A stretch of 64,000 nt of DNA from Gemmatimonadaceae bacterium (GTDB lineage: Bacteria > Gemmatimonadota > Gemmatimonadetes > Gemmatimonadales > Gemmatimonadaceae), in the NCBI GenBank assembly GCA_051859245.1, contig JBHYGA010000005.1, positions 96,001-160,000 on the forward strand. The letters are read 5' to 3'. Positions 1-64,000 of this stretch are shown one piece after another. Position numbers and translations under genes: made by a program. Within the stretch, counting starts at the first letter, position 1. Each line of letters begins with the position of its first letter. The notes below the pieces were generated by a model. That model was not told the DNA's origin and searched no databases. It saw only the letters and a program-made list of their open reading frames with translations.

Positions 1-1429
<1,429 letters not shown>

Positions 1430-1541
1430 TTACTGGTAACCCCGAAAAATAACCGGAAACAGGGCTGGACGCAACTTTGTACGGCTCTCGTAAGTGATTG
1501 CCAATCAACCACTTACGATTCGAGTTTTGGCCCTTGACGGA

Positions 1542-1847
1542 TCAGCGTTGTAGCACCAGTCGCAGCCGCGCGATCGGTGGACGCGAACCGTCGGCGTTCA
1601 GCGCTTTCAGAAGCTCTGGCTCCATGAGCGACAGCTCCGTCATCCAGCCGTTTGAGCGCACGGAAATCACCAAGGTGCCATCGCGCTGCAGGGCCACCGG
1701 TTCAGTCACCGCGGCGATCTGCGGGCCGACGAGCGCCGGCCACTCGGGGATCACGCGCGCCTGGGCCATGCGGTCGGTCAGGCCCGCGCGGTCGATCACC
1801 GATGCGAGGATATCGCTGAGTTTCGCGGGCTTGCGGGGGGAGGTCAT
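1542..1847 (-). CDS. DUF721/DciA family protein
   Basis: 101 aa with WPALVGPQIA...LVISVRSNGWMTEL; sits in the typical recF-DUF721-gyrB position. Confidence 0.85.
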   Translation of the reverse strand: MTSPRKPAKLSDILASVIDRAGLTDRMAQARVIPEWPALVGPQIAAVTEPVALQRDGTLVISVRSNGWMTELSLMEPELLKALNADGSRPPIARLRLVLQR

Positions 1848-1897
1848 GGCGCGACCTGCTGGTGCGGGTGGCGTATCTGGCTGAGGTTGGCGATGGG

Positions 1898-2092
1898 TGC
1901 GGCCTTTCGAAAATGCGAGGCCGAAAGGCCGAATGGCCATGGGCTCCCGCAACTGGGCCGAATGACCGAATCAGACAGCACGCCGCGACTGGCGACGGTG
2001 TTGCTTTTGCAGTTCCCGATTCGGTCATTTGGCCCCCGTGCGGGAGCCCATGGCCATTCGGCCATTCGGCCTCCCCGTTTCGAAAGCCCGCA
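1898..2092. repeat. REP-like inverted pair of ~80-bp units (family A)
   Basis: gaggccgaaaggccgaatggccatgggctcccgc...ggccgaatgaccgaatc and its imperfect reverse complement at 2007-2092. The same unit recurs at 63032-63267. Confidence 0.85.
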
Positions 2093-2136
2093 CAGAGACA
2101 CCCAACTCTCCCAATCGGTCTCCACCATCCGCACCA

Positions 2137-3249
2137 TCACTCCAATACCCCCGCCCGCATCCCCTTCCGAGGCAACGCCGTAAACGCCGCCGGTATATCC
2201 TCTGCCCGCGGCACCACAATCACCACTTGCCCCACCCCAGTCACCGCCAGCAACGACAAAATCGCCGCCGCTCGCTTCGCATCCAACTCCGCGAATGGAT
2301 CATCCAGCAACAGCAACGGCGGCGCGCCCAGCACCGCGTGCACCGTGGCCGATTCACGCATGCGTAAGGCAATCGCGGCCGTGCGCTGCTGTCCCGCGGA
2401 CCCAAACGTGCGCAAGTCGCGACCACCAAGCTGCAGTTGCAGTTCATCACGATGCGGTCCAACCATTGTGACGCCGCGTCGTAACTCCTGTGCGCGCTGT
2501 GCCTCAAAGTGCGAGGCAATCATGGCCGGCAACTCATCGTCGCTGCACTCGGCCACGCCGCTGACGTACCGCAGTGTGCAGGGCAGCGATTCACCAATCG
2601 CGGCGCATAGCTCGGCGTATTCACGCGCGTGCTGATCGGCCCACGCACGCCGTGCGCTGATCAGTACCGCGCCATGTTCGCACATGGCCGGCTCCCACAC
2701 CGCCGCATTCGCCGCAGCGCTGGCGGTTGTGCGCCCGTGTCGCTGCAACTCACGCAGCGTGGCGTTTCGCCGCAGCAGCGCGGCGCGATACTGTTGCAAA
2801 CTGTTCAGATACGCGCGCGATGTGAGCGCCAGCGCCACGTCAAGAAAACGTCGACGTTCACCAGGCCCGCCCGACACGAGACTCACATCGCTGGGCGAAA
2901 AACACACGCTCGGCAGTGCGCCGAGGGCGTCGGACAATCGCGATTGCTCGACCCCGTCGAGTGTGGCGCGTTTGCGTTTGCTCGTGCGTTCAAATCCGAC
3001 ACTTGCGGCGTGCACGCGTGCTGGCGCGCCGAGTGTTGCACGCACGTGAAATCCAGCGGTCCCAAATCGCACCACGTCGGCGTCGCGCGCGCCACGCCAC
3101 GAGCGCAGCAACCGCAAATACGCAATGGCTTCGAGCAGGTTTGTTTTACCGTGCCCATTATCACCCACCACGGCGAGCCCCGCCGGATCTACGTCGAGAT
3201 CAAGTGCGGCGAGATTACGAAAATCGCGAATGGTGAGGTGTTCAAGCAT
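2137..3249 (-). CDS. recF: DNA replication and repair protein RecF
   Basis: FRN, Walker A GDNGHGKTNLLEA, GPHRDEL, GSAGQQRT, LLLLDDPFAELD. Confidence 0.96.
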   Translation of the reverse strand: MLEHLTIRDFRNLAALDLDVDPAGLAVVGDNGHGKTNLLEAIAYLRLLRSWRGARDADVVRFGTAGFHVRATLGAPARVHAASVGFERTSKRKRATLDGVEQSRLSDALGALPSVCFSPSDVSLVSGGPGERRRFLDVALALTSRAYLNSLQQYRAALLRRNATLRELQRHGRTTASAAANAAVWEPAMCEHGAVLISARRAWADQHAREYAELCAAIGESLPCTLRYVSGVAECSDDELPAMIASHFEAQRAQELRRGVTMVGPHRDELQLQLGGRDLRTFGSAGQQRTAAIALRMRESATVHAVLGAPPLLLLDDPFAELDAKRAAAILSLLAVTGVGQVVIVVPRAEDIPAAFTALPRKGMRAGVLE

Positions 3250-3266
3250 GCGTGCGGCGCAACAAC

Positions 3267-4046
3267 TCAGCGGCCAGTAAACGTTGCGGTGCGCTTCTCC
3301 AGAAACGCTTGCATGCCTTCCTTCACATCCTGCGTAGCCGACATCACTCCAAACAAATCGCTCTCGGCGAGTGCGCCTTCTTCGAGTGTGCTATCGAGTC
3401 CGCGATTCACCGCATCAATGCAGCCGGCAATCGCCAGCGGTGCGTTCGCGAGCATCGCGTTCGCGAGGGCTTTGGCGCGTTCCATCAAGTCGGACGCGGG
3501 CACCAACTCGTCGGCCAGCCCCAGTCGATGCGCTTCGGTGGCATCAATCATGTCACCCGTGAGCAACAGCTTGAGGGCCGCGCCGCGACCGATCAATCGT
3601 GGCAAGCGCTGTGTACCGGCAAATCCTGGCACGATGCCGAGCTTTACTTCCGGCTGTCCAAACTTTGCCTTGTCGCTCGCGATGCGAACGTGACAGGACA
3701 TGGCCAGTTCACAGCCACCGCCCAACGCAAATCCGTTGACGACGGCGATCGTTGGCTTGGCGCTCGTTTCGAAGCGGCGGAACACGCGCTGTCCGGCACG
3801 CGCGCGCTGTTGCGCCTCGAGCGGGCTCTGACTCGCGAGCTCCGAGATGTCAGCACCCGCGACGAACGCGCGTCCAGCGCCCGTCAACAACACCACACCG
3901 ACATCGGCGCGTGTGTTGGCTTCGTCAATCGCCACACCCAGTTCCGCGATGGTCGCGTCGTTGAGTGCGTTCAGTTTGTCGGGCCGGTTCACGGTGATCG
4001 TGGCAATCCGGTCAGCAACGTCGAAAGTGAGATTGATGTAGGACAT
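3267..4046 (-). CDS. enoyl-CoA hydratase (crotonase family)
   Basis: NRPDKLNALN, AFVAGADI, ALGGGCELAM, FGQPEVKLG. Start taken at MSYINL. Confidence 0.93.
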   Translation of the reverse strand: MSYINLTFDVADRIATITVNRPDKLNALNDATIAELGVAIDEANTRADVGVVLLTGAGRAFVAGADISELASQSPLEAQQRARAGQRVFRRFETSAKPTIAVVNGFALGGGCELAMSCHVRIASDKAKFGQPEVKLGIVPGFAGTQRLPRLIGRGAALKLLLTGDMIDATEAHRLGLADELVPASDLMERAKALANAMLANAPLAIAGCIDAVNRGLDSTLEEGALAESDLFGVMSATQDVKEGMQAFLEKRTATFTGR

Positions 4047-4170
4047 GTGGGCGAGGTTAGGTGAATCCGGAAATCTAGCGGCAGGGCCCAACGTGCGGCC
4101 GACGTGCTCCCGGAGCCAGGCACGACGTGGTGCAACGCGCCGCGACGCGCAACGGCGAGTAAGATACCGC

Positions 4171-5220
4171 ATGTCACAGAGTGCTCATTCATTGAATCCG
4201 CCGTTCGACACGGTGAGCTGGTCGGCCGATGGTCGCGCGCTGCGGCTGCTTGACCAGCGCTTGTTGCCTGGTGTTGAGCAGTATCTGGAAACGCGCGACG
4301 TGAACGCCACGGTGGAGGCGATTCGCACGCTCGCCGTGCGCGGAGCGCCGGCGATTGGTGTGGCGGCGGCTATGGGGCTGGTCGTGGCCGTGGAGCATGC
4401 GATGGAACACGCGCCTGGTGCGCCGCTGGCCGCACGACGCTCGCTGCCGCACCTTGCCGCCACGCTTGAGGCATCGCGCCCCACCGCGGTCAATCTGCGA
4501 TGGGCGCTGCAACGCATGCTGCGTGCGGCCGACGGCCTCTCCGACGAGGATCTTATGGTCGGACTTCGCGCCGAGGCTACGCGCATTCTCGATGAGGACC
4601 GTGCCATGTGTCTGGCAATTGGTGAGGCCGGCGCACCGTTCATCATGGAAGGGTCCGGCGTTCTCACGCATTGCAACGCCGGCGCGCTGGCGACGGCCGG
4701 CATTGGAACGGCGCTCGCGCCCATGTATGTGGCGCATGCGCGTGGCGTTTCGTTTCATGTTTTCGCCGACGAAACGCGTCCGCTGCTGCAAGGTGCACGG
4801 TTGACCAGCTGGGAACTGCAACGGGCCGGCATTTCGGTAACCGTGCAGCCCGATGGCGCCGCCGCGTCATTGCTGCGCGCTGGCGCCGTGCAGGCGGTCT
4901 TCGTTGGCGCGGATCGTATTGCCGCAAACGGTGATGTGGCGAACAAGGTGGGGACCTACCCACTGGCACTCGCGGCGCGCGCGCATGGCATCCCGTTTCA
5001 TGTGTGCGCGCCGTACAGCACGTTCGATGCGAACACGCCGACCGGACGCGATATTGAGATCGAACATCGTCATCGCGATGAGTTGGCGTTCGCGGGTGAA
5101 CGCGTAGTGTTGCCCGCACACGTACCCGTGCACAATCCGGCGTTCGATGTCACCCCACGCGAATTGATCACGCACTACATCACCGAGCGCGGCGTTGTCT
5201 CGCCGCCGTTTACCAACTGA
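4171..5220 (+). CDS. mtnA: S-methyl-5-thioribose-1-phosphate isomerase
   Basis: VRGAPAIG, SRPTAVNL, THCNAGALAT, ETRPLLQGARLT, GADRIAANGDVANKVGT. Confidence 0.95.
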   Translation: MSQSAHSLNPPFDTVSWSADGRALRLLDQRLLPGVEQYLETRDVNATVEAIRTLAVRGAPAIGVAAAMGLVVAVEHAMEHAPGAPLAARRSLPHLAATLEASRPTAVNLRWALQRMLRAADGLSDEDLMVGLRAEATRILDEDRAMCLAIGEAGAPFIMEGSGVLTHCNAGALATAGIGTALAPMYVAHARGVSFHVFADETRPLLQGARLTSWELQRAGISVTVQPDGAAASLLRAGAVQAVFVGADRIAANGDVANKVGTYPLALAARAHGIPFHVCAPYSTFDANTPTGRDIEIEHRHRDELAFAGERVVLPAHVPVHNPAFDVTPRELITHYITERGVVSPPFTN

Positions 5221-5230
5221 GGACGCTGCG

Positions 5231-6703
5231 ATGCATGTGTTGGCGATCGATCAGGGGACAACTGGTTCCACGTGTCTGGTGCTGGCGGCCGATGGACGTA
5301 TTGTCGGGCGTGCCTACCGTGAAATCACGCAGCACTATCCGCAGCCAGGATGGGTAGAGCACGACGCGGTGGAGATTGCAACGCGCACCTTTGAAGCGGC
5401 GCGCGAAGCGATTGCGAATGCCGGTGTTGTGCCCAATGCGGTAGGCATCACGAATCAACGCGAAACAATTGTGCTGTGGGATCGCGCGACGGGTGAACCG
5501 GTGCACCGTGCGATTGTATGGCAGGATCGTCGCACGGCCGATCGTTGTCGAGCGCTCGACTCCAGTGCGGCGGATATTCAGAAACGCACCGGCCTCGTGA
5601 CCGATCCGTACTTCAGCGCCACCAAGCTGGAGTGGCTGCTTGGTCAGCCGAAACTCGCCGCACGTGCACAACGCGGAGAGTTGGCCGCGGGAACGATCGA
5701 TTCGTTTCTCATCTGGCACCTGACTGGTGGGTCGGTACACGCGACCGATCCAACCAATGCGTCGCGCACCATGTTGTACGACATCGAGAAGCGCGCCTGG
5801 AGTCCGGAGCTGCTCGAACTGTTTGGTGTGCCGGCGTCGTTGTTGCCCGATGTGCGTCGTTCAAGCGGATTTTTTGGTACCACCACAAAAGCGTCAATCG
5901 GCGCCGAGCTGCCGATTCTGGGCGTGGCTGGTGATCAGCAGGCGGCACTGTTCGGACAGGGCGGATGGCACGCCGGTGGTGGCAAGAACACGTACGGCAC
6001 CGGCGCGTTCCTGCTGCTCAATACGGGCCAGACTCGCCCCGAACCGGGCGACGGCTTGCTCACTACGATCGCCTGTGATGCGAGCGGCAACCCGACCTTC
6101 GCGCTCGAGGCCTCCATTTTTGTGGCGGGCGCGGCGGTGCAGTGGTTACGCGACGGACTCGGTATCATTGCCAACGCGTCGGAAACCGAGGCGATTGCGC
6201 GCTCCGTGGCCAGCACAGACGGCGTCTACTTTGTGCCAGCGCTGACCGGTCTCGGCGCGCCCGACTGGGAACCTCACGCGCGCGGGACAATCACCGGGCT
6301 TACCCGCGGTACCACATCGGCGCACCTGGTGCGCGCCGCCCTGGAAGCGATGGCCTTTGGAACGGTCGACGTGTTGTCATTGATGCGCGCCAAGGGACGT
6401 GTGCCTTTTGACCGGCTGCGCGTGGACGGCGGCGCCACCAGCAACGACTGGCTCATGCAGTTTCAGGCGGACGCACTCGGCGTGCCCGTGGAGCGTCCCG
6501 ACATTGTCGAGACCACGGCGCTCGGCGCGGCCGGGCTCGCCGGGATCGCCGGCGGCGTGTGGAAGGACGCCGAAGCGTTCATTAATGCGCGCCGATTCAC
6601 CCGGTTCGTGCCCGGTGACGGGACAGCGGCCGCGCAATCGGGACACGCCGGCTGGAGACGGGCGGTGCGGGCAACGCTTTCGTGGGCGCGGGACCGATCG
6701 TAA
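5231..6703 (+). CDS. glpK: glycerol kinase
   Basis: AIDQGTTG, GITNQRET, WQDRRT, GDQQAALFGQ, KNTYGTG, RVDGG. Confidence 0.95.
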   Translation: MHVLAIDQGTTGSTCLVLAADGRIVGRAYREITQHYPQPGWVEHDAVEIATRTFEAAREAIANAGVVPNAVGITNQRETIVLWDRATGEPVHRAIVWQDRRTADRCRALDSSAADIQKRTGLVTDPYFSATKLEWLLGQPKLAARAQRGELAAGTIDSFLIWHLTGGSVHATDPTNASRTMLYDIEKRAWSPELLELFGVPASLLPDVRRSSGFFGTTTKASIGAELPILGVAGDQQAALFGQGGWHAGGGKNTYGTGAFLLLNTGQTRPEPGDGLLTTIACDASGNPTFALEASIFVAGAAVQWLRDGLGIIANASETEAIARSVASTDGVYFVPALTGLGAPDWEPHARGTITGLTRGTTSAHLVRAALEAMAFGTVDVLSLMRAKGRVPFDRLRVDGGATSNDWLMQFQADALGVPVERPDIVETTALGAAGLAGIAGGVWKDAEAFINARRFTRFVPGDGTAAAQSGHAGWRRAVRATLSWARDRS

Positions 6704-6859
6704 CGGGGCAGCCGAGTCGTTCGCGCCGAAATCGGTCACTCGACCCGTGACGTTCGAGGCGCACGGCACTATGTTCAGGAAAGGACCAGCCAAAGGAACT
6801 ACGCCGCAGGGTGAAGGTTTTACCTGTGGCTGGTAACGCACTAACTCGGGGCGGATCTC

Positions 6860-7309
6860 GTGAAAGCTCGCAGCAAGTTTCTGATCGGTGGACTGCTCGT
6901 TTTTGGAACGTCGGGCATTCTCATGGCCAGTTCAACCAAGGAAACAGCGCAGTACTTTCTCACGCCGACGGAACTGTCCGCGAAAGTTGCCGACAGTCCC
7001 AAGTTCGCGAAGGTGGGCGTGAAGGTTGGCGCGGCGGTCGTCAAAGGATCAGTTGTGCGCGATCCAGATGGTCGAAGTGTGACGTTCAGCATGACCGATA
7101 GCACGACCACATACAAAGTGACTTACCGCGGCCTGATCCCCGACACGTTCACCGACGAAGTGACGGTGGTCGTGGAAGGAAGATTGAACGAAGCCGGCGT
7201 TTTCGAAGCGACGGACCTGATTGCCAAGTGCGCGTCCCGCTACGAAAACGAGCCGGACAAGTATCCACAATCGCCGAGCTATCCCACGGGCACCAAGCCC
7301 GCTGCGTGA
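6860..7309 (+). CDS. ccmE: cytochrome c maturation heme chaperone CcmE (CxxxY type)
   Basis: N-terminal TM, YFLTPTEL, YRGLIPDTF, VVVEG, LIAKCASRY; directly upstream of ccmF. Confidence 0.9.
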   Translation: MKARSKFLIGGLLVFGTSGILMASSTKETAQYFLTPTELSAKVADSPKFAKVGVKVGAAVVKGSVVRDPDGRSVTFSMTDSTTTYKVTYRGLIPDTFTDEVTVVVEGRLNEAGVFEATDLIAKCASRYENEPDKYPQSPSYPTGTKPAA

Positions 7310-7333
7310 GCCGCGGCGCTCACCCCTCCTGAT

Positions 7334-9367
7334 GTGATTCTCGTTGGCGAGTTGTCGCTCTGGGTCGCCATTCTGATGGCGGCCTGGACGACCACGGTCT
7401 CCTGGGCTGGCGGATATCAGCGCCGCTCCGACCTGGTCTTCAGTGGCGAACGGGCCATGTACGCCACGTTCGCGTTCACCACAGTCGCATCGATCGGCCT
7501 GTGGTACGCCCTCTTCACGCACGACTTCTCGCTGAAGTTCGTGTCGTCCTATACGAGTAGAAATCTGCCGTCGGTCTACCTGTTCTCCAGTTTCTGGGCG
7601 GGACAGGCGGGCTCGATGTTGTTCTGGACGTTGATCCTTGCCATGTACGGCGCGCTGGCGGTGTTCTTTAATCGCCATCGACTGCGCACGATGATGCCGT
7701 GGGTCACGGGGACAATGGGCTTGGTGACGTTATTCTTTCTGCTCACGACGGCATTCGGCGCCAATCCATTCGAGCGTCTTGATTGGGTGCCGGCCGACGG
7801 CCGTGGCATGAATCCGCAGTTGCAGAATCCGGGCATGGCGATTCATCCGCCCATGCTCTACTTCGGATATGTCGCGACCGCTGTGCCGTTTGCGTTCGCG
7901 ATCGGTGCACTGATCACGCGTCAGCTTGATGGTGAATGGTTGGCCGCGGTGCGTCGCTGGTCACTGCTCTCCTGGTTCTTCCTCACGATTGGCATCGTGC
8001 TCGGCATGTGGTGGGCGTACGTGGAACTCGGCTGGTCCGGCTACTGGGCCTGGGATGCCGTGGAAAACTCATCGCTGCTGCCCTGGTTGAGTGGTACCGC
8101 GTTCCTGCATTCCATCATGATTCAGGAAAAGCGCGGCATGCTGAAAAAGTGGAACGTGACGCTGGTTGTACTCACGTTCCTGCTGTCGATTCTGGGCACG
8201 TTCATTACGCGCAGCGGCGTGATTGAAAGCGTGCATGCCTTCGCGCAGTCGAGCGTGGGCTCGTGGTTCCTGTGGTTCCTGATTGGCTCAACGATTCTCA
8301 CCGCCGTGCTCGTGTCCACGCGACTCAAGGACATGGAAGCGAAGGCCGAGCTGGAGAGCATGGTGAGCCGCGAGGCCGCGTTCCTGTATAACAACCTGGT
8401 GCTCGTTGGTATCGCGTTTACCACGTTGTGGGGCACGCTTTTCCCGATTTTATCGGAATGGGTGCAGGACGAAAAAATCACCGTCGGGCCGCCGTTCTTT
8501 AACTCGGTGAACACGCCACTCGGTCTGCTGTTGCTCGCGCTCACCGGCATTGGCCCGCTGATCGCGTGGCGTCGTGCATCGAGTGCCAATCTCAAGCGTC
8601 AGTTCCTCGCTCCGTCCATTGTGGGTGTCACGGCGGTGGTCGTGCTGCTGGCGCTGGGCATGCGACACTTCTACGCCCTCGTGTTCTATGGCTTGGCCGC
8701 GTTTGTGGCCACCACGATCACGATGGAGTTTGTGAAGGGCATCGGTGCGCGTCGTCGCATGTATCAGGAGAACCTGGCCATGGCCAGTGTGCGACTCGTG
8801 GTGCGCAACCGTCGGCGTTACGGTGGCTACGTGGTGCACTTTGGCGTGGTGGTGATGTTTGCCGCGTTCGCCGGCTCGTACTTCAAGAAAGACTACGCCG
8901 AAGTGGATCTGAAAACGGGCGACACGTTCACCGCGACCGATCCGTGGGGCGATACGTGGACGTTTACGAGTGAGGGCATGAACTCATTCGAGACATTGAA
9001 TCGTCGCGTCACGGCGATCAGTCTGGTGGCCACGTACAACGGCAAGCCAATGGGTCGCATGCTGGCGGAAAAGCGTCAGCATTTTGACAGCAATCGGGCG
9101 GAAACGTTTGAGCCGTCCACTGAAGTCGCGATCATGGAAATGGCGCGACAGGATGTGTACGTGTTCTTCTCGGGACTGCGCGATGCGGAAACGGCCGTGC
9201 TCACGTTCAACTTCAACCCGCTCGTCATCTGGGTGTGGATTGGCGGATTCATCATGGCGTTCGGTGGTGTGATCGTGATGTGGCCGCAAGCGGAACGCCG
9301 CGAGCGCGGTTATGTGGCCGAACTGGCGCCGCAGCATGATGGGGCGCTGGTGGGAGCGGGCGCGTGA
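7334..9367 (+). CDS. ccmF: cytochrome c heme lyase CcmF
   Basis: Multi-TM protein with GMNPQLQNPGMAIHPP, WWAYVELGWSGYWAWDAVEN and TRSGVIESVHAF. Confidence 0.95.
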   Translation: MILVGELSLWVAILMAAWTTTVSWAGGYQRRSDLVFSGERAMYATFAFTTVASIGLWYALFTHDFSLKFVSSYTSRNLPSVYLFSSFWAGQAGSMLFWTLILAMYGALAVFFNRHRLRTMMPWVTGTMGLVTLFFLLTTAFGANPFERLDWVPADGRGMNPQLQNPGMAIHPPMLYFGYVATAVPFAFAIGALITRQLDGEWLAAVRRWSLLSWFFLTIGIVLGMWWAYVELGWSGYWAWDAVENSSLLPWLSGTAFLHSIMIQEKRGMLKKWNVTLVVLTFLLSILGTFITRSGVIESVHAFAQSSVGSWFLWFLIGSTILTAVLVSTRLKDMEAKAELESMVSREAAFLYNNLVLVGIAFTTLWGTLFPILSEWVQDEKITVGPPFFNSVNTPLGLLLLALTGIGPLIAWRRASSANLKRQFLAPSIVGVTAVVVLLALGMRHFYALVFYGLAAFVATTITMEFVKGIGARRRMYQENLAMASVRLVVRNRRRYGGYVVHFGVVVMFAAFAGSYFKKDYAEVDLKTGDTFTATDPWGDTWTFTSEGMNSFETLNRRVTAISLVATYNGKPMGRMLAEKRQHFDSNRAETFEPSTEVAIMEMARQDVYVFFSGLRDAETAVLTFNFNPLVIWVWIGGFIMAFGGVIVMWPQAERRERGYVAELAPQHDGALVGAGA

Positions 9368-9966
9368 GCATCGGTGTAACTCGGCGCGCGTTCTTTGTGC
9401 GATCCGCAGCGCTCGCGCCGGTGGTGTTGGCGGCGCCGGCGCTGTTGCGCGCGCAAAACGCAGCGACGGTGAACATGAACGGGGATTTTTACATTCCCGT
9501 TCGACCCGCGCCCAAGCCCAACGCGACGGCGCAGCTCGATGACGATGCGATCCAGGCGCTTGAGCGCACGCTGGCATGCCCGTGTCCGTGTACGCTCGAT
9601 GTGTACACGTGCCGTACCACTGACGTGTTGTGCACGAACTCACCGGCCATTCATCGCGATGTGGTGCGGATGGTGGAAGGCGGATATTCGGGTGACGAAA
9701 TCGTGTCGCAGCTGACCGGTGTGTACGGCCAGCGCATTCTCGCGTTGCCCAAAAAAGAAGGCTTCAATCTCGTTGGCTGGTTCTTTCCGTTCGTGGCCAT
9801 TGGCACTGGTGGATTGGCGATTGCCTATCTGCTGCGCACGTGGCGGCAGAACGCGGTGGCCGCCGCAGCGCTGGCCACCACAAGTGGCGTGCGCTCGATT
9901 GGCGTGCAGGCCACCGATGAAGAAATGGCGCGCCTGAACGCGGCGCTCCGCGACGACTCACGCTGA
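9364..9966 (+). CDS. ccmH: CcmH-like cytochrome c biogenesis protein
   Basis: LACPCPC, a YG..IL..P motif followed by a TM helix; overlaps the ccmF stop; twin-Arg N-terminus. Confidence 0.75.
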   Translation: MSIGVTRRAFFVRSAALAPVVLAAPALLRAQNAATVNMNGDFYIPVRPAPKPNATAQLDDDAIQALERTLACPCPCTLDVYTCRTTDVLCTNSPAIHRDVVRMVEGGYSGDEIVSQLTGVYGQRILALPKKEGFNLVGWFFPFVAIGTGGLAIAYLLRTWRQNAVAAAALATTSGVRSIGVQATDEEMARLNAALRDDSR

Positions 9967-9976
9967 CTCGTGACCC

Positions 9977-10528
9977 ATGTTTGAGAGCGCTTCACTCCCG
10001 CTGATTCTCGGTACGCTGCTCGCCCTTGGCGCGCTGTCATACGTGTTGCTGCCGCTGCTGAATACAGCCGAGGAGACGGAGGCGGCGGTGTCGCGATCCG
10101 CAGCCAAGGGTGAGGCGCAAGCTGCGAACGTGGTGAAGGAAGACGGCATGGCTGTGGCCGCGCTGCGAGAGATTGAGTTTGATCGCGCGACGGGCAAACT
10201 GTCGGACAAGGACTACGAAGAACTCAAAGTCAAGTACACCAAAATGGCTTTGCTTGAGCTGCGTGAGCAGGACGACGCGAGTTATGTGCGTGCTGCGGCG
10301 CTGGACGGTGCAGCGGCCAACGAGGATCCAGTGGAAGCCGCAGTGCGCGCGGTGCAGGCGCGCCGTCCGAAATGTGGCACCTGCGGTCCGCGTCCCGAGA
10401 GTGATTCGGTGTACTGCTCGGGATGCGGCAGCTATTTGCCTGGCGCGTGCGGTTCGTGTGGCGCCACCGTCAAACTGCCGGGCGCGCGGTTCTGTGACAG
10501 CTGCGGCGGAGCGCTCGCGGCGGCGTAG
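9977..10528 (+). CDS. membrane-anchored protein with CcmI-like N-terminus and C-terminal zinc ribbons
   Basis: N-terminal TM, LREIEFDRATGKLSDKDYEELK, four CxxC motifs. Confidence 0.7.
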   Translation: MFESASLPLILGTLLALGALSYVLLPLLNTAEETEAAVSRSAAKGEAQAANVVKEDGMAVAALREIEFDRATGKLSDKDYEELKVKYTKMALLELREQDDASYVRAAALDGAAANEDPVEAAVRAVQARRPKCGTCGPRPESDSVYCSGCGSYLPGACGSCGATVKLPGARFCDSCGGALAAA

Positions 10529-10660
10529 GTCCTGCCACGCTACGTTTCCATCCTGTTCTCGTTTGAGCCAACGCTTGAGTGCTCGCGGGATCGATAAAGA
10601 ATGAACGCAGAATCGCAGAGTAGCTGTGTTCCAAGCAGTTGCAGTTCCCCGCGCCCCAAA

Positions 10661-12355
10661 CTACCCGCGCTCCAACGCATCAAGCTTGCGCCGCGCCATG
10701 CGCAGCGGCAACACGGTGAACGCCACACAGCTCGTAATCACCAACGCGAACGGCAACAGCAACCGCCAGCTGTCGAACTCCCAGCCAAAATGATCGGCCA
10801 CGACCCAGCGTGATGCCGGACGTCCCGCTCCGTACGCCACGGCCGCGATCAGCACAATCGCCGATAGCATGAACAGCAGCCCACCAAACGATGTGGGAAT
10901 CTGCGCCGCGTTCTCTGAATCGTACTGCGGATAGAACGCACCGTACGAGAGCGCCATTGCGGTGAGCGGGAACACCAGACACGCAATCGCCGCCGTACTC
11001 ACCGCGTGCACAAACAGCGACACGTCGAGCAACAGATTGGTGGCCACCACAAGCACAATAGCAAGCAGGAAGAGCGGCACAGCGCCCACCCAGAACTTGG
11101 CCCACAATAAATCACGCATGGCCAGCGGGCTCGAGCGCAGCAACCACAGTGCACGCCCTTCAAGACTGATGGACGGAAACACAAAGCGTCCGGCAATTGA
11201 GGCGAGCACAAAACCCGCCACCGCAAGATTCAGGAATGGCACGAGCTGTCGCAACAATACCGTCATGCCTTCGCCAGAGAGCGGCAGGTAGCGCACGTTC
11301 GCCACATACACCACCAGCAAGACGAACAGCAGAATCAGCTGACTCCACTGCGTAGTGTCGCGCGCGAACACTTTGAGTTCCTTGAGCACCAGCTCGCGTC
11401 GATTCGCCGGGAGCCAGGCGAACAGCCGATCGATCACCGGACGCACCGTGACGCTCGTGCGTTTGCCAGCGCCTTCCTGCGCCGCACTGAAGCCTCGCGC
11501 CCACAGCAACTGGTGTGCCACCAGTCCAAGCGTCAAAAGTCCCAGCGCTGCGCCCCACAGACGAATGAGTGCTGCACTGATCGGGCCACCTCGCAAGTAA
11601 CCCATCACCGCGTCACTCGCCCACTCGCTCGGCAACCACGGCGAACTCGGCGTGTTGATCGCCGCCACAAAGTCCATGAAGTTCTCAAAGCCCTCCGGAC
11701 GCACAAGCTGCTCAGGGCGCGCCATCCGGAACATCACCACGAGTGCCGCAATCGCGAGCACGGTGACAACGGAGAGAATGTCACGCGTGCGCCGCGCCGG
11801 AAAGACGTTCGCGAGCACCAGCGTGATCAGTGAACCCAACGCCGTGGGGATCACGAAGTACGGAACGAACACCGCGAGCGCAAAGCCTAGAAACTGAATG
11901 CCACCCTGATACACTGCCGCGTAGGCACTTAACAGCGGCAGCAACAAGAGCATGACCATCCAGTTTGCGTGCACACCGGTTTCAATCAGTCGCGCACCGT
12001 ATAGCGCCGCTCGTTTGACCGGGGCTGAAGCAATCTGATCCAGATCGCGCGCCAGAAAGCTGCTGGAGAGCGCGCCAATCACATTGGAGAGCAACAGTAT
12101 GGACGAGAATGCCAGCAACATCATGGCGAGCACTTTGCCCGCGAGAATCGCACCGATGTCTTCCGTGCCCATGAAGTACGTGAGCACTTTGCGCGAGAGG
12201 GCAAACGCGGCGTAGAAGAACCCGCTGCCGAGCAGTGCGAGCACGAGCGCTCTCGCCATGTGCGTCTCGCCCGCCGACGCGGCGCGAGCACGCGCGACGC
12301 GCCACTTCGGTCCCAGCAAATGCAACACGCTCGCCGCGCGCAGCGGCTCACGCAT
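10661..12355 (-). CDS. putative ABC transporter permease
   Basis: About 12 TM helices; SLEGRALWLLRSSPL motif; overlaps the ABC ATPase gene. Confidence 0.8.
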   Translation of the reverse strand: MREPLRAASVLHLLGPKWRVARARAASAGETHMARALVLALLGSGFFYAAFALSRKVLTYFMGTEDIGAILAGKVLAMMLLAFSSILLLSNVIGALSSSFLARDLDQIASAPVKRAALYGARLIETGVHANWMVMLLLLPLLSAYAAVYQGGIQFLGFALAVFVPYFVIPTALGSLITLVLANVFPARRTRDILSVVTVLAIAALVVMFRMARPEQLVRPEGFENFMDFVAAINTPSSPWLPSEWASDAVMGYLRGGPISAALIRLWGAALGLLTLGLVAHQLLWARGFSAAQEGAGKRTSVTVRPVIDRLFAWLPANRRELVLKELKVFARDTTQWSQLILLFVLLVVYVANVRYLPLSGEGMTVLLRQLVPFLNLAVAGFVLASIAGRFVFPSISLEGRALWLLRSSPLAMRDLLWAKFWVGAVPLFLLAIVLVVATNLLLDVSLFVHAVSTAAIACLVFPLTAMALSYGAFYPQYDSENAAQIPTSFGGLLFMLSAIVLIAAVAYGAGRPASRWVVADHFGWEFDSWRLLLPFALVITSCVAFTVLPLRMARRKLDALERG

Positions 12356-13103
12356 GCAACACCTCAGCCACGTCGCGCGTGATTTTTTCGCCCGTCAGTT
12401 TGAGGAAAATGTCTTCAAGATCATCGGCGTCATTGTCAATGCGCAGTTCCTTCATGGTGCCACACGCTACAAGCTTGCCACGCTGCATGATGCCAATGCG
12501 ATCACACATGCCTTCCGCCACTTCGAGCGTGTGCGTTGACATCATGACGGTGTGCCCATCATCGGTATACCGACGGAACAGTTCCTTGAGCGTTCTCGAC
12601 GACTTGGGGTCAAGACCCACCATGGGTTCGTCAACAACGATCACCGCCGGTTCGTGAACGAACGCACTGGCAATGATCAGTTTCTGACGCATGCCGTGGC
12701 TGTAGCTCTCCACGAGCTCATCGCGCCACGGCTCCAGATCAAACAGCGCGAGGAACTCGTTGGCGCGATGGTCCACCGCCTTGCCCTGCGCGCCATACAA
12801 TCCGGCCGCAAAGCGCAGGAACTCAATGCCCGTGAGCTTCTCGTAAATGAACGGTCGATCGGGAATGAATCCGAGCGATCGTTTGGCCGCGAGCGGATCA
12901 CGCACCAGATCCGCACCGGCAATGCGCACGGTGCCTTCGCTGGGGCGCAGAATTCCCGCAATCATGCGCATGGTGGTAGTCTTGCCAGCGCCGTTCGGTC
13001 CGAGGAAGCCAAACAGTTCGCCAGCCGGCACAACGAGGTCGAGGCGATCTACGGCGGTGAACTTGCCGTACCGCTTCGTGAGGGCGGAGAGTTCAATCAT
13101 CAC
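12348..13103 (-). CDS. ABC transporter ATP-binding protein
   Basis: GPNGAGKTT, signature YSHGMRQK, Walker B VVDEP, H-loop. Confidence 0.93.
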   Translation of the reverse strand: MMIELSALTKRYGKFTAVDRLDLVVPAGELFGFLGPNGAGKTTTMRMIAGILRPSEGTVRIAGADLVRDPLAAKRSLGFIPDRPFIYEKLTGIEFLRFAAGLYGAQGKAVDHRANEFLALFDLEPWRDELVESYSHGMRQKLIIASAFVHEPAVIVVDEPMVGLDPKSSRTLKELFRRYTDDGHTVMMSTHTLEVAEGMCDRIGIMQRGKLVACGTMKELRIDNDADDLEDIFLKLTGEKITRDVAEVLHA

Positions 13104-13183
13104 GGATCAGACGACCGAGCGCCGCGCGGGTGTCATGTTGTGCCCGCCGTGTGACACAATCGGCGCCTGCTGAGACGATCCGT

Positions 13184-14395
13184 TTACGACGCCTTTCGAG
13201 CAAACCCAAACAGCGCGGTGTCACGATCTTCCGCGCCGAGCACCAGTCCACTCAGGATGTCCGTGGCAATCTGACTGAACACAATGCCGTTGCCGCCGTA
13301 GCCAAGTGCGGCGTACACGTGGTCGAAGCCGGGCATTCTTCCAATTCGAGGAAGTCCGTCTTCGGTCTGTCCAAACGTGCCCGCCCAGGCGAAGGCCGTG
13401 AGCGGTGCCTCGCGTCCAAGAAAGCGCCCGAGTGCTTTTTCGAGCTGGCGTGAACGAGCTGGAAGCAGTGCGTCGCGCGCGTCTTCATTCTTGAACGGCA
13501 CATCAAAGCCGCCCACGAGCATGCGAGCGTCGGGCGTGGCACGCATGTAGGTGTACGGACGCGCGGTTTCCCACACCAGCAATCCGTTTGCCAGGGGGCC
13601 GAGTTCTGTCGTTGGTTGTGTCACCAGTGCGTACGAGCTGTGCAGCGACACGGTGTGCTCGGGCAAGGTGGCCGGCAGCTCGTAGCCCGTCGCGTGAATG
13701 AGCGCGCCGGCCAGACACTGTCCGCGCGATGTGAAGAGACGCACGCGGTCGCCAGCGGGCGACCATTGTGTGAGCTCAGTACGCGCGCACAGCAGCGCAC
13801 CAAGATCTATCGCACGCTGCAATGCCGCACGCGCAAACTGCACCGGATCGACACTCGCCGCCTGATGCGTGAAAAGCGCGGCGTGACCATCAATGTCGTG
13901 TCGCGCACGCACGTCATCGCGCGAAAGCCACTCCACGGGAAGCCCATGTTTTGCGCGCAGCTCGAACTCGTCACGCAGACCTCTCGCGTGCGATCGTTTG
14001 CTCGCCACGTACACACTGTCGCACCGCGCAAAATCGCCGGAATCGGCGAGCCCCGCGGTCAGTTCGTGCAGTGCATCCACCGACTCCACGCACCGCATGT
14101 AGGCGCGCGCCGCCTGTTCCTCGCCGAGCATGTCACTCAGCGCGACCAACTCCACATCGAGCTCGTATTGCAGCAGCGCCGTTGATACGGCCGTACTCCC
14201 TTCGGTGGGCGCATTGCGTTCGATCACGACCACCGACTTGCCGGCGCGGGCGAAACGATCCGCCAACAGCGCGCCGGTAATGCCGGCGCCAATGATGGCC
14301 ACATCGCACGTGTCGGGAAGTGCGTGCTCGGGAGGGTTCAGGAGCCCGGCGCGGAGCAGCCAGAACGGAGCGCCAGACGCGACACGAAGCGTCAC
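13184..14395 (-). CDS. FAD-dependent oxidoreductase (DAO family)
   Basis: IIGAGITG dinucleotide-binding motif, WAGTFG, GYGGNGI. Confidence 0.85.
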   Translation of the reverse strand: MTLRVASGAPFWLLRAGLLNPPEHALPDTCDVAIIGAGITGALLADRFARAGKSVVVIERNAPTEGSTAVSTALLQYELDVELVALSDMLGEEQAARAYMRCVESVDALHELTAGLADSGDFARCDSVYVASKRSHARGLRDEFELRAKHGLPVEWLSRDDVRARHDIDGHAALFTHQAASVDPVQFARAALQRAIDLGALLCARTELTQWSPAGDRVRLFTSRGQCLAGALIHATGYELPATLPEHTVSLHSSYALVTQPTTELGPLANGLLVWETARPYTYMRATPDARMLVGGFDVPFKNEDARDALLPARSRQLEKALGRFLGREAPLTAFAWAGTFGQTEDGLPRIGRMPGFDHVYAALGYGGNGIVFSQIATDILSGLVLGAEDRDTALFGFARKAS

Positions 14396-14754
14396 GCCGC
14401 GTCGTCCTCGTCAAAACCCTCTGAGGTCTCTGTGCGCACCCATTGCAGATAGCCCTCAAGTCCCGCGTGCGTCGGAAACACCAGCAGCTCCGGCACATCG
14501 TACGGATGGTGCAACGTGAACGCCTCACCGATGGCATCGAGTTGCTCGGCCACCGTTTTGAGGAGAACGACCACCTCGCTCTCATCCGTGACCTCACCCT
14601 CCCAGTGGTACAGAGATCGCGCGCCCGGCATCAGCGTGCCGCACGCAATCAACCGTGAGCTGAGCAGGGCGCGCACGAGGTGCTCGGCGTCGTCTGCAGT
14701 GGCGACCGTTGTGATGGCGAGCACCACATCGCTGGGTTCAAGGGGAGTAGGCAT
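14392..14754 (-). CDS. cutA: divalent cation tolerance protein CutA
   Basis: LIACGT, SLYHWEG, HHPYDVPELL. Confidence 0.9.
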   Translation of the reverse strand: MPTPLEPSDVVLAITTVATADDAEHLVRALLSSRLIACGTLMPGARSLYHWEGEVTDESEVVVLLKTVAEQLDAIGEAFTLHHPYDVPELLVFPTHAGLEGYLQWVRTETSEGFDEDDAA

Positions 14755-14865
14755 CTTCGACGATACCCCGAAGCGCGTCCAGAAGCCAACGGCAAGCGAA
14801 AGGGAACAGTGAAGCGGCACCCCGGTCTTGTCTGAGAGCCTGCAATCCCGGTTACTTACAAGACT

Positions 14866-17733
14866 ATGCCAGAAAACGCGCTGATCGTTCGCGGGGCCCG
14901 CGAGCACAATCTCCGGAACATTGACGTCACGATTCCCCGGGACCGCCTCACGGTGATCACCGGATTGTCCGGCTCGGGCAAATCGTCACTCGCTTTTGAC
15001 ACGATTTACGCCGAAGGGCAACGACGCTACGTGGAGTCGCTGTCGGCGTACGCGAGACAGTTCCTGGGGCTCATGGAGAAGCCCGATGTCGACGCGATCG
15101 AAGGCTTGTCGCCTGCGATTTCGATTGAACAGAAATCGGCCGGACACAACCCTCGGTCTACCGTTGGCACGGTTACCGAGATCTATGACTACCTGCGTTT
15201 GCTGTACGCACGCGCTGGCACGCCGCATTGTCCGAACTGCGGGCGCGCCGTGCAACGGCAGAGTCCGGCGCAAATCGCCGAACAGATTCTGGTGTGGCCG
15301 GAAGACACGCGTATCGAAATTCGTGGCCCGCTGGTGCAGGGGCGGAAAGGTGAGTTCCGTGATCTCTTTGACTCTGCGCGTCGACAGGGATTTGTGCGCG
15401 CGGTGGTTGATGGTGAACTCATTGAGCTCGCCGATCCTCCCAAGTTGAACAAGCGCGCGAATCACTCGATCTCGGTGGTGGTGGATCGACTGGTGGTGCG
15501 CGCCGAAGACCGCGGCCGACTGACGGATTCGCTCGAGACCGCGCTCCGGCTCGCCGATGGACTCGTCGAAGTCGTGCGCTACGACGGCAAGGAACCTGAG
15601 GCCACGCTGTTCTCGGAGAAGCAGGGCTGTCCGGAATGCGGCATCTCATTGCCGGAGCTTGAGCCGAGACACTTTTCGTTCAACTCTCCGTTTGGCGCGT
15701 GCGAAACGTGTAGTGGTCTTGGCACCACGCGCTCGGTGAGCGAAGAACTCTTGCTCGGCGATCCGAGTCTCACGCTGCTTGAAGGTGTGATTCTCCCGTG
15801 GGGTGAGCCGGACGGTTTTCTGCGTCGGGTTCTCTTGCCGGGGCTTGCAAAGGAACTGGGTTTTGATCTCAAGACGCCGTGGGGCAAGCTGTCTGCCGCG
15901 GTGCGCAAGCAGTTGCTGTATGGCATCGAGAATAAGGGGCGCGCGCCGGCGAAACGCAGTGGCATCAAGCGCGCAGTGACCAAGTCGGTGTCGGCCAGCG
16001 CCGATGTTGCCACGTGGGACGGCATCATTGCCAGCTTGCAGCGGCGGTACGACGAAACGAGTTCCGATGGTATTCGCCTCGAGCTTGATGCGTACATGGT
16101 CGCCGCGCCGTGCCCCACGTGTCTGGGCAAACGACTGCGCGCGGAGTCGCTCGCAGTTACGGTGCATCGCAAGAACATTGGCGAACTGGTCGAACTCTCG
16201 GTGGCCGACGCGTTCACGTTCTTTGATGGTGTGCCAGTGCGTGGCAAGGGCAAGCCAGGTCTCGATCCTGGTATTGCCGGCCCGATCCTCAAAGAAGTCA
16301 AAGACCGACTGCGGTTTTTGGTGGACGTCGGACTCGATTATCTCACGCTCAATCGCTCGGCGGAATCACTTTCCGGTGGCGAAGCGCAGCGCATCAGGCT
16401 CGCCACGCAAATCGGCTCGCGGCTCGTTGGGGTGCTCTACATTCTAGACGAACCCAGTATTGGCTTGCATCAGCGTGACAACGATCGATTGCTCGGTACG
16501 TTGAAACAGCTGCGCGATCTTGGGAACACGGTGATCGTGGTTGAGCATGACGAAGAAACAATTCGCGAAGCGGATTACGTCATCGATCTCGGTCCCGGCG
16601 CCGGCAAGCACGGCGGCGAAGTGATCGCAGCCGGTTCGGTGGACGATATCAAGCGTGCGCCGGCGTCCATGACAGGACAGTTTTTAAGCGGCGCGCGTAT
16701 GGTGCCGGTCCCCACGAAGCGACGGAAGCCTGACGCGCAGCGCATGCTGCGCATTGAAGGCGCGCGCGAACACAACTTGAAAGAGGTGACCGCCGAGGTG
16801 CCGCTAGGATTGTTTGTGGCAGTGACCGGCGTGTCGGGGAGTGGCAAGTCCACGCTGGTGACCGACATTCTGCAGCGATCACTGTCGCGTCATTTCTTCC
16901 GTGCGCGTGTGATTCCGGGCGCGCATGATCGAATCTCCGGCATTGAACATCTCGACAAGATCATTGATATCGATCAGAGTCCGATTGGTCGCACGCCGCG
17001 ATCCAATCCGGCCACGTACACCGGTGTGTTTACACCAGTGCGTGATCTGTTCGCGGAGTTGCCGGAAGCCAAAATTCGTGGCTACGGTCCCGGACGCTTT
17101 TCGTTCAATGTGAAGGGTGGGCGTTGCGAAGCGTGTCAGGGCGACGGGTTGGTGAAAATTGAAATGCACTTCTTGCCCGACGTGTTTGTATCGTGCGATG
17201 TGTGCAAAGGCAAACGTTTCAATCGTGAAACGCTGGAAGTGCGGTTTCGTGGGCTGTCCATTGCCGACGTGCTCGACCTGACCGTAGAAGACGCGTGTAC
17301 GGTGTTCGAGAATCAGCCGCGCATCGCGCAACGGTTAATCACATTGCGCGACGTTGGTCTGGGCTACATCCACCTCGGGCAGAGTGCTACCACGCTCTCC
17401 GGTGGCGAAGCGCAGCGTGTGAAACTGGCCACCGAACTGGCCAAGCGTGATACGGGACGCACGTTGTATATCCTCGACGAACCCACCACCGGCTTGCATT
17501 TTGAAGACGTGCGCGTGCTGCTCGAAGTGCTGCACAAGCTCGTGGAGCGCGGCAATACGGTCCTGGTGATCGAGCACAATCTTGATGTCATCAAAACGGC
17601 CGACTGGATTGTGGATCTGGGCCCGGAGGGTGGTGTTCGCGGCGGCACGATTGTGGCGTCGGGCACTCCAGAGCAGGTGGCGGCAACCAAGGGCAGTTAC
17701 ACCGGACATTATCTCAAACCGCTGCTGAAATAG
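14866..17733 (+). CDS. uvrA: excinuclease ABC subunit A
   Basis: GAREHNL, two Walker A motifs ([16 protein letters not shown]), two LSGGEAQR signatures, zinc fingers. Confidence 0.97.
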
Positions 17734-17810
17734 TCGGATCGTTCCCGAATCGATGCGCCAGTTACCGTCGCTGCACTGGCGCGTTGCGGTGTTGTCTCAC
17801 TGATTACGGT

Positions 17811-18479
17811 ATGGTCTCCCTCCTCGATATTATTGGCCCCGTCATGGTTGGGCCGAGTTCAAGTCATACGGCCGGCGCCTGCCGACTCGGTTTGCTGGCG
17901 CGCTGTCTCGTTGGCGACACGCCAGATCGTGCGCTGCTCGAACTGCATGGCTCCTTTGCCCGCACCGGTGAGGGTCACGGCACCGACAAGGCGCTCGTGG
18001 GCGGCCTGATGGGTTTCCGACCGGATGATGAGCGCTTGCGCACCGCGCTCGAAATCATGGAAGCGGAAGGGCTGGACTATCGCTTTGAGAAGACCACGCT
18101 CGATGAAGACTCGCATCCGAACACGGTGCGCATCACGGTGGAGCGCGGCGAGCGCAAATCCGTGATGGTTGGTTCGTCACTTGGTGCAGGTCGTGTACTC
18201 GTGACCGAGATTGATGGATATCCGGTGAACGTGACCGGCAACCTGCACACGATCGTGCTCGTTGCCGAAGACGTGAAAGGATCGGTCGCACGCATTGCCA
18301 CCATTCTGTCCGACGCAGATCTGAACATCGCCACGCTGCGATTGTCACGCAAAGAACGCGGCGGCGATGCCTTCATGGTTATTGAGGTTGATGAACAGCC
18401 ATCCGAGGCAGTGCGTGATCACATTCGCGGACTGAGCTGGGTGAAGTGGGCGTTCCGTCTCGACAAGGTGAGTGCCTGA
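17811..18479 (+). CDS. sdaAB: L-serine dehydratase beta subunit with ACT domain
   Basis: IIGPVMVGPSSSHTAGA, GSFARTGEGHGTD, HPNT; C-terminal ACT domain. Confidence 0.92.
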   Translation: MVSLLDIIGPVMVGPSSSHTAGACRLGLLARCLVGDTPDRALLELHGSFARTGEGHGTDKALVGGLMGFRPDDERLRTALEIMEAEGLDYRFEKTTLDEDSHPNTVRITVERGERKSVMVGSSLGAGRVLVTEIDGYPVNVTGNLHTIVLVAEDVKGSVARIATILSDADLNIATLRLSRKERGGDAFMVIEVDEQPSEAVRDHIRGLSWVKWAFRLDKVSA

Positions 18480-19360
18480 TGTATCGCAGCCTGGCCGATG
18501 CCATCGCCGATGCCGAAGCGCGCGGCATTACGTTGTCGCAACTTGCGCTTGAAACGGAAGCGCGTGATCAGGGAAGACCAGTCGAAGAGATTCGTGATGC
18601 ACTGCGTCGTGCATTGCACGTGATGCAGGGCGCAGTGGATCGCGGCATGGAAGGCGATCTGTTCAGTGCATCAGGTCTGGTAGGTGGTGACGCAGCGAAA
18701 ATGCGCACCGGTCCTGATGGTCCGCTTGCGGGAACGGCGTTTCGTGATGTGCTCGCGCGCGCGCTCGCTGTGCAAGAAGTGAATGCCGCAATGGGGGTGA
18801 TTGTCGCCGCGCCAACCGCCGGTGGTGCGGGCGTGTTGCCAGCGGTTCTCACGGGGCTCGCGGCCGCGCAAGGCATTAGTGAAGATCGTGTTGTTGACGC
18901 ACTCGCGACGGCCGGCCTGATCGGCGCGGTCGTTGCCGAGCGTGCGTCGCTTTCGGGTGCCGAAGGCGGATGTCAGGCGGAGACCGGAGCGGCGGCTGGC
19001 ATGGCCGCTGGCGCAGCCACGGAGATGCTCGGCGGCACACCGTCGCAGGTTGGACACGCAACCGCGCTCGCGCAGCAAGGAACGCTCGGCTTGGTGTGTG
19101 ATCCGCTCGGCGGACTGGTTGAACTCCCGTGCGTCTTCCGCAACGCAACAGGCGCGGCGATTGCGCTCGCAGCCATTGAAATGGCAATGGCTGGCGTGAC
19201 GTTTGCGATTCCCGTTGACGAAGTGATTGATACGATGGGCGAAATCGGCAAGAACATGGATGTGCGTTATCGCGAAACGGCCGGTGGTGGACTCGCGGCG
19301 ACGCCGACGGGCCGGCGGTTGGCGAAGGAGCGCCTCTACGACATCAAGCGTCGCGCGTGA
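18479..19360 (+). CDS. sdaAA: L-serine dehydratase alpha subunit
   Basis: EVNAAMG, AAPTAG, SGAEGGCQAE, LGLVCDP, PC, RETAGGGLA. Confidence 0.92.
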   Translation: MYRSLADAIADAEARGITLSQLALETEARDQGRPVEEIRDALRRALHVMQGAVDRGMEGDLFSASGLVGGDAAKMRTGPDGPLAGTAFRDVLARALAVQEVNAAMGVIVAAPTAGGAGVLPAVLTGLAAAQGISEDRVVDALATAGLIGAVVAERASLSGAEGGCQAETGAAAGMAAGAATEMLGGTPSQVGHATALAQQGTLGLVCDPLGGLVELPCVFRNATGAAIALAAIEMAMAGVTFAIPVDEVIDTMGEIGKNMDVRYRETAGGGLAATPTGRRLAKERLYDIKRRA

Positions 19361-20370
19361 TCGCACAGAGCACGCAACAGCTTGTGCGTCGCGTGTGTCA
19401 GCTCGCGACGTGGATCGGAGCGATCGTCGCGATCGCTGCTTGCGGTGGTGTTGACACACCAGGTGCGACAACGCTGTCATCTGACAGCATTGTTGCGTCA
19501 AGCAACGCATCCGTTACGCAGCGTACCGCACTTCGCGACGTCTCCATCATGGGGGCGTTCGTCGAGCGTGATATCAAGGAGTCGTCTGCCGCCGTACAGA
19601 GTTACCAGTTCCCCGGTGTGTTCTGGACACTCAATGACAGTGGCAACAACGAACGTGTGTTTGCATTCGATTCAAGCGGTGCGGATCTCGGCTCCATAAA
19701 AGTGAGCGGCGTGCGAAATCGCGACTGGGAATCACTCGCCGTTGGTCCATGCGAAAACGGTCACTGTCTGTACATCGGTGAAACAGGCGACAATCTCGGC
19801 CGACACGATGCGGTCACGATCTGGCGCATCGCAGAGCCGGCACCGCCGGGCGCGGGGCAGAAGCAAGACGCCACGGGTGCCGTGCCGTTGCACTTCACCT
19901 ATCCGGATGGACCACGTGATGTTGAGGCCATGTGGGTGGATGCGGACACCGTCGTCTGGCTGGCCACCAAGCGGCCGAGTCTGAACGCGCGCGGTAAGCC
20001 GCGACCCGCGCTGCTGTATCGCGTGAGCCCGTCGCAGTGGAACACGCAAGACACGGCGCGCGCCGAGCTGGTGGATTCGTTGCCGAACGTTCCCACGCGC
20101 GACCTCGGCACACAAATCACCGACGCGTCGCTCTCCAACCCGTTCGGCGACAGCACGCGCGTATCGCAACTTGCCGTGCGCACCTACGAGTACCTGTACG
20201 TCTTTCGTGTGCCGCAACGCTCGGGCCGACCCGATTCACTGCTCGGTGTCTGCGACCTCAGGCCGCTCAATGAGAAGCAGGGGGAAGGCATCACGTGGCT
20301 GCCCGATGGCCGCGTGATGCTCACATCCGAGAAGCGGTACGCGCCGCTCCGCGCGATGCGCTGTCCGTAA
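19357..20370 (+). CDS. hypothetical lipoprotein, probable beta-propeller
   Basis: Lipobox IAAC; WTLNDSG, DWESLA, YIGETGDN, QGEGIT repeats. Confidence 0.6.
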   Translation: MIAQSTQQLVRRVCQLATWIGAIVAIAACGGVDTPGATTLSSDSIVASSNASVTQRTALRDVSIMGAFVERDIKESSAAVQSYQFPGVFWTLNDSGNNERVFAFDSSGADLGSIKVSGVRNRDWESLAVGPCENGHCLYIGETGDNLGRHDAVTIWRIAEPAPPGAGQKQDATGAVPLHFTYPDGPRDVEAMWVDADTVVWLATKRPSLNARGKPRPALLYRVSPSQWNTQDTARAELVDSLPNVPTRDLGTQITDASLSNPFGDSTRVSQLAVRTYEYLYVFRVPQRSGRPDSLLGVCDLRPLNEKQGEGITWLPDGRVMLTSEKRYAPLRAMRCP

Positions 20371-20556
20371 TGTGCCTGCGGTGATGCGCGCTTGGCCTGT
20401 TGATGGTCCGGCCGGTTGGCCCCGGACGCGAAGGGGCGATATCGTTAGGAAGTCTCGAAGTCACTACGCCACCTGTTCGATCGGTGTTCGGCCAATCGAA
20501 ACCTGCCAGGGTGTGTTGCGCGTAGTGGATGGTCGACCCCACCCCGAGAGGAAGGC

Positions 20557-20961
20557 ATGATCACCCGAGAAGATGTCGAGTCGTTTCTCGACCGCATGAC
20601 CGCCGAAGGCGTTACGCACGAAGAAGTCGAGCAGGGGCTCTGGACGGTTCGCCCCGGTGGTGCCCTCGAGTTCGACGTAGTCGTCAGCTACACGCCGCCG
20701 GTGCTGCTGCTCCGCGTCAAAGTCATGCCACTGCCCGCTGAAGCAGCGGAAGTTGCGGCGCTGTCGCGACGGTTGCTTGAGCTGAACGCCACGGATCTGC
20801 TGCACGGTTCGTACGGTATCGATGGCGATGCTGTCGTTCTCACCGAGGCGTTGGAGCTCTCTCATCTCGACTACGAGGAATTCCTCGCGTCGTACGAAAG
20901 CATGACGCTGTCGCTGGCCTCGCACATGCGCGAGCTGGCTTCCTTCCGCGAGGTACGTTAA
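20557..20961 (+). CDS. YbjN/CesT-like chaperone-fold protein
   Basis: 134 aa with LLELNA...HGSYGI; good RBS; 3 nt upstream of pspA. Confidence 0.7.
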   Translation: MITREDVESFLDRMTAEGVTHEEVEQGLWTVRPGGALEFDVVVSYTPPVLLLRVKVMPLPAEAAEVAALSRRLLELNATDLLHGSYGIDGDAVVLTEALELSHLDYEEFLASYESMTLSLASHMRELASFREVR

Positions 20962-20964
20962 CCG

Positions 20965-21768
<804 letters not shown>

Positions 21769-21830
21769 AGGCGTCAGACCATCTGACTTAGGGCGATCAT
21801 TCCCCTGTTCGCCCACCTCGAACCATCGGT

Positions 21831-22901
21831 ATGTCTCGCTCGCGTCGCTTCCTGATTCTTGCCGAGGGCAACTTCGGCCCGTTGTCGTCCAAGACCGCCA
21901 ACGCGTGCATTCGTTATGCACCGCAGGATGTCGCCGTCGTGCTGGACAGCGCGGCGGCTGGACGCACCGCTGATGATGTGCTCGGCTTCGGTGGCGGCAT
22001 TCCAGTCGTTGCCACCTTCGACGAAGCGATGCGCTTCGAGCCTACCGCATTGCTGATTGGCATCGCGCCACCGGGCGGACAGTTTCCGCACGCGTGGCGC
22101 GAGTTGCTCGTGCGAGCGCTCACCGTAGGGCTCGATGTGTGGAGCGGCTTGCACACGTTGCTCGGCGATGATCCCGAGTTCGCCGCCGTTGCCGCAGCCA
22201 ACGGCGCGACGATTCGCGACTTGCGTCGCGCACCAGAAAATCTCGATGTGTCGTACGGTCGCGTTCGGGAAACCGACGCTACGGTGATTCTTACCGTGGG
22301 CAGCGATTGCAACATCGGTAAAATGACCACGCAGTTGCAGATTCAGGATGGTGTGCGCAAACTCGGTCATCGTGTGTCGTTTGCCGCGACTGGTCAAACC
22401 GGAATCCTGATTGAAGGCCGCGGCATTGCGGTTGACGCTGTGATTGCGGATTTCATTGCCGGTGCGGCGGAGCAGCTCACGCTCGAAGCCGCAGTGGACA
22501 ACGACATCGTGCTTGTGGAAGGCCAAGGTTCGATCGTACACCCGGCGTATTCAGGCGTCACGCTCGGACTCATGCACGGATCGCTGCCGCACGCAATGAT
22601 TCTGTGTGCGCAGCCAAGCCGCACCACGATCAACCGCAATCCGTGGGTGCCGATTCCGTCACTCAGCGAACTGATTCGTTTGTATGAACAGTTGGCGGAG
22701 CCGCTGCGTTCGGCGCCCGTGATTGGTGTTGCGCTCAACACGTACGACCTGTCAGACATTGAAGCGCGCGAAGCCATCGAACGGGCCAAGGCCGAAACCG
22801 GATTGCCCGTCACCGATCCGGTGCGCTTCAGCACGGCGCCGCTCAGTGAAGCGATCGATGCATTTCACCGCGAACGAGTCGAGGCGCAAGCGGTGCGGTA
22901 A
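21831..22901 (+). CDS. DUF1611 family P-loop protein
   Basis: VGSDCNIGKMTT, ATGQTG, DAVIADF, VEGQGS, HPAYSGV. Confidence 0.88.
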   Translation: MSRSRRFLILAEGNFGPLSSKTANACIRYAPQDVAVVLDSAAAGRTADDVLGFGGGIPVVATFDEAMRFEPTALLIGIAPPGGQFPHAWRELLVRALTVGLDVWSGLHTLLGDDPEFAAVAAANGATIRDLRRAPENLDVSYGRVRETDATVILTVGSDCNIGKMTTQLQIQDGVRKLGHRVSFAATGQTGILIEGRGIAVDAVIADFIAGAAEQLTLEAAVDNDIVLVEGQGSIVHPAYSGVTLGLMHGSLPHAMILCAQPSRTTINRNPWVPIPSLSELIRLYEQLAEPLRSAPVIGVALNTYDLSDIEAREAIERAKAETGLPVTDPVRFSTAPLSEAIDAFHRERVEAQAVR

Positions 22902-23001
22902 CGCGCCCACGAACGCAGTGAGCCGTGTGCGCCGCGCACCCATGATGCGGCGCGCATTATTTCGGTGAAGAGAGCGTGTGGACAGCGCCTAATCTGAGCG
23001 C

Positions 23002-23697
23002 ATGACCACACGCTCTTTTTCGTCTTCCGCCCACTGGTGCGTTCCGGTACCGTCCATGCACATCAGTGCGGGCGCGGCCGGTGCCATGCTCACAATCACG
23101 CTGTTGCACGACACCGAGGTGTCGTTCGATGCCGGGCACGTGCTCGTGGTACACGATCCGCTTGGCCTCACTGCGGAACGACTGCTCGCGCATGTGTATC
23201 GGGTGGCGCTGCAGCGCGGCAGCGAAGGGCCATGGCGGGCCACGTCGGCCGTTGGTGCGCGATGGATGGCGGTGCAGCCGCCACTGGCGGCAATCTGGCC
23301 CGCCGTTGACCTGCTGCAGACGCGGCGCTGGCGCTCCGTGCCTGAACGCGGGCTGCTGACGGGCTCGCGGGGCGGCTCGCCACCGGAGCGGCCGCTTCGT
23401 GTGGCCGAGGCGCGGGGGGCCGGGGATTTTGCCGTGCGGGCGCCTGCCGGACTGCTTCTGTTGAGCGAATCGGCGCGCTCAGACGCCCTCTCGGCGGGCT
23501 CTGCGGCTCGGTTGCTCACCAGATGCCTGCGTCGTGGCTGGGCGGCTCTGGCCGCCACACGGGAGGGGCCGGTGCGGGGCGCACGTGATGCCGCTATCGC
23601 GAACGCCAGTGACATCACGACGGACGCCACCACGCCCGGCTGGCGATCACACGTGGTATGCGAAAGCGGCGTGCTGCGTCCTGTTGTTTCGCGCTAG
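23002..23697 (+). CDS. hypothetical protein (start uncertain)
   Basis: ORF fills the gap before cysS in the same orientation; no intact motif. Confidence 0.35.
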   Translation: MTTRSFSSSAHWCVPVPSMHISAGAAGAMLTITLLHDTEVSFDAGHVLVVHDPLGLTAERLLAHVYRVALQRGSEGPWRATSAVGARWMAVQPPLAAIWPAVDLLQTRRWRSVPERGLLTGSRGGSPPERPLRVAEARGAGDFAVRAPAGLLLLSESARSDALSAGSAARLLTRCLRRGWAALAATREGPVRGARDAAIANASDITTDATTPGWRSHVVCESGVLRPVVSR

Positions 23698-23781
23698 ATT
23701 GGAGATTGGATCATGCTCGCTCTGCTCGACAGGCCGCACGCGACAGTACGCGATCAACCTTTCGCTCTTCGCTCTTTCTCC

Positions 23782-25191
23782 ATGCCCGAGTTCCGCCTTT
23801 ACAACACGCTCACGCGCCGCGTGGAGCCGTTTGCACCGGTTGATGGATCTACCGTTCGCATGTACGCCTGCGGACCCACGGTCTACAATCCGGCGCACCT
23901 CGGCAACTTCCGCACGTTCCTCTTTGAGGATCTCATGCGGCGCACGTTTGCGTTGTATGGCTGGGATGTGTTGCAGGTCATGAACCTGACCGACGTTGAT
24001 GACAAGATCATTCGCAAAGCCGCCGCGAACGGTCAGACCATCACGCAGGTCACCGAACCGTTCACTGAACTGTTTCACAAGGATCGCCGGTATCTGCGCA
24101 TTCAGGACGCCGAAGTGTATCCCAAGGCGACGGAGCACATTCCGGAAATGATTGCGTTGGTGGAGAAGCTGGTGGCCAACGGCACCTCGTATGTAGCCGA
24201 AGACGGTTCGGTGTATTTCGCGATTGATCGTTTTGCTGACTATGGCAAGTTGTCGCAGCTCGACAAGCGGGAAGTGCGCGCTGGTGCGCGCGTGGCGCAA
24301 GACGAATACGCCAAAGAAAATGCGCAGGATTTTGCGCTCTGGAAGAGTGCGAAAGGTGAAGACGAAGCGTCTGGCGCGGCGTGGGATTCTCCATGGGGCC
24401 GCGGACGTCCCGGCTGGCATCTCGAGTGCTCGGCGATGGCCATGAAGTACCTCGGCGAAACGTTTGATCTGCACGCCGGCGGTATCGATCTCATTTTTCC
24501 GCACCACGAAGACGAAATCGCGCAGTCCGAAGCGGCGACCGGAAAAACGTTTGCCCGCTGCTGGTGCCATGGTGAGTTCTTGCTCACGGATGGCGCAAAA
24601 ATGGCCAAGCGCGTGGGCAATGTGGCCACGGTGGTGGACCTGCGTGAGCAGGGCATTGATGGCGCCGTGTATCGCCACTTCATCTTCAACGCGCATTACC
24701 GCAAGCAGCTCAATCTTGGTGAAGATTCGCTCGAGCAGTCGCAGGCGGCGGTGCGTCGCATTGGTACGTTTGCGCGGCGACTGGCTGATGCAACCGGCGG
24801 TACACCCGCGTTGGCCGACGCCGCGAAACGCGCGGAAGAAGCGTTTCGCGCGGCGTTATTCGACGACCTGAATGCACCGGAAGGACTGGCCGCGTTGTTC
24901 ACGTTCATCACCGAAGGCAATCGCGAACTGGACGCAGGTGGCGGTGATGCGGCCGCGCTGGCCGAAGCGCGTCGGGTGTTTGCGGTGATTGACGGCGTGT
25001 TTGATCTTGTGCCGGCGTCAGACAATACGGACGGCGAGTTGGCGGCCTGGGTGGAGGAGCGTCTGGGCGCGCGCCGAGATGCGCGGGCTCGGCGGGACTT
25101 TGCGGCGGCGGATGCGATCCGGGCCGAAATTGTGGCGCGGGGCATCTCGCTCGAGGATACGCCGAACGGGACCAAGTGGCGGGCGGGGTAA
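23782..25191 (+). CDS. cysS: cysteine--tRNA ligase
   Basis: YACGPTVY, HLGN, DFALWK, GRPGWHLECSAM, FPHHEDE, KMAKR. Confidence 0.96.
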   Translation: MPEFRLYNTLTRRVEPFAPVDGSTVRMYACGPTVYNPAHLGNFRTFLFEDLMRRTFALYGWDVLQVMNLTDVDDKIIRKAAANGQTITQVTEPFTELFHKDRRYLRIQDAEVYPKATEHIPEMIALVEKLVANGTSYVAEDGSVYFAIDRFADYGKLSQLDKREVRAGARVAQDEYAKENAQDFALWKSAKGEDEASGAAWDSPWGRGRPGWHLECSAMAMKYLGETFDLHAGGIDLIFPHHEDEIAQSEAATGKTFARCWCHGEFLLTDGAKMAKRVGNVATVVDLREQGIDGAVYRHFIFNAHYRKQLNLGEDSLEQSQAAVRRIGTFARRLADATGGTPALADAAKRAEEAFRAALFDDLNAPEGLAALFTFITEGNRELDAGGGDAAALAEARRVFAVIDGVFDLVPASDNTDGELAAWVEERLGARRDARARRDFAAADAIRAEIVARGISLEDTPNGTKWRAG

Positions 25192-25338
25192 GCGCGGGCG
25201 CTGGCCCGTACCGATCCGCGCCCTCCGCCGCTTGATTTTGGGGGCCTGTAGCGGTTAACCTGCGCGTCTTGTCCGGAGCTCGTAGTGCGCGCTGCCAGCG
25301 GCGCTGCGAGAAGGTTTGCTCGACGCATGCCGTGTTGT

Positions 25339-25411
25339 GCTGACGTAGCTCAATTGGCAGAGCACCTGATTTGTAATCAGGCGGTTACCGGTTCGATTCC
25401 GGTCGTCAGCT
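25339..25411 (+). tRNA. tRNA-Thr(TGT)
   Basis: Acceptor GCTGACG/CGTCAGC, anticodon arm cctga-TTTGTAA-tcagg, TTCGA T-loop. Confidence 0.96.
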
Positions 25412-25447
25412 TGTCCGGGGCGCCAGCGGTGCTGGTGCGCAGAGTTC

Positions 25448-25530
25448 GGTGAGGTACTCAAGTGGCCAACGAGATCAGACTGTAAATCTGACGGCGCAAG
25501 CCTTCGAAGGTTCGAATCCTTCCCTCACCA
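25448..25530 (+). tRNA. tRNA-Tyr(GTA)
   Basis: Acceptor GGTGAGG/CCTCACC, tcaga-CTGTAAA-tctga, long variable arm. Confidence 0.96.
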
Positions 25531-25571
25531 TGTGTTCGTCGGTTTTCGAGGCGAACGTGCAGGACCAGTAC

Positions 25572-25644
25572 GCGGGAGTAGCTCAGTTGGTAGAGCGCTA
25601 GCCTTCCAAGCTTGATGTCGCGGGTTCGAGTCCCGTCTCCCGCT
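25572..25644 (+). tRNA. tRNA-Gly(TCC)
   Basis: Acceptor GCGGGAG/CTCCCGC, anticodon loop CTTCCAA, TTCGA T-loop. Confidence 0.96.
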
Positions 25645-25676
25645 CTGAATACGTTCAAGTGCATACGCGCGATAAC

Positions 25677-25708
25677 CGCCGGCTCCGATTTCTCGGGGCC
25701 GGCGTTTT
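25677..25708 (+). terminator. intrinsic terminator after the tRNA cluster
   Basis: cgccggctccga-tttc-tcggggccggcg followed by tttt. Confidence 0.75.
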
Positions 25709-25840
25709 CGTAGTGGTCCTGCGCGTGGCGCAGTCATGTGCCGTTTCGTGCGCTGCATTCGCGAGCAGTGACGAAGCCGCGCACCGCAGGGTACACGATC
25801 GGAGATCTCGCTCGGTCCCTCCTCCTGTTTACACCGTAGC

Positions 25841-26524
25841 ATGCGACTACTCCTTGCTCTTTCACTGCTGACGCTCGTCATACCGAATCGAGCCGCTGCT
25901 CAAGCAGTGCGTGTCCCATTGACCTCGACAGATCGACTCCTGATTGGGACTACCTCGGCGAAGGTCGTCACCTTCGAGGGCGTCCAAGCCATCCAGGCCA
26001 CACAGGCGAGCGGTGGCCCGGAGGGGCTCATCTTGGTCCAGGGCCTCACCTTTGGCGACGGCGTTCTCGAACTCGATGTGGCTGGCCGCCCGGGAGCTGA
26101 GGCATCAGACGCGGCACGGGGATTCGTGGGCCTCGCCTTCCGCGTGCAGCCCGGCGAGAATGCGGCGGCGCCGCCGAGCTATGATGCGTTCTATCTGCGC
26201 CCCACGAACGGACGTGCAGTTGAACAGGAGCGGCGCAATCATGCGACACAATACATCTCGCACCCCGAGTGGACGTGGTCCCGGCTAAGGCGTGAGTCCC
26301 CGTCGCGCTACGAAGCGTATGTGGACCTCGAGCCCGATCGCTGGACACGTCTCCGCATCGAGGTGTCCGCAGACACGGCGCGATTGTATGTGCATGGGCA
26401 AGCGCAACCCACACTGATTGTGACCGATCTCAAGACGGGGCCGCGCGCCAGTGGAGGCGTGGGACTGTGGGTAGGTCCGGGAACGGTAGCGCATTTCCGT
26501 AACCTGCGCGTACATCCGCGCTAG
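25841..26524 (+). CDS. secreted DUF1080/concanavalin-like domain protein
   Basis: Signal peptide; FGDGVLELDVAG, GFVGLAFR, YLRPTNG, GGVGLWVG, FRNL. Confidence 0.7.
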   Translation: MRLLLALSLLTLVIPNRAAAQAVRVPLTSTDRLLIGTTSAKVVTFEGVQAIQATQASGGPEGLILVQGLTFGDGVLELDVAGRPGAEASDAARGFVGLAFRVQPGENAAAPPSYDAFYLRPTNGRAVEQERRNHATQYISHPEWTWSRLRRESPSRYEAYVDLEPDRWTRLRIEVSADTARLYVHGQAQPTLIVTDLKTGPRASGGVGLWVGPGTVAHFRNLRVHPR

Positions 26525-26529
26525 ACACT

Positions 26530-26913
26530 ATGCGAAGTCTCGAAGACATCCTGCAGTCCACCTCGGACAGCTTGTTTCCCGCCGATATGGGTCGGCGGCC
26601 GGTGCGCATTGATAGTCGAAGCGCAGACGGAGACACGCCGCTTCATGTCCTGCTGTCAAGAAAAGACGTTGCTGGCGCGAAGGCGCTGCTGGAAGCGGGC
26701 GCAGATCCCAACGCGATTGGCGACATGGGCGAGACGCCGTTACACGTGGCAATTCGTCAGGGTGCCTTGGCTGCGATCGAGGCGCTGCTCATGGCCGGTG
26801 CCAATGCGGATATTCGCTCAGAGTTTGGCGATTCCCCGCGGACCATGGCCGCCGCCAAAAACGGCGACATGGCTCGTCTGCTGAAGCGCGCGGCACCGAA
26901 AAAAGAACGCTAG
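26530..26913 (+). CDS. ankyrin repeat protein
   Basis: GDTPLH, GETPLHVA, LLEAGADPN, LLMAGANAD. Confidence 0.88.
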   Translation: MRSLEDILQSTSDSLFPADMGRRPVRIDSRSADGDTPLHVLLSRKDVAGAKALLEAGADPNAIGDMGETPLHVAIRQGALAAIEALLMAGANADIRSEFGDSPRTMAAAKNGDMARLLKRAAPKKER

Positions 26914-26960
26914 CCGAAACACAAGTGCGTATCGCGCGAACGGGTTTCGAGCGCGCTCGT

Positions 26961-27551
26961 TCAGTTCTTGAGCGACTGCCGAATTTCCTCCAGCAGCGCG
27001 TCCACTGTCAGCGTGCCCTCCTGCTGCCGCGCAAGCAATCCGCGTAACCACTCTCGCTGAGCAGTTGCGGCGCGGACACCGTACGTCAGCGTGATGACGG
27101 GTCCCAGCTGCGCTGCCTCGGGCACCGGAGTGCGCAGCGCATCGACCGCCTCGAGAATCGAGCGATACCCCGCCAGTTCCGTCTCGGCGTGTGCAAGCTC
27201 TGAGGACAGGAGATCGCGCAACGACTCAGAAGAAAGTCGACCGGCGAAAAAAAGCTTGACGAGCAGCGGCTCGCGCCGCGGGACAGGCGGCATCGGCGCT
27301 GCCAACCATGCGTCGAGCGCCTCACGGCCAGCTTCGGTCAAATGAAAAACCTTCCGGTCCGGGCGCGACACCTGCGCCACCCGCTCGTGCATCACGAGAC
27401 CCTGTGCGTCGAGTTCACTCAAGGTGCGGTAGATCGCCGCCTGGTCCGCCGTCCAGAAGTGACCCACCGATTCATCGACGCGACGCTTCAGATCATAGCC
27501 GCTCATCGGGCGCATCGAGAGGAAGCCGAGCAGGGCGTGGCGCAATGACAT
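26961..27551 (-). CDS. PadR/AphA family transcriptional regulator
   Basis: MSLRHALLGFL, SGYDL, HFW...IYRTL, RKVFHLTEAG, LLVKLFF. Confidence 0.9.
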   Translation of the reverse strand: MSLRHALLGFLSMRPMSGYDLKRRVDESVGHFWTADQAAIYRTLSELDAQGLVMHERVAQVSRPDRKVFHLTEAGREALDAWLAAPMPPVPRREPLLVKLFFAGRLSSESLRDLLSSELAHAETELAGYRSILEAVDALRTPVPEAAQLGPVITLTYGVRAATAQREWLRGLLARQQEGTLTVDALLEEIRQSLKN

Positions 27552-27587
27552 GACAGACGACCGGATGGGGCGTGAATGGACTATCAC

Positions 27588-27627
27588 TTGAATATATCAT
27601 CGGTCCTATATATGATAGCTCATATAT
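27588..27627 (+). promoter_or_regulatory. sigma70-like promoter overlapped by a palindromic operator
   Basis: TTGAAT-17nt-TATGAT; ATATATGA-N4-TCATATAT at 27608-27627. Confidence 0.6.
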
Positions 27628-29308
27628 GCGACACGTCATCAATCTCTTGTTGTTCACCCTGGCTGCATGCGCGGCGCCGCGGGCTTCGCTGAGTCGACCC
27701 TCAATTCCAGTCGACTCCAGCGTGCAGCTGGCAGCCGACGTGGTGCTGCCGCTGAATCGACCGTCAGGCGGCGTGCCAACGATCCTTATCCAGACGCGAT
27801 ATTGGCGATCGTTCCGCCTCATCGGTGGCGGCGGGCCAGTTCCGCCTCAGGGTCCGCGCGAACCAATCGTCGACCGCCTCGTGGCGGCCGGGTTCGGGGT
27901 CGTCATCACCGATGTCCGTGGCACGGGTGCCTCGGATGGCAGCTGGCGCTGGCCGTGGTCGACGGCGGAGGTGCGCGATATGCGCGCGGTGATCGACTGG
28001 ATCGTGGCGCAACCGTGGTCAAATGGGACCGTGGGCGCGACGGGCGTGTCGTACGAGGGCACGACAGCACTGCTTACGGCCGCGGTTCGTCATCCCGCCC
28101 TGAAGGCCGTGCTCGCGCGCCAAATCGAGTGGGAGCTCGCGGATGAGACGTTAGCTCCCGGTGGCGTGCGAAACGCGCTGTTCCCCGAGGTCTGGGGCCG
28201 AACCGTGGATGCGCTCGATCACGGACGCTATCCCGAGGTCTTCCCGCGCTTCGGGAAGTTCTTCATCAGAGGTGTAGCGCGCCGAGGCGATGATCGCGAC
28301 GGTACGATGCAAGCGCAACGTGAGCGTGCGCGTGCGTCTTCCGATATCTCCGAGCGTGTGCGCCATGTCTACGCCGGCCGTGACCCGTTCGGCGCGAACG
28401 GTCCACCTGTCGACTCAATCGGTCCGGCTGGTCACGCCACCGCACTCGGTGCAACGCGGGCGGTGGTCGCGATCTGGGGCAGTTGGTGGGATGGCGGCAC
28501 AGCCGACGCGGTATTTCGGGCCGACTCCGTGATGCCACTCGCGCAGGCGGTGATCGGCGGCTGGACACATGAGGGTGATCGCAGCGCGAGTCCGCTGCCG
28601 CAGCGCGGGAACGTGCAACACACCGTCGACCTCGAGTCAGTGGTGGCGTTCTTCCAGCGCACGGTGCGTGAGGATGCCGCACCCTTGGATAGCACTCAAC
28701 GCGTACGCTGGTACACTGCGGGCTCCGGCCAGTGGCGCACCGCCTCGACGTGGCCGAGTACGACACCGCGCGCATGGAGCATGCGCGAGGCCAACACGCC
28801 GACGCGTGCGGGCGCGATCGACACGTGGATCGCTCATGGAAAAGCCACGACCGGCACCAATACGCGCTGGACGACTGGCCTGGTGCGGCCGGTTGATGTG
28901 CGCGAGCGCGCTTCAGCCACCGGTGTGTTCACGTATGTGCTGCCGCCCCTTGTCGATTCGCTGCACGTCTTTGGTGCGGGCGCGTTCACGTGTGCCATGC
29001 ACGCGGATGTCCCGGAAGCGACGCTGCACGTGTACGTCGAGTCTGTTGATCCGTCTGGTCGCGTCCGACTGCTCACTGAGGGTATGCAGCGCGTCGTGCG
29101 CAAGCTCGGCCCGGTACCACCTGAAGAATCGGTCACGATACGTATCCGCCCGGTTGCGTTTGCACTACCACCGCAATGGCGTCTTCGCGTGGCGCTTGCG
29201 GGCGAAGACGTACCCACATTCGAGCGCGTGCCCGCTAGTGGAGACGTCACCTGGCGCGTCGATCCAAGCCGCTGTGTGCTCACGCTCCCGACCGAACGCA
29301 CGCCCTGA
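27626..29308 (+). CDS. CocE/NonD family hydrolase (probable lipoprotein)
   Basis: LAAC lipobox, QTRY, DVRGTGASDG, QPWSNG, GVSYEG nucleophile, GGWTH. Confidence 0.87.
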   Translation: MRHVINLLLFTLAACAAPRASLSRPSIPVDSSVQLAADVVLPLNRPSGGVPTILIQTRYWRSFRLIGGGGPVPPQGPREPIVDRLVAAGFGVVITDVRGTGASDGSWRWPWSTAEVRDMRAVIDWIVAQPWSNGTVGATGVSYEGTTALLTAAVRHPALKAVLARQIEWELADETLAPGGVRNALFPEVWGRTVDALDHGRYPEVFPRFGKFFIRGVARRGDDRDGTMQAQRERARASSDISERVRHVYAGRDPFGANGPPVDSIGPAGHATALGATRAVVAIWGSWWDGGTADAVFRADSVMPLAQAVIGGWTHEGDRSASPLPQRGNVQHTVDLESVVAFFQRTVREDAAPLDSTQRVRWYTAGSGQWRTASTWPSTTPRAWSMREANTPTRAGAIDTWIAHGKATTGTNTRWTTGLVRPVDVRERASATGVFTYVLPPLVDSLHVFGAGAFTCAMHADVPEATLHVYVESVDPSGRVRLLTEGMQRVVRKLGPVPPEESVTIRIRPVAFALPPQWRLRVALAGEDVPTFERVPASGDVTWRVDPSRCVLTLPTERTP

Positions 29309-29330
29309 CCACCGCTTCCCTCTTCTTGAT

Positions 29331-30830
29331 ATGACAATCGTTTCGTGTTCACGGGTCGCGCGTGCCGCGGCATGCACGCTGCTCGTGCTGTCGGTTGCCA
29401 CGACTCCGCTACTCGCTCAAATGTCGTCGGATACCAGCACGGTCACCTTCGAACCCTTCACGCTCACGACACGTGCACACGGCGCAATCGCTGCGGAGAT
29501 TGGCACGCTGCGACTACCGAGTCGTCATCGCGAACCGAATGGCGCGACACTCGCGCTGCGATTTGTACGCCTGAAAGCGGTGCGCCCCTCGTCTGCGCCA
29601 CCGGTCATTTATCTCGCCGGTGGGCCCGGCGGCTCCGGCATCGACGCCGCACTCGGCGTTCGATGGCCGGTATTCAACGCCGTGCGGCAACATGCCGATG
29701 TGATCCTGCTCGATCAGCGAGGGACGGGGCGCTCGGAACCGCCGCCGCCATGTCCGCGCGCGGAGTCACCCGCGTGGCCTTCGCACGTCGCCCTCTCGGC
29801 CGACGAAGCGGTTCTCGCACTCCAGCGCGAAGCGCAACGCTGCGTCACGGCGTGGCGCGACCTCGGCGTTGATCTCAACGCGTACACCACCATCGAAAGC
29901 GCGCACGATGTCGAACGTGTGCGACGCGCCCTCGGCGTTGAGCAGGTGAATCTGTGGGGCATGAGCTATGGCACTCATCTCGCGCTCGCGGTGATGCGCG
30001 CGTACCCCACGCGCATCGGGCGCGTGGTACTGATGGGAACCGAAGGTCCGGATCACACGCTCAAGACGCCGCTCGAAGCGGACCGTCTGCTCGAACGCCT
30101 CCACCGATGGGTGGCGCGCGATCGCGAGGCCGGCGTCTTCACGCGGGATCTGTCGGGCGATCTTGCGCGTGCGTTGGCGCGACTTGATAGCGCGCCGTTG
30201 AGCGTGAAGCTGCCGGGCATGGCAGCCGATGCGCCACCACTTCGACTTGGTGTGTTCGATCTGCAGCTCACGGTTGCTGGACTGCTTGGGCGTGCGCAAA
30301 CGAGCAGTCTGCTACCCGTGATGCTCAGCGGCCTGCGCCAGGGAGATGCCACGTTGTTTGCGCAGCTCGCGTGGCAGGTTCGACAACAGGTCACGCGTTT
30401 CTCGGCGATGTCACTGGCAATGGACGTTGCATCCGGTGCAAGCACTGCTCGCCGCGCGCTGGTGTCCACGCAGGAGCGCGAGAGTGTGCTCGGCCGCGCC
30501 CTCAACTTCCCCTGGCCCGACCTGCGCGCCGACTCACTCGGCTTGCCTGATGTTGGGGACGACTTTCGCGCGCCGCTCGTGAGCCGCACCCCTGCGCTCT
30601 TCATCAGCGGCACGATGGACGGCCGCACACCGGTGGCGAACGCGACGGAAGTGATGCGTCGCTTCCGCAATCCGCAGCATCTGATCCTCGATCAGGCCGG
30701 GCACGACGATGATTTATGGACGTCGTCCGCGACGATTGCGGAGCGGATTGCGAAATTCCTTGCCGGTGATTCGGTTCGCAGTGGTACACTGCGAACCAAG
30801 CTGCTGCGTGTGCCGCGGACACCGCGCTGA
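29331..30830 (+). CDS. secreted alpha/beta hydrolase (TAP-like peptidase S33)
   Basis: YLAGGPGGSG, DQRGTGRS, GMSYG, GTMDGRTP, AGH. Confidence 0.87.
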   Translation: MTIVSCSRVARAAACTLLVLSVATTPLLAQMSSDTSTVTFEPFTLTTRAHGAIAAEIGTLRLPSRHREPNGATLALRFVRLKAVRPSSAPPVIYLAGGPGGSGIDAALGVRWPVFNAVRQHADVILLDQRGTGRSEPPPPCPRAESPAWPSHVALSADEAVLALQREAQRCVTAWRDLGVDLNAYTTIESAHDVERVRRALGVEQVNLWGMSYGTHLALAVMRAYPTRIGRVVLMGTEGPDHTLKTPLEADRLLERLHRWVARDREAGVFTRDLSGDLARALARLDSAPLSVKLPGMAADAPPLRLGVFDLQLTVAGLLGRAQTSSLLPVMLSGLRQGDATLFAQLAWQVRQQVTRFSAMSLAMDVASGASTARRALVSTQERESVLGRALNFPWPDLRADSLGLPDVGDDFRAPLVSRTPALFISGTMDGRTPVANATEVMRRFRNPQHLILDQAGHDDDLWTSSATIAERIAKFLAGDSVRSGTLRTKLLRVPRTPR

Positions 30831-31931
30831 CTATCGACCAATCAGTTTGACATCCACGATTCCGACGCGCGGTTCACCGGCCAGATCCACGCTGTATTTC
30901 ACCAGTCTTCCGCCAGGTAAGATTCCGGTAACCCAGCCGACGATCTCCGTGCGTGTGACGACGCGTCCCGTGGTGAGGTCGAGCACTTCGAGCACGGTGT
31001 TGTAGAGTTTCTCGATCGCGATCGCGCTCACACGGATCTCTTGCTGCAACGACACGCCGCTCCACGCCGCGGCCCAGCCCGGCGCGGGCACCTGCGTGGT
31101 CACCCAGAGCAGTCCCGTGGAATCCACCCACGTGCCGGTAATCGCTACGGGCGGCGGATTCGCGGGGGCGAGATTACGAATGGACGGCTCAGCGAACCAC
31201 GCTGGCCGTCGCTCGAACTGGCGCCGTTCCACGCCGAGCCTGCTCCAGCGCGTGATGTCGTACGCGCGACGATCCACAGTGATTGTGCTTGCCGTCGCAC
31301 CCACGTTGATGTGCTGCGTCACGTCCGGCGAGTAGCCTTTGCGCAGCACACCGTCAACCGAACCGAAGGTGCGCGTTGATTGTGCAGTCGAACCACGGAA
31401 ACTCATGAGGTACAACGGCTCGACCGAGGCCTTCGGCCCGTAGCTGCGCCCGCTGATCAACACACTGTCTGGCCAACGAACCACCGCGCCAGAGCCGAAC
31501 GTGTACGGATACGGAATGCTTCGGATGAACTGCAGTGCGGGTGACAGCACTGATGCACGGGCATTCGGCGGATCAATCACGAGCAGTGAATCACCCGGCA
31601 GCGTTATGATGTCGCTTGGCCCTTGGTATTCATTGGGTCCACGTCCATCACGACCGATCGTCTGCACAAAACGTCCGGCGTTATCGAATACCAGAATCGA
31701 CGCGTCGGCGAGCACGTAAATGCGTCCGCGATTGTCAGCCCTGACCTGTTGGGGCGCAGACGCGATCGCGTGTTGCGGCGGCACGCGCAGAAACACCGGC
31801 GGTGACATGCTTATGCGACACGCGGCGCACGACACCTGATCGGGAATGCGTTGCGCCGCCTGCGCGTTCGCATCAACGACGCAGAGTGACGCGAAGAATC
31901 CAACTGCGAACAACCGCCGCGCTCGACTCAC
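30831..31931 (-). CDS. secreted 6-bladed beta-propeller (NHL-like) protein
   Basis: Signal peptide; VFDNAGRFVQTIGRDGRGPNEY, GDSLLVID. Confidence 0.75.
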   Translation of the reverse strand: MSRARRLFAVGFFASLCVVDANAQAAQRIPDQVSCAACRISMSPPVFLRVPPQHAIASAPQQVRADNRGRIYVLADASILVFDNAGRFVQTIGRDGRGPNEYQGPSDIITLPGDSLLVIDPPNARASVLSPALQFIRSIPYPYTFGSGAVVRWPDSVLISGRSYGPKASVEPLYLMSFRGSTAQSTRTFGSVDGVLRKGYSPDVTQHINVGATASTITVDRRAYDITRWSRLGVERRQFERRPAWFAEPSIRNLAPANPPPVAITGTWVDSTGLLWVTTQVPAPGWAAAWSGVSLQQEIRVSAIAIEKLYNTVLEVLDLTTGRVVTRTEIVGWVTGILPGGRLVKYSVDLAGEPRVGIVDVKLIGR

Positions 31932-32146
31932 GAATGCTGAGGTGCGCCCAACACGTTGCGAAAAAGCGCATCGACATCAATCACGAGCGAATTGGTCGCA
32001 CCCGTTGCGTGATACAGCGTGGGTGCGGGCATGTCTTCCCGTGTGGGGCTCCTGCTCGCGCTGGACGGCCTGAGCATAAGGTCGGGTTCCACCAGGCGAT
32101 GGAGCTGATCGAGCGTCCACGCCTCAGTTGCGTAGGCCATGAGCAT
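31928..32146 (-). pseudogene. possible internally deleted Uma2-like nuclease remnant
   Basis: WTLDQLHRL, LVEPDL and YHATGATNSLVIDVDALF resemble the N-terminal, central and C-terminal parts of Uma2 proteins, with the intervening segments absent. Confidence 0.4.
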
Positions 32147-32209
32147 AGGGTACGCTCGGCTCGGCCGCCGAGTCAAGCGAGACGCGTCGCGAAACGCGTG
32201 TGCGAGCGC

Positions 32210-32416
32210 CTAATCGCGCTCGTGCGACACAAAGCCCACGCGCGCGTTGATGGCAATGCGCTGCTCCGCCGTCATGCTGCTCCAGCCTGCGATCTCGTCG
32301 ATCGTACGGCCGCAACCGCGGCAGCGACGGTCCGCGTCAAGCTGGCACACCTTGATGCACGGGGACTCGGTGGTGGGGCGAGCGGCTCGCGTGGCGCGGG
32401 GTGGGGCGGAGGACAT
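32210..32416 (-). CDS. DUF1289 domain protein
   Basis: SPCIKVC...CRGCGRTIDEIAGW. Confidence 0.88.
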   Translation of the reverse strand: MSSAPPRATRAARPTTESPCIKVCQLDADRRCRGCGRTIDEIAGWSSMTAEQRIAINARVGFVSHERD

Positions 32417-32625
32417 TCGAGATCAGGAAAGTGGAGGCGCCGGCTGCTCCGGCATGAGCCGACGCGCCTGAAGCGAGACAATAAACCAATCACGCGACCG
32501 GCGCGCCAAAAATCCATGCTTGACAGATCGCCAAAACGCCCCATACTGTCCATGTAACACTGGCTTGCACTCACGTGTGATTGCAAGCCAGTGAGCATCG
32601 CACCAAGACATAAGCACTGGTCGCT

Positions 32626-32789
32626 GCATCTGGTGGTTCGGATGTGGCGTGAAGAGGGAACCCGGTTCAAATCCGGGGCGGCCCCGCCGCTGTGAGGGAG
32701 GACAACGGAGCATGCAGCCACTGCGGTCAGTCTGACGTGGGAAGGCGGCTCCCGCGGATGAATCCCGAGCCAGAAGACCTGCCAGTTGC
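32626..32789 (+). ncRNA. cobalamin riboswitch
   Basis: AAGAGGGAA, CCGGT..AATCCGG, CCCCGCCGCTGTGA, GCCACTG, GGGAAGG, B12 box GAGCCAGAAGACCTGCC; closing P1 helix. Confidence 0.93.
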
Positions 32790-32865
32790 CCGGAGTCCGC
32801 GCGCACCCTCGAGGGAGGATGAGCCGGGGATTGCGTACGGCCTCATCAGGGCGTGCGTGGCCGAG

Positions 32866-32898
32866 GGCTCCTTGCGTTTGCCGCAAGGAGTCTTTTTT
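32866..32898 (+). terminator. leader terminator (riboswitch expression platform)
   Basis: ggctccttgcg-tttgc-cgcaaggagtc followed by T6, upstream of the RNR start codon. Confidence 0.82.
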
Positions 32899-32983
32899 GT
32901 CGCCGTCCGAATCGTCGGGCGGCGCCGAACATCGGTCGGTCCTCGGGGGTGCACTTTCTGCAACGACGCACCACGAGGTTGTC

Positions 32984-35413
32984 ATGTCCACCACCGTTGC
33001 TGCTGTACGCAACAGCGCCACCACGATCGGCACGTATACGCCGCTCGCGCCGATCAGCGCGCTCACTGAGGTCGTCAAACGTGACGGCCGTCGCGCCCCG
33101 TGGGATCCCGATCGCATCACTCGCGCCATCGCACTGGCGTTCTACGCGTCGCGCACCAACGACGCCCCCAACACGCACGCCGATGACGCGGCCGCGCGCT
33201 ACGGACTCGGCTTTACCGATTTCTCCGAAGTGTGCGCCATTACGCAGCTCGTGGTGAACACGGTCGAGCGCAAAGCCGCGAGCGAAGCGCCCACCGTGGA
33301 AGGCATTCAGGACGTGGTGGAAATGATGATCGCCGCGCGCGGACACTGGGACATTGCCAAGCGCTATGTGCTCTATCGCGCGTCGCGCTCACAAACGCGC
33401 TTGTTGCCGCACGACGTGAGCGGACTCGAAGATTACATCTTCATTTCGCGCTACTCGCGGTACCGCGCGGATCTCGGTCGCCGTGAAACGCCGGCCGAAG
33501 CCTTCACGCGCGTGATGGACATGCACCGCGAACACTTTGCCGACCGTCTTGACCGGCCGGTAGCAGGACTTGGGAATCGCACACTGCGCGCACTGCTCGA
33601 CGACACGGAGCAGGCCTTGCAGCGCCGCGCCATTCTGCCGTCGATGCGTTCGTTGCAGTTTGGCGGTACCGCCATCGAAGCAAACAACGCACGCATGTTC
33701 AACTGTGCGTTCACGCACATGAATCGCCTTGAGGCGTTTCGTGAGTCGTTCTTCCTGTTGCTCTCCGGAACGGGAGTTGGATTCAGCGTACAGCGTCATC
33801 ACGTGGCGCAGCTGCCCATGTTCCCGGTGCGCGCTGCGGAGAATGAGTTGCCGGTCTTGCACTACAATGTGCCGGATCAGCTCGAAGGTTGGGCCGACGC
33901 GCTGCACGCGTTGCTGCGTAGCTATCTCGACGGACAGAAGATCGAGTTCAACTACAGTGCGATCCGCGCGCGTGGATTGCCACTGCGCACCTCGGGCGGT
34001 CGGGCGCCTGGGCACCGGCCACTGAAAAAAGCGCTCACCGCTGTTGAGCGTGTACTCGATCAGGTGTCGGGACGCGCGCTGCGTCCGATCGAAGTGTATG
34101 ACATCATGATGCACGTGGCGGTGGCCGTGCTGTCAGGCGGCATTCGCAGGTCCGCCACGATCTGTCTCTTTTCGGCCGACGACGAAGAGATGGCGGCCGC
34201 GAAAACCGGCAACTGGTTCGAGACCAATCCGCAGCGCGGCAAGTCGAACAACTCCGCCGTGCTCGTGCGCGACACGGTGAAGGAGCAGGATTTTGCGCGA
34301 CTGTTTGAATACCAGAAGGAGTACGGTGAGCCGGGCTTCTACTTCGTGGACGACGCCGAATACGGCGCGAATCCGTGTGTGGAGATCGGATTGGCGCCGG
34401 CGCTGACCGTTGATGATCGCGCGCGTGTGCAGCTTGCCGCCTATGGTCACGATGATGTGGCGGTTGGCACACGGCTGAGTGGTTGGCAGATGTGCAATCT
34501 CACCACCATCAACGGCGCGCAGTGTGACAGCGAGGAAGATTTCCTGGCCAGCTGCCAGGCGGCGTCGCTGCTCGGCACATTGCAGGCGGCCTACACCGAC
34601 ATTCCGTATCTCGGCGCCGTCACGCGCGTGATCAACGAACGGGAGTCGTTGCTCGGCGTGTCGATTTGCGGCATTCTGGAGCGTCCGTCGGTGTTGCTCA
34701 ATCCGTCGGTGCTGGAGCGCGGTGCGCAGGTGTGTCTGGATACGAATGCCGCGATCGCTGAACATCTCGGCATCAATCCGGCCGCGCGCCTGACTTGTGT
34801 GAAGCCGGAGGGCACCGCGTCACTGGTGCTTGGTGCGGCGTCTGGCATTCACCCGCATCACGCCCGCCACTACTTCCGCCGCGTTCAAGCCGCGCGTACC
34901 GAACCGTTGTATCAGTGGTTCAAGCTCCACAATCCGCACATGACGGAAACGTCGGTGTGGGATCCGGAAACCACCGATGTGATCACGTTCCCCGTGAGCG
35001 CCCGTGAAGATGCGATTCTTCGCGAAGAAGTGGGCGCGGTGCAGTTCCTGGACTACGTGCGCACGGTGCAGCGTCACTGGGTGTGCGCCGGGCGTCGTCA
35101 CGAGCAGTTCAATCCCGGCTTGCACCACAATGTGTCAAACACCGTTACGGTGCGCGACGACGAGTGGGACGCGGTGCAGCAGTTTATCTGGGAGAATCGC
35201 GAATACTTTGCCGGTATCTCTCTGCTGCGCGAATCGGGCGACAAGATTTACGCGCAGGCGCCGCGCGAGGCGGTGTCCACCGAATCAGACGCGGTCAAGT
35301 GGAACGCGCTGCAGTACCGTTCGGTGGACTACACACTGCTCCGTGAAGAGCACGATGTCACCGCGCTCGCCGATGTGGTCGCGTGTGCCGGTGGCGCGTG
35401 CGAGATCGTGTAA
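32984..35413 (+). CDS. nrdJ: ribonucleotide reductase, class II (NrdJ/RTPR-like) with N-terminal ATP-cone
   Basis: VVKRDG ATP-cone, RMFNC, GTGVGFS, GGIRRSA, EPG, NPCVEI, CNL, TCVKPEGT, C-terminal CAGGAC. Confidence 0.85.
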   Translation: MSTTVAAVRNSATTIGTYTPLAPISALTEVVKRDGRRAPWDPDRITRAIALAFYASRTNDAPNTHADDAAARYGLGFTDFSEVCAITQLVVNTVERKAASEAPTVEGIQDVVEMMIAARGHWDIAKRYVLYRASRSQTRLLPHDVSGLEDYIFISRYSRYRADLGRRETPAEAFTRVMDMHREHFADRLDRPVAGLGNRTLRALLDDTEQALQRRAILPSMRSLQFGGTAIEANNARMFNCAFTHMNRLEAFRESFFLLLSGTGVGFSVQRHHVAQLPMFPVRAAENELPVLHYNVPDQLEGWADALHALLRSYLDGQKIEFNYSAIRARGLPLRTSGGRAPGHRPLKKALTAVERVLDQVSGRALRPIEVYDIMMHVAVAVLSGGIRRSATICLFSADDEEMAAAKTGNWFETNPQRGKSNNSAVLVRDTVKEQDFARLFEYQKEYGEPGFYFVDDAEYGANPCVEIGLAPALTVDDRARVQLAAYGHDDVAVGTRLSGWQMCNLTTINGAQCDSEEDFLASCQAASLLGTLQAAYTDIPYLGAVTRVINERESLLGVSICGILERPSVLLNPSVLERGAQVCLDTNAAIAEHLGINPAARLTCVKPEGTASLVLGAASGIHPHHARHYFRRVQAARTEPLYQWFKLHNPHMTETSVWDPETTDVITFPVSAREDAILREEVGAVQFLDYVRTVQRHWVCAGRRHEQFNPGLHHNVSNTVTVRDDEWDAVQQFIWENREYFAGISLLRESGDKIYAQAPREAVSTESDAVKWNALQYRSVDYTLLREEHDVTALADVVACAGGACEIV

Positions 35414-35421
35414 CGCAACGC

Positions 35422-36687
35422 CTACAGCTGTGATTTGATCGGTAGCAGGAGTTTTTCAAGCAGTTTTTCGCGCAGCGGCCGGTTTCGCCACATGGCAAGC
35501 GAGTAGGGCTTGGCATTGGCGAGATCGCGCTCGAAGATCAGGAGCATGTCGTGCGCAAACGAATGATCGTACACATTCAGGCTCGCTTCGTCGTTCAGGC
35601 GAAGCGAGCGAATGTCCATGTTGGTGGAGCCCACTGACACAAACTCTTCGTCGATGATCACCAGCTTCACGTGGAGCATGGTGGGTTGGTACACGAAGAT
35701 CTCGACACCCGCTTCCAGCAGTTCGCCCCAGACTTGTTTGCTTGCAATGCGCACCGCGAACGAATCGAGATGCGGCCCTGGCAGCAAAATGCGCACGCGA
35801 ACGTCGCGTTTGCGTGCCGCGAGAAACGCTTCGATCAGCAGGTCGTCGGGCACAAAGTACGACGCGGCAATGTCGATGCGATGTGCCGCCGCGGCGATCG
35901 CGAGCAGGTAGAGCAGGTGCATGCTTTCGCTGCCGCTCGCCGGCGAGGCAATGAACATCTGCGCTTCAAGTGTGCCCACATCGGGAACCGCCGGAAAGAA
36001 CCGGTCGCCATTGAGCACGCGCCCGGTCGATTTGATCCAGTTGTCGTTGAATGCGGCCTGCAACTGCGCCACAACCGGACCTTCCACACGGAAGTGCATG
36101 TCGCGCCATTCGTCGGGTGACGACGCGTCCCCTTGCCACTGGTCCGCAATGCCAACGCCGCCCGTGAACCCCACGCGCCCGTCGACCACCAGCAGCTTGC
36201 GATGCGTCCGGTTGTTCATGCGGCCGAGATTGTACCAATGCAGCGGACGGTATCGATGCACGTGGACGCCGGCGTCTTCCATGGCGTGCAGCAAATCGTT
36301 GTCCATCTTGACGCTGCCCGCCCAGTCCAGCGTGACGTGCACGGGCACACCCGCCCGCGCGCGTTCGCCGAGCGCGTCGCTGAACTTCTGACCGATCTCT
36401 CCGCTCCAGTAAATGTACGTTTCGAACGTGATGGAGCGTTCCGCGCGTTCAATCGCCTGCAGCATGGCCGGGAAAATTTCCGCGCCGTTCTGCAGCGCGC
36501 GCACCTCATTCCCGCCCACGATAGACGGCGACATCATGAGCGACATCTCACGACGGAACTGCGCGTCGGCAATATCGTATCGATGTTCAATTTTTCTTTC
36601 GAGTTTTTTCTCTGCGGTGGCAAAGTTCATGGCCAACGCGGCGAGCAGCAGGGTCACGAGCGCGGTGACGGCGATCGTGACCATCAT
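35422..36687 (-). CDS. cls: cardiolipin synthase (phospholipase D family)
   Basis: Two HKD motifs (HRKLLVVDG, HVKLVIID), GSTNMDIRS. Confidence 0.9.
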   Translation of the reverse strand: MMVTIAVTALVTLLLAALAMNFATAEKKLERKIEHRYDIADAQFRREMSLMMSPSIVGGNEVRALQNGAEIFPAMLQAIERAERSITFETYIYWSGEIGQKFSDALGERARAGVPVHVTLDWAGSVKMDNDLLHAMEDAGVHVHRYRPLHWYNLGRMNNRTHRKLLVVDGRVGFTGGVGIADQWQGDASSPDEWRDMHFRVEGPVVAQLQAAFNDNWIKSTGRVLNGDRFFPAVPDVGTLEAQMFIASPASGSESMHLLYLLAIAAAAHRIDIAASYFVPDDLLIEAFLAARKRDVRVRILLPGPHLDSFAVRIASKQVWGELLEAGVEIFVYQPTMLHVKLVIIDEEFVSVGSTNMDIRSLRLNDEASLNVYDHSFAHDMLLIFERDLANAKPYSLAMWRNRPLREKLLEKLLLPIKSQL

Positions 36688-37817
36688 GGCGCAACGTTGG
36701 CGGTGCTGGGCAGCGTGAAGCGAAAGGTGGTGCCGCGACCGAGCTCGCTCTCCACCGTCACGGTGCCCTGATGCGCTTCGACAAACGTTTTCACGATCGC
36801 GAGCCCAAGACCGAGGCCTCCTTCTTTTTCCGCATCGTGCTCGTGCTTGGTGAAGACGGTTGGCAGTTTGTCGCTCGACATACCGGCGCCGTTATCGCGC
36901 ACGCTGCATTCCACGCTGCCCGCGTCATCAATGGTGCGAGCACTGACGACGATCTCGCCGTTCGGCGTGTAGCTGATCGCGTTGGCGATCAGGTTCTGCA
37001 GGATGCGTTGCAGCAGCCCGGCATCGGCGTGCACGCGTAAATCGTCTGGGACCTCGTTGATCAGCAGCGTTGAGCCGGTGCCGGCCACAGGGTGCAGATC
37101 ATGAATCAACCCTTCCACGAGCGGCCACAGGTAGATGTAGCGTCGCTCAAGCTTGATACCCAGTTCCGTGGCCAGATTCGAGTTCTCAGCGATGACCTTG
37201 GCCACCAGCTTCTGCAGTGTATCCACGCTGCGATTGAGCGCACGAAACATCTGCGCGGTTTGTGGCTGCGCGGCGATCGGTTCGGCCAGCCGCATTTCGA
37301 TCACGCGTGATGAGAGCGCGATGGCGTTGAGCGGTGTGCGCAGATCGTGGGCCACAAAGGCGAGATACTCTTCGCGCCGGGCGAGTACCTGTCGCGCCTG
37401 GTAGGTAGCGAAGGTCGACACTGCGGAGCCAATGGAGCCATCGAACACGCGGTTGAGAACGTGGAACGGCTGGCCTTGCAGCGTGAGGTTGTTTCGATCG
37501 GCGAGGTCGTGAATGCATCCGCGCAGAATGTTGTACTCGGCAACGACTTCCTGAATATCGAAGCCCTCGGAAACGCGCTGCAGGCCGTGGTCGGGCGGGC
37601 TGCCTTCCTCGACGACCTCGGCGATGGTTTCGTCGGTTCCAATGCGCAGGGCCTCGACGAGCTCGCTCAGGAGATCCGGGATGTGGTCATTGAGCGTGGG
37701 CGTGTCGAGATGGCGTGCGGACTCGAGTTCCCGCACCTTGGCACGCCATTCGGTGAGCAGCGCGTCCTTCTCCTGGTCAATGAGCTGGGCGAGCGCACGG
37801 AGCGTCTGGTGGGTCAT
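36684..37817 (-). CDS. sensor histidine kinase with RsbRD-N-like cytoplasmic input domain
   Basis: H box HDLRTPL, N box NLIANA, DNGAG, GLGLGL; N-terminal HGLQR...EY motif; no TM. Confidence 0.88.
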   Translation of the reverse strand: MTHQTLRALAQLIDQEKDALLTEWRAKVRELESARHLDTPTLNDHIPDLLSELVEALRIGTDETIAEVVEEGSPPDHGLQRVSEGFDIQEVVAEYNILRGCIHDLADRNNLTLQGQPFHVLNRVFDGSIGSAVSTFATYQARQVLARREEYLAFVAHDLRTPLNAIALSSRVIEMRLAEPIAAQPQTAQMFRALNRSVDTLQKLVAKVIAENSNLATELGIKLERRYIYLWPLVEGLIHDLHPVAGTGSTLLINEVPDDLRVHADAGLLQRILQNLIANAISYTPNGEIVVSARTIDDAGSVECSVRDNGAGMSSDKLPTVFTKHEHDAEKEGGLGLGLAIVKTFVEAHQGTVTVESELGRGTTFRFTLPSTANVAP

Positions 37818-37982
37818 GGCGGGGGCGTCGCGGCGGGTCGTGAGTCGGGGAGGCGGAGCGGAAGGGAAAGCTACTGCCGGTGCCGTGGGGGCGGATACGT
37901 CGCCAATCACGCCAGTTGTTTCCCGGGGGCCACGGTGATATTCTGAGGATCTGTACCATCGCACGGGGTATCCGTGCGTGCC

Positions 37983-38055
37983 GCTCACGTAGCTCAGTCG
38001 GCAGAGCACATCCTTGGTAAGGATGAGGTCACCGGTTCGATCCCGGTCGTGAGCT
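37983..38055 (+). tRNA. tRNA-Thr(GGT)
   Basis: Acceptor GCTCACG/CGTGAGC, catcc-TTGGTAA-ggatg. Confidence 0.96.
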
Positions 38056-38356
38056 CTCGGTGCCTGGGATCTCCCCGGGTGCCGGTCCGAGTGATTTCGC
38101 ACCCCGCTTGCGCCGACTTTCCGGCGCCGCTACGTTTCAGGGCTCACCCCGTTGCCCTGACCCAACGTGTGTCACAGCGCCAGAATATCGGTGTTGCTGG
38201 CGTCTGGAACGTCTGGATTGGAGTAGCTGTAGGGAGTTCACAATTGCGAAGCGGTCTGGGCCAGACGCCGCACTCACGCACAGGGCGTGGGTGCTCCGCG
38301 CCCAGATCACATCGACCGAACGGCCCCGTGTTGGGCCGCTGTCCGGAGCCGGAACG

Positions 38357-38509
38357 ATGCCGCGCGACAAGATTATTCTCGGTTGCACCGAGTGCAAGAA
38401 TCGCAACTACTTCACGTCCAAGAACAAGCGCCTGCACCCAGAGCGCGTGGAATGGAAGAAGTACTGCCCGCGGTGCAACAAGCACCTCGTGCATAAGGAA
38501 ACGAAGTAA
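38357..38509 (+). CDS. rpmG: 50S ribosomal protein L33
   Basis: [18 protein letters not shown]...[15 protein letters not shown]. Confidence 0.96.
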
Positions 38510-38511
38510 TC

Positions 38512-38745
38512 ATGGCTACCACCACCGAAGTGGTCGAGCGTCCGGGCCTGGTGCCACGTACGGTTGCGTACTATCGCGACGTCGTGGCCGAAATGAAGAA
38601 GGTCACCTGGCCCGATAAAGATCAGATTCGTCAGATGACGATTCAGATCACGATCTTCGTGCTGGTGATTGGCGCGGTGATTGGCCTGATGGATCTGATG
38701 CTGCAGGGGGCGTTGATTCGCCTTCCGCAGGCGCTGCTTCGCTAA
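38512..38745 (+). CDS. secE: preprotein translocase SecE
   Basis: EMKKVTWP followed by one TM helix. Confidence 0.93.
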   Translation: MATTTEVVERPGLVPRTVAYYRDVVAEMKKVTWPDKDQIRQMTIQITIFVLVIGAVIGLMDLMLQGALIRLPQALLR

Positions 38746-38756
38746 GGGCGGCGGCC

Positions 38757-39302
38757 ATGTTCGAACACCGCTGGTACGCCGTGCAAACCACGTCGGGCCA
38801 CGAGAACAAGGTGCAGCGGCTGTTGCAGCGCAAGATCGACACCGATCCGGCGGAAGCTGAAGCGCGTGCCATCCGGCAGGCGCTCGTGCCCACGCAGGAA
38901 GTGGTGGAAATCAAGAATGGCAAGAAGGTCACGGTCGAGCGCAAGATCTACCCGGGCTACGTGCTCGTGGAGATGGTGCCGTCGCAAGACACGCTGCACG
39001 AAGTGAGTGCGGTGCAGGGCGTGATCAAGTTTGTGGGCAAGGATCGCGATCCCATGCCGCTGCGTGATGATGAAGTCAAGCGGTTGCTTGGCATTGTCGA
39101 CGATGCGGATGCGCGTCCGGCCAAAGAAGAGATTCCGTTCCTTGTGGGTCAGGCGGTACAGATCACCGAGGGACCGTTTGCCGAGTTCAGCGGCTCCGTA
39201 GAAGAAGTGCTGACGGACAAGGGCAAAGTGCGGGTGTCGGTGAGCCTGTTTGGTCGCCCGACATCGGTCGAACTGGATTACCTGCAGCTGCGCGCCTACT
39301 AA
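38757..39302 (+). CDS. nusG: transcription termination/antitermination factor NusG
   Basis: WYAVQT.SGHE, YPGYVLV, KOW domain GPFAEF, FGRPT. Confidence 0.97.
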   Translation: MFEHRWYAVQTTSGHENKVQRLLQRKIDTDPAEAEARAIRQALVPTQEVVEIKNGKKVTVERKIYPGYVLVEMVPSQDTLHEVSAVQGVIKFVGKDRDPMPLRDDEVKRLLGIVDDADARPAKEEIPFLVGQAVQITEGPFAEFSGSVEEVLTDKGKVRVSVSLFGRPTSVELDYLQLRAY

Positions 39303-39423
39303 GCAGCGGCAGGGTCGCACTGGCAACAGTGCGCGCCGGATACCACGACGGCGTTAAACGCAACAGTGGGAGCAAGACCGATGCAGGACATTCCGGCATC
39401 GGACGTTCGCGAGAGGTAGACGG

Positions 39424-39846
39424 ATGGCCAAGAAGGTTACGGGTTTCGTCAAGCTGCAGATTCCTGCAGGCAAGGCGAATCCGGCCCCGCCGGTAGGTAC
39501 GGCTCTCGGTCCGCAGGGCATCAACATCATGTCATTCTGCAAAGAGTTTAACGCTCGCACGCAGGGTGGTGATATGATCGTCCCGGTCGAGGTCACGATC
39601 TACGGCGACAAGTCGTTCACCTTTATCCTCAAGACTCCGCCAGCGGCAGAGCTCTTGAAGAAAGAGGCGGGCGTACCCAAGGGGTCGGGTCAGCCGAACA
39701 AGGTCAAAGTGGGTTCAGTCACGAAGGCTCAGGTCAAGAAGATTGCCGAGCTGAAAATGCCGGACCTGAATACGGAATCACTTGAAAGTGCCATGGCGAT
39801 GGTCGCGGGTGCGGCTCGCTCCATGGGCATCACGGTGACCGACTAA
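39424..39846 (+). CDS. rplK: 50S ribosomal protein L11
   Basis: [21 protein letters not shown]. Confidence 0.98.
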
Positions 39847-40535
39847 TGCGCACCTACGGCAAGAAGTACACGGCCGCGGCCAAGAGCCGCGAGATCGGCG
39901 CCGCGCATGCAGCGGATAAGGCGATCGCCCTCGTGAAGAGCATGGCGTTTGCCAAGTTCGACGAGACGGTCGAGGTCGCAGTGCGCCTCGGCGTGGATCC
40001 GCGTCATGCGGATCAGGTCGTGCGTGGTACCGTGGTGCTCCCCGAGGGAACCGGTAAGACCATGCGCGTGCTCGTCATTGCGACGGGTGCCAAGATCCAG
40101 GAAGCGCAGGACGCAGGGGCCGATTTTGTCGGCACCGAGTTCCTTGCGAAGATCAAGGATGGCTGGTTGGATTTTGATGTCATGATCGCGACCCCGGATC
40201 AGATGGGTCAGATCGGCGCGTTGGGCCGAGTGCTTGGTCCGCGTGGTTTGATGCCAAATCCGAAGGCTGGCACTGTCACGTTCGACGTGGCCAAGGCAGT
40301 CAAAGAATCAAAGGGCGGCAAGATCGAGTTCCGCGTTGACAAGGGCGGCAATGTGCACGCTCCGATCGGCAAGGTCTCGTTTGAAGCTGCTGCGCTGGAG
40401 CGCAACTTTGCAGCGTTCATGGATCAGATTGTGCGATCCAAGCCGAGCGCGGCAAAGGGTGTGTATGTCCGTAACGTCGCGATCTCGAGCTCCATGGGTC
40501 CCGGCGTCACCATCGATACCAATCCGTACCGGTAA
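39846..40535 (+). CDS. rplA: 50S ribosomal protein L1
   Basis: [27 protein letters not shown]. Confidence 0.98.
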
Positions 40536-40549
40536 GGGGCGACGCAACC

Positions 40550-41065
40550 ATGAAGAAATCGAAGAAGACAGAACTCGTTGGTGAGCTGAAGGACAAGCTC
40601 GCCACGGCGAGTGCGGTGTACTACACCGACTTCACCGGGCTGAACGTGAAGCGCATGACGGAACTCCGTCGCCGTTTCCGGAAAGCTGGTGTGGAGTACG
40701 TGGTCATCAAGAACACGCTCGCGCTGCGGGCGGTAAACGAGAGCGGTCTGGTGTCAGAGCGTCTCCGCGGTCCGACAGGACTCGTGGTGACGACCGATCC
40801 GGTCGCCGGCGCCAAGGTGCTGACCGAGTTTGCGAAGGAAAACGACCAGAAGCCGGCCATCAAGGGCGGTGTGTTTGACGGTCGTCGTCTGGATGTCGAC
40901 CAGGTCAAGCAGCTGGCCAATATGCCGTCACGGGAGCAGTTGCTCTCCGAGCTGGCCGGAACCCTGCAGGCCCCGATGGCGGGCATGCTCGGTGCCATGA
41001 ATGCGCTCTTTACCAACTTCGCTGGCGCGCTCGACGCGCTCAAGCAGCAGAAGGAAGCTGCCTGA
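40550..41065 (+). CDS. rplJ: 50S ribosomal protein L10
   Basis: DFTGLNV, VIKNTL, MPSREQLL. Confidence 0.96.
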   Translation: MKKSKKTELVGELKDKLATASAVYYTDFTGLNVKRMTELRRRFRKAGVEYVVIKNTLALRAVNESGLVSERLRGPTGLVVTTDPVAGAKVLTEFAKENDQKPAIKGGVFDGRRLDVDQVKQLANMPSREQLLSELAGTLQAPMAGMLGAMNALFTNFAGALDALKQQKEAA

Positions 41066-41131
41066 ATCCCCCAGGCGTACGCCTGAACAACGCCCCAGGA
41101 ACACCTGGGAGATTACTGAGGAGATAGTACC

Positions 41132-41518
41132 ATGGCGAACACCACGCTGAGCAAGGACGAAATTCTCGACGCAATCGGCAACATGTCGGTTTTCGAGCTG
41201 TCCGAAATGATTGAAGCGTTCAAGGAGAAGTTCAACGTCACCATCGCAGTGGCCGCCCCGGCTGCCGCTGCGGCTGCGCCGGCTGCTGCCGCCGCGGTTG
41301 AGGAGCAGACTGAGTTCGAAGTCATCCTCAAGGAAGCGGGCGCCAAGAAGATCCAGGTCATCAAGGTGGTTCGCGAAATCACCGGCCTGGGCCTGAAGGA
41401 AGCCAAGGACCTGGTGGATGGCGCTCCGAAGAGCGTGAAGGAAAATGTGTCGAAGGATGAAGCCGCACAGCTGAAGGCCAAGCTCGAAGCTGAAGGCGCG
41501 TCGGTCGAAGTCAAGTAA
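41132..41518 (+). CDS. rplL: 50S ribosomal protein L7/L12
   Basis: Ala-rich hinge, [20 protein letters not shown]. Confidence 0.98.
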
Positions 41519-41761
41519 GGTTCCGAACTCGTGGGCGGTACCACTCCGGTGCCGCCCCGGGTTCTGGTTCTTCACTTGACCCTCGACCATCGTGATCCTG
41601 TCCGCACGTACGTCAAAATTTCGTAGTTTCGCTCCCTCCCGGTCCGCACGGCGTTCGCCGTTTTGCGCATCGGGAGCGGAGCGTTTCGTGTCCCTGATTA
41701 CCGCGTCGCGTTCGGCGGCGTTCGGCATCGGGATTCGACCCGTCGGTGAGCCCTTGACGCC

Positions 41762-46315
<4,554 letters not shown>

Positions 46316-46318
46316 CCA

Positions 46319-49300
46319 ATGATCGACTTTCGCAGCACGCGCGAAACCCGCGCATCGTCGTTCGACTACATCTCGGTACGCATCGCTTCTCCGGAAGAGA
46401 TTCGTGGCCCCAAAGATCCCAAGGAGCGCGAGCGGCTGGAGATGGCCGGCATGCGCACCTGGTGGTCGTGGGGTGAGGTCACCAAGCCCGAGACCATCAA
46501 CTACCGCTCATTCAAGCCTGAAAAAGACGGCTTGTTCTGCGAGCGCATTTTTGGTCCCGTCAAGGACTGGGAATGTCATTGCGGCAAGTACAAGCGCATC
46601 CGCTATCGCGGCGTCATCTGCGATCGTTGCGGCGTTGAAGTCACGCTGAGCAAGGTGCGTCGTGAGCGCATGGGCCATATCGAATTGGCCGTGCCGGTCG
46701 CGCACATCTGGTTCTTCAAAACGTTGCCGTCACCGATGGGCAACCTGCTTGATGTCACGCTCCGTGACCTCGAGAAGGTGATCTATTATTCCAACTACAT
46801 CGTCATCGATCCGGGCAATCAGGAGGTGCGTGAGCGCCAGTTGCTCGACGAAGACGAGTATCTCGATCTGCGCGCCAAGGCCAAGGCCGATGGTGATACC
46901 GGCTTTGTGGCCGATATCGGTGCGCCGGCGGTGCGTGAGCTGCTCAAGAAGCTCGACGTAGACAAAATCACGGAAGAGCTTCGCGCCGCCGTGATCACGG
47001 AAACGTCGCAGCATCGCAAGAAGCAGATGCTCAAGCGTCTCAAGATTGTGGATGCCTTCCGCACCAGCGGCGACGGCGGAGAAATTCGTAATCGTCCGGA
47101 GTGGATGATCCTCGACGTGATTCCGGTATTGCCGCCGGATCTGCGTCCGCTTGTGCCGCTTGATGGTGGACGTTTCGCCACGTCTGACCTCAACGATTTG
47201 TATCGTCGTGTCATCAACCGTAACAACCGTCTCGTCAAGCTGATCGCCCATCGTGCGCCGGAAGTCATTCTGCGCAACGAAAAGCGTATGCTGCAGGAAG
47301 CGGTCGACGCGTTGTTCGACAACGGTCGTCGATCCAAGGCCATTCGTGGTCGCGGCAAGCGTCCGCTCAAGTCGCTGTCCGATATGCTCAAGGGCAAGCA
47401 GGGCCGGTTCCGTCAGAACCTGCTCGGCAAGCGCGTGGACTACTCTGGCCGTTCGGTCATCGTTGTTGGTCCTGAGCTCAAGCTGCACCAGTGCGGTTTG
47501 CCCAAGATCATGGCGCTCGAACTCTTCAAGCCGTTCATCATCCACAAGCTCGTGGAGAACGGAATTGCGGAAACGGTAAAGCGCGCCAAGAAGATCGTGG
47601 AGCGTGAAAGCCCGCAGGTGTACGAAATTCTTGAAGACATCATCAAGGACCATCCGGTTCTGCTCAATCGCGCGCCCACGCTTCACCGCCTTGGTATCCA
47701 GGCGTTCGAGCCGGTGCTCGTTGAAGGCAAGGCTATCCGTATTCACCCACTCGTATGCGCGGCGTTCAACGCCGACTTCGACGGTGACCAGATGGCCGTG
47801 CACGTTCCGCTGTCGTTCGAAGCACAGATCGAAGCGCGCGTGCTCATGCTGTCATCAAACAACATTCTCAAGCCGTCCGACGGCCGCCCGGTGGCGGAGC
47901 CGTCACAGGACATCGTGCTCGGTTGTTACTTCGCGACCAAGCAGCCGGCTGGTTTTGATGCGTACGTGAAGGATCCGGTGGCGGCGGCGAAGTTGCCGGC
48001 GTACAACACCACGTCCGAACTCGAAATGCTGCTGGCGGGCAACCGTCTCACGCAGCACAACCCGATTCGCTGGTACCTGAAAGACGCTGTCGGTGGCCCG
48101 CGTTGGATCGTGACCACCGTTGGTCGTGTGTTGTTCAACGCGATCATGCCGGCGGGCATGGAGTTCTACAACAAGGACATGAAGAAGAAGGTCCTCGGCG
48201 AAATCGCCTTCGAGAGCTACCGCCAGTGCGGACTCGCGGAGACGGTGGCGTTCCTCGACCGCTTGAAGGAATTCGGCTTCCGCAACGCAACGCGCGGCGG
48301 TGTGTCGATTGGCATGGAAGACATGTACATCCCGGCCGAAAAGGCGGGCTTGCTGCGTGAAGCCGAACAGCGTGTGGATCGCTTCCAGCGTGCCTACGCC
48401 ACCGGTAACATCACGAACGGTGAGCGCTACAATAAGGTCATCGATACGTGGACGCACGCGAACACGGACATCGCCGACGCCATGGTCAAGGCCATGCGCG
48501 AATCACAGGGTGGTTTCAATCCTGTGTTCATGATGTTCGACTCGGGCGCTCGTGGTTCGCGCGACCAGATCCGTCAGTTGGCTGGTATGCGCGGCCTCAT
48601 GGCCAAGCCGCAGAAGAAACTCACCGGTGGTATTGGTGAAATCATTGAAAGCCCGATCAAATCGAACTTCCGTGAAGGTTTGTCGGTGCTTGAGTACTTC
48701 AGCTCCACACACGGAGCGCGTAAGGGTCTGGCCGACACGGCACTGAAAACGGCCGACGCCGGTTACCTCACGCGTCGTCTCGTAGACGTGGCGCAGGACA
48801 TGACGATTACGGAAGAGGATTGCGGTACGATCCTCGGCCTCGACATCGGCGCGTTGAAGGAAGGCGAAGATGTGATCGAGCCGCTCGCCGAGCGTTTGGT
48901 GGGCAACGTGGCCGCGGAAGACATTTACGATCCGATGGAGCGCGACGAAGCGGGACGTCCGCGGTTGCTCGCCGAATCGGGTACGCTGCTCGACGAAGAA
49001 ACCGCGCAGGCGATCGAAGATTCCGGTCTGGAAACGGCCCGTATTCGCTCGGTGCTTACGTGTGAAGCGAAGCGCGGTCTCTGCCGCATGTGCTACGGCC
49101 GCAACCTGGCCACCATGAAGATGGTGGACCTCGGTGAAGCGGTTGGCATCATCGCGGCGCAGTCCATTGGTGAGCCGGGCACGCAGCTTACACTGCGTAC
49201 CTTCCACATCGGTGGTACCGCGGCTCGTATTGCCGAACAGACGTCACGCAAAACCAAGAAGGCCGGCTTCATCGAGCTCGGCGATCGATTGGTCACGGTG

Positions 49301-50641
49301 GAAAACATCGAAGGCAATCGTATTGTCACCTCGTACGAAGGCGAGCTGCTCATCAAGGCGGCCAACGACAAGAACGCCGCTGTCGAAGCACGCCTCGCAG
49401 TACCGCTCGGCGCCATCCTCATGGTTGAAGATGGTCAGAAGGTGGAGAAGGAAGACGTGGTCTTTACGTGGGACCCGTACTCCAACCCCATCATCGCCGA
49501 TGTGGAAGGCGAGATTCGTTTCGTGGACCTTGTGGAAGACGAAACAGTGGCCGAAGAACTCGACGAACTGACCGGTTTGCGTCAGCGCGTTGTGATCGAA
49601 GACCGCGAAAAGAAGTTGCATCCGCACATCGAGATCTGGCAGAAGAAGAGCGGCAAGGAACAGCGTATCCGCGACTTCGTGATGCCAATCGGCGCCGTGC
49701 TGGTCATCGAAGACGGCGAGCAGATCAAGGCGGGTACGACCATCGCCAAGATCAGCCGCGAAGCCTACAAGACGCGCGACATCACCGGCGGTCTGCCGCG
49801 AGTTGCCGAGCTCTTTGAAGCCCGTCGTCCGAAGGATCCGGCCACGATTTCCGAAGTGGATGGTTTCGTGCGCTTTGGTGAAATCAAGCGTGGCAAGCGT
49901 GAGATCTTCGTGCGCCCGGCGCGCATTGAAGGTCCGGTGTGGACGGTAGACGATGCGCAGCCGGAGCAGTTGTACGACGTACCGGCTGGTAAGCACTTGC
50001 GTGTGCACGAGGGCGACCGCGTGCGCGCTGGTGATCGTCTGTCGGAAGGCCCGGTCAATCCGCATGACATCTTGCGCATCAAGGGCCCGCGTGCGGTACA
50101 GGAATATCTGCTCAACGAAGTGCAGGAGGTGTATCGCCTGCAGGGGGTGAAGATCAACGACAAGCACATTGGCGTGATCGTCAAGCAGATGTTGCAGAAG
50201 GTTCGCATTTTCGATCCGGGTCAGACGCCCATGCTCGAAGGCGAACATGTGGATCGCAGCACGTTCCGCGATGCCAACGAGGAGGCCAAGAAGGAGAAGC
50301 GTCAGCCCGCAACTGCGGAGCCGTTGCTGCTCGGTATTACCAAGGCGTCTCTCACCACGCAGTCGTTCGTGTCGGCGGCTTCCTTCCAGGAAACCACGCG
50401 CGTACTCACGGATGCCGCGATTCGCGGTTTGCGCGACGACTTGTTGGGTCTCAAGGAAAACATCATCATCGGCCATCTCATCCCGGCTGGTACGGGTATG
50501 TATCGTTACTCCGATGTGGATGTCGACAGCGAGGCGTTGCCAGAGCCGGAGCCGTTGCCGGCGCTGGAGCCCACGTTCGACCCGTTCATGCCGGGTGCAT
50601 TGCCGGAAGCGGCGGTGTTCTCGTTGGGCGGCGACGAGTAA
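46319..50641 (+). CDS. rpoC: RNA polymerase beta' subunit
   Basis: NADFDGD, zinc-finger cysteines, [20 protein letters not shown]. Confidence 0.99.
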
Positions 50642-50664
50642 TCGCGTCAGCAGTTCTGTTTTCA

Positions 50665-50706
50665 GCGGGCCCGAGCGACGAAAGTTGCTCGGGCCCGTTT
50701 GTTTTT
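50665..50706 (+). terminator. intrinsic terminator after rpoC
   Basis: gcgggcccgagcgac-gaaa-gttgctcgggcccgt followed by a T-rich tract. Confidence 0.88.
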
Positions 50707-50732
50707 CCCTCCATCAGTTTTCCGTTGCAGTT

Positions 50733-50867
50733 TTCGTGTCCTTCGTGCTTTCGTGTCCTTCCCGCCGCAGTTCCCTCGCTGACCGGAGCATTTACGCTTC
50801 AAAGCGAGATGCTCCTAGTGCTGGGGGAACTGCGGCGGGAAGGACACGAAAGCACGAAAGACACGAA
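50733..50867. repeat. long inverted repeat (43-bp arms) with (G)CACGAAA submotifs
   Basis: Arms 50733-50775 and 50825-50867 are complementary with one mismatch; an inner stem is also present. Confidence 0.85.
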
Positions 50868-50955
50868 GAAGAGCAACAGATTCTTGGAATGAAATGCAAC
50901 AGCGGGCGCGCACGTTGCTTGACTGTGCAGGCGGATAGGGCGCACGTTTGGGAGC

Positions 50956-52422
50956 GTGCGGATACTGCTGATTGTTCTTGGGCTTGTGATCGCGGGTGCG
51001 CTGGTGGCGTACGCGTTGCGCGCGACGTTCCGGCGTATGGGGCGTCGGGCGCTGCTTCGGTTTCGGGCGCGCGTTGATCGGTACAAGTTTGCGGATAAGC
51101 AGCACACCATGCAGGCGGTGCTCGCGCAGCCGGAGATCGTGGCGGCGGTGCAGCAGCACGCGCGTGATGTAGGCGAGAGTGAGGAGCAATCGTGGCGTCG
51201 GGTGCGGCGGTACCTCGATGAGATTGTGCCGCAGTTCAACGTGCTCGCGTACTACCGGTTTGGGTACACGATTGCCAACGCGGTGCTGCGACTTTTCTGG
51301 AAGTTGTCCGTGCATTCGGCCACGCCTGGTGCAGTGCAGCGACTGCGGAAAGACGCCATCGTCGTGTACCTCATCAACCATCGATCCAATGCGGACTATT
51401 TGCTCGTCGCGTGGGCGTTGGCGGGCAGTGTGTCGATTTCGTACGCGGTGGGCGAGTGGGCACGTGCGTTTCCGCTGGAGTTTTTGTTCAAGCGGTTTGG
51501 GTCGTATTTCATTCGGCGCGGATACCGCGAAACGTTGTATCACACGGTGCTTGAGCAGTACGTGCAGCACATTACGCAGCGCGGCGTCACGCAGGGGATT
51601 TTTCCGGAGGGTGGCCTCACGCGCGATGGTCGATTGCGACCGGGAAAAGTCGGGCTGCTCGACTATCTGCTTGGTGTGGCGCGCGAGCCGGAGTATCGCG
51701 ATCGATTGTATCTCGTGCCTGTGGCGCTCAACTACGATCGTGTGCTTGAGGATCGCACGCTGCTGCGCGAGTTACACGTGCGCGAGGGCGGGGAGCGACC
51801 GTCTCGTTTGCTGCAGTTGAGTGAAGTGGTGCGCTATGCGGGCTGGAATGTGCTGCGTGTGCTCACCGGGCGGTTCCGTCGGTACGGTCGAGCGGCGGTG
51901 ATTGTGGGTGATCCCGTGCCAATGGCGCCGTGGTTTGCTGCCGAAGATGCACGCGCCGGTGGTTCGCTGTTCGATCTGCCGAGAGAACAGCGGCTTGGTC
52001 GCATTCAATCGGTGTGTGACGACATGCTCCAGCGCATTGGGGCGATTATTCCCGTTACGCCGGTACCGCTTGCGTGCGCGGCGATTCAGAGTTTTGACAG
52101 CGATGTGATCACGCGTGCGCAGTTGCTTGCGCGTATGTCGGAGATGCGTGAAGTGCTGGTGGAGCTGAACGGGCGGGAGTTACGGAGCGATCGGGATATC
52201 GGCGAGACGTTCGATATCGCGTACCGCATGTTGCGCATGCGACATGTGCTCACGCGGCATGGTGACACGTATGTGGTGCTCGGCCGCGGGCGGGAGTTGG
52301 TGAGTTATTACGCCAACTCGATTGCGCATTTGCTCGGGGCGTACGAGGCCAGCGTGAGAGCGCGGGATGCGTTGCCGGCGATGGCGGCGGTGGGGGAGAT
52401 GCGGAGCGTATCGCGGGCGTAG
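50956..52422 (+). CDS. glycerol-3-phosphate/lysophospholipid acyltransferase (PlsB/PlsC family)
   Basis: NHRSNAD (HX4D), FIRR, FPEGGLTRDG, PV..NYD. Confidence 0.85.
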   Translation: MRILLIVLGLVIAGALVAYALRATFRRMGRRALLRFRARVDRYKFADKQHTMQAVLAQPEIVAAVQQHARDVGESEEQSWRRVRRYLDEIVPQFNVLAYYRFGYTIANAVLRLFWKLSVHSATPGAVQRLRKDAIVVYLINHRSNADYLLVAWALAGSVSISYAVGEWARAFPLEFLFKRFGSYFIRRGYRETLYHTVLEQYVQHITQRGVTQGIFPEGGLTRDGRLRPGKVGLLDYLLGVAREPEYRDRLYLVPVALNYDRVLEDRTLLRELHVREGGERPSRLLQLSEVVRYAGWNVLRVLTGRFRRYGRAAVIVGDPVPMAPWFAAEDARAGGSLFDLPREQRLGRIQSVCDDMLQRIGAIIPVTPVPLACAAIQSFDSDVITRAQLLARMSEMREVLVELNGRELRSDRDIGETFDIAYRMLRMRHVLTRHGDTYVVLGRGRELVSYYANSIAHLLGAYEASVRARDALPAMAAVGEMRSVSRA

Positions 52423-52442
52423 TTGCGGGAGCTGGCATCGGA

Positions 52443-52595
52443 AACTGCTTGGAACGCAGAGACGCAGAGACGCAGAGACTGGACGCCACTGTAGGCGTTG
52501 CATCATTCAAAAGAATGAAAATGTGTGGGTCTCGATACCATCCTGGTCGCGGCAGGCAGTCTCTGCGCCTCTGCGTCTCTGTGTTCCAAGCAGTT
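52443..52595. repeat. inverted repeat (39-bp arms) with tandem CGCAGAGA
   Basis: Arms 52443-52481 and 52557-52595, two mismatches; partial copy near 10604-10640. Confidence 0.85.
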
Positions 52596-52652
52596 GTGGA
52601 TGTCAGTCGCTCGACGCCCGCAGCGGACTTGCACCAACGCCGCCCGCGTCAG

Positions 52653-54602
52653 CTACGGCCGCGGTTCGCGCTGAAACGAGGACGGCCGATTGCCCGTCTC
52701 ACGCCGCAGCGAATCAAGCCGCGCCCGCACCCAACTCGATGCCGGTGACAACGCGCTATTCGCCTGCGACATCGGTACCACAAACTCCTTGGCCTTGGTA
52801 CCTTCGCCGCCCTGCACATCGGTGATCACACTCACCACGTGCAGGCTGTCACCGCGTTCGAAGTAGATACCGGACAACACATAGTTCGCGCGCAACGCAA
52901 AGCCCGCCGCCGTGGGATTCGGCAGTCGGTTGCCAAACGCTTTTTGCGCCGCTGATGCTGATACGATCTCAAGACGACGCGAACCCTGCAGTGACGTCTC
53001 GACGCTCTGCAGCAAACTCGCGCCGAAACTGTCGTACGTGCTATCGCGCGTTCCGTTGCGATACGGCAGCAACGCAATTCGACGTGTACCGGGATCAGGC
53101 GGTGCCATCAAAGGCACGATGGACGACACGGAAACGTTGGTGCGTGATCCGCCTACACGCACCGAGTCGTTCACTCCCAGCGGAGCGCGCGTACCCGGCG
53201 GCCGCGGTGGTTCGCGAAACTCGAATCGCATATTGCCAACGCCGGACATCGCGAGTGATTCGGCCGCGAGTGCACGCGCGGTGGATTGCAGGACCAGCGT
53301 TTGCAACGCTTGCTGACGCGGCGAGTTCGCGAGCGCTGCTTCCATGCGCGAGATCGCGCGCTCCATGGAATCGGCAAAGATCTTTGAGACTTCGGCGATC
53401 AGCGAATCGCGATCAATAGCGTCGCTGTTCGACGTGGCTGAACCGCCAGCCCCGGTATCGCGACCGCGCAGCGTCTGGGCAATCGCAATCGATTCGGCCG
53501 GTGTAATTCCGAGCGGCATACTGATGCCCGCCGGTCTGTCTCCACCAACCGGCAGGTCGCGGTACACCACCACCGTCTCGGCGGCTGCGGCCGCGACACC
53601 ATTCGTGGAATCGCGCGTTGCCGAGGCCAGCGTTGTTGGGTCTGCTGTTGGTCGCAGCATGGTGTACGCGACCGTGCCAACCACAAGTAGCAGCGCGACA
53701 GCCAGCAATCCACGCGATGACCGCGAGGCGGAAGCACCGGCAACTTCACCGCTTACGTTCATGCTCACTGCGTCGATTTTCTCGAGTAACATCGACGCCG
53801 TCTCGGGCCGCTTGTTCGCGTCCTTTTCCAGACACTGCATGATCACAGCCGACAACGACGCCGGAATATCAGGCTGCGTGATATGCGGCGCGGTTGGACG
53901 TACGGTGAGCTGCGCGGCGAGCGTGGCTTGTGGCGACGTGCCGGAGAACGGCGCCGTACCCGTCAACAGTTCATACGCCAGCAATCCAATCGCGTATAAA
54001 TCGACGCGATGATCAGCCGCTGGATCCGCCGCCAACTGTTCCGGCGCCATGTACGCGGGCGTACCAATTGCCATACCGCTGGTGGTGTGCCCGGCAATTG
54101 GAATCGCCGCGCTCAACGCTTTCGCCACGCCAAAGTCGGTGACCACGGCGTGCGAACCACTCATCAGGATGTTGCCCGGCTTGATATCCCGGTGCACGAC
54201 ACCACGGCTGTGCGCGTAGGCGAGGGCGTCCACCACGTTGTGCAAAATGCGCAGCACTTCACGCACGGGCAGCTTGCCGCGCTTGTCGAGCGTCACACGC
54301 AGTGATTCACCTTCAATGAACGGCATGGTGAACCACAACAGATCGTCGCGTTCACCGGCGGTGAGCAGCGGCACCACGTGCGGATGCTGCAACTGCGCGG
54401 CGAGCTGAATCTCGCGCCGAAAGCGTTCCTTGTTCACGCCGGCGGCAAGATCGGGCGGCAAGACTTTTACCACCACACGTCGGCCGAGTGCGCGTTCGGT
54501 GGCCACGAACACGCGCGACATGCCGCCGCCACCGAGCTCACGCTCGAGGTTGTATTCAGGCCCCAAGGCCTCGCGAAGTCGGATAGCGAGCGTGTCAGTC
54601 AC
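52653..54602 (-). CDS. Hanks-type Ser/Thr kinase with TM and C-terminal TolB-N-like domain
   Basis: GGGGMSRV, HRDIKPGN, DFG, GTPAYMAPE, central TM helix. Confidence 0.92.
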   Translation of the reverse strand: MTDTLAIRLREALGPEYNLERELGGGGMSRVFVATERALGRRVVVKVLPPDLAAGVNKERFRREIQLAAQLQHPHVVPLLTAGERDDLLWFTMPFIEGESLRVTLDKRGKLPVREVLRILHNVVDALAYAHSRGVVHRDIKPGNILMSGSHAVVTDFGVAKALSAAIPIAGHTTSGMAIGTPAYMAPEQLAADPAADHRVDLYAIGLLAYELLTGTAPFSGTSPQATLAAQLTVRPTAPHITQPDIPASLSAVIMQCLEKDANKRPETASMLLEKIDAVSMNVSGEVAGASASRSSRGLLAVALLLVVGTVAYTMLRPTADPTTLASATRDSTNGVAAAAAETVVVYRDLPVGGDRPAGISMPLGITPAESIAIAQTLRGRDTGAGGSATSNSDAIDRDSLIAEVSKIFADSMERAISRMEAALANSPRQQALQTLVLQSTARALAAESLAMSGVGNMRFEFREPPRPPGTRAPLGVNDSVRVGGSRTNVSVSSIVPLMAPPDPGTRRIALLPYRNGTRDSTYDSFGASLLQSVETSLQGSRRLEIVSASAAQKAFGNRLPNPTAAGFALRANYVLSGIYFERGDSLHVVSVITDVQGGEGTKAKEFVVPMSQANSALSPASSWVRARLDSLRRETGNRPSSFQREPRP

Positions 54603-54793
54603 AGGATGTGGGAGAGTCTACCAGAACATACGTTCGCCACCATGGCGACGTTACGGCAGGCCGACGAATTCAGCAGTAATGGAGCGCAAGGTGTCGTGCA
54701 TTGATGGCCGGGCACCCGCGCCGTCATTGGCGTGGGGACCTTCCGGGTCGTAACATCGTACTATCTGTCTGACAGCGTGACAGCCCTCACAAG

Positions 54794-55378
54794 ATGCCAA
54801 GGGAGTTCGAAATGCGCATGGTATGGACACTGGCCGCAGCGGCAACGTTGACCGGCTGTGCAAGCGGTGCTGGCGCGCCAGAGCCTGAGCTCGGGCCGAG
54901 CAGCCGCGTGACCACACAGACGGTACAGGGCCTCGCGGGCGGTTCTACCGTCGCGATGGTTAACAACGCCAGTGCGGTCGGGAGCACGGTTGATGGCAGT
55001 GTGGACGTGACCTGGTCGGCATTGCAGTCAGCGTACGCCTCGCTGGAAATCCCGCTCAGTATGCGCGACAACGCCAAGAAGTCGCTCGGCAACACCGCCT
55101 TCCGCACGCGTCGCCGCGTGGGGTCTGTTCCCATGATCCGAGCCGTGGACTGTGGTGGTGAGAGCGGCATGCCGAATGCCGAGACGTACGACATTACCCT
55201 CGAAATCACGTCACTGGTCACGCCTACGCCGGACGGTCGCTCGCGTCTACAAACGCTGGTGCAGGGCTCGGCGCGTCGTCCTTCGGGTGGCAATGTGACC
55301 GAGGTGCGCTGCACGTCACTTGGCGGCCTGGAGAACAAGATCTCCGAAATGGTCGAAAAGATCGTCGCCGGTAAATAG
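54794..55378 (+). CDS. hypothetical lipoprotein
   Basis: Lipobox LTGC; DCG and CTSLG motifs. Confidence 0.65.
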   Translation: MPREFEMRMVWTLAAAATLTGCASGAGAPEPELGPSSRVTTQTVQGLAGGSTVAMVNNASAVGSTVDGSVDVTWSALQSAYASLEIPLSMRDNAKKSLGNTAFRTRRRVGSVPMIRAVDCGGESGMPNAETYDITLEITSLVTPTPDGRSRLQTLVQGSARRPSGGNVTEVRCTSLGGLENKISEMVEKIVAGK

Positions 55379-55575
55379 CCGCCCGGGTCGCGGTGGCGGT
55401 TGACCCGGAACCCTGAGCTGTATAAGCTTAGGGTTCTGTTCCGTGCCGCCCGTCAGGAGCGGTCGCCTTTGTGCGGCCGCACCACTGGTCCCGGGGTCCC
55501 CGACGCCCGATGCACCCGACGCGCGATCCACGTAGAGGTCGGAGTTCGAACACATAACGCAGGTGTTTTCGGCGA

Positions 55576-55980
55576 ATGCCAACGATTAACCAGCTCGTCC
55601 GCAAGGCGCGCAAGGACGTCAAGCGCACTGACAAGGCGCCGGCCCTCAAGGCCAATCCGTTCAAGCGTGGCGTCTGTACGCGTGTGTACACCACCACGCC
55701 CAAGAAGCCCAACTCGGCGCTTCGCAAAGTCGCCCGTGTGCGCCTTACCAACCAGTTTGAAGTCACCGCCTACATCCCGGGTGAAGGACACAACCTGCAG
55801 GAGCATTCGATTGTGCTCGTGCGCGGTGGTCGTGTGAAGGACCTTCCGGGTGTGCGCTACCACATCGTGCGCGGCTCCCTCGACGCATCGGGCGTCAACG
55901 GTCGTAACCAGAGCCGCTCCAAGTACGGGACCAAGCGTCCAAAGCCCGGCCAGCCCGCGGCAGGAGCTAAGAAGAAGTGA
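55576..55980 (+). CDS. rpsL: 30S ribosomal protein S12
   Basis: [34 protein letters not shown]. Confidence 0.99.
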
Positions 55981-56447
55981 GCCGCCGCAAAAGTTCAGTC
56001 AAGCGCGTGATTCTGCCCGACGCACGCTACGATAGCCAGACCGTCAGCAAGTTCATCAACTCGCTGATGCAGGACGGCAAGAAGTCCACCGCCGAAGGCA
56101 TTTTCTACAAGGCCATGGACACGGTCGAGAACAAGACCAGCCAGCCCGGCGTCACCGTTTTCAAGCAGGCACTCAACAACCTCAAGCCGGTTGTCGAAGT
56201 GAAGAGCCGCCGCGTTGGTGGTGCCACGTACCAGGTGCCCGTCGAAGTCCGTCAGGATCGTCGTACGGCCCTCGCGATGCGTTGGCTCATCAGCTACTCG
56301 CGCGACCGTAACGAAAAGTCGATGGACGAGAAGCTGGCCGCCGAAGTGCTCGCCGCCGCGCGTGGTGAAGGCAACGCCATCAAGAAGAAGGAAGACACGC
56401 ACCGCATGGCCGAAGCCAACAAGGCCTTCGCGCACTATCGCTGGTAA
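55977..56447 (+). CDS. rpsG: 30S ribosomal protein S7
   Basis: [27 protein letters not shown]. Confidence 0.99.
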
Positions 56448-56465
56448 GCAGTTTTCCGCTCGATC

Positions 56466-56501
56466 AAACGCGCCCCGGTCCACTGGATCGGGGCGCGTTT
56501 T
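56466..56501 (+). terminator. intrinsic terminator after rpsG
   Basis: aaacgcgccccggtcc-act-ggatcggggcgcgtttt. Confidence 0.85.
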
Positions 56502-56696
56502 GCATTCGTGCCACAAGCCATCGGGCGGCGGAACAACGGGTCGCGATTGCTCAGTTCGGACCAGCCGCGTGACGAAAGCGACACCCAGCGTGTGCTTCCG
56601 TGACCGCGGAAAAATGACCTCGTCTGCTCTCTGAGCACCACGTTTTCATCACTCGCGCTGCGGCTGCGCAACCGCCCCACAGGGCACGCGCACCGC

Positions 56697-56793
56697 GGTC
56701 ACGACAACGGCAAACCCGTCGAAAGGCGGGGACGCAAAGCCACGAGGCTACCGCACGCTCCGCGTGCCACGCCAGTCGGGTTACCGAACGACC
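56697..56793 (+). ncRNA. cyclic di-GMP-I (GEMM-I) riboswitch
   Basis: GGCAAA-CCCGTC-GAAA-GGCGGG-GACGCAAAGCC...P3...GGTTACCG, matching the Vc2 aptamer layout. Confidence 0.9.
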
Positions 56794-56808
56794 CCGAGGT
56801 CTGCGCGC

Positions 56809-57648
56809 ATGTTTCGCCCCACACGTGTTCTTGGCACCATGGCCGTCGTGAGTACGCTGCTCGGTTGTCAGAGCGGTGATCTCACGTCGCCGTTCGACGC
56901 GTCTGAACGTCAGGTGCCCATCACCGCCGCGGCGACTTCCGATAACGCGCGTCGTTTCAGGATTCCCACGCTGCCCGTTGACTCCGCCTCGGACGACCGT
57001 GGCAATACGGGATTCCTCGTACCGGTGCGCGCGACGGGCTTCGCGCTGACTCCAATCGCGTTCGGATCGACCGCCACGGGATCGTGCCTGCAGGAAGGCA
57101 GCCGGTTCGGCGAATGGACGGTGCGGTACCACGGCTACGGTTGTGTTTCGCTTGAGCAGACATCAGGTACTGTGGCGCTGGCCATGGAGCCCACATCGGC
57201 GCTCAGCTTTGCGGCCACGCACGCGCCGCTCACGGTTGGTCCGCAACATACCGATCGATTTGTGCTTAGCACCGACATTGAAACGGTGCGCCAGACGCGC
57301 GTCGGCAGCGCGCCAAACCCGTGGGAAGTCGCGTGGGTGATCTGGCAGTTCACCGACGACGAGCACTTCTACTATTTCATTCCCAAGCCCGATGGCTGGG
57401 AGCTCGGGAAGCGCGACCCGGCATATCCGGGTGGTCAGCGCTTTCTGGCCACGGGTACGCAGCGCGTGTTTCCCATTGGCCAGGTCTACCGGGTGGAAGT
57501 GCAGCAGCGCGGTACGCTCATGAGCGTGTCGGTTGATGGGGTGGAGATTGTGCAGTTTCGCGACACGGAGCGCCCCTATCGCGCCGGTCGCTTTGCGCTC
57601 TATTCGGAAGACGCCGCCATCCGCGTGCACGAGGTTTCGAGCCTGTAA
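56809..57648 (+). CDS. lipoprotein with C-terminal concanavalin/DUF1080-like domain
   Basis: Lipobox LLGC; aromatic beta-rich PNPWEVAWVIW...FYYF...GWELGK...GRFALYSEDA; RBS GAGGT. Confidence 0.7.
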   Translation: MFRPTRVLGTMAVVSTLLGCQSGDLTSPFDASERQVPITAAATSDNARRFRIPTLPVDSASDDRGNTGFLVPVRATGFALTPIAFGSTATGSCLQEGSRFGEWTVRYHGYGCVSLEQTSGTVALAMEPTSALSFAATHAPLTVGPQHTDRFVLSTDIETVRQTRVGSAPNPWEVAWVIWQFTDDEHFYYFIPKPDGWELGKRDPAYPGGQRFLATGTQRVFPIGQVYRVEVQQRGTLMSVSVDGVEIVQFRDTERPYRAGRFALYSEDAAIRVHEVSSL

Positions 57649-57836
57649 CCGCCGGGGCTACACCGCAGTCGTTTGCCCCTGCCGCGCGTGACGCGCCGCG
57701 CCGCGAGCGTGACCCAACGAACCAGAGCCTCGTCGTAAGGACAGCAGGACGATGTCCAGTCCTGTAACACCGTCCTTCGGCGAACTCAGTGCTAGCGAGC
57801 GCTAGCATGACGCCGACCGTTCTCCTACGTTGCGCC

Positions 57837-59198
57837 ATGCCCGTCGCTCATCAAAATCGTGACGTTCGTCACGCGCATCGTTCGCTGACGCTCCTCGTGT
57901 GGCGCGCACTGCTGGCGACGGCGTTGGTGGTGATGGCGCCATCATTCCGCGCGGTGTCGGCACAGACGCCCGCAACGAGTCAGGATTCGATCTTCAACGC
58001 CGCGATGAATCGTGCGTACGACGCACTGCGCGCCGGCGATTCAACAGCCGCGATCTCCGGATTTCGTGAAGCACTGCGACGCGATCCGTCGTCGGCGACC
58101 GCGCACTTTCAATTGGGTTACATACTGCTCGCGTTGGGACGGCGAGAAGACGCAGCGACCGAGTTTGAAGAAGGACTGGCGCGCGATTTTTCGCAGGAGG
58201 CACCACGTCGACAGCTTGGATATTTGTACGCAGATCTCGGCAGGCACCGCGACGCATTGCGCGTCTTCACGGGATTGCGTGACGATCAGAAAGCGATTCC
58301 GCGCGATTACGTCGCGATCGGCAACCTGTCGTCCATGTTGCGTGATCGTGCCGGAGCAGAGACTGCGTTCCGTGCCGCGATCGCCACGGGCGATACCAGC
58401 ATCTTCACGGATGCACGCCGCGGATTGCAGGGCGTGTCGCAAACCGGTGTTGGAGCTGGCTGGTTTGGTGAGTTGTATGCCGCGCCATTCTATCAGGATC
58501 GGTTTGACAACACCGTCGGACTTGGCTTCGCGCGCGCTGGCGTTCGCGGGGGCGGATGGTGGCGACCTGCGCTCTACGCATCGCTCCGTGTCACACGTGA
58601 TTCGCGCTCAACCGGCGGTCAGCAGCCCGTGTTGTTCAATGACAATACGCTGATTCCGGCGGTTGGTGTACGTGTGTCGCCCGGTGGCGTTGGACTCGCT
58701 CTCTACGCGGAAGCGGGCGCTGCGTATGATCTCGTTGGCGAACCGCGTGAGTGGACGCGCGATTTGCGCGCGGGCGCTAACTATGCGTTTGCGCATGAGC
58801 AGTCATTGCGCGACGGACGCGCGCCGCTGGTGATCACCGAGTTCTCGGCTGACGCCTCGTTTTACGAGCGATTTGATCGCAACGTGATTGCCTACGCGCA
58901 ACTGCGCGAATCCTTGCGGTTGTACAAGGGCAATCACGTGGCGTTCGATGTGTTTGGCCGAGCGTGGGGCGCGACAGACTCACGTGGTGAGTTTTTCAAT
59001 CGTGTGATCGAAGGTGGCGGCGGTGCGGCGTTGCATCTCAGCGTGGGCACCGTTCGTACGAGCGTGTACGTGGATGTACTGCGTGGCCGATACGTGCAAG
59101 CACCACCAGCGGCGTCGTCGCTGCCGCGCACGTATGACGACTGGCGCGTGACCATCGCGACTGGTCTGTTCCGCTTTCTGCCATTCGATCGCCCATGA
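57837..59198 (+). CDS. exported TPR protein with putative C-terminal beta-barrel (NfrA-like role; start uncertain)
   Basis: Signal peptide, about 4 TPRs (AHFQLGYIL, RRQLGYLY), then ~250 aa of alternating beta strands. Confidence 0.7.
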   Translation: MPVAHQNRDVRHAHRSLTLLVWRALLATALVVMAPSFRAVSAQTPATSQDSIFNAAMNRAYDALRAGDSTAAISGFREALRRDPSSATAHFQLGYILLALGRREDAATEFEEGLARDFSQEAPRRQLGYLYADLGRHRDALRVFTGLRDDQKAIPRDYVAIGNLSSMLRDRAGAETAFRAAIATGDTSIFTDARRGLQGVSQTGVGAGWFGELYAAPFYQDRFDNTVGLGFARAGVRGGGWWRPALYASLRVTRDSRSTGGQQPVLFNDNTLIPAVGVRVSPGGVGLALYAEAGAAYDLVGEPREWTRDLRAGANYAFAHEQSLRDGRAPLVITEFSADASFYERFDRNVIAYAQLRESLRLYKGNHVAFDVFGRAWGATDSRGEFFNRVIEGGGGAALHLSVGTVRTSVYVDVLRGRYVQAPPAASSLPRTYDDWRVTIATGLFRFLPFDRP

Positions 59199-60740
59199 GC
59201 TTCCTCGACTGGTTCGTAGTTGTCATCGCTGTCTGCTACATAATTTTTGCGATTGACGACCTCATCTTTGATGCGACGTACTGGTTCGGCAAACTCATGG
59301 GGCTGGTGGGAACGTCCGCGCGTGCGACAGGCGGATCTTGACGCCGTTCCGCAAAAGAAAATCGCGTGGGTCATTCCGGCCTGGAGTGAAGACGAAGTCA
59401 TTGCCGGCATGCTCACGTACAATCTCGGACGTATTGACTACGACCGGTACGACGTGTGGGTTGGCACGTATCAGAACGATCCGGCGACGCAGCAGGAAGT
59501 GGCGAAGGTGGCGCAGTTTTCTCCGCGCGTGCGTTGGGTGGTCACGGATCACGACGGGCCTACGTCAAAAGCCGATTGCATGAACAACATCGTGGCGGGA
59601 TTGCAGCGCCACGAGTTGGCCACTGGCGAGCAATACGATCTGATCGTGATGCACGATCCAGAAGACATCATTCATCCGCTCGAGTTCAAACTCACCAACT
59701 GGTACTTCAGCACCGAAGAAGCGGATTTTGTGCAGCTGCCCGTGCTGTCCACGTCGCCCAAGTGGTATGACTTTGTGGCCGGCACGTACATCGATGAGTT
59801 CTCGGAGATGTACGCCAAGAACATGTACGTGCGTCAGCGGCTCACGCCGTTTGTGCCGAGTGCCGGCGTGGCGACCACGATGCGTCGCAGCGCGCTTGAG
59901 GAACTGATCGATGAAACCGGTGGGCTGCCCTACGCCGTAAACTCACTCACCGAGGATTACGACCTCGGTTTGAAAATGGCGATCGCGGATCGTCGGACGA
60001 AGTTCCTGTCGCAAAAAATCGAGGTGACGGACGAGGACGGCAAGACGCGGGAGGAGCTGGTGGCCACGTGGGCCCCGTTCCCCCACACGTTTGACACGGC
60101 GGTGCGTCAGCGGACGCGCTGGATGTCAGGCATCGTGTTTCAGGCCTGGGAGCACTGGAAGTGGCCCGGGACGCTGGGCCTCAAATGGGTGCTGGCGCAC
60201 GATCGCCGTGGGCCGTTTGGCTACCTCGTGGTGCTCTTTGGTTACCTGCTGGTCCTTGCGCTCGTGTCTTACGAGTGGGTGCGCACGTTCTACGACCCCA
60301 CGCTGCCCAAAGTGCTCCAGCATCCGGCATTCACGACGCTGTTCTTTATCGGCATCTTCTTCTTCGTCAATCGACTGTTGCAACGCGCAATCGCTGTGCA
60401 TCGCTTCTACGGTCTCGGACAGGCTCTTCTGGCCATATTCCGCACGCCGTTCAGCAACCTGGTCAACATGGTCGCGTCATTCCGTGCCGCGTGGCGCTAC
60501 TGGTACAGCCAGGCCACTGGCAAACCGATGACGTGGGACAAAACCTCGCACGCGATTCCTCCGGTGATCGCGCGGTCGTTGCGCATTGGTGAGCGACTGG
60601 TGCTGGCCGGAAAAATTACGCCGCAACAGTTGATGCTCGCACTTGGTGCGCAGCGCCAGCGTCCGCGTCCGATTGGCGAGATTCTGGTTTCGCAGGGCGC
60701 GATTACCAGCAGCGAACTGCGCGCCGAGCTGGGAGCCTGA
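59195..60740 (+). CDS. NfrB-like GT2 polysaccharide synthase with MshEN domain; apparent +1 frameshift near 59299-59302
   Basis: The frame from ATG 59195 gives a TM plus IDDLIFDATYW and stops at codon 49. The next frame gives IPAWSE, GPTSKADC, HDPED, VPSAGV, SLTEDY, RQRTRW, TMs, WDKTSH and a tandem MshEN motif. Confidence 0.85.
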
Positions 60741-60741
60741 C

Positions 60742-61944
60742 ATGCCATTCGGCAAACAGCGCCGTACGTCAGCCAGCGTGCAGGTTTCGCGCGTTAAAGC
60801 ACCGGCGCGTATTGCGGTCGTTGTCGGCACGCGTCCTGAAGCGATCAAACTGGCGCCGGTGATTCGTGAGTTGCGCCGTCGTCCCGGTGCATTTGAATGT
60901 CGGGTGATTGCCACGTCGCAGCACCGCGAGTTGCTGGTGCAGGCATTGGCCGAGTTTGATATTGCGGCCGATCGCGATCTGGATCTGATGGAGCCCGGTC
61001 AATCACTCGGGCGTTTCGCGGCGCGCTGTCTGGAGTCGATGTCAAAGGCGCTCGTGCAGGAACAGCCGGATCTCGTGATGGTGCAGGGTGACACCACCAC
61101 TGTTGTTGCGGCCGCGATGGCCGCCGCCTATCAGAGCATTCCAGTTGCGCACGTGGAAGCGGGACTGCGTTCACACGATGTGAACAATCCGTTTCCCGAA
61201 GAGATGAATCGCAAAATCGCGGCTGCCGTTGCCGCGGTGCATTTCGCGCCCACGCCGCTTGCTCGACGCAACTTGTTGGACGAAGGCGTGGCCGCCGACC
61301 GTGTGGTGCTGAGCGGCAACACCGTGGTTGACGCGGTGCATGCACTCGACTTGTCGAACGCGTTACCGGCAGCGCTGCGCGATCTCGATCCCGAGCGCAC
61401 AATTGTGCTCACCACACATCGTCGAGAAAATCACGGTACGCCGCTCGCGCGCGTATGCGAAGCGGTGCGTCAACTAGTGCGCGATCGTCCGCATTTGCAG
61501 ATCGTATTTCCGGTGCATCCGAATCCGATGGTGGGCGCCGTGGTGCGCTCAGCGCTCGGCGGGTTGCCGCAGGTGCGGTTGATCGAGCCGCTCGCGTATC
61601 GGCCCATGCTGGCACTGTTGTCGCGCTGCAAGCTCATCCTGACGGACTCCGGTGGCATTCAGGAAGAGGCGCCGAGTCTGGGCAAGCCCGTGCTCATTTT
61701 GCGTGAGGTCACGGAGCGTCCGGAGGTGGTGTCGGCGGGCGCGGGTCGGCTGGTGGGTACGGACTCGGCGGATATCGTGAGCGCCGTGTCGCGTTTGCTC
61801 GATGATCCGGCCGAGTATGCGCGCATGGCGTCGGCCCGGAATCCGTTTGGCGATGGCCGAGCGTCGGTGCACATTGCCGACTGGCTGGAGACATTCCTGC
61901 TGGGGCGGAAGTTCACCCCATCGCACGTGGCGGCGCTGGCGTAA
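60742..61944 (+). CDS. wecB: UDP-N-acetylglucosamine 2-epimerase (non-hydrolysing)
   Basis: GTRPEAIK, QGDTTT, HVEAGLRS, FPEE.NR, THRREN, TDSGGIQEE, NPFGDG. Confidence 0.95.
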   Translation: MPFGKQRRTSASVQVSRVKAPARIAVVVGTRPEAIKLAPVIRELRRRPGAFECRVIATSQHRELLVQALAEFDIAADRDLDLMEPGQSLGRFAARCLESMSKALVQEQPDLVMVQGDTTTVVAAAMAAAYQSIPVAHVEAGLRSHDVNNPFPEEMNRKIAAAVAAVHFAPTPLARRNLLDEGVAADRVVLSGNTVVDAVHALDLSNALPAALRDLDPERTIVLTTHRRENHGTPLARVCEAVRQLVRDRPHLQIVFPVHPNPMVGAVVRSALGGLPQVRLIEPLAYRPMLALLSRCKLILTDSGGIQEEAPSLGKPVLILREVTERPEVVSAGAGRLVGTDSADIVSAVSRLLDDPAEYARMASARNPFGDGRASVHIADWLETFLLGRKFTPSHVAALA

Positions 61945-62158
61945 GGACGCGCTCGGCGGGTTGTGACCGGCCGGTTGTCGCAGGCTCGGCCTCGCCGAGC
62001 GCCCGAGCTATTGATATCCAACGCGTCGCGTTGGCACCGCGTACCCGTTGTGGTCGCGCAACAGCATGCGGTGGCGATTCCACGCTACCTGTGGCATGTT
62101 GGACACAAAATGGCGGGCTGGACCCTCAGAACGGCGCCGAATGGCTGGGCTCGCCATT

Positions 62159-62174
62159 CGGCACGGGTTGTGCA
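62159..62174 (+). promoter_or_regulatory. putative sigma54 -24/-12 promoter
   Basis: CGGCACG-GGTT-GTGCA, with exact GG-N10-GC spacing, 60 nt upstream of the PEP-CTERM gene. Confidence 0.55.
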
Positions 62175-62233
62175 CTAGATCACAAGTGAGAGGGTTCCGC
62201 TGTTCGTGGATGTCTTCAATACATGAGTTGGCT

Positions 62234-62962
62234 ATGTCATTTCGACGGATTTCTCAGTTGATTGTGGGTTCGGCGCTGGTGCTCGCGGTGCTGCCGGGCG
62301 TGTCACAGGCGCAGACGATCGTGACGTTCGATCCCGCAGCGCTAGGCTACGAAGGCGATTGCGAAGACAACGATCTCTGGGGCGGCGCTAACACGGCGAT
62401 TGGCGCTCACGCCGGCATGTTCTTCGGCGGCATTCACGCGCTGGACGTGCAGCATTATCAGAGCGATTGCTGGGGCGATAATCCGCCGGTCAACGGTTAC
62501 CTGGCAGCCGGTGAACCACTGGCGCCAATCCTTGGCCTGCTTCGCGCGCCAGGGTTCATCCAAAAGCAAGGCGGAGAGCTGTTCAACTTGCTGAGCATGG
62601 ACGTTGGGTCAGGCTGGACTGATGTGCGTCTGACCTTTCGCGGCTATAACGGCTGGGCCGACCAGAAGCTCAAACCGATTTATGAGACGTATTTTGATGT
62701 TGAGCCTTCGGGCCTGACGACTCTTGATTTCAATGGATGGTTCGGCGTACGGTATGTGGAGGTTGATTACACGTTCGGCAACAACGATCCGTACGGCATC
62801 GCTGAGCGAAGCGGCGAACCTGTCTATCAGACGTCGTTCATCGCCGGACTGACCGTAGACAACTACACCGAGCCTGTAGTCGTGCCGGAGCCCGGTTCGC
62901 TGGCGCTGCTCGGTCTTGGCCTGATCGGACTCGGTGCCGCCGCGCGTCGTCGCAAGGCCTGA
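62234..62962 (+). CDS. PEP-CTERM sorting domain protein
   Basis: Signal peptide; C-terminal VPEPGSLALLGLGLIGLGAAARRRKA. Confidence 0.92.
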   Translation: MSFRRISQLIVGSALVLAVLPGVSQAQTIVTFDPAALGYEGDCEDNDLWGGANTAIGAHAGMFFGGIHALDVQHYQSDCWGDNPPVNGYLAAGEPLAPILGLLRAPGFIQKQGGELFNLLSMDVGSGWTDVRLTFRGYNGWADQKLKPIYETYFDVEPSGLTTLDFNGWFGVRYVEVDYTFGNNDPYGIAERSGEPVYQTSFIAGLTVDNYTEPVVVPEPGSLALLGLGLIGLGAAARRRKA

Positions 62963-62983
62963 TCAGCGAGCGGTCGCGGTAAG

Positions 62984-63025
62984 GAATCGGGCCCCCACGC
63001 CAGGCGTGGGGGCCCGTTCTATTTC
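62984..63025 (+). terminator. probable terminator after the PEP-CTERM gene
   Basis: cgggcccccacgc-cag-gcgtgggggcccg followed by ttctattt. Confidence 0.75.
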
Positions 63026-63031
63026 CTGCGG

Positions 63032-63267
63032 TTGCAGTTCCTGATTCGGTCATTCGGCCCAGTGGCGGGAGCCCAGGGCCATTTGGCCATTCGGCCTCTA
63101 ACTCTCGAAAGGCCGCACGGAACGTACGTCCCGCCCTGAAATCCTGGCCGCGAGCGGAGGGCTCACATCAGCATCTGTTCCCGGTGCCAATGTACGAAAC
63201 TGCGAGGCCAAAAGGCCAAATGGCCCTGGGCTCCCGCCACTGGGCCGAATGACCGAATCAGACTGCA
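63032..63267. repeat. REP-like inverted pair (family A, second locus)
   Basis: Units 63032-63117 and 63195-63267 are near-identical to those at 1898-2092 but in the opposite relative arrangement. Confidence 0.85.
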
Positions 63268-63735
63268 TTTTGGAGCGAGTCTGCCTATTGACTTGCCACG
63301 AGATATAGACGATTATAGGTGGCTGCGCGGATCTTTGGCCAAAAGCCTCAACTGCGCACATGCTGGCGACCTGCAGCCAGCCCTATGGGCCCACGCTTGC
63401 GTGGGGGGTGAGTTCCACAGGCAAGACACCGCCACGGACTCAATGCCGTTCCGGACTGTTCGCGTGATGCAAACAGTCTCCCGACAAAGAACGCAGGCAA
63501 TTTGACGTCGCTCGTGACATTCGGGGTTCCCGCAAGGGGCAACAATGATGCGAGAGGCGCGCTTGGGTCCCCACGCGTGTTACAGCAGCGCGATGCACCC
63601 GGCGGCCGCGGATGGATACCGGTCTCACGTGAGTGGGGCGTCCGGTCCAGCCGTTTTTGTTTTTGCTGTTTCCCGAGTTTCTGATATTGACCTTCGCTGG
63701 CGCGTGCATTCGCGCGTGACTCCGAGAGCTAAAGC

Positions 63736-64000
<265 letters not shown>

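Follow-up and report, generated by a model that had tools for sequence, protein, structure and literature searches.

The window analysed here is a stretch of 64,000 nucleotides from a Gemmatimonadaceae bacterium. It includes a monocistronic gene for a putative class II ribonucleotide reductase (P0001, 809 aa), located on the plus strand at 32984..35413 (ATG at 32984, stop at 35413), whose leader carries a cobalamin riboswitch. As an earlier note on this DNA had remarked, no nrdB or nrdG lies beside it. The neighbours are unrelated (hydrolases, a beta-propeller protein, a PLD-like protein and a histidine kinase) and there are no matches at all to NrdB-type (PF00268) or NrdD-type (PF13597) partners across the genome, which is 99.87% complete.

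Features of the leader

All features described below are on the plus strand. The promoter-like site pointed out earlier, TTGACA-16-CATACT (32520..32547), matches the consensus at 10 of 12 positions and is the only such site in the 3.4 kb between 32300 and 35700, where shuffled sequences yield 0.6. Its TTGAC box is aligned across related leaders. The leader starts with a 5′ stem-loop (32558..32593), identified from folds and the leader alignment. Its stem sequences vary by clade with retention of complementarity, while the loop motif, CACGUGUG in the window, is conserved.

The covariance model RF00174 places the aptamer at 32601..32800, with 112.7 bits and E 1.9e-27 (gathering threshold 31.5) and over all 189 model positions, in agreement with the full cobalamin aptamer of the earlier note. 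The alignment spans the B12 box (32768-32783) and an extension between the P6 strands; in the portion of PMC8123684 available, a peripheral extension of P6 is tied to AdoCbl binding. The leader aptamer therefore appears to be a class-I (AdoCbl-type) cobalamin riboswitch and a putative AdoCbl binder. Loop L5 within the aptamer reads CCCCG (32682-32686) and is complementary to CGGGG at 32825-32829. Both are near-invariant in 40 leaders, an invariance which leaves no covariation, and the kissing contact that they could form is a candidate read from their complementarity.

Immediately 3′ of P1 is zeta (GGAGUCC, 32792..32798), a candidate antiterminator or P13 5′ strand. It is followed by the alpha:beta hairpin, P13a (32801..32824), which in the folds includes an inner stem, CCUC/GAGG, and an outer helix. 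Alpha (CACCCUCGAGG, 32804-32814) provides the 5′ strand of P13a and beta (GAGGGAGG, 32811-32818) is also part of it. The CGGGG complementary to L5 is carried by the next element, [B] (GCCGGGGAU, 32823..32831), the candidate kissing-loop (L13) strand, and starts exactly where the outer helix of P13a ends. A variable hairpin C (P13b, 32833..32858), present in every leader, separates [B] from the terminator hairpin (32865..32898), which is composed of gamma (32865-32876), a UUUGC loop, delta (32882-32893) and a U run (32893-32898). Further downstream, epsilon (UCCUCGGGGGUGCA, 32940..32953) could pair by complementarity with either alpha or the ribosome-binding region, which makes it the candidate toggling element. 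The ribosome-binding region (32968..32986) consists of GCACCACGAGG, which imitates alpha, a spacer and the ATG.

The reductase

The protein has an N-terminal ATP cone and RTPR-like class II matches. Residues C241, N463, C465, E467, C504, C801 and C806, which comprise active-site cysteines, the Asn and Glu of the finger loop and a C-terminal cysteine pair, do not vary among 10 diverse homologues, and we take the conserved cysteines to correspond to RTPR C119, C408, C419, C731 and C736. The closest solved structure to the predicted model (pLDDT 71, pTM 0.69) is the monomeric class II RTPR of L. leichmannii, 1L1L (E 4.7e-24, TM 0.56/0.62, about 20% identity), with whose C-terminus that of the protein, including the cysteine pair, aligns. 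The next structural match is the class I enzyme 5IM3 (E 3.5e-15). The class II assignment made earlier is thus upheld: the catalytic residues and C-terminal cysteines are kept and L. leichmannii RTPR is the best match in both sequence and fold. A grouping with class I or III enzymes, which the earlier note had named as evidence against its own reading, was not observed, and no class I chain comes close to 1L1L as a match. In contrast to 1L1L, the protein includes an ATP cone, and its score with the RTPR equivalog model TIGR02505 is 227.8 bits, below the curated cut-off of 340.05. By the NCBI standard it is a divergent relative and not an equivalog.

The phosphate (apical) loop, residues 219-222, is of the P-S-M-R type, as in a subgroup of NrdJ described by Loderer et al. 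(2021, PMC8365446). In the available part of that study this loop belongs to B12-dependent NTP reductases, and a natural enzyme which carries it was B12-dependent in vitro. The loop predicts NTP substrates for the ATP-cone reductase of the window. No separate radical-generating subunit or activase for the reductase was found in the genome or next to the gene. Sequence and structural model together indicate a monomeric, RTPR-type (NrdJm) class II reductase, putatively AdoCbl-dependent, and make a B12-independent enzyme unlikely.

The earlier note had also considered that this NrdJ-like enzyme might work without AdoCbl. B12 would then repress it, as a B12-independent stand-in, in the manner of nrdAB, nrdDG and metE. 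Such an enzyme would occupy the same regulatory position as a riboswitch-controlled nrdA in two genomes of the same family (G050 and G008, see below) and would be in keeping with the low TIGR02505 score. This explanation is disfavoured and we judge it very improbable, in view of the conserved catalytic and C-terminal cysteines, the B12 dependence in vitro reported for the P-S-M-R loop class (PMC8365446, in the part available), the E value of 1L1L compared to that of the best class I chain, and the lack of NrdB, NrdD or another radical-generating partner in this nearly complete genome.

Host genome and distribution among relatives

The host belongs to a group of B12-scavenging Gemmatimonas-like bacteria. 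CobS, CbiC and MetE were not detected in the genome, which by this gene content is that of a B12 auxotroph. Besides the one in the reductase leader, the genome has a single cobalamin riboswitch, upstream of a BtuF/BtuC-like importer. Listing the other reductases of the genome, as had been suggested, revealed a classical NrdJ alone; it is of the NDP type with an EPNSP loop.

The riboswitch and the reductase gene occur together in 39 of 41 close loci (at least 76% identity) and the pair is absent from 39 more distant loci. In 39 related loci the gene is likewise preceded by this aptamer, with scores of 107-124 bits. Several complete genomes of genus g51 have the cassette of riboswitch and gene. 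The genomes compared represent few lineages and are not independent. All ten riboswitch-bearing genomes of at least 95% completeness also include NrdJ, and in two genomes with a riboswitch-less homologue (G083 and G010) this is the only reductase detected. In G050 and G008 a cobalamin riboswitch precedes a class I nrdA, and NrdJ is also present in G050.

Among 401 genomes of the family, the alpha-beta-[B] pattern is found in 18, once in each, and in 17 of these it precedes the reductase gene. The eighteenth (L133) has no aptamer and was set aside as a chance match; looking for this platform in front of genes whose sign is known was thus of no help in deciding the sign. A further candidate observation, a riboswitch over the sole reductase in six genomes of the same genus, did not survive a control and was withdrawn. 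In that genus, three genomes without the cassette, one of them 98% complete, show no reductase whatever and others show only reductase fragments at contig ends, which indicates that reductase genes are often missed in such assemblies.

Terminator and antiterminator

The intrinsic terminator noticed earlier (a G+C-rich hairpin with stem 32865-32876/32882-32893, U run to 32898) was not listed by a consensus scan and is formed by RNAfold. Our own hairpin scan identified equivalents in 38 of the 39 other leaders. Across the 40 leaders, 6 of the 12 stem pairs change on both sides and 91.9% of cells are paired. The clade of the window has a strong U run, L033-L042 a weak one. One leader, L037, has lost the terminator and keeps alpha, beta, [B] and epsilon. 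When delta is present the mean terminator probability is 0.92 and the terminator is 11.5 kcal/mol better than the best fold that lacks it; leader folding predicted no robust antiterminator.

The best antiterminator helix is zeta:gamma. It begins immediately behind P1, has the kissing strand inside it and uses gamma, which is also a strand of the terminator. In the folds of 32 of 39 leaders it is the closing helix of a three-way junction; 36 of 39 leaders allow it 6 bp or more, and 92.5% of its cells are paired compared to 36–57% in slid controls. Within the junction, the inner pairs of P13a are invariant and the outer pair 15-35 is GC in 25 sequences and AU in 5, while the arms of hairpin C differ between leaders and are mutually complementary each time. 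The intermediate hairpin of the earlier note (gatgag..ctcatc, about 32818-32847) is present: it folds in the window, at −6.8 kcal/mol as in L004, but is absent or weak in the next relatives L005-L009 (−3.5 to −7.8). Being strong in some clades only, it was rejected as a conserved P13; the conserved elements at this place are P13a and hairpin C.

Other pairings were tried and abandoned. A beta:gamma antiterminator, with 6 bp counted by eye and a duplex energy of about −10 kcal/mol, was chosen in none of 39 folds, zeta:gamma being preferred. The 3′ arm of hairpin C, through which an activating chain could have run, pairs with the 5′ arm of the terminator no better than shuffled sequences do. Platform elements paired with the interior of the aptamer no better than with shuffled aptamers. 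When the whole aptamer was left free to fold, the partner of gamma was inconsistent (zeta in 13, aptamer in 12, beta or linker in 6, other in 6; n=37, excluding L010 and L032, where the terminator position was mis-set, and L037, which has no terminator).

A translational layer

Downstream of the terminator, alpha can pair with epsilon over 11–13 bp in all 40 leaders (95% of cells paired), and epsilon pairs with the ribosome-binding window in 37 of 40. The epsilon:ribosome-binding duplex is better than those with shuffled ribosome-binding regions (mean z −1.5; below −1 in 26 of 40), and the segments from epsilon to the start codon are overall no stabler than shuffles (z −0.4). Zeta:gamma and alpha:epsilon show weak covariation, since the two strands of each are nearly invariant. 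The leader thus appears, from these pairings, to include two layers: a terminator which competes with an aptamer-adjacent helix, and an anti-Shine-Dalgarno element which would toggle between the ribosome-binding region and a decoy. The decoy, alpha, is held beside the kissing-loop strand.

Direction of regulation

B12 riboswitches typically allow B12 to shut off its own uptake and synthesis and the B12-independent stand-ins of B12-dependent enzymes. The arrangement described here appears to be the reverse, with a B12 riboswitch preceding a reductase of B12-dependent type, in bacteria which seem unable to make B12 and to have only B12-dependent reductases. Our literature searches found no prior report of a cobalamin riboswitch before a B12-dependent reductase. 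Of the three readings in the earlier note, an ON switch and an isoenzyme for B12 scarcity both stand.

The model we put first, and to which we give an even chance of being correct, is that AdoCbl represses and that a second B12-dependent reductase is induced when B12 is scarce. With AdoCbl bound, L5 would kiss the CGGGG strand of [B], which is continuous with P13a, and would thereby lock P13a and make alpha unavailable. Epsilon would then be left to pair with the ribosome-binding region, and the hairpin of the terminator would form. The ligand can favour P13a but not alpha:epsilon, because the outer helix of P13a ends where CGGGG begins. When AdoCbl is scarce, zeta would pair with the 5′ arm of the terminator, and read-through transcripts would refold such that alpha captures epsilon over 12–13 bp and frees the ribosome site. 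Shortage of the cofactor would then increase the second B12-dependent reductase along with the riboswitch-controlled B12 importer, either to compensate through more enzyme or to supply an enzyme better suited to scarcity. We infer both the state favoured by the ligand and this physiological purpose.

Repression, and with it a scarcity-induced isoenzyme in the regulatory sense, is favoured by the translational layer and by the presence of NrdJ in the same genomes. Several further observations are in line with repression. L037 keeps its translational elements without a terminator, the homologue that stands as the sole detected reductase in G083 and G010 has no riboswitch, the nrdA of G050 and G008 sits in the classical position of a repressed second reductase, and the other cobalamin riboswitch precedes the importer in a genome without CobS, CbiC and MetE. 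In addition, the cobalamin riboswitches published are repressors apart from a single natural one, according to the part of PMC10653944 available. Against repression count the lack of a robust antiterminator together with the strong preference for the terminator fold; the zeta:gamma layout, which is that of the activating cobT design and in which the ligand would stabilise the antiterminator; the weak covariation of zeta:gamma and alpha:epsilon; the unexceptional stability of the segments from epsilon to the start codon; the few, non-independent lineages compared; and the lack of a demonstrated benefit in inducing a B12-dependent enzyme while B12 is short.

An ON switch is possible, though we consider it doubtful. 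AdoCbl and the kiss between L5 and [B] would stabilise the three-way-junction domain (zeta:gamma, P13a and hairpin C) and the terminator could not form, because zeta:gamma takes its 5′ arm. The cofactor-dependent enzyme would be made only with its cofactor, and in each full-length transcript the ribosome site would simply be opened by alpha:epsilon. This is suggested by the closing of the junction by zeta:gamma in most leaders and the sharing of gamma with the terminator, similar to the sole activating corrinoid riboswitch known from the available text of PMC10653944. A terminator as the default fold also suits a switch that is off until the ligand arrives, folding and pairing scans found no third structure to compete with zeta:gamma in the bound state, and the ligand is the predicted cofactor of the enzyme controlled. 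However, a kiss that holds the junction closed would trap alpha in P13a as well, so that epsilon would close the ribosome-binding site on read-through and the two layers would be opposed. The conserved imitation of alpha at the ribosome-binding site would have no purpose without translational regulation, L037 retains the translational elements with the terminator missing, and an ON switch needs no accompanying NrdJ such as is found in all ten high-quality genomes.

If the kiss stabilises all three junction helices simultaneously, layers of opposite sign follow: the ligand would be needed during transcription to pass the terminator and would block translation while bound. Intermediate AdoCbl would then give the highest expression, or expression would hinge on release of the ligand, as in a band-pass or timed switch. 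We hold such a device to be improbable: fine kinetic tuning would be required, nothing in the sequences specifically calls for it, and no precedent was found in the literature examined.

Should repression be correct, the leader would represent a response to cofactor scarcity built on more, or different, B12-dependent enzyme. Should the leader activate, it would belong to the rare B12 riboswitches of ON type, and a coenzyme would switch on the reductase that consumes it. To the one natural activating corrinoid riboswitch in the literature examined it would add a second, in which, for the first time, synthesis of a B12-dependent enzyme would be coupled directly to the cofactor.

Comparison with known systems

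B12 elements have been described upstream of nrdAB or nrdDG and metE where NrdJ or MetH is also present (Rodionov et al. 2004, PMC545781, in the part available), and the available text of PMC3848588 includes a cobalamin riboswitch upstream of nrdAB/nrdDG in P. acnes. The present locus resembles these in its RF00174 aptamer and in having a second reductase beside NrdJ under B12 control, and the classical form occurs in G050 and G008. It differs in that the reductase controlled is class II and of B12-dependent type, because of which the logic of switching to a cofactor-independent isozyme is inapplicable.

Procknow et al. (2023, PMC10653944, in the part available) compare the activating corrinoid riboswitch of A. 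halodurans cobT, in which a ligand-stabilised P13 shares its 3′ strand with the 5′ strand of the terminator, with the repressing one of P. megaterium metE. As in both, an L5-L13 kissing loop is expected here on a terminator-based platform and, as in cobT, an aptamer-adjacent helix (zeta:gamma) shares a strand with the terminator. In contrast to both as described there, the strand complementary to L5 is a junction strand between two hairpins and not a simple hairpin loop, and a second, translational layer (alpha, epsilon and the ribosome-binding site) lies behind the terminator. This two-layer decoy-and-toggle leader would be a compact system for the study of one aptamer driving both termination and translation.

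Two NrdJ of different phosphate specificity occur in 760 of 1108 organisms with multiple NrdJ, an arrangement whose advantage is left unexplained, and whose regulation goes unmentioned, in the available part of PMC8365446. The host similarly pairs an NDP-type NrdJ (EPNSP) with a predicted NTP-type enzyme (P-S-M-R) but, unlike the dual-NrdJ genomes as described there, has one paralogue under a B12 riboswitch, which may provide a testable handle on why many bacteria keep both.

The reductase gene and its product

The leader and gene lie on the forward strand. A promoter-like site found by sequence scan (32520–32547) is followed by a 36-nt stem-loop that opens the leader (32558–32593), a cobalamin aptamer (RF00174, 32601–32800, scoring 112.7 bits where the threshold is 31.5 and covering all 189 positions of the model), a structured platform of 180 nt directly after the aptamer, and a gene of 809 codons extending from an ATG at 32984 to 35413. 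The gene is solitary, its neighbours being hydrolase genes, a beta-propeller protein gene, a convergent PLD-like gene and a histidine kinase gene. In the 5′ stem-loop the loop motif (CACGUGUG / UUCGYGA) is conserved, and the arms, which vary by clade, always remain able to pair. This structure might stabilise the mRNA as a 5′ hairpin or serve as a palindromic site for a protein, and is unlike the NrdR box.

The gene product carries an ATP cone (59.8 bits, Pfam) together with weak Pfam matches to the reductase barrel and the class II insertion domain. Its top NCBIfam model is the AdoCbl-dependent ribonucleoside-triphosphate reductase TIGR02505 and, at 227.8 bits, it falls below the cut-off of 340.05: it is a divergent family member, not an NCBI equivalog. 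The sole strong PDB match is the Lactobacillus leichmannii enzyme (RTPR) 1L1L (E 5.6e-27), with the C-terminal cysteine pair within the alignment. An alignment of ten homologues (57–80% identity) shows no change at the active site residues C241, N463, C465, E467 and C504 or at the tail cysteines C801 and C806; presumably these are the equivalents of the RTPR positions. An AlphaFold model (pLDDT 71, pTM 0.69) also has 1L1L as its best structural match (E 4.7e-24, TM 0.56/0.62), and class I chains and dimeric NrdJ trail it by at least nine orders of magnitude. Residues 219–222 are P-S-M-R, a loop variant which, according to Loderer et al. (PMC8365446), occurs in 2.1% of NrdJ sequences; natural enzymes bearing the two minor loop motifs are described there as B12-dependent NTP reductases. 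Given these profile and PDB matches, the invariant cysteines, the 1L1L-like predicted fold and the loop, we treat the protein as a putative B12-dependent, NTP-type class II reductase with an additional ATP cone.

In the openly accessible papers that a literature search on cobalamin riboswitches and nrdJ brought up, B12 elements are described only before B12-independent reductases, and none of these papers mentions a riboswitch before a class II reductase. The aptamer is standard; its target and its two-layer platform are unusual.

Genomic context and distribution

The host assembly (4.70 Mb, 11 contigs, 99.87% complete) encodes one further reductase. This is an NrdJ of 858 aa whose loop is EPNSP (NDP-type) and whose C-terminal tail is zinc-ribbon-like. 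A genome search gave no matches to NrdB (PF00268) or NrdD (PF13597), and CobS, CbiC and MetE were not found in this genome. There are four ORFs with a B12-binding domain, one of which, of 1266 aa, is taken as MetH-like. Only two cobalamin riboswitches are present. The second (G000:C5:861437–861635, positions 1501–1699 of locus L003; 57.5 bits) lies ahead of a Peripla_BP_2 periplasmic binding protein and a FecCD-type permease, a BtuF/BtuC-like importer. With this repertoire the host looks like an obligate B12 scavenger in which every detected reductase is of a B12-dependent class. In the importer platform, too, ACACCCUCGAGGG comes first, with a G run and a terminator after it in that order; an alpha-beta-like hairpin (see below) is thus common to the importer and reductase leaders.

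Conservation was followed through 80 related loci from species-representative genomes, the close homologues carrying source names of Gemmatimonas or Gemmatimonadota. At 39 of the 41 loci with at least 76% identity a riboswitch is present on the same strand, 190–450 nt upstream of the gene, whereas all 39 loci at or below 61% identity, which come from other Gemmatimonadaceae, Opitutales, Chloracidobacterium and a Blastocatellia MAG, lack one. One exception among the 41, L028, has no upstream DNA. The other, L031, has a decayed leader (1300–1560) which retains the promoter, the 5′ hairpin, the P4–P6 part of the aptamer and epsilon but has lost the B12 box, P1, alpha/beta, [B] and the terminator; it looks like a riboswitch under removal from its gene.

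Among 120 other genomes sampled from the family, six carry an RTPR-like gene, eight CobS and 113 a cobalamin riboswitch, mostly in single copy. PF00268 matches occur in 12, with G050 alone strong and the others at 33–70 bits. Weak PF00268 (NrdB-like, 44–70 bits) ORFs are found in five of the six sampled carriers of the RTPR-like gene (G010, G045, G063, G104 and G109), always on other contigs, and none in the host; these ORFs may encode R2-like ferritins that have nothing to do with the reductase. The alpha-beta-[B] motif occurs in 18 of 401 family genomes, one copy each, and 17 copies precede an RTPR-like gene; these probably overlap with the 39 riboswitch-bearing loci, because both sets come from species representatives. 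All these family tallies take in G007 and G034, two genomes flagged as unpublished, which underlie none of the individual claims. At one further locus (L093, G120:C143) an aptamer of the reductase-type subtype (102 bits) with an alpha-beta-like hairpin precedes an unannotated ORF in a CobS-positive genome.

NrdJ (PF02867) is present in all ten riboswitch-bearing genomes that are at least 95% complete (G000, G109, G217, G151, G184, G268, G333, G350, G381 and G334), and none was seen in six less complete carriers of the same genus. The idea that in those six the riboswitch controls the sole reductase was dropped after a control: in three genomes of the window's genus (g1) that lack the cassette (riboswitch plus RTPR-like gene), including one with 98% completeness, no reductase whatever was found, so that a missing gene says little in such assemblies. 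Several MAGs of this genus have no reductase gene or only contig-end fragments of one, and NrdJ genes seem systematically difficult to assemble or bin there. In G083 (94% complete, 10 contigs) and G010 (100%) the sole detected reductase is a 61%-identical, riboswitch-less homologue.

Strong cobalamin riboswitches also precede ATP-cone class I nrdA genes at L088 (G050, 125 bits) and L091 (G008, 114 bits); G050 additionally encodes nrdB, NrdJ and CobS. These classical riboswitches differ from the reductase leader in that their platform has no terminator and a simple hairpin loop bears the L5-complementary CGGGG. Within Gemmatimonadaceae, the B12-controlled second reductase next to NrdJ is thus either a class I or an RTPR-like enzyme.

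Organization of the platform

Near-invariant blocks were read 3′ of P1 in an alignment of 40 leaders. The first is zeta (GGAGUCC, 32792–32798). Hairpin P13a (32801–32824) has alpha (CACCCUCGAGG) as its 5′ strand and beta as its 3′ strand, and is followed by [B] (GCCGGGGAU, 32823–32831), the candidate L13 strand, which contains a CGGGG complementing the CCCCG of loop L5 (32682–32686). A variable hairpin, C, separates [B] from the terminator (gamma, 32865–32876; delta, 32882–32893; hairpin plus U run, 32865–32898), and a second variable hairpin, D, separates the terminator from epsilon (UCCUCGGGGGUG, 32940–32953), upstream of the ribosome-binding region.

The earlier note had described the leader elements correctly, with two qualifications. 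Its gatgag..ctcatc hairpin is present in the window but is unconserved among the nearest relatives. Its terminator is absent from the output of a consensus terminator scan, though the hairpin and U run seem to meet the scan rules; it is upheld by folding, by an equivalent in 38 of the 39 other leaders and by gamma:delta pairing (91.9% of cells, with compensatory changes at 6 of 12 pairs).

Besides gamma:delta, three complementarities are conserved. In 36 of 39 leaders zeta:gamma reaches 6 bp or more; it is 92.5% paired, against 36–57% in slid controls, with almost no covariation. When delta is left out of the fold, it is the closing helix of a three-way junction that also comprises P13a and hairpin C (32 of 39 leaders). 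Alpha:epsilon forms 11–13 bp in all 40 leaders (95% paired); its covariation is weak by the tool's controls, the lone substitution class (A to C, ten sequences) being met by an extra G in epsilon. Epsilon also has at least four expected pairs with the RBS window in 37 of 40 leaders. Across 37 distinct RBS sequences this duplex outscores those made with shuffled RBS regions (z averages −1.5; it is below −1 in 26 of 40 leaders and below −2 in 12). The RBS region mimics alpha, with GAGG or GGAG placed after a C-rich tract, and epsilon can thus toggle between the two.

Direction of switching

According to PMC10653944, ligand binding to corrinoid riboswitches stabilises the L5–L13 kiss and the neighbouring helix P13; in repression P13's 3′ side would otherwise be base-paired to the terminator's 5′ side, while in activation it is itself that 5′ side. 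Applied to this leader, these rules pull the two layers apart: the translation layer speaks for repression, and activation suits the terminator layer better.

The outer helix of P13a stops exactly where the L5-complementary CGGGG starts; it is thus to be expected that the kiss stacks on P13a and holds it together. A locked P13a would withhold alpha from epsilon, leaving epsilon to close the ribosome site. That the ligand should favour alpha:epsilon is implausible, as this pairing destroys P13a; in the ligand-free fold of the full-length leader, alpha is paired with epsilon.

An activating switch, one of three readings in the earlier note, would suit the terminator layer: zeta:gamma starts immediately 3′ of P1, has the kissing strand inside it and uses gamma in common with the terminator, which is the activating layout. 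Moreover, the terminator dominates every unconstrained fold (mean probability 0.92; 11.5 kcal/mol advantage) and folding searches gave no strong ligand-free antiterminator. However, the apparently designed epsilon toggle would then be pointless, and L037, a leader without any terminator, has kept it. Also weighed in favour of repression are the presence of NrdJ in every high-quality carrier, the missing switch in genomes with no detected reductase besides the RTPR-like enzyme, the class I nrdAB that occupies the equivalent controlled position in sister genomes, the importer under the host's other riboswitch and the strong prior for repression. On these grounds we give repression about an even chance, regard activation as less likely, and consider two layers of opposite sign improbable.

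A coherent repressing switch would require the kiss to weaken zeta:gamma. As a candidate route, the kiss could strip [B] from the 2–6 bp that this strand otherwise forms at the base of hairpin C beside gamma, worth 3.5–6 kcal/mol by folding; such a release would be a plausible step. RTPR levels in L. leichmannii are said, in reports of the 1960s, to rise under B12 limitation; if so, there is a physiological precedent for inverse control of an RTPR-type enzyme by its own cofactor.

Other features of the window

The forward strand of the window also carries a full-model c-di-GMP-I riboswitch (RF01051, 56699–56788; 81.3 bits), a cluster of three tRNA genes (25339–25644) and a single tRNA gene (37983–38055) about 2.5 kb downstream of the reductase gene.
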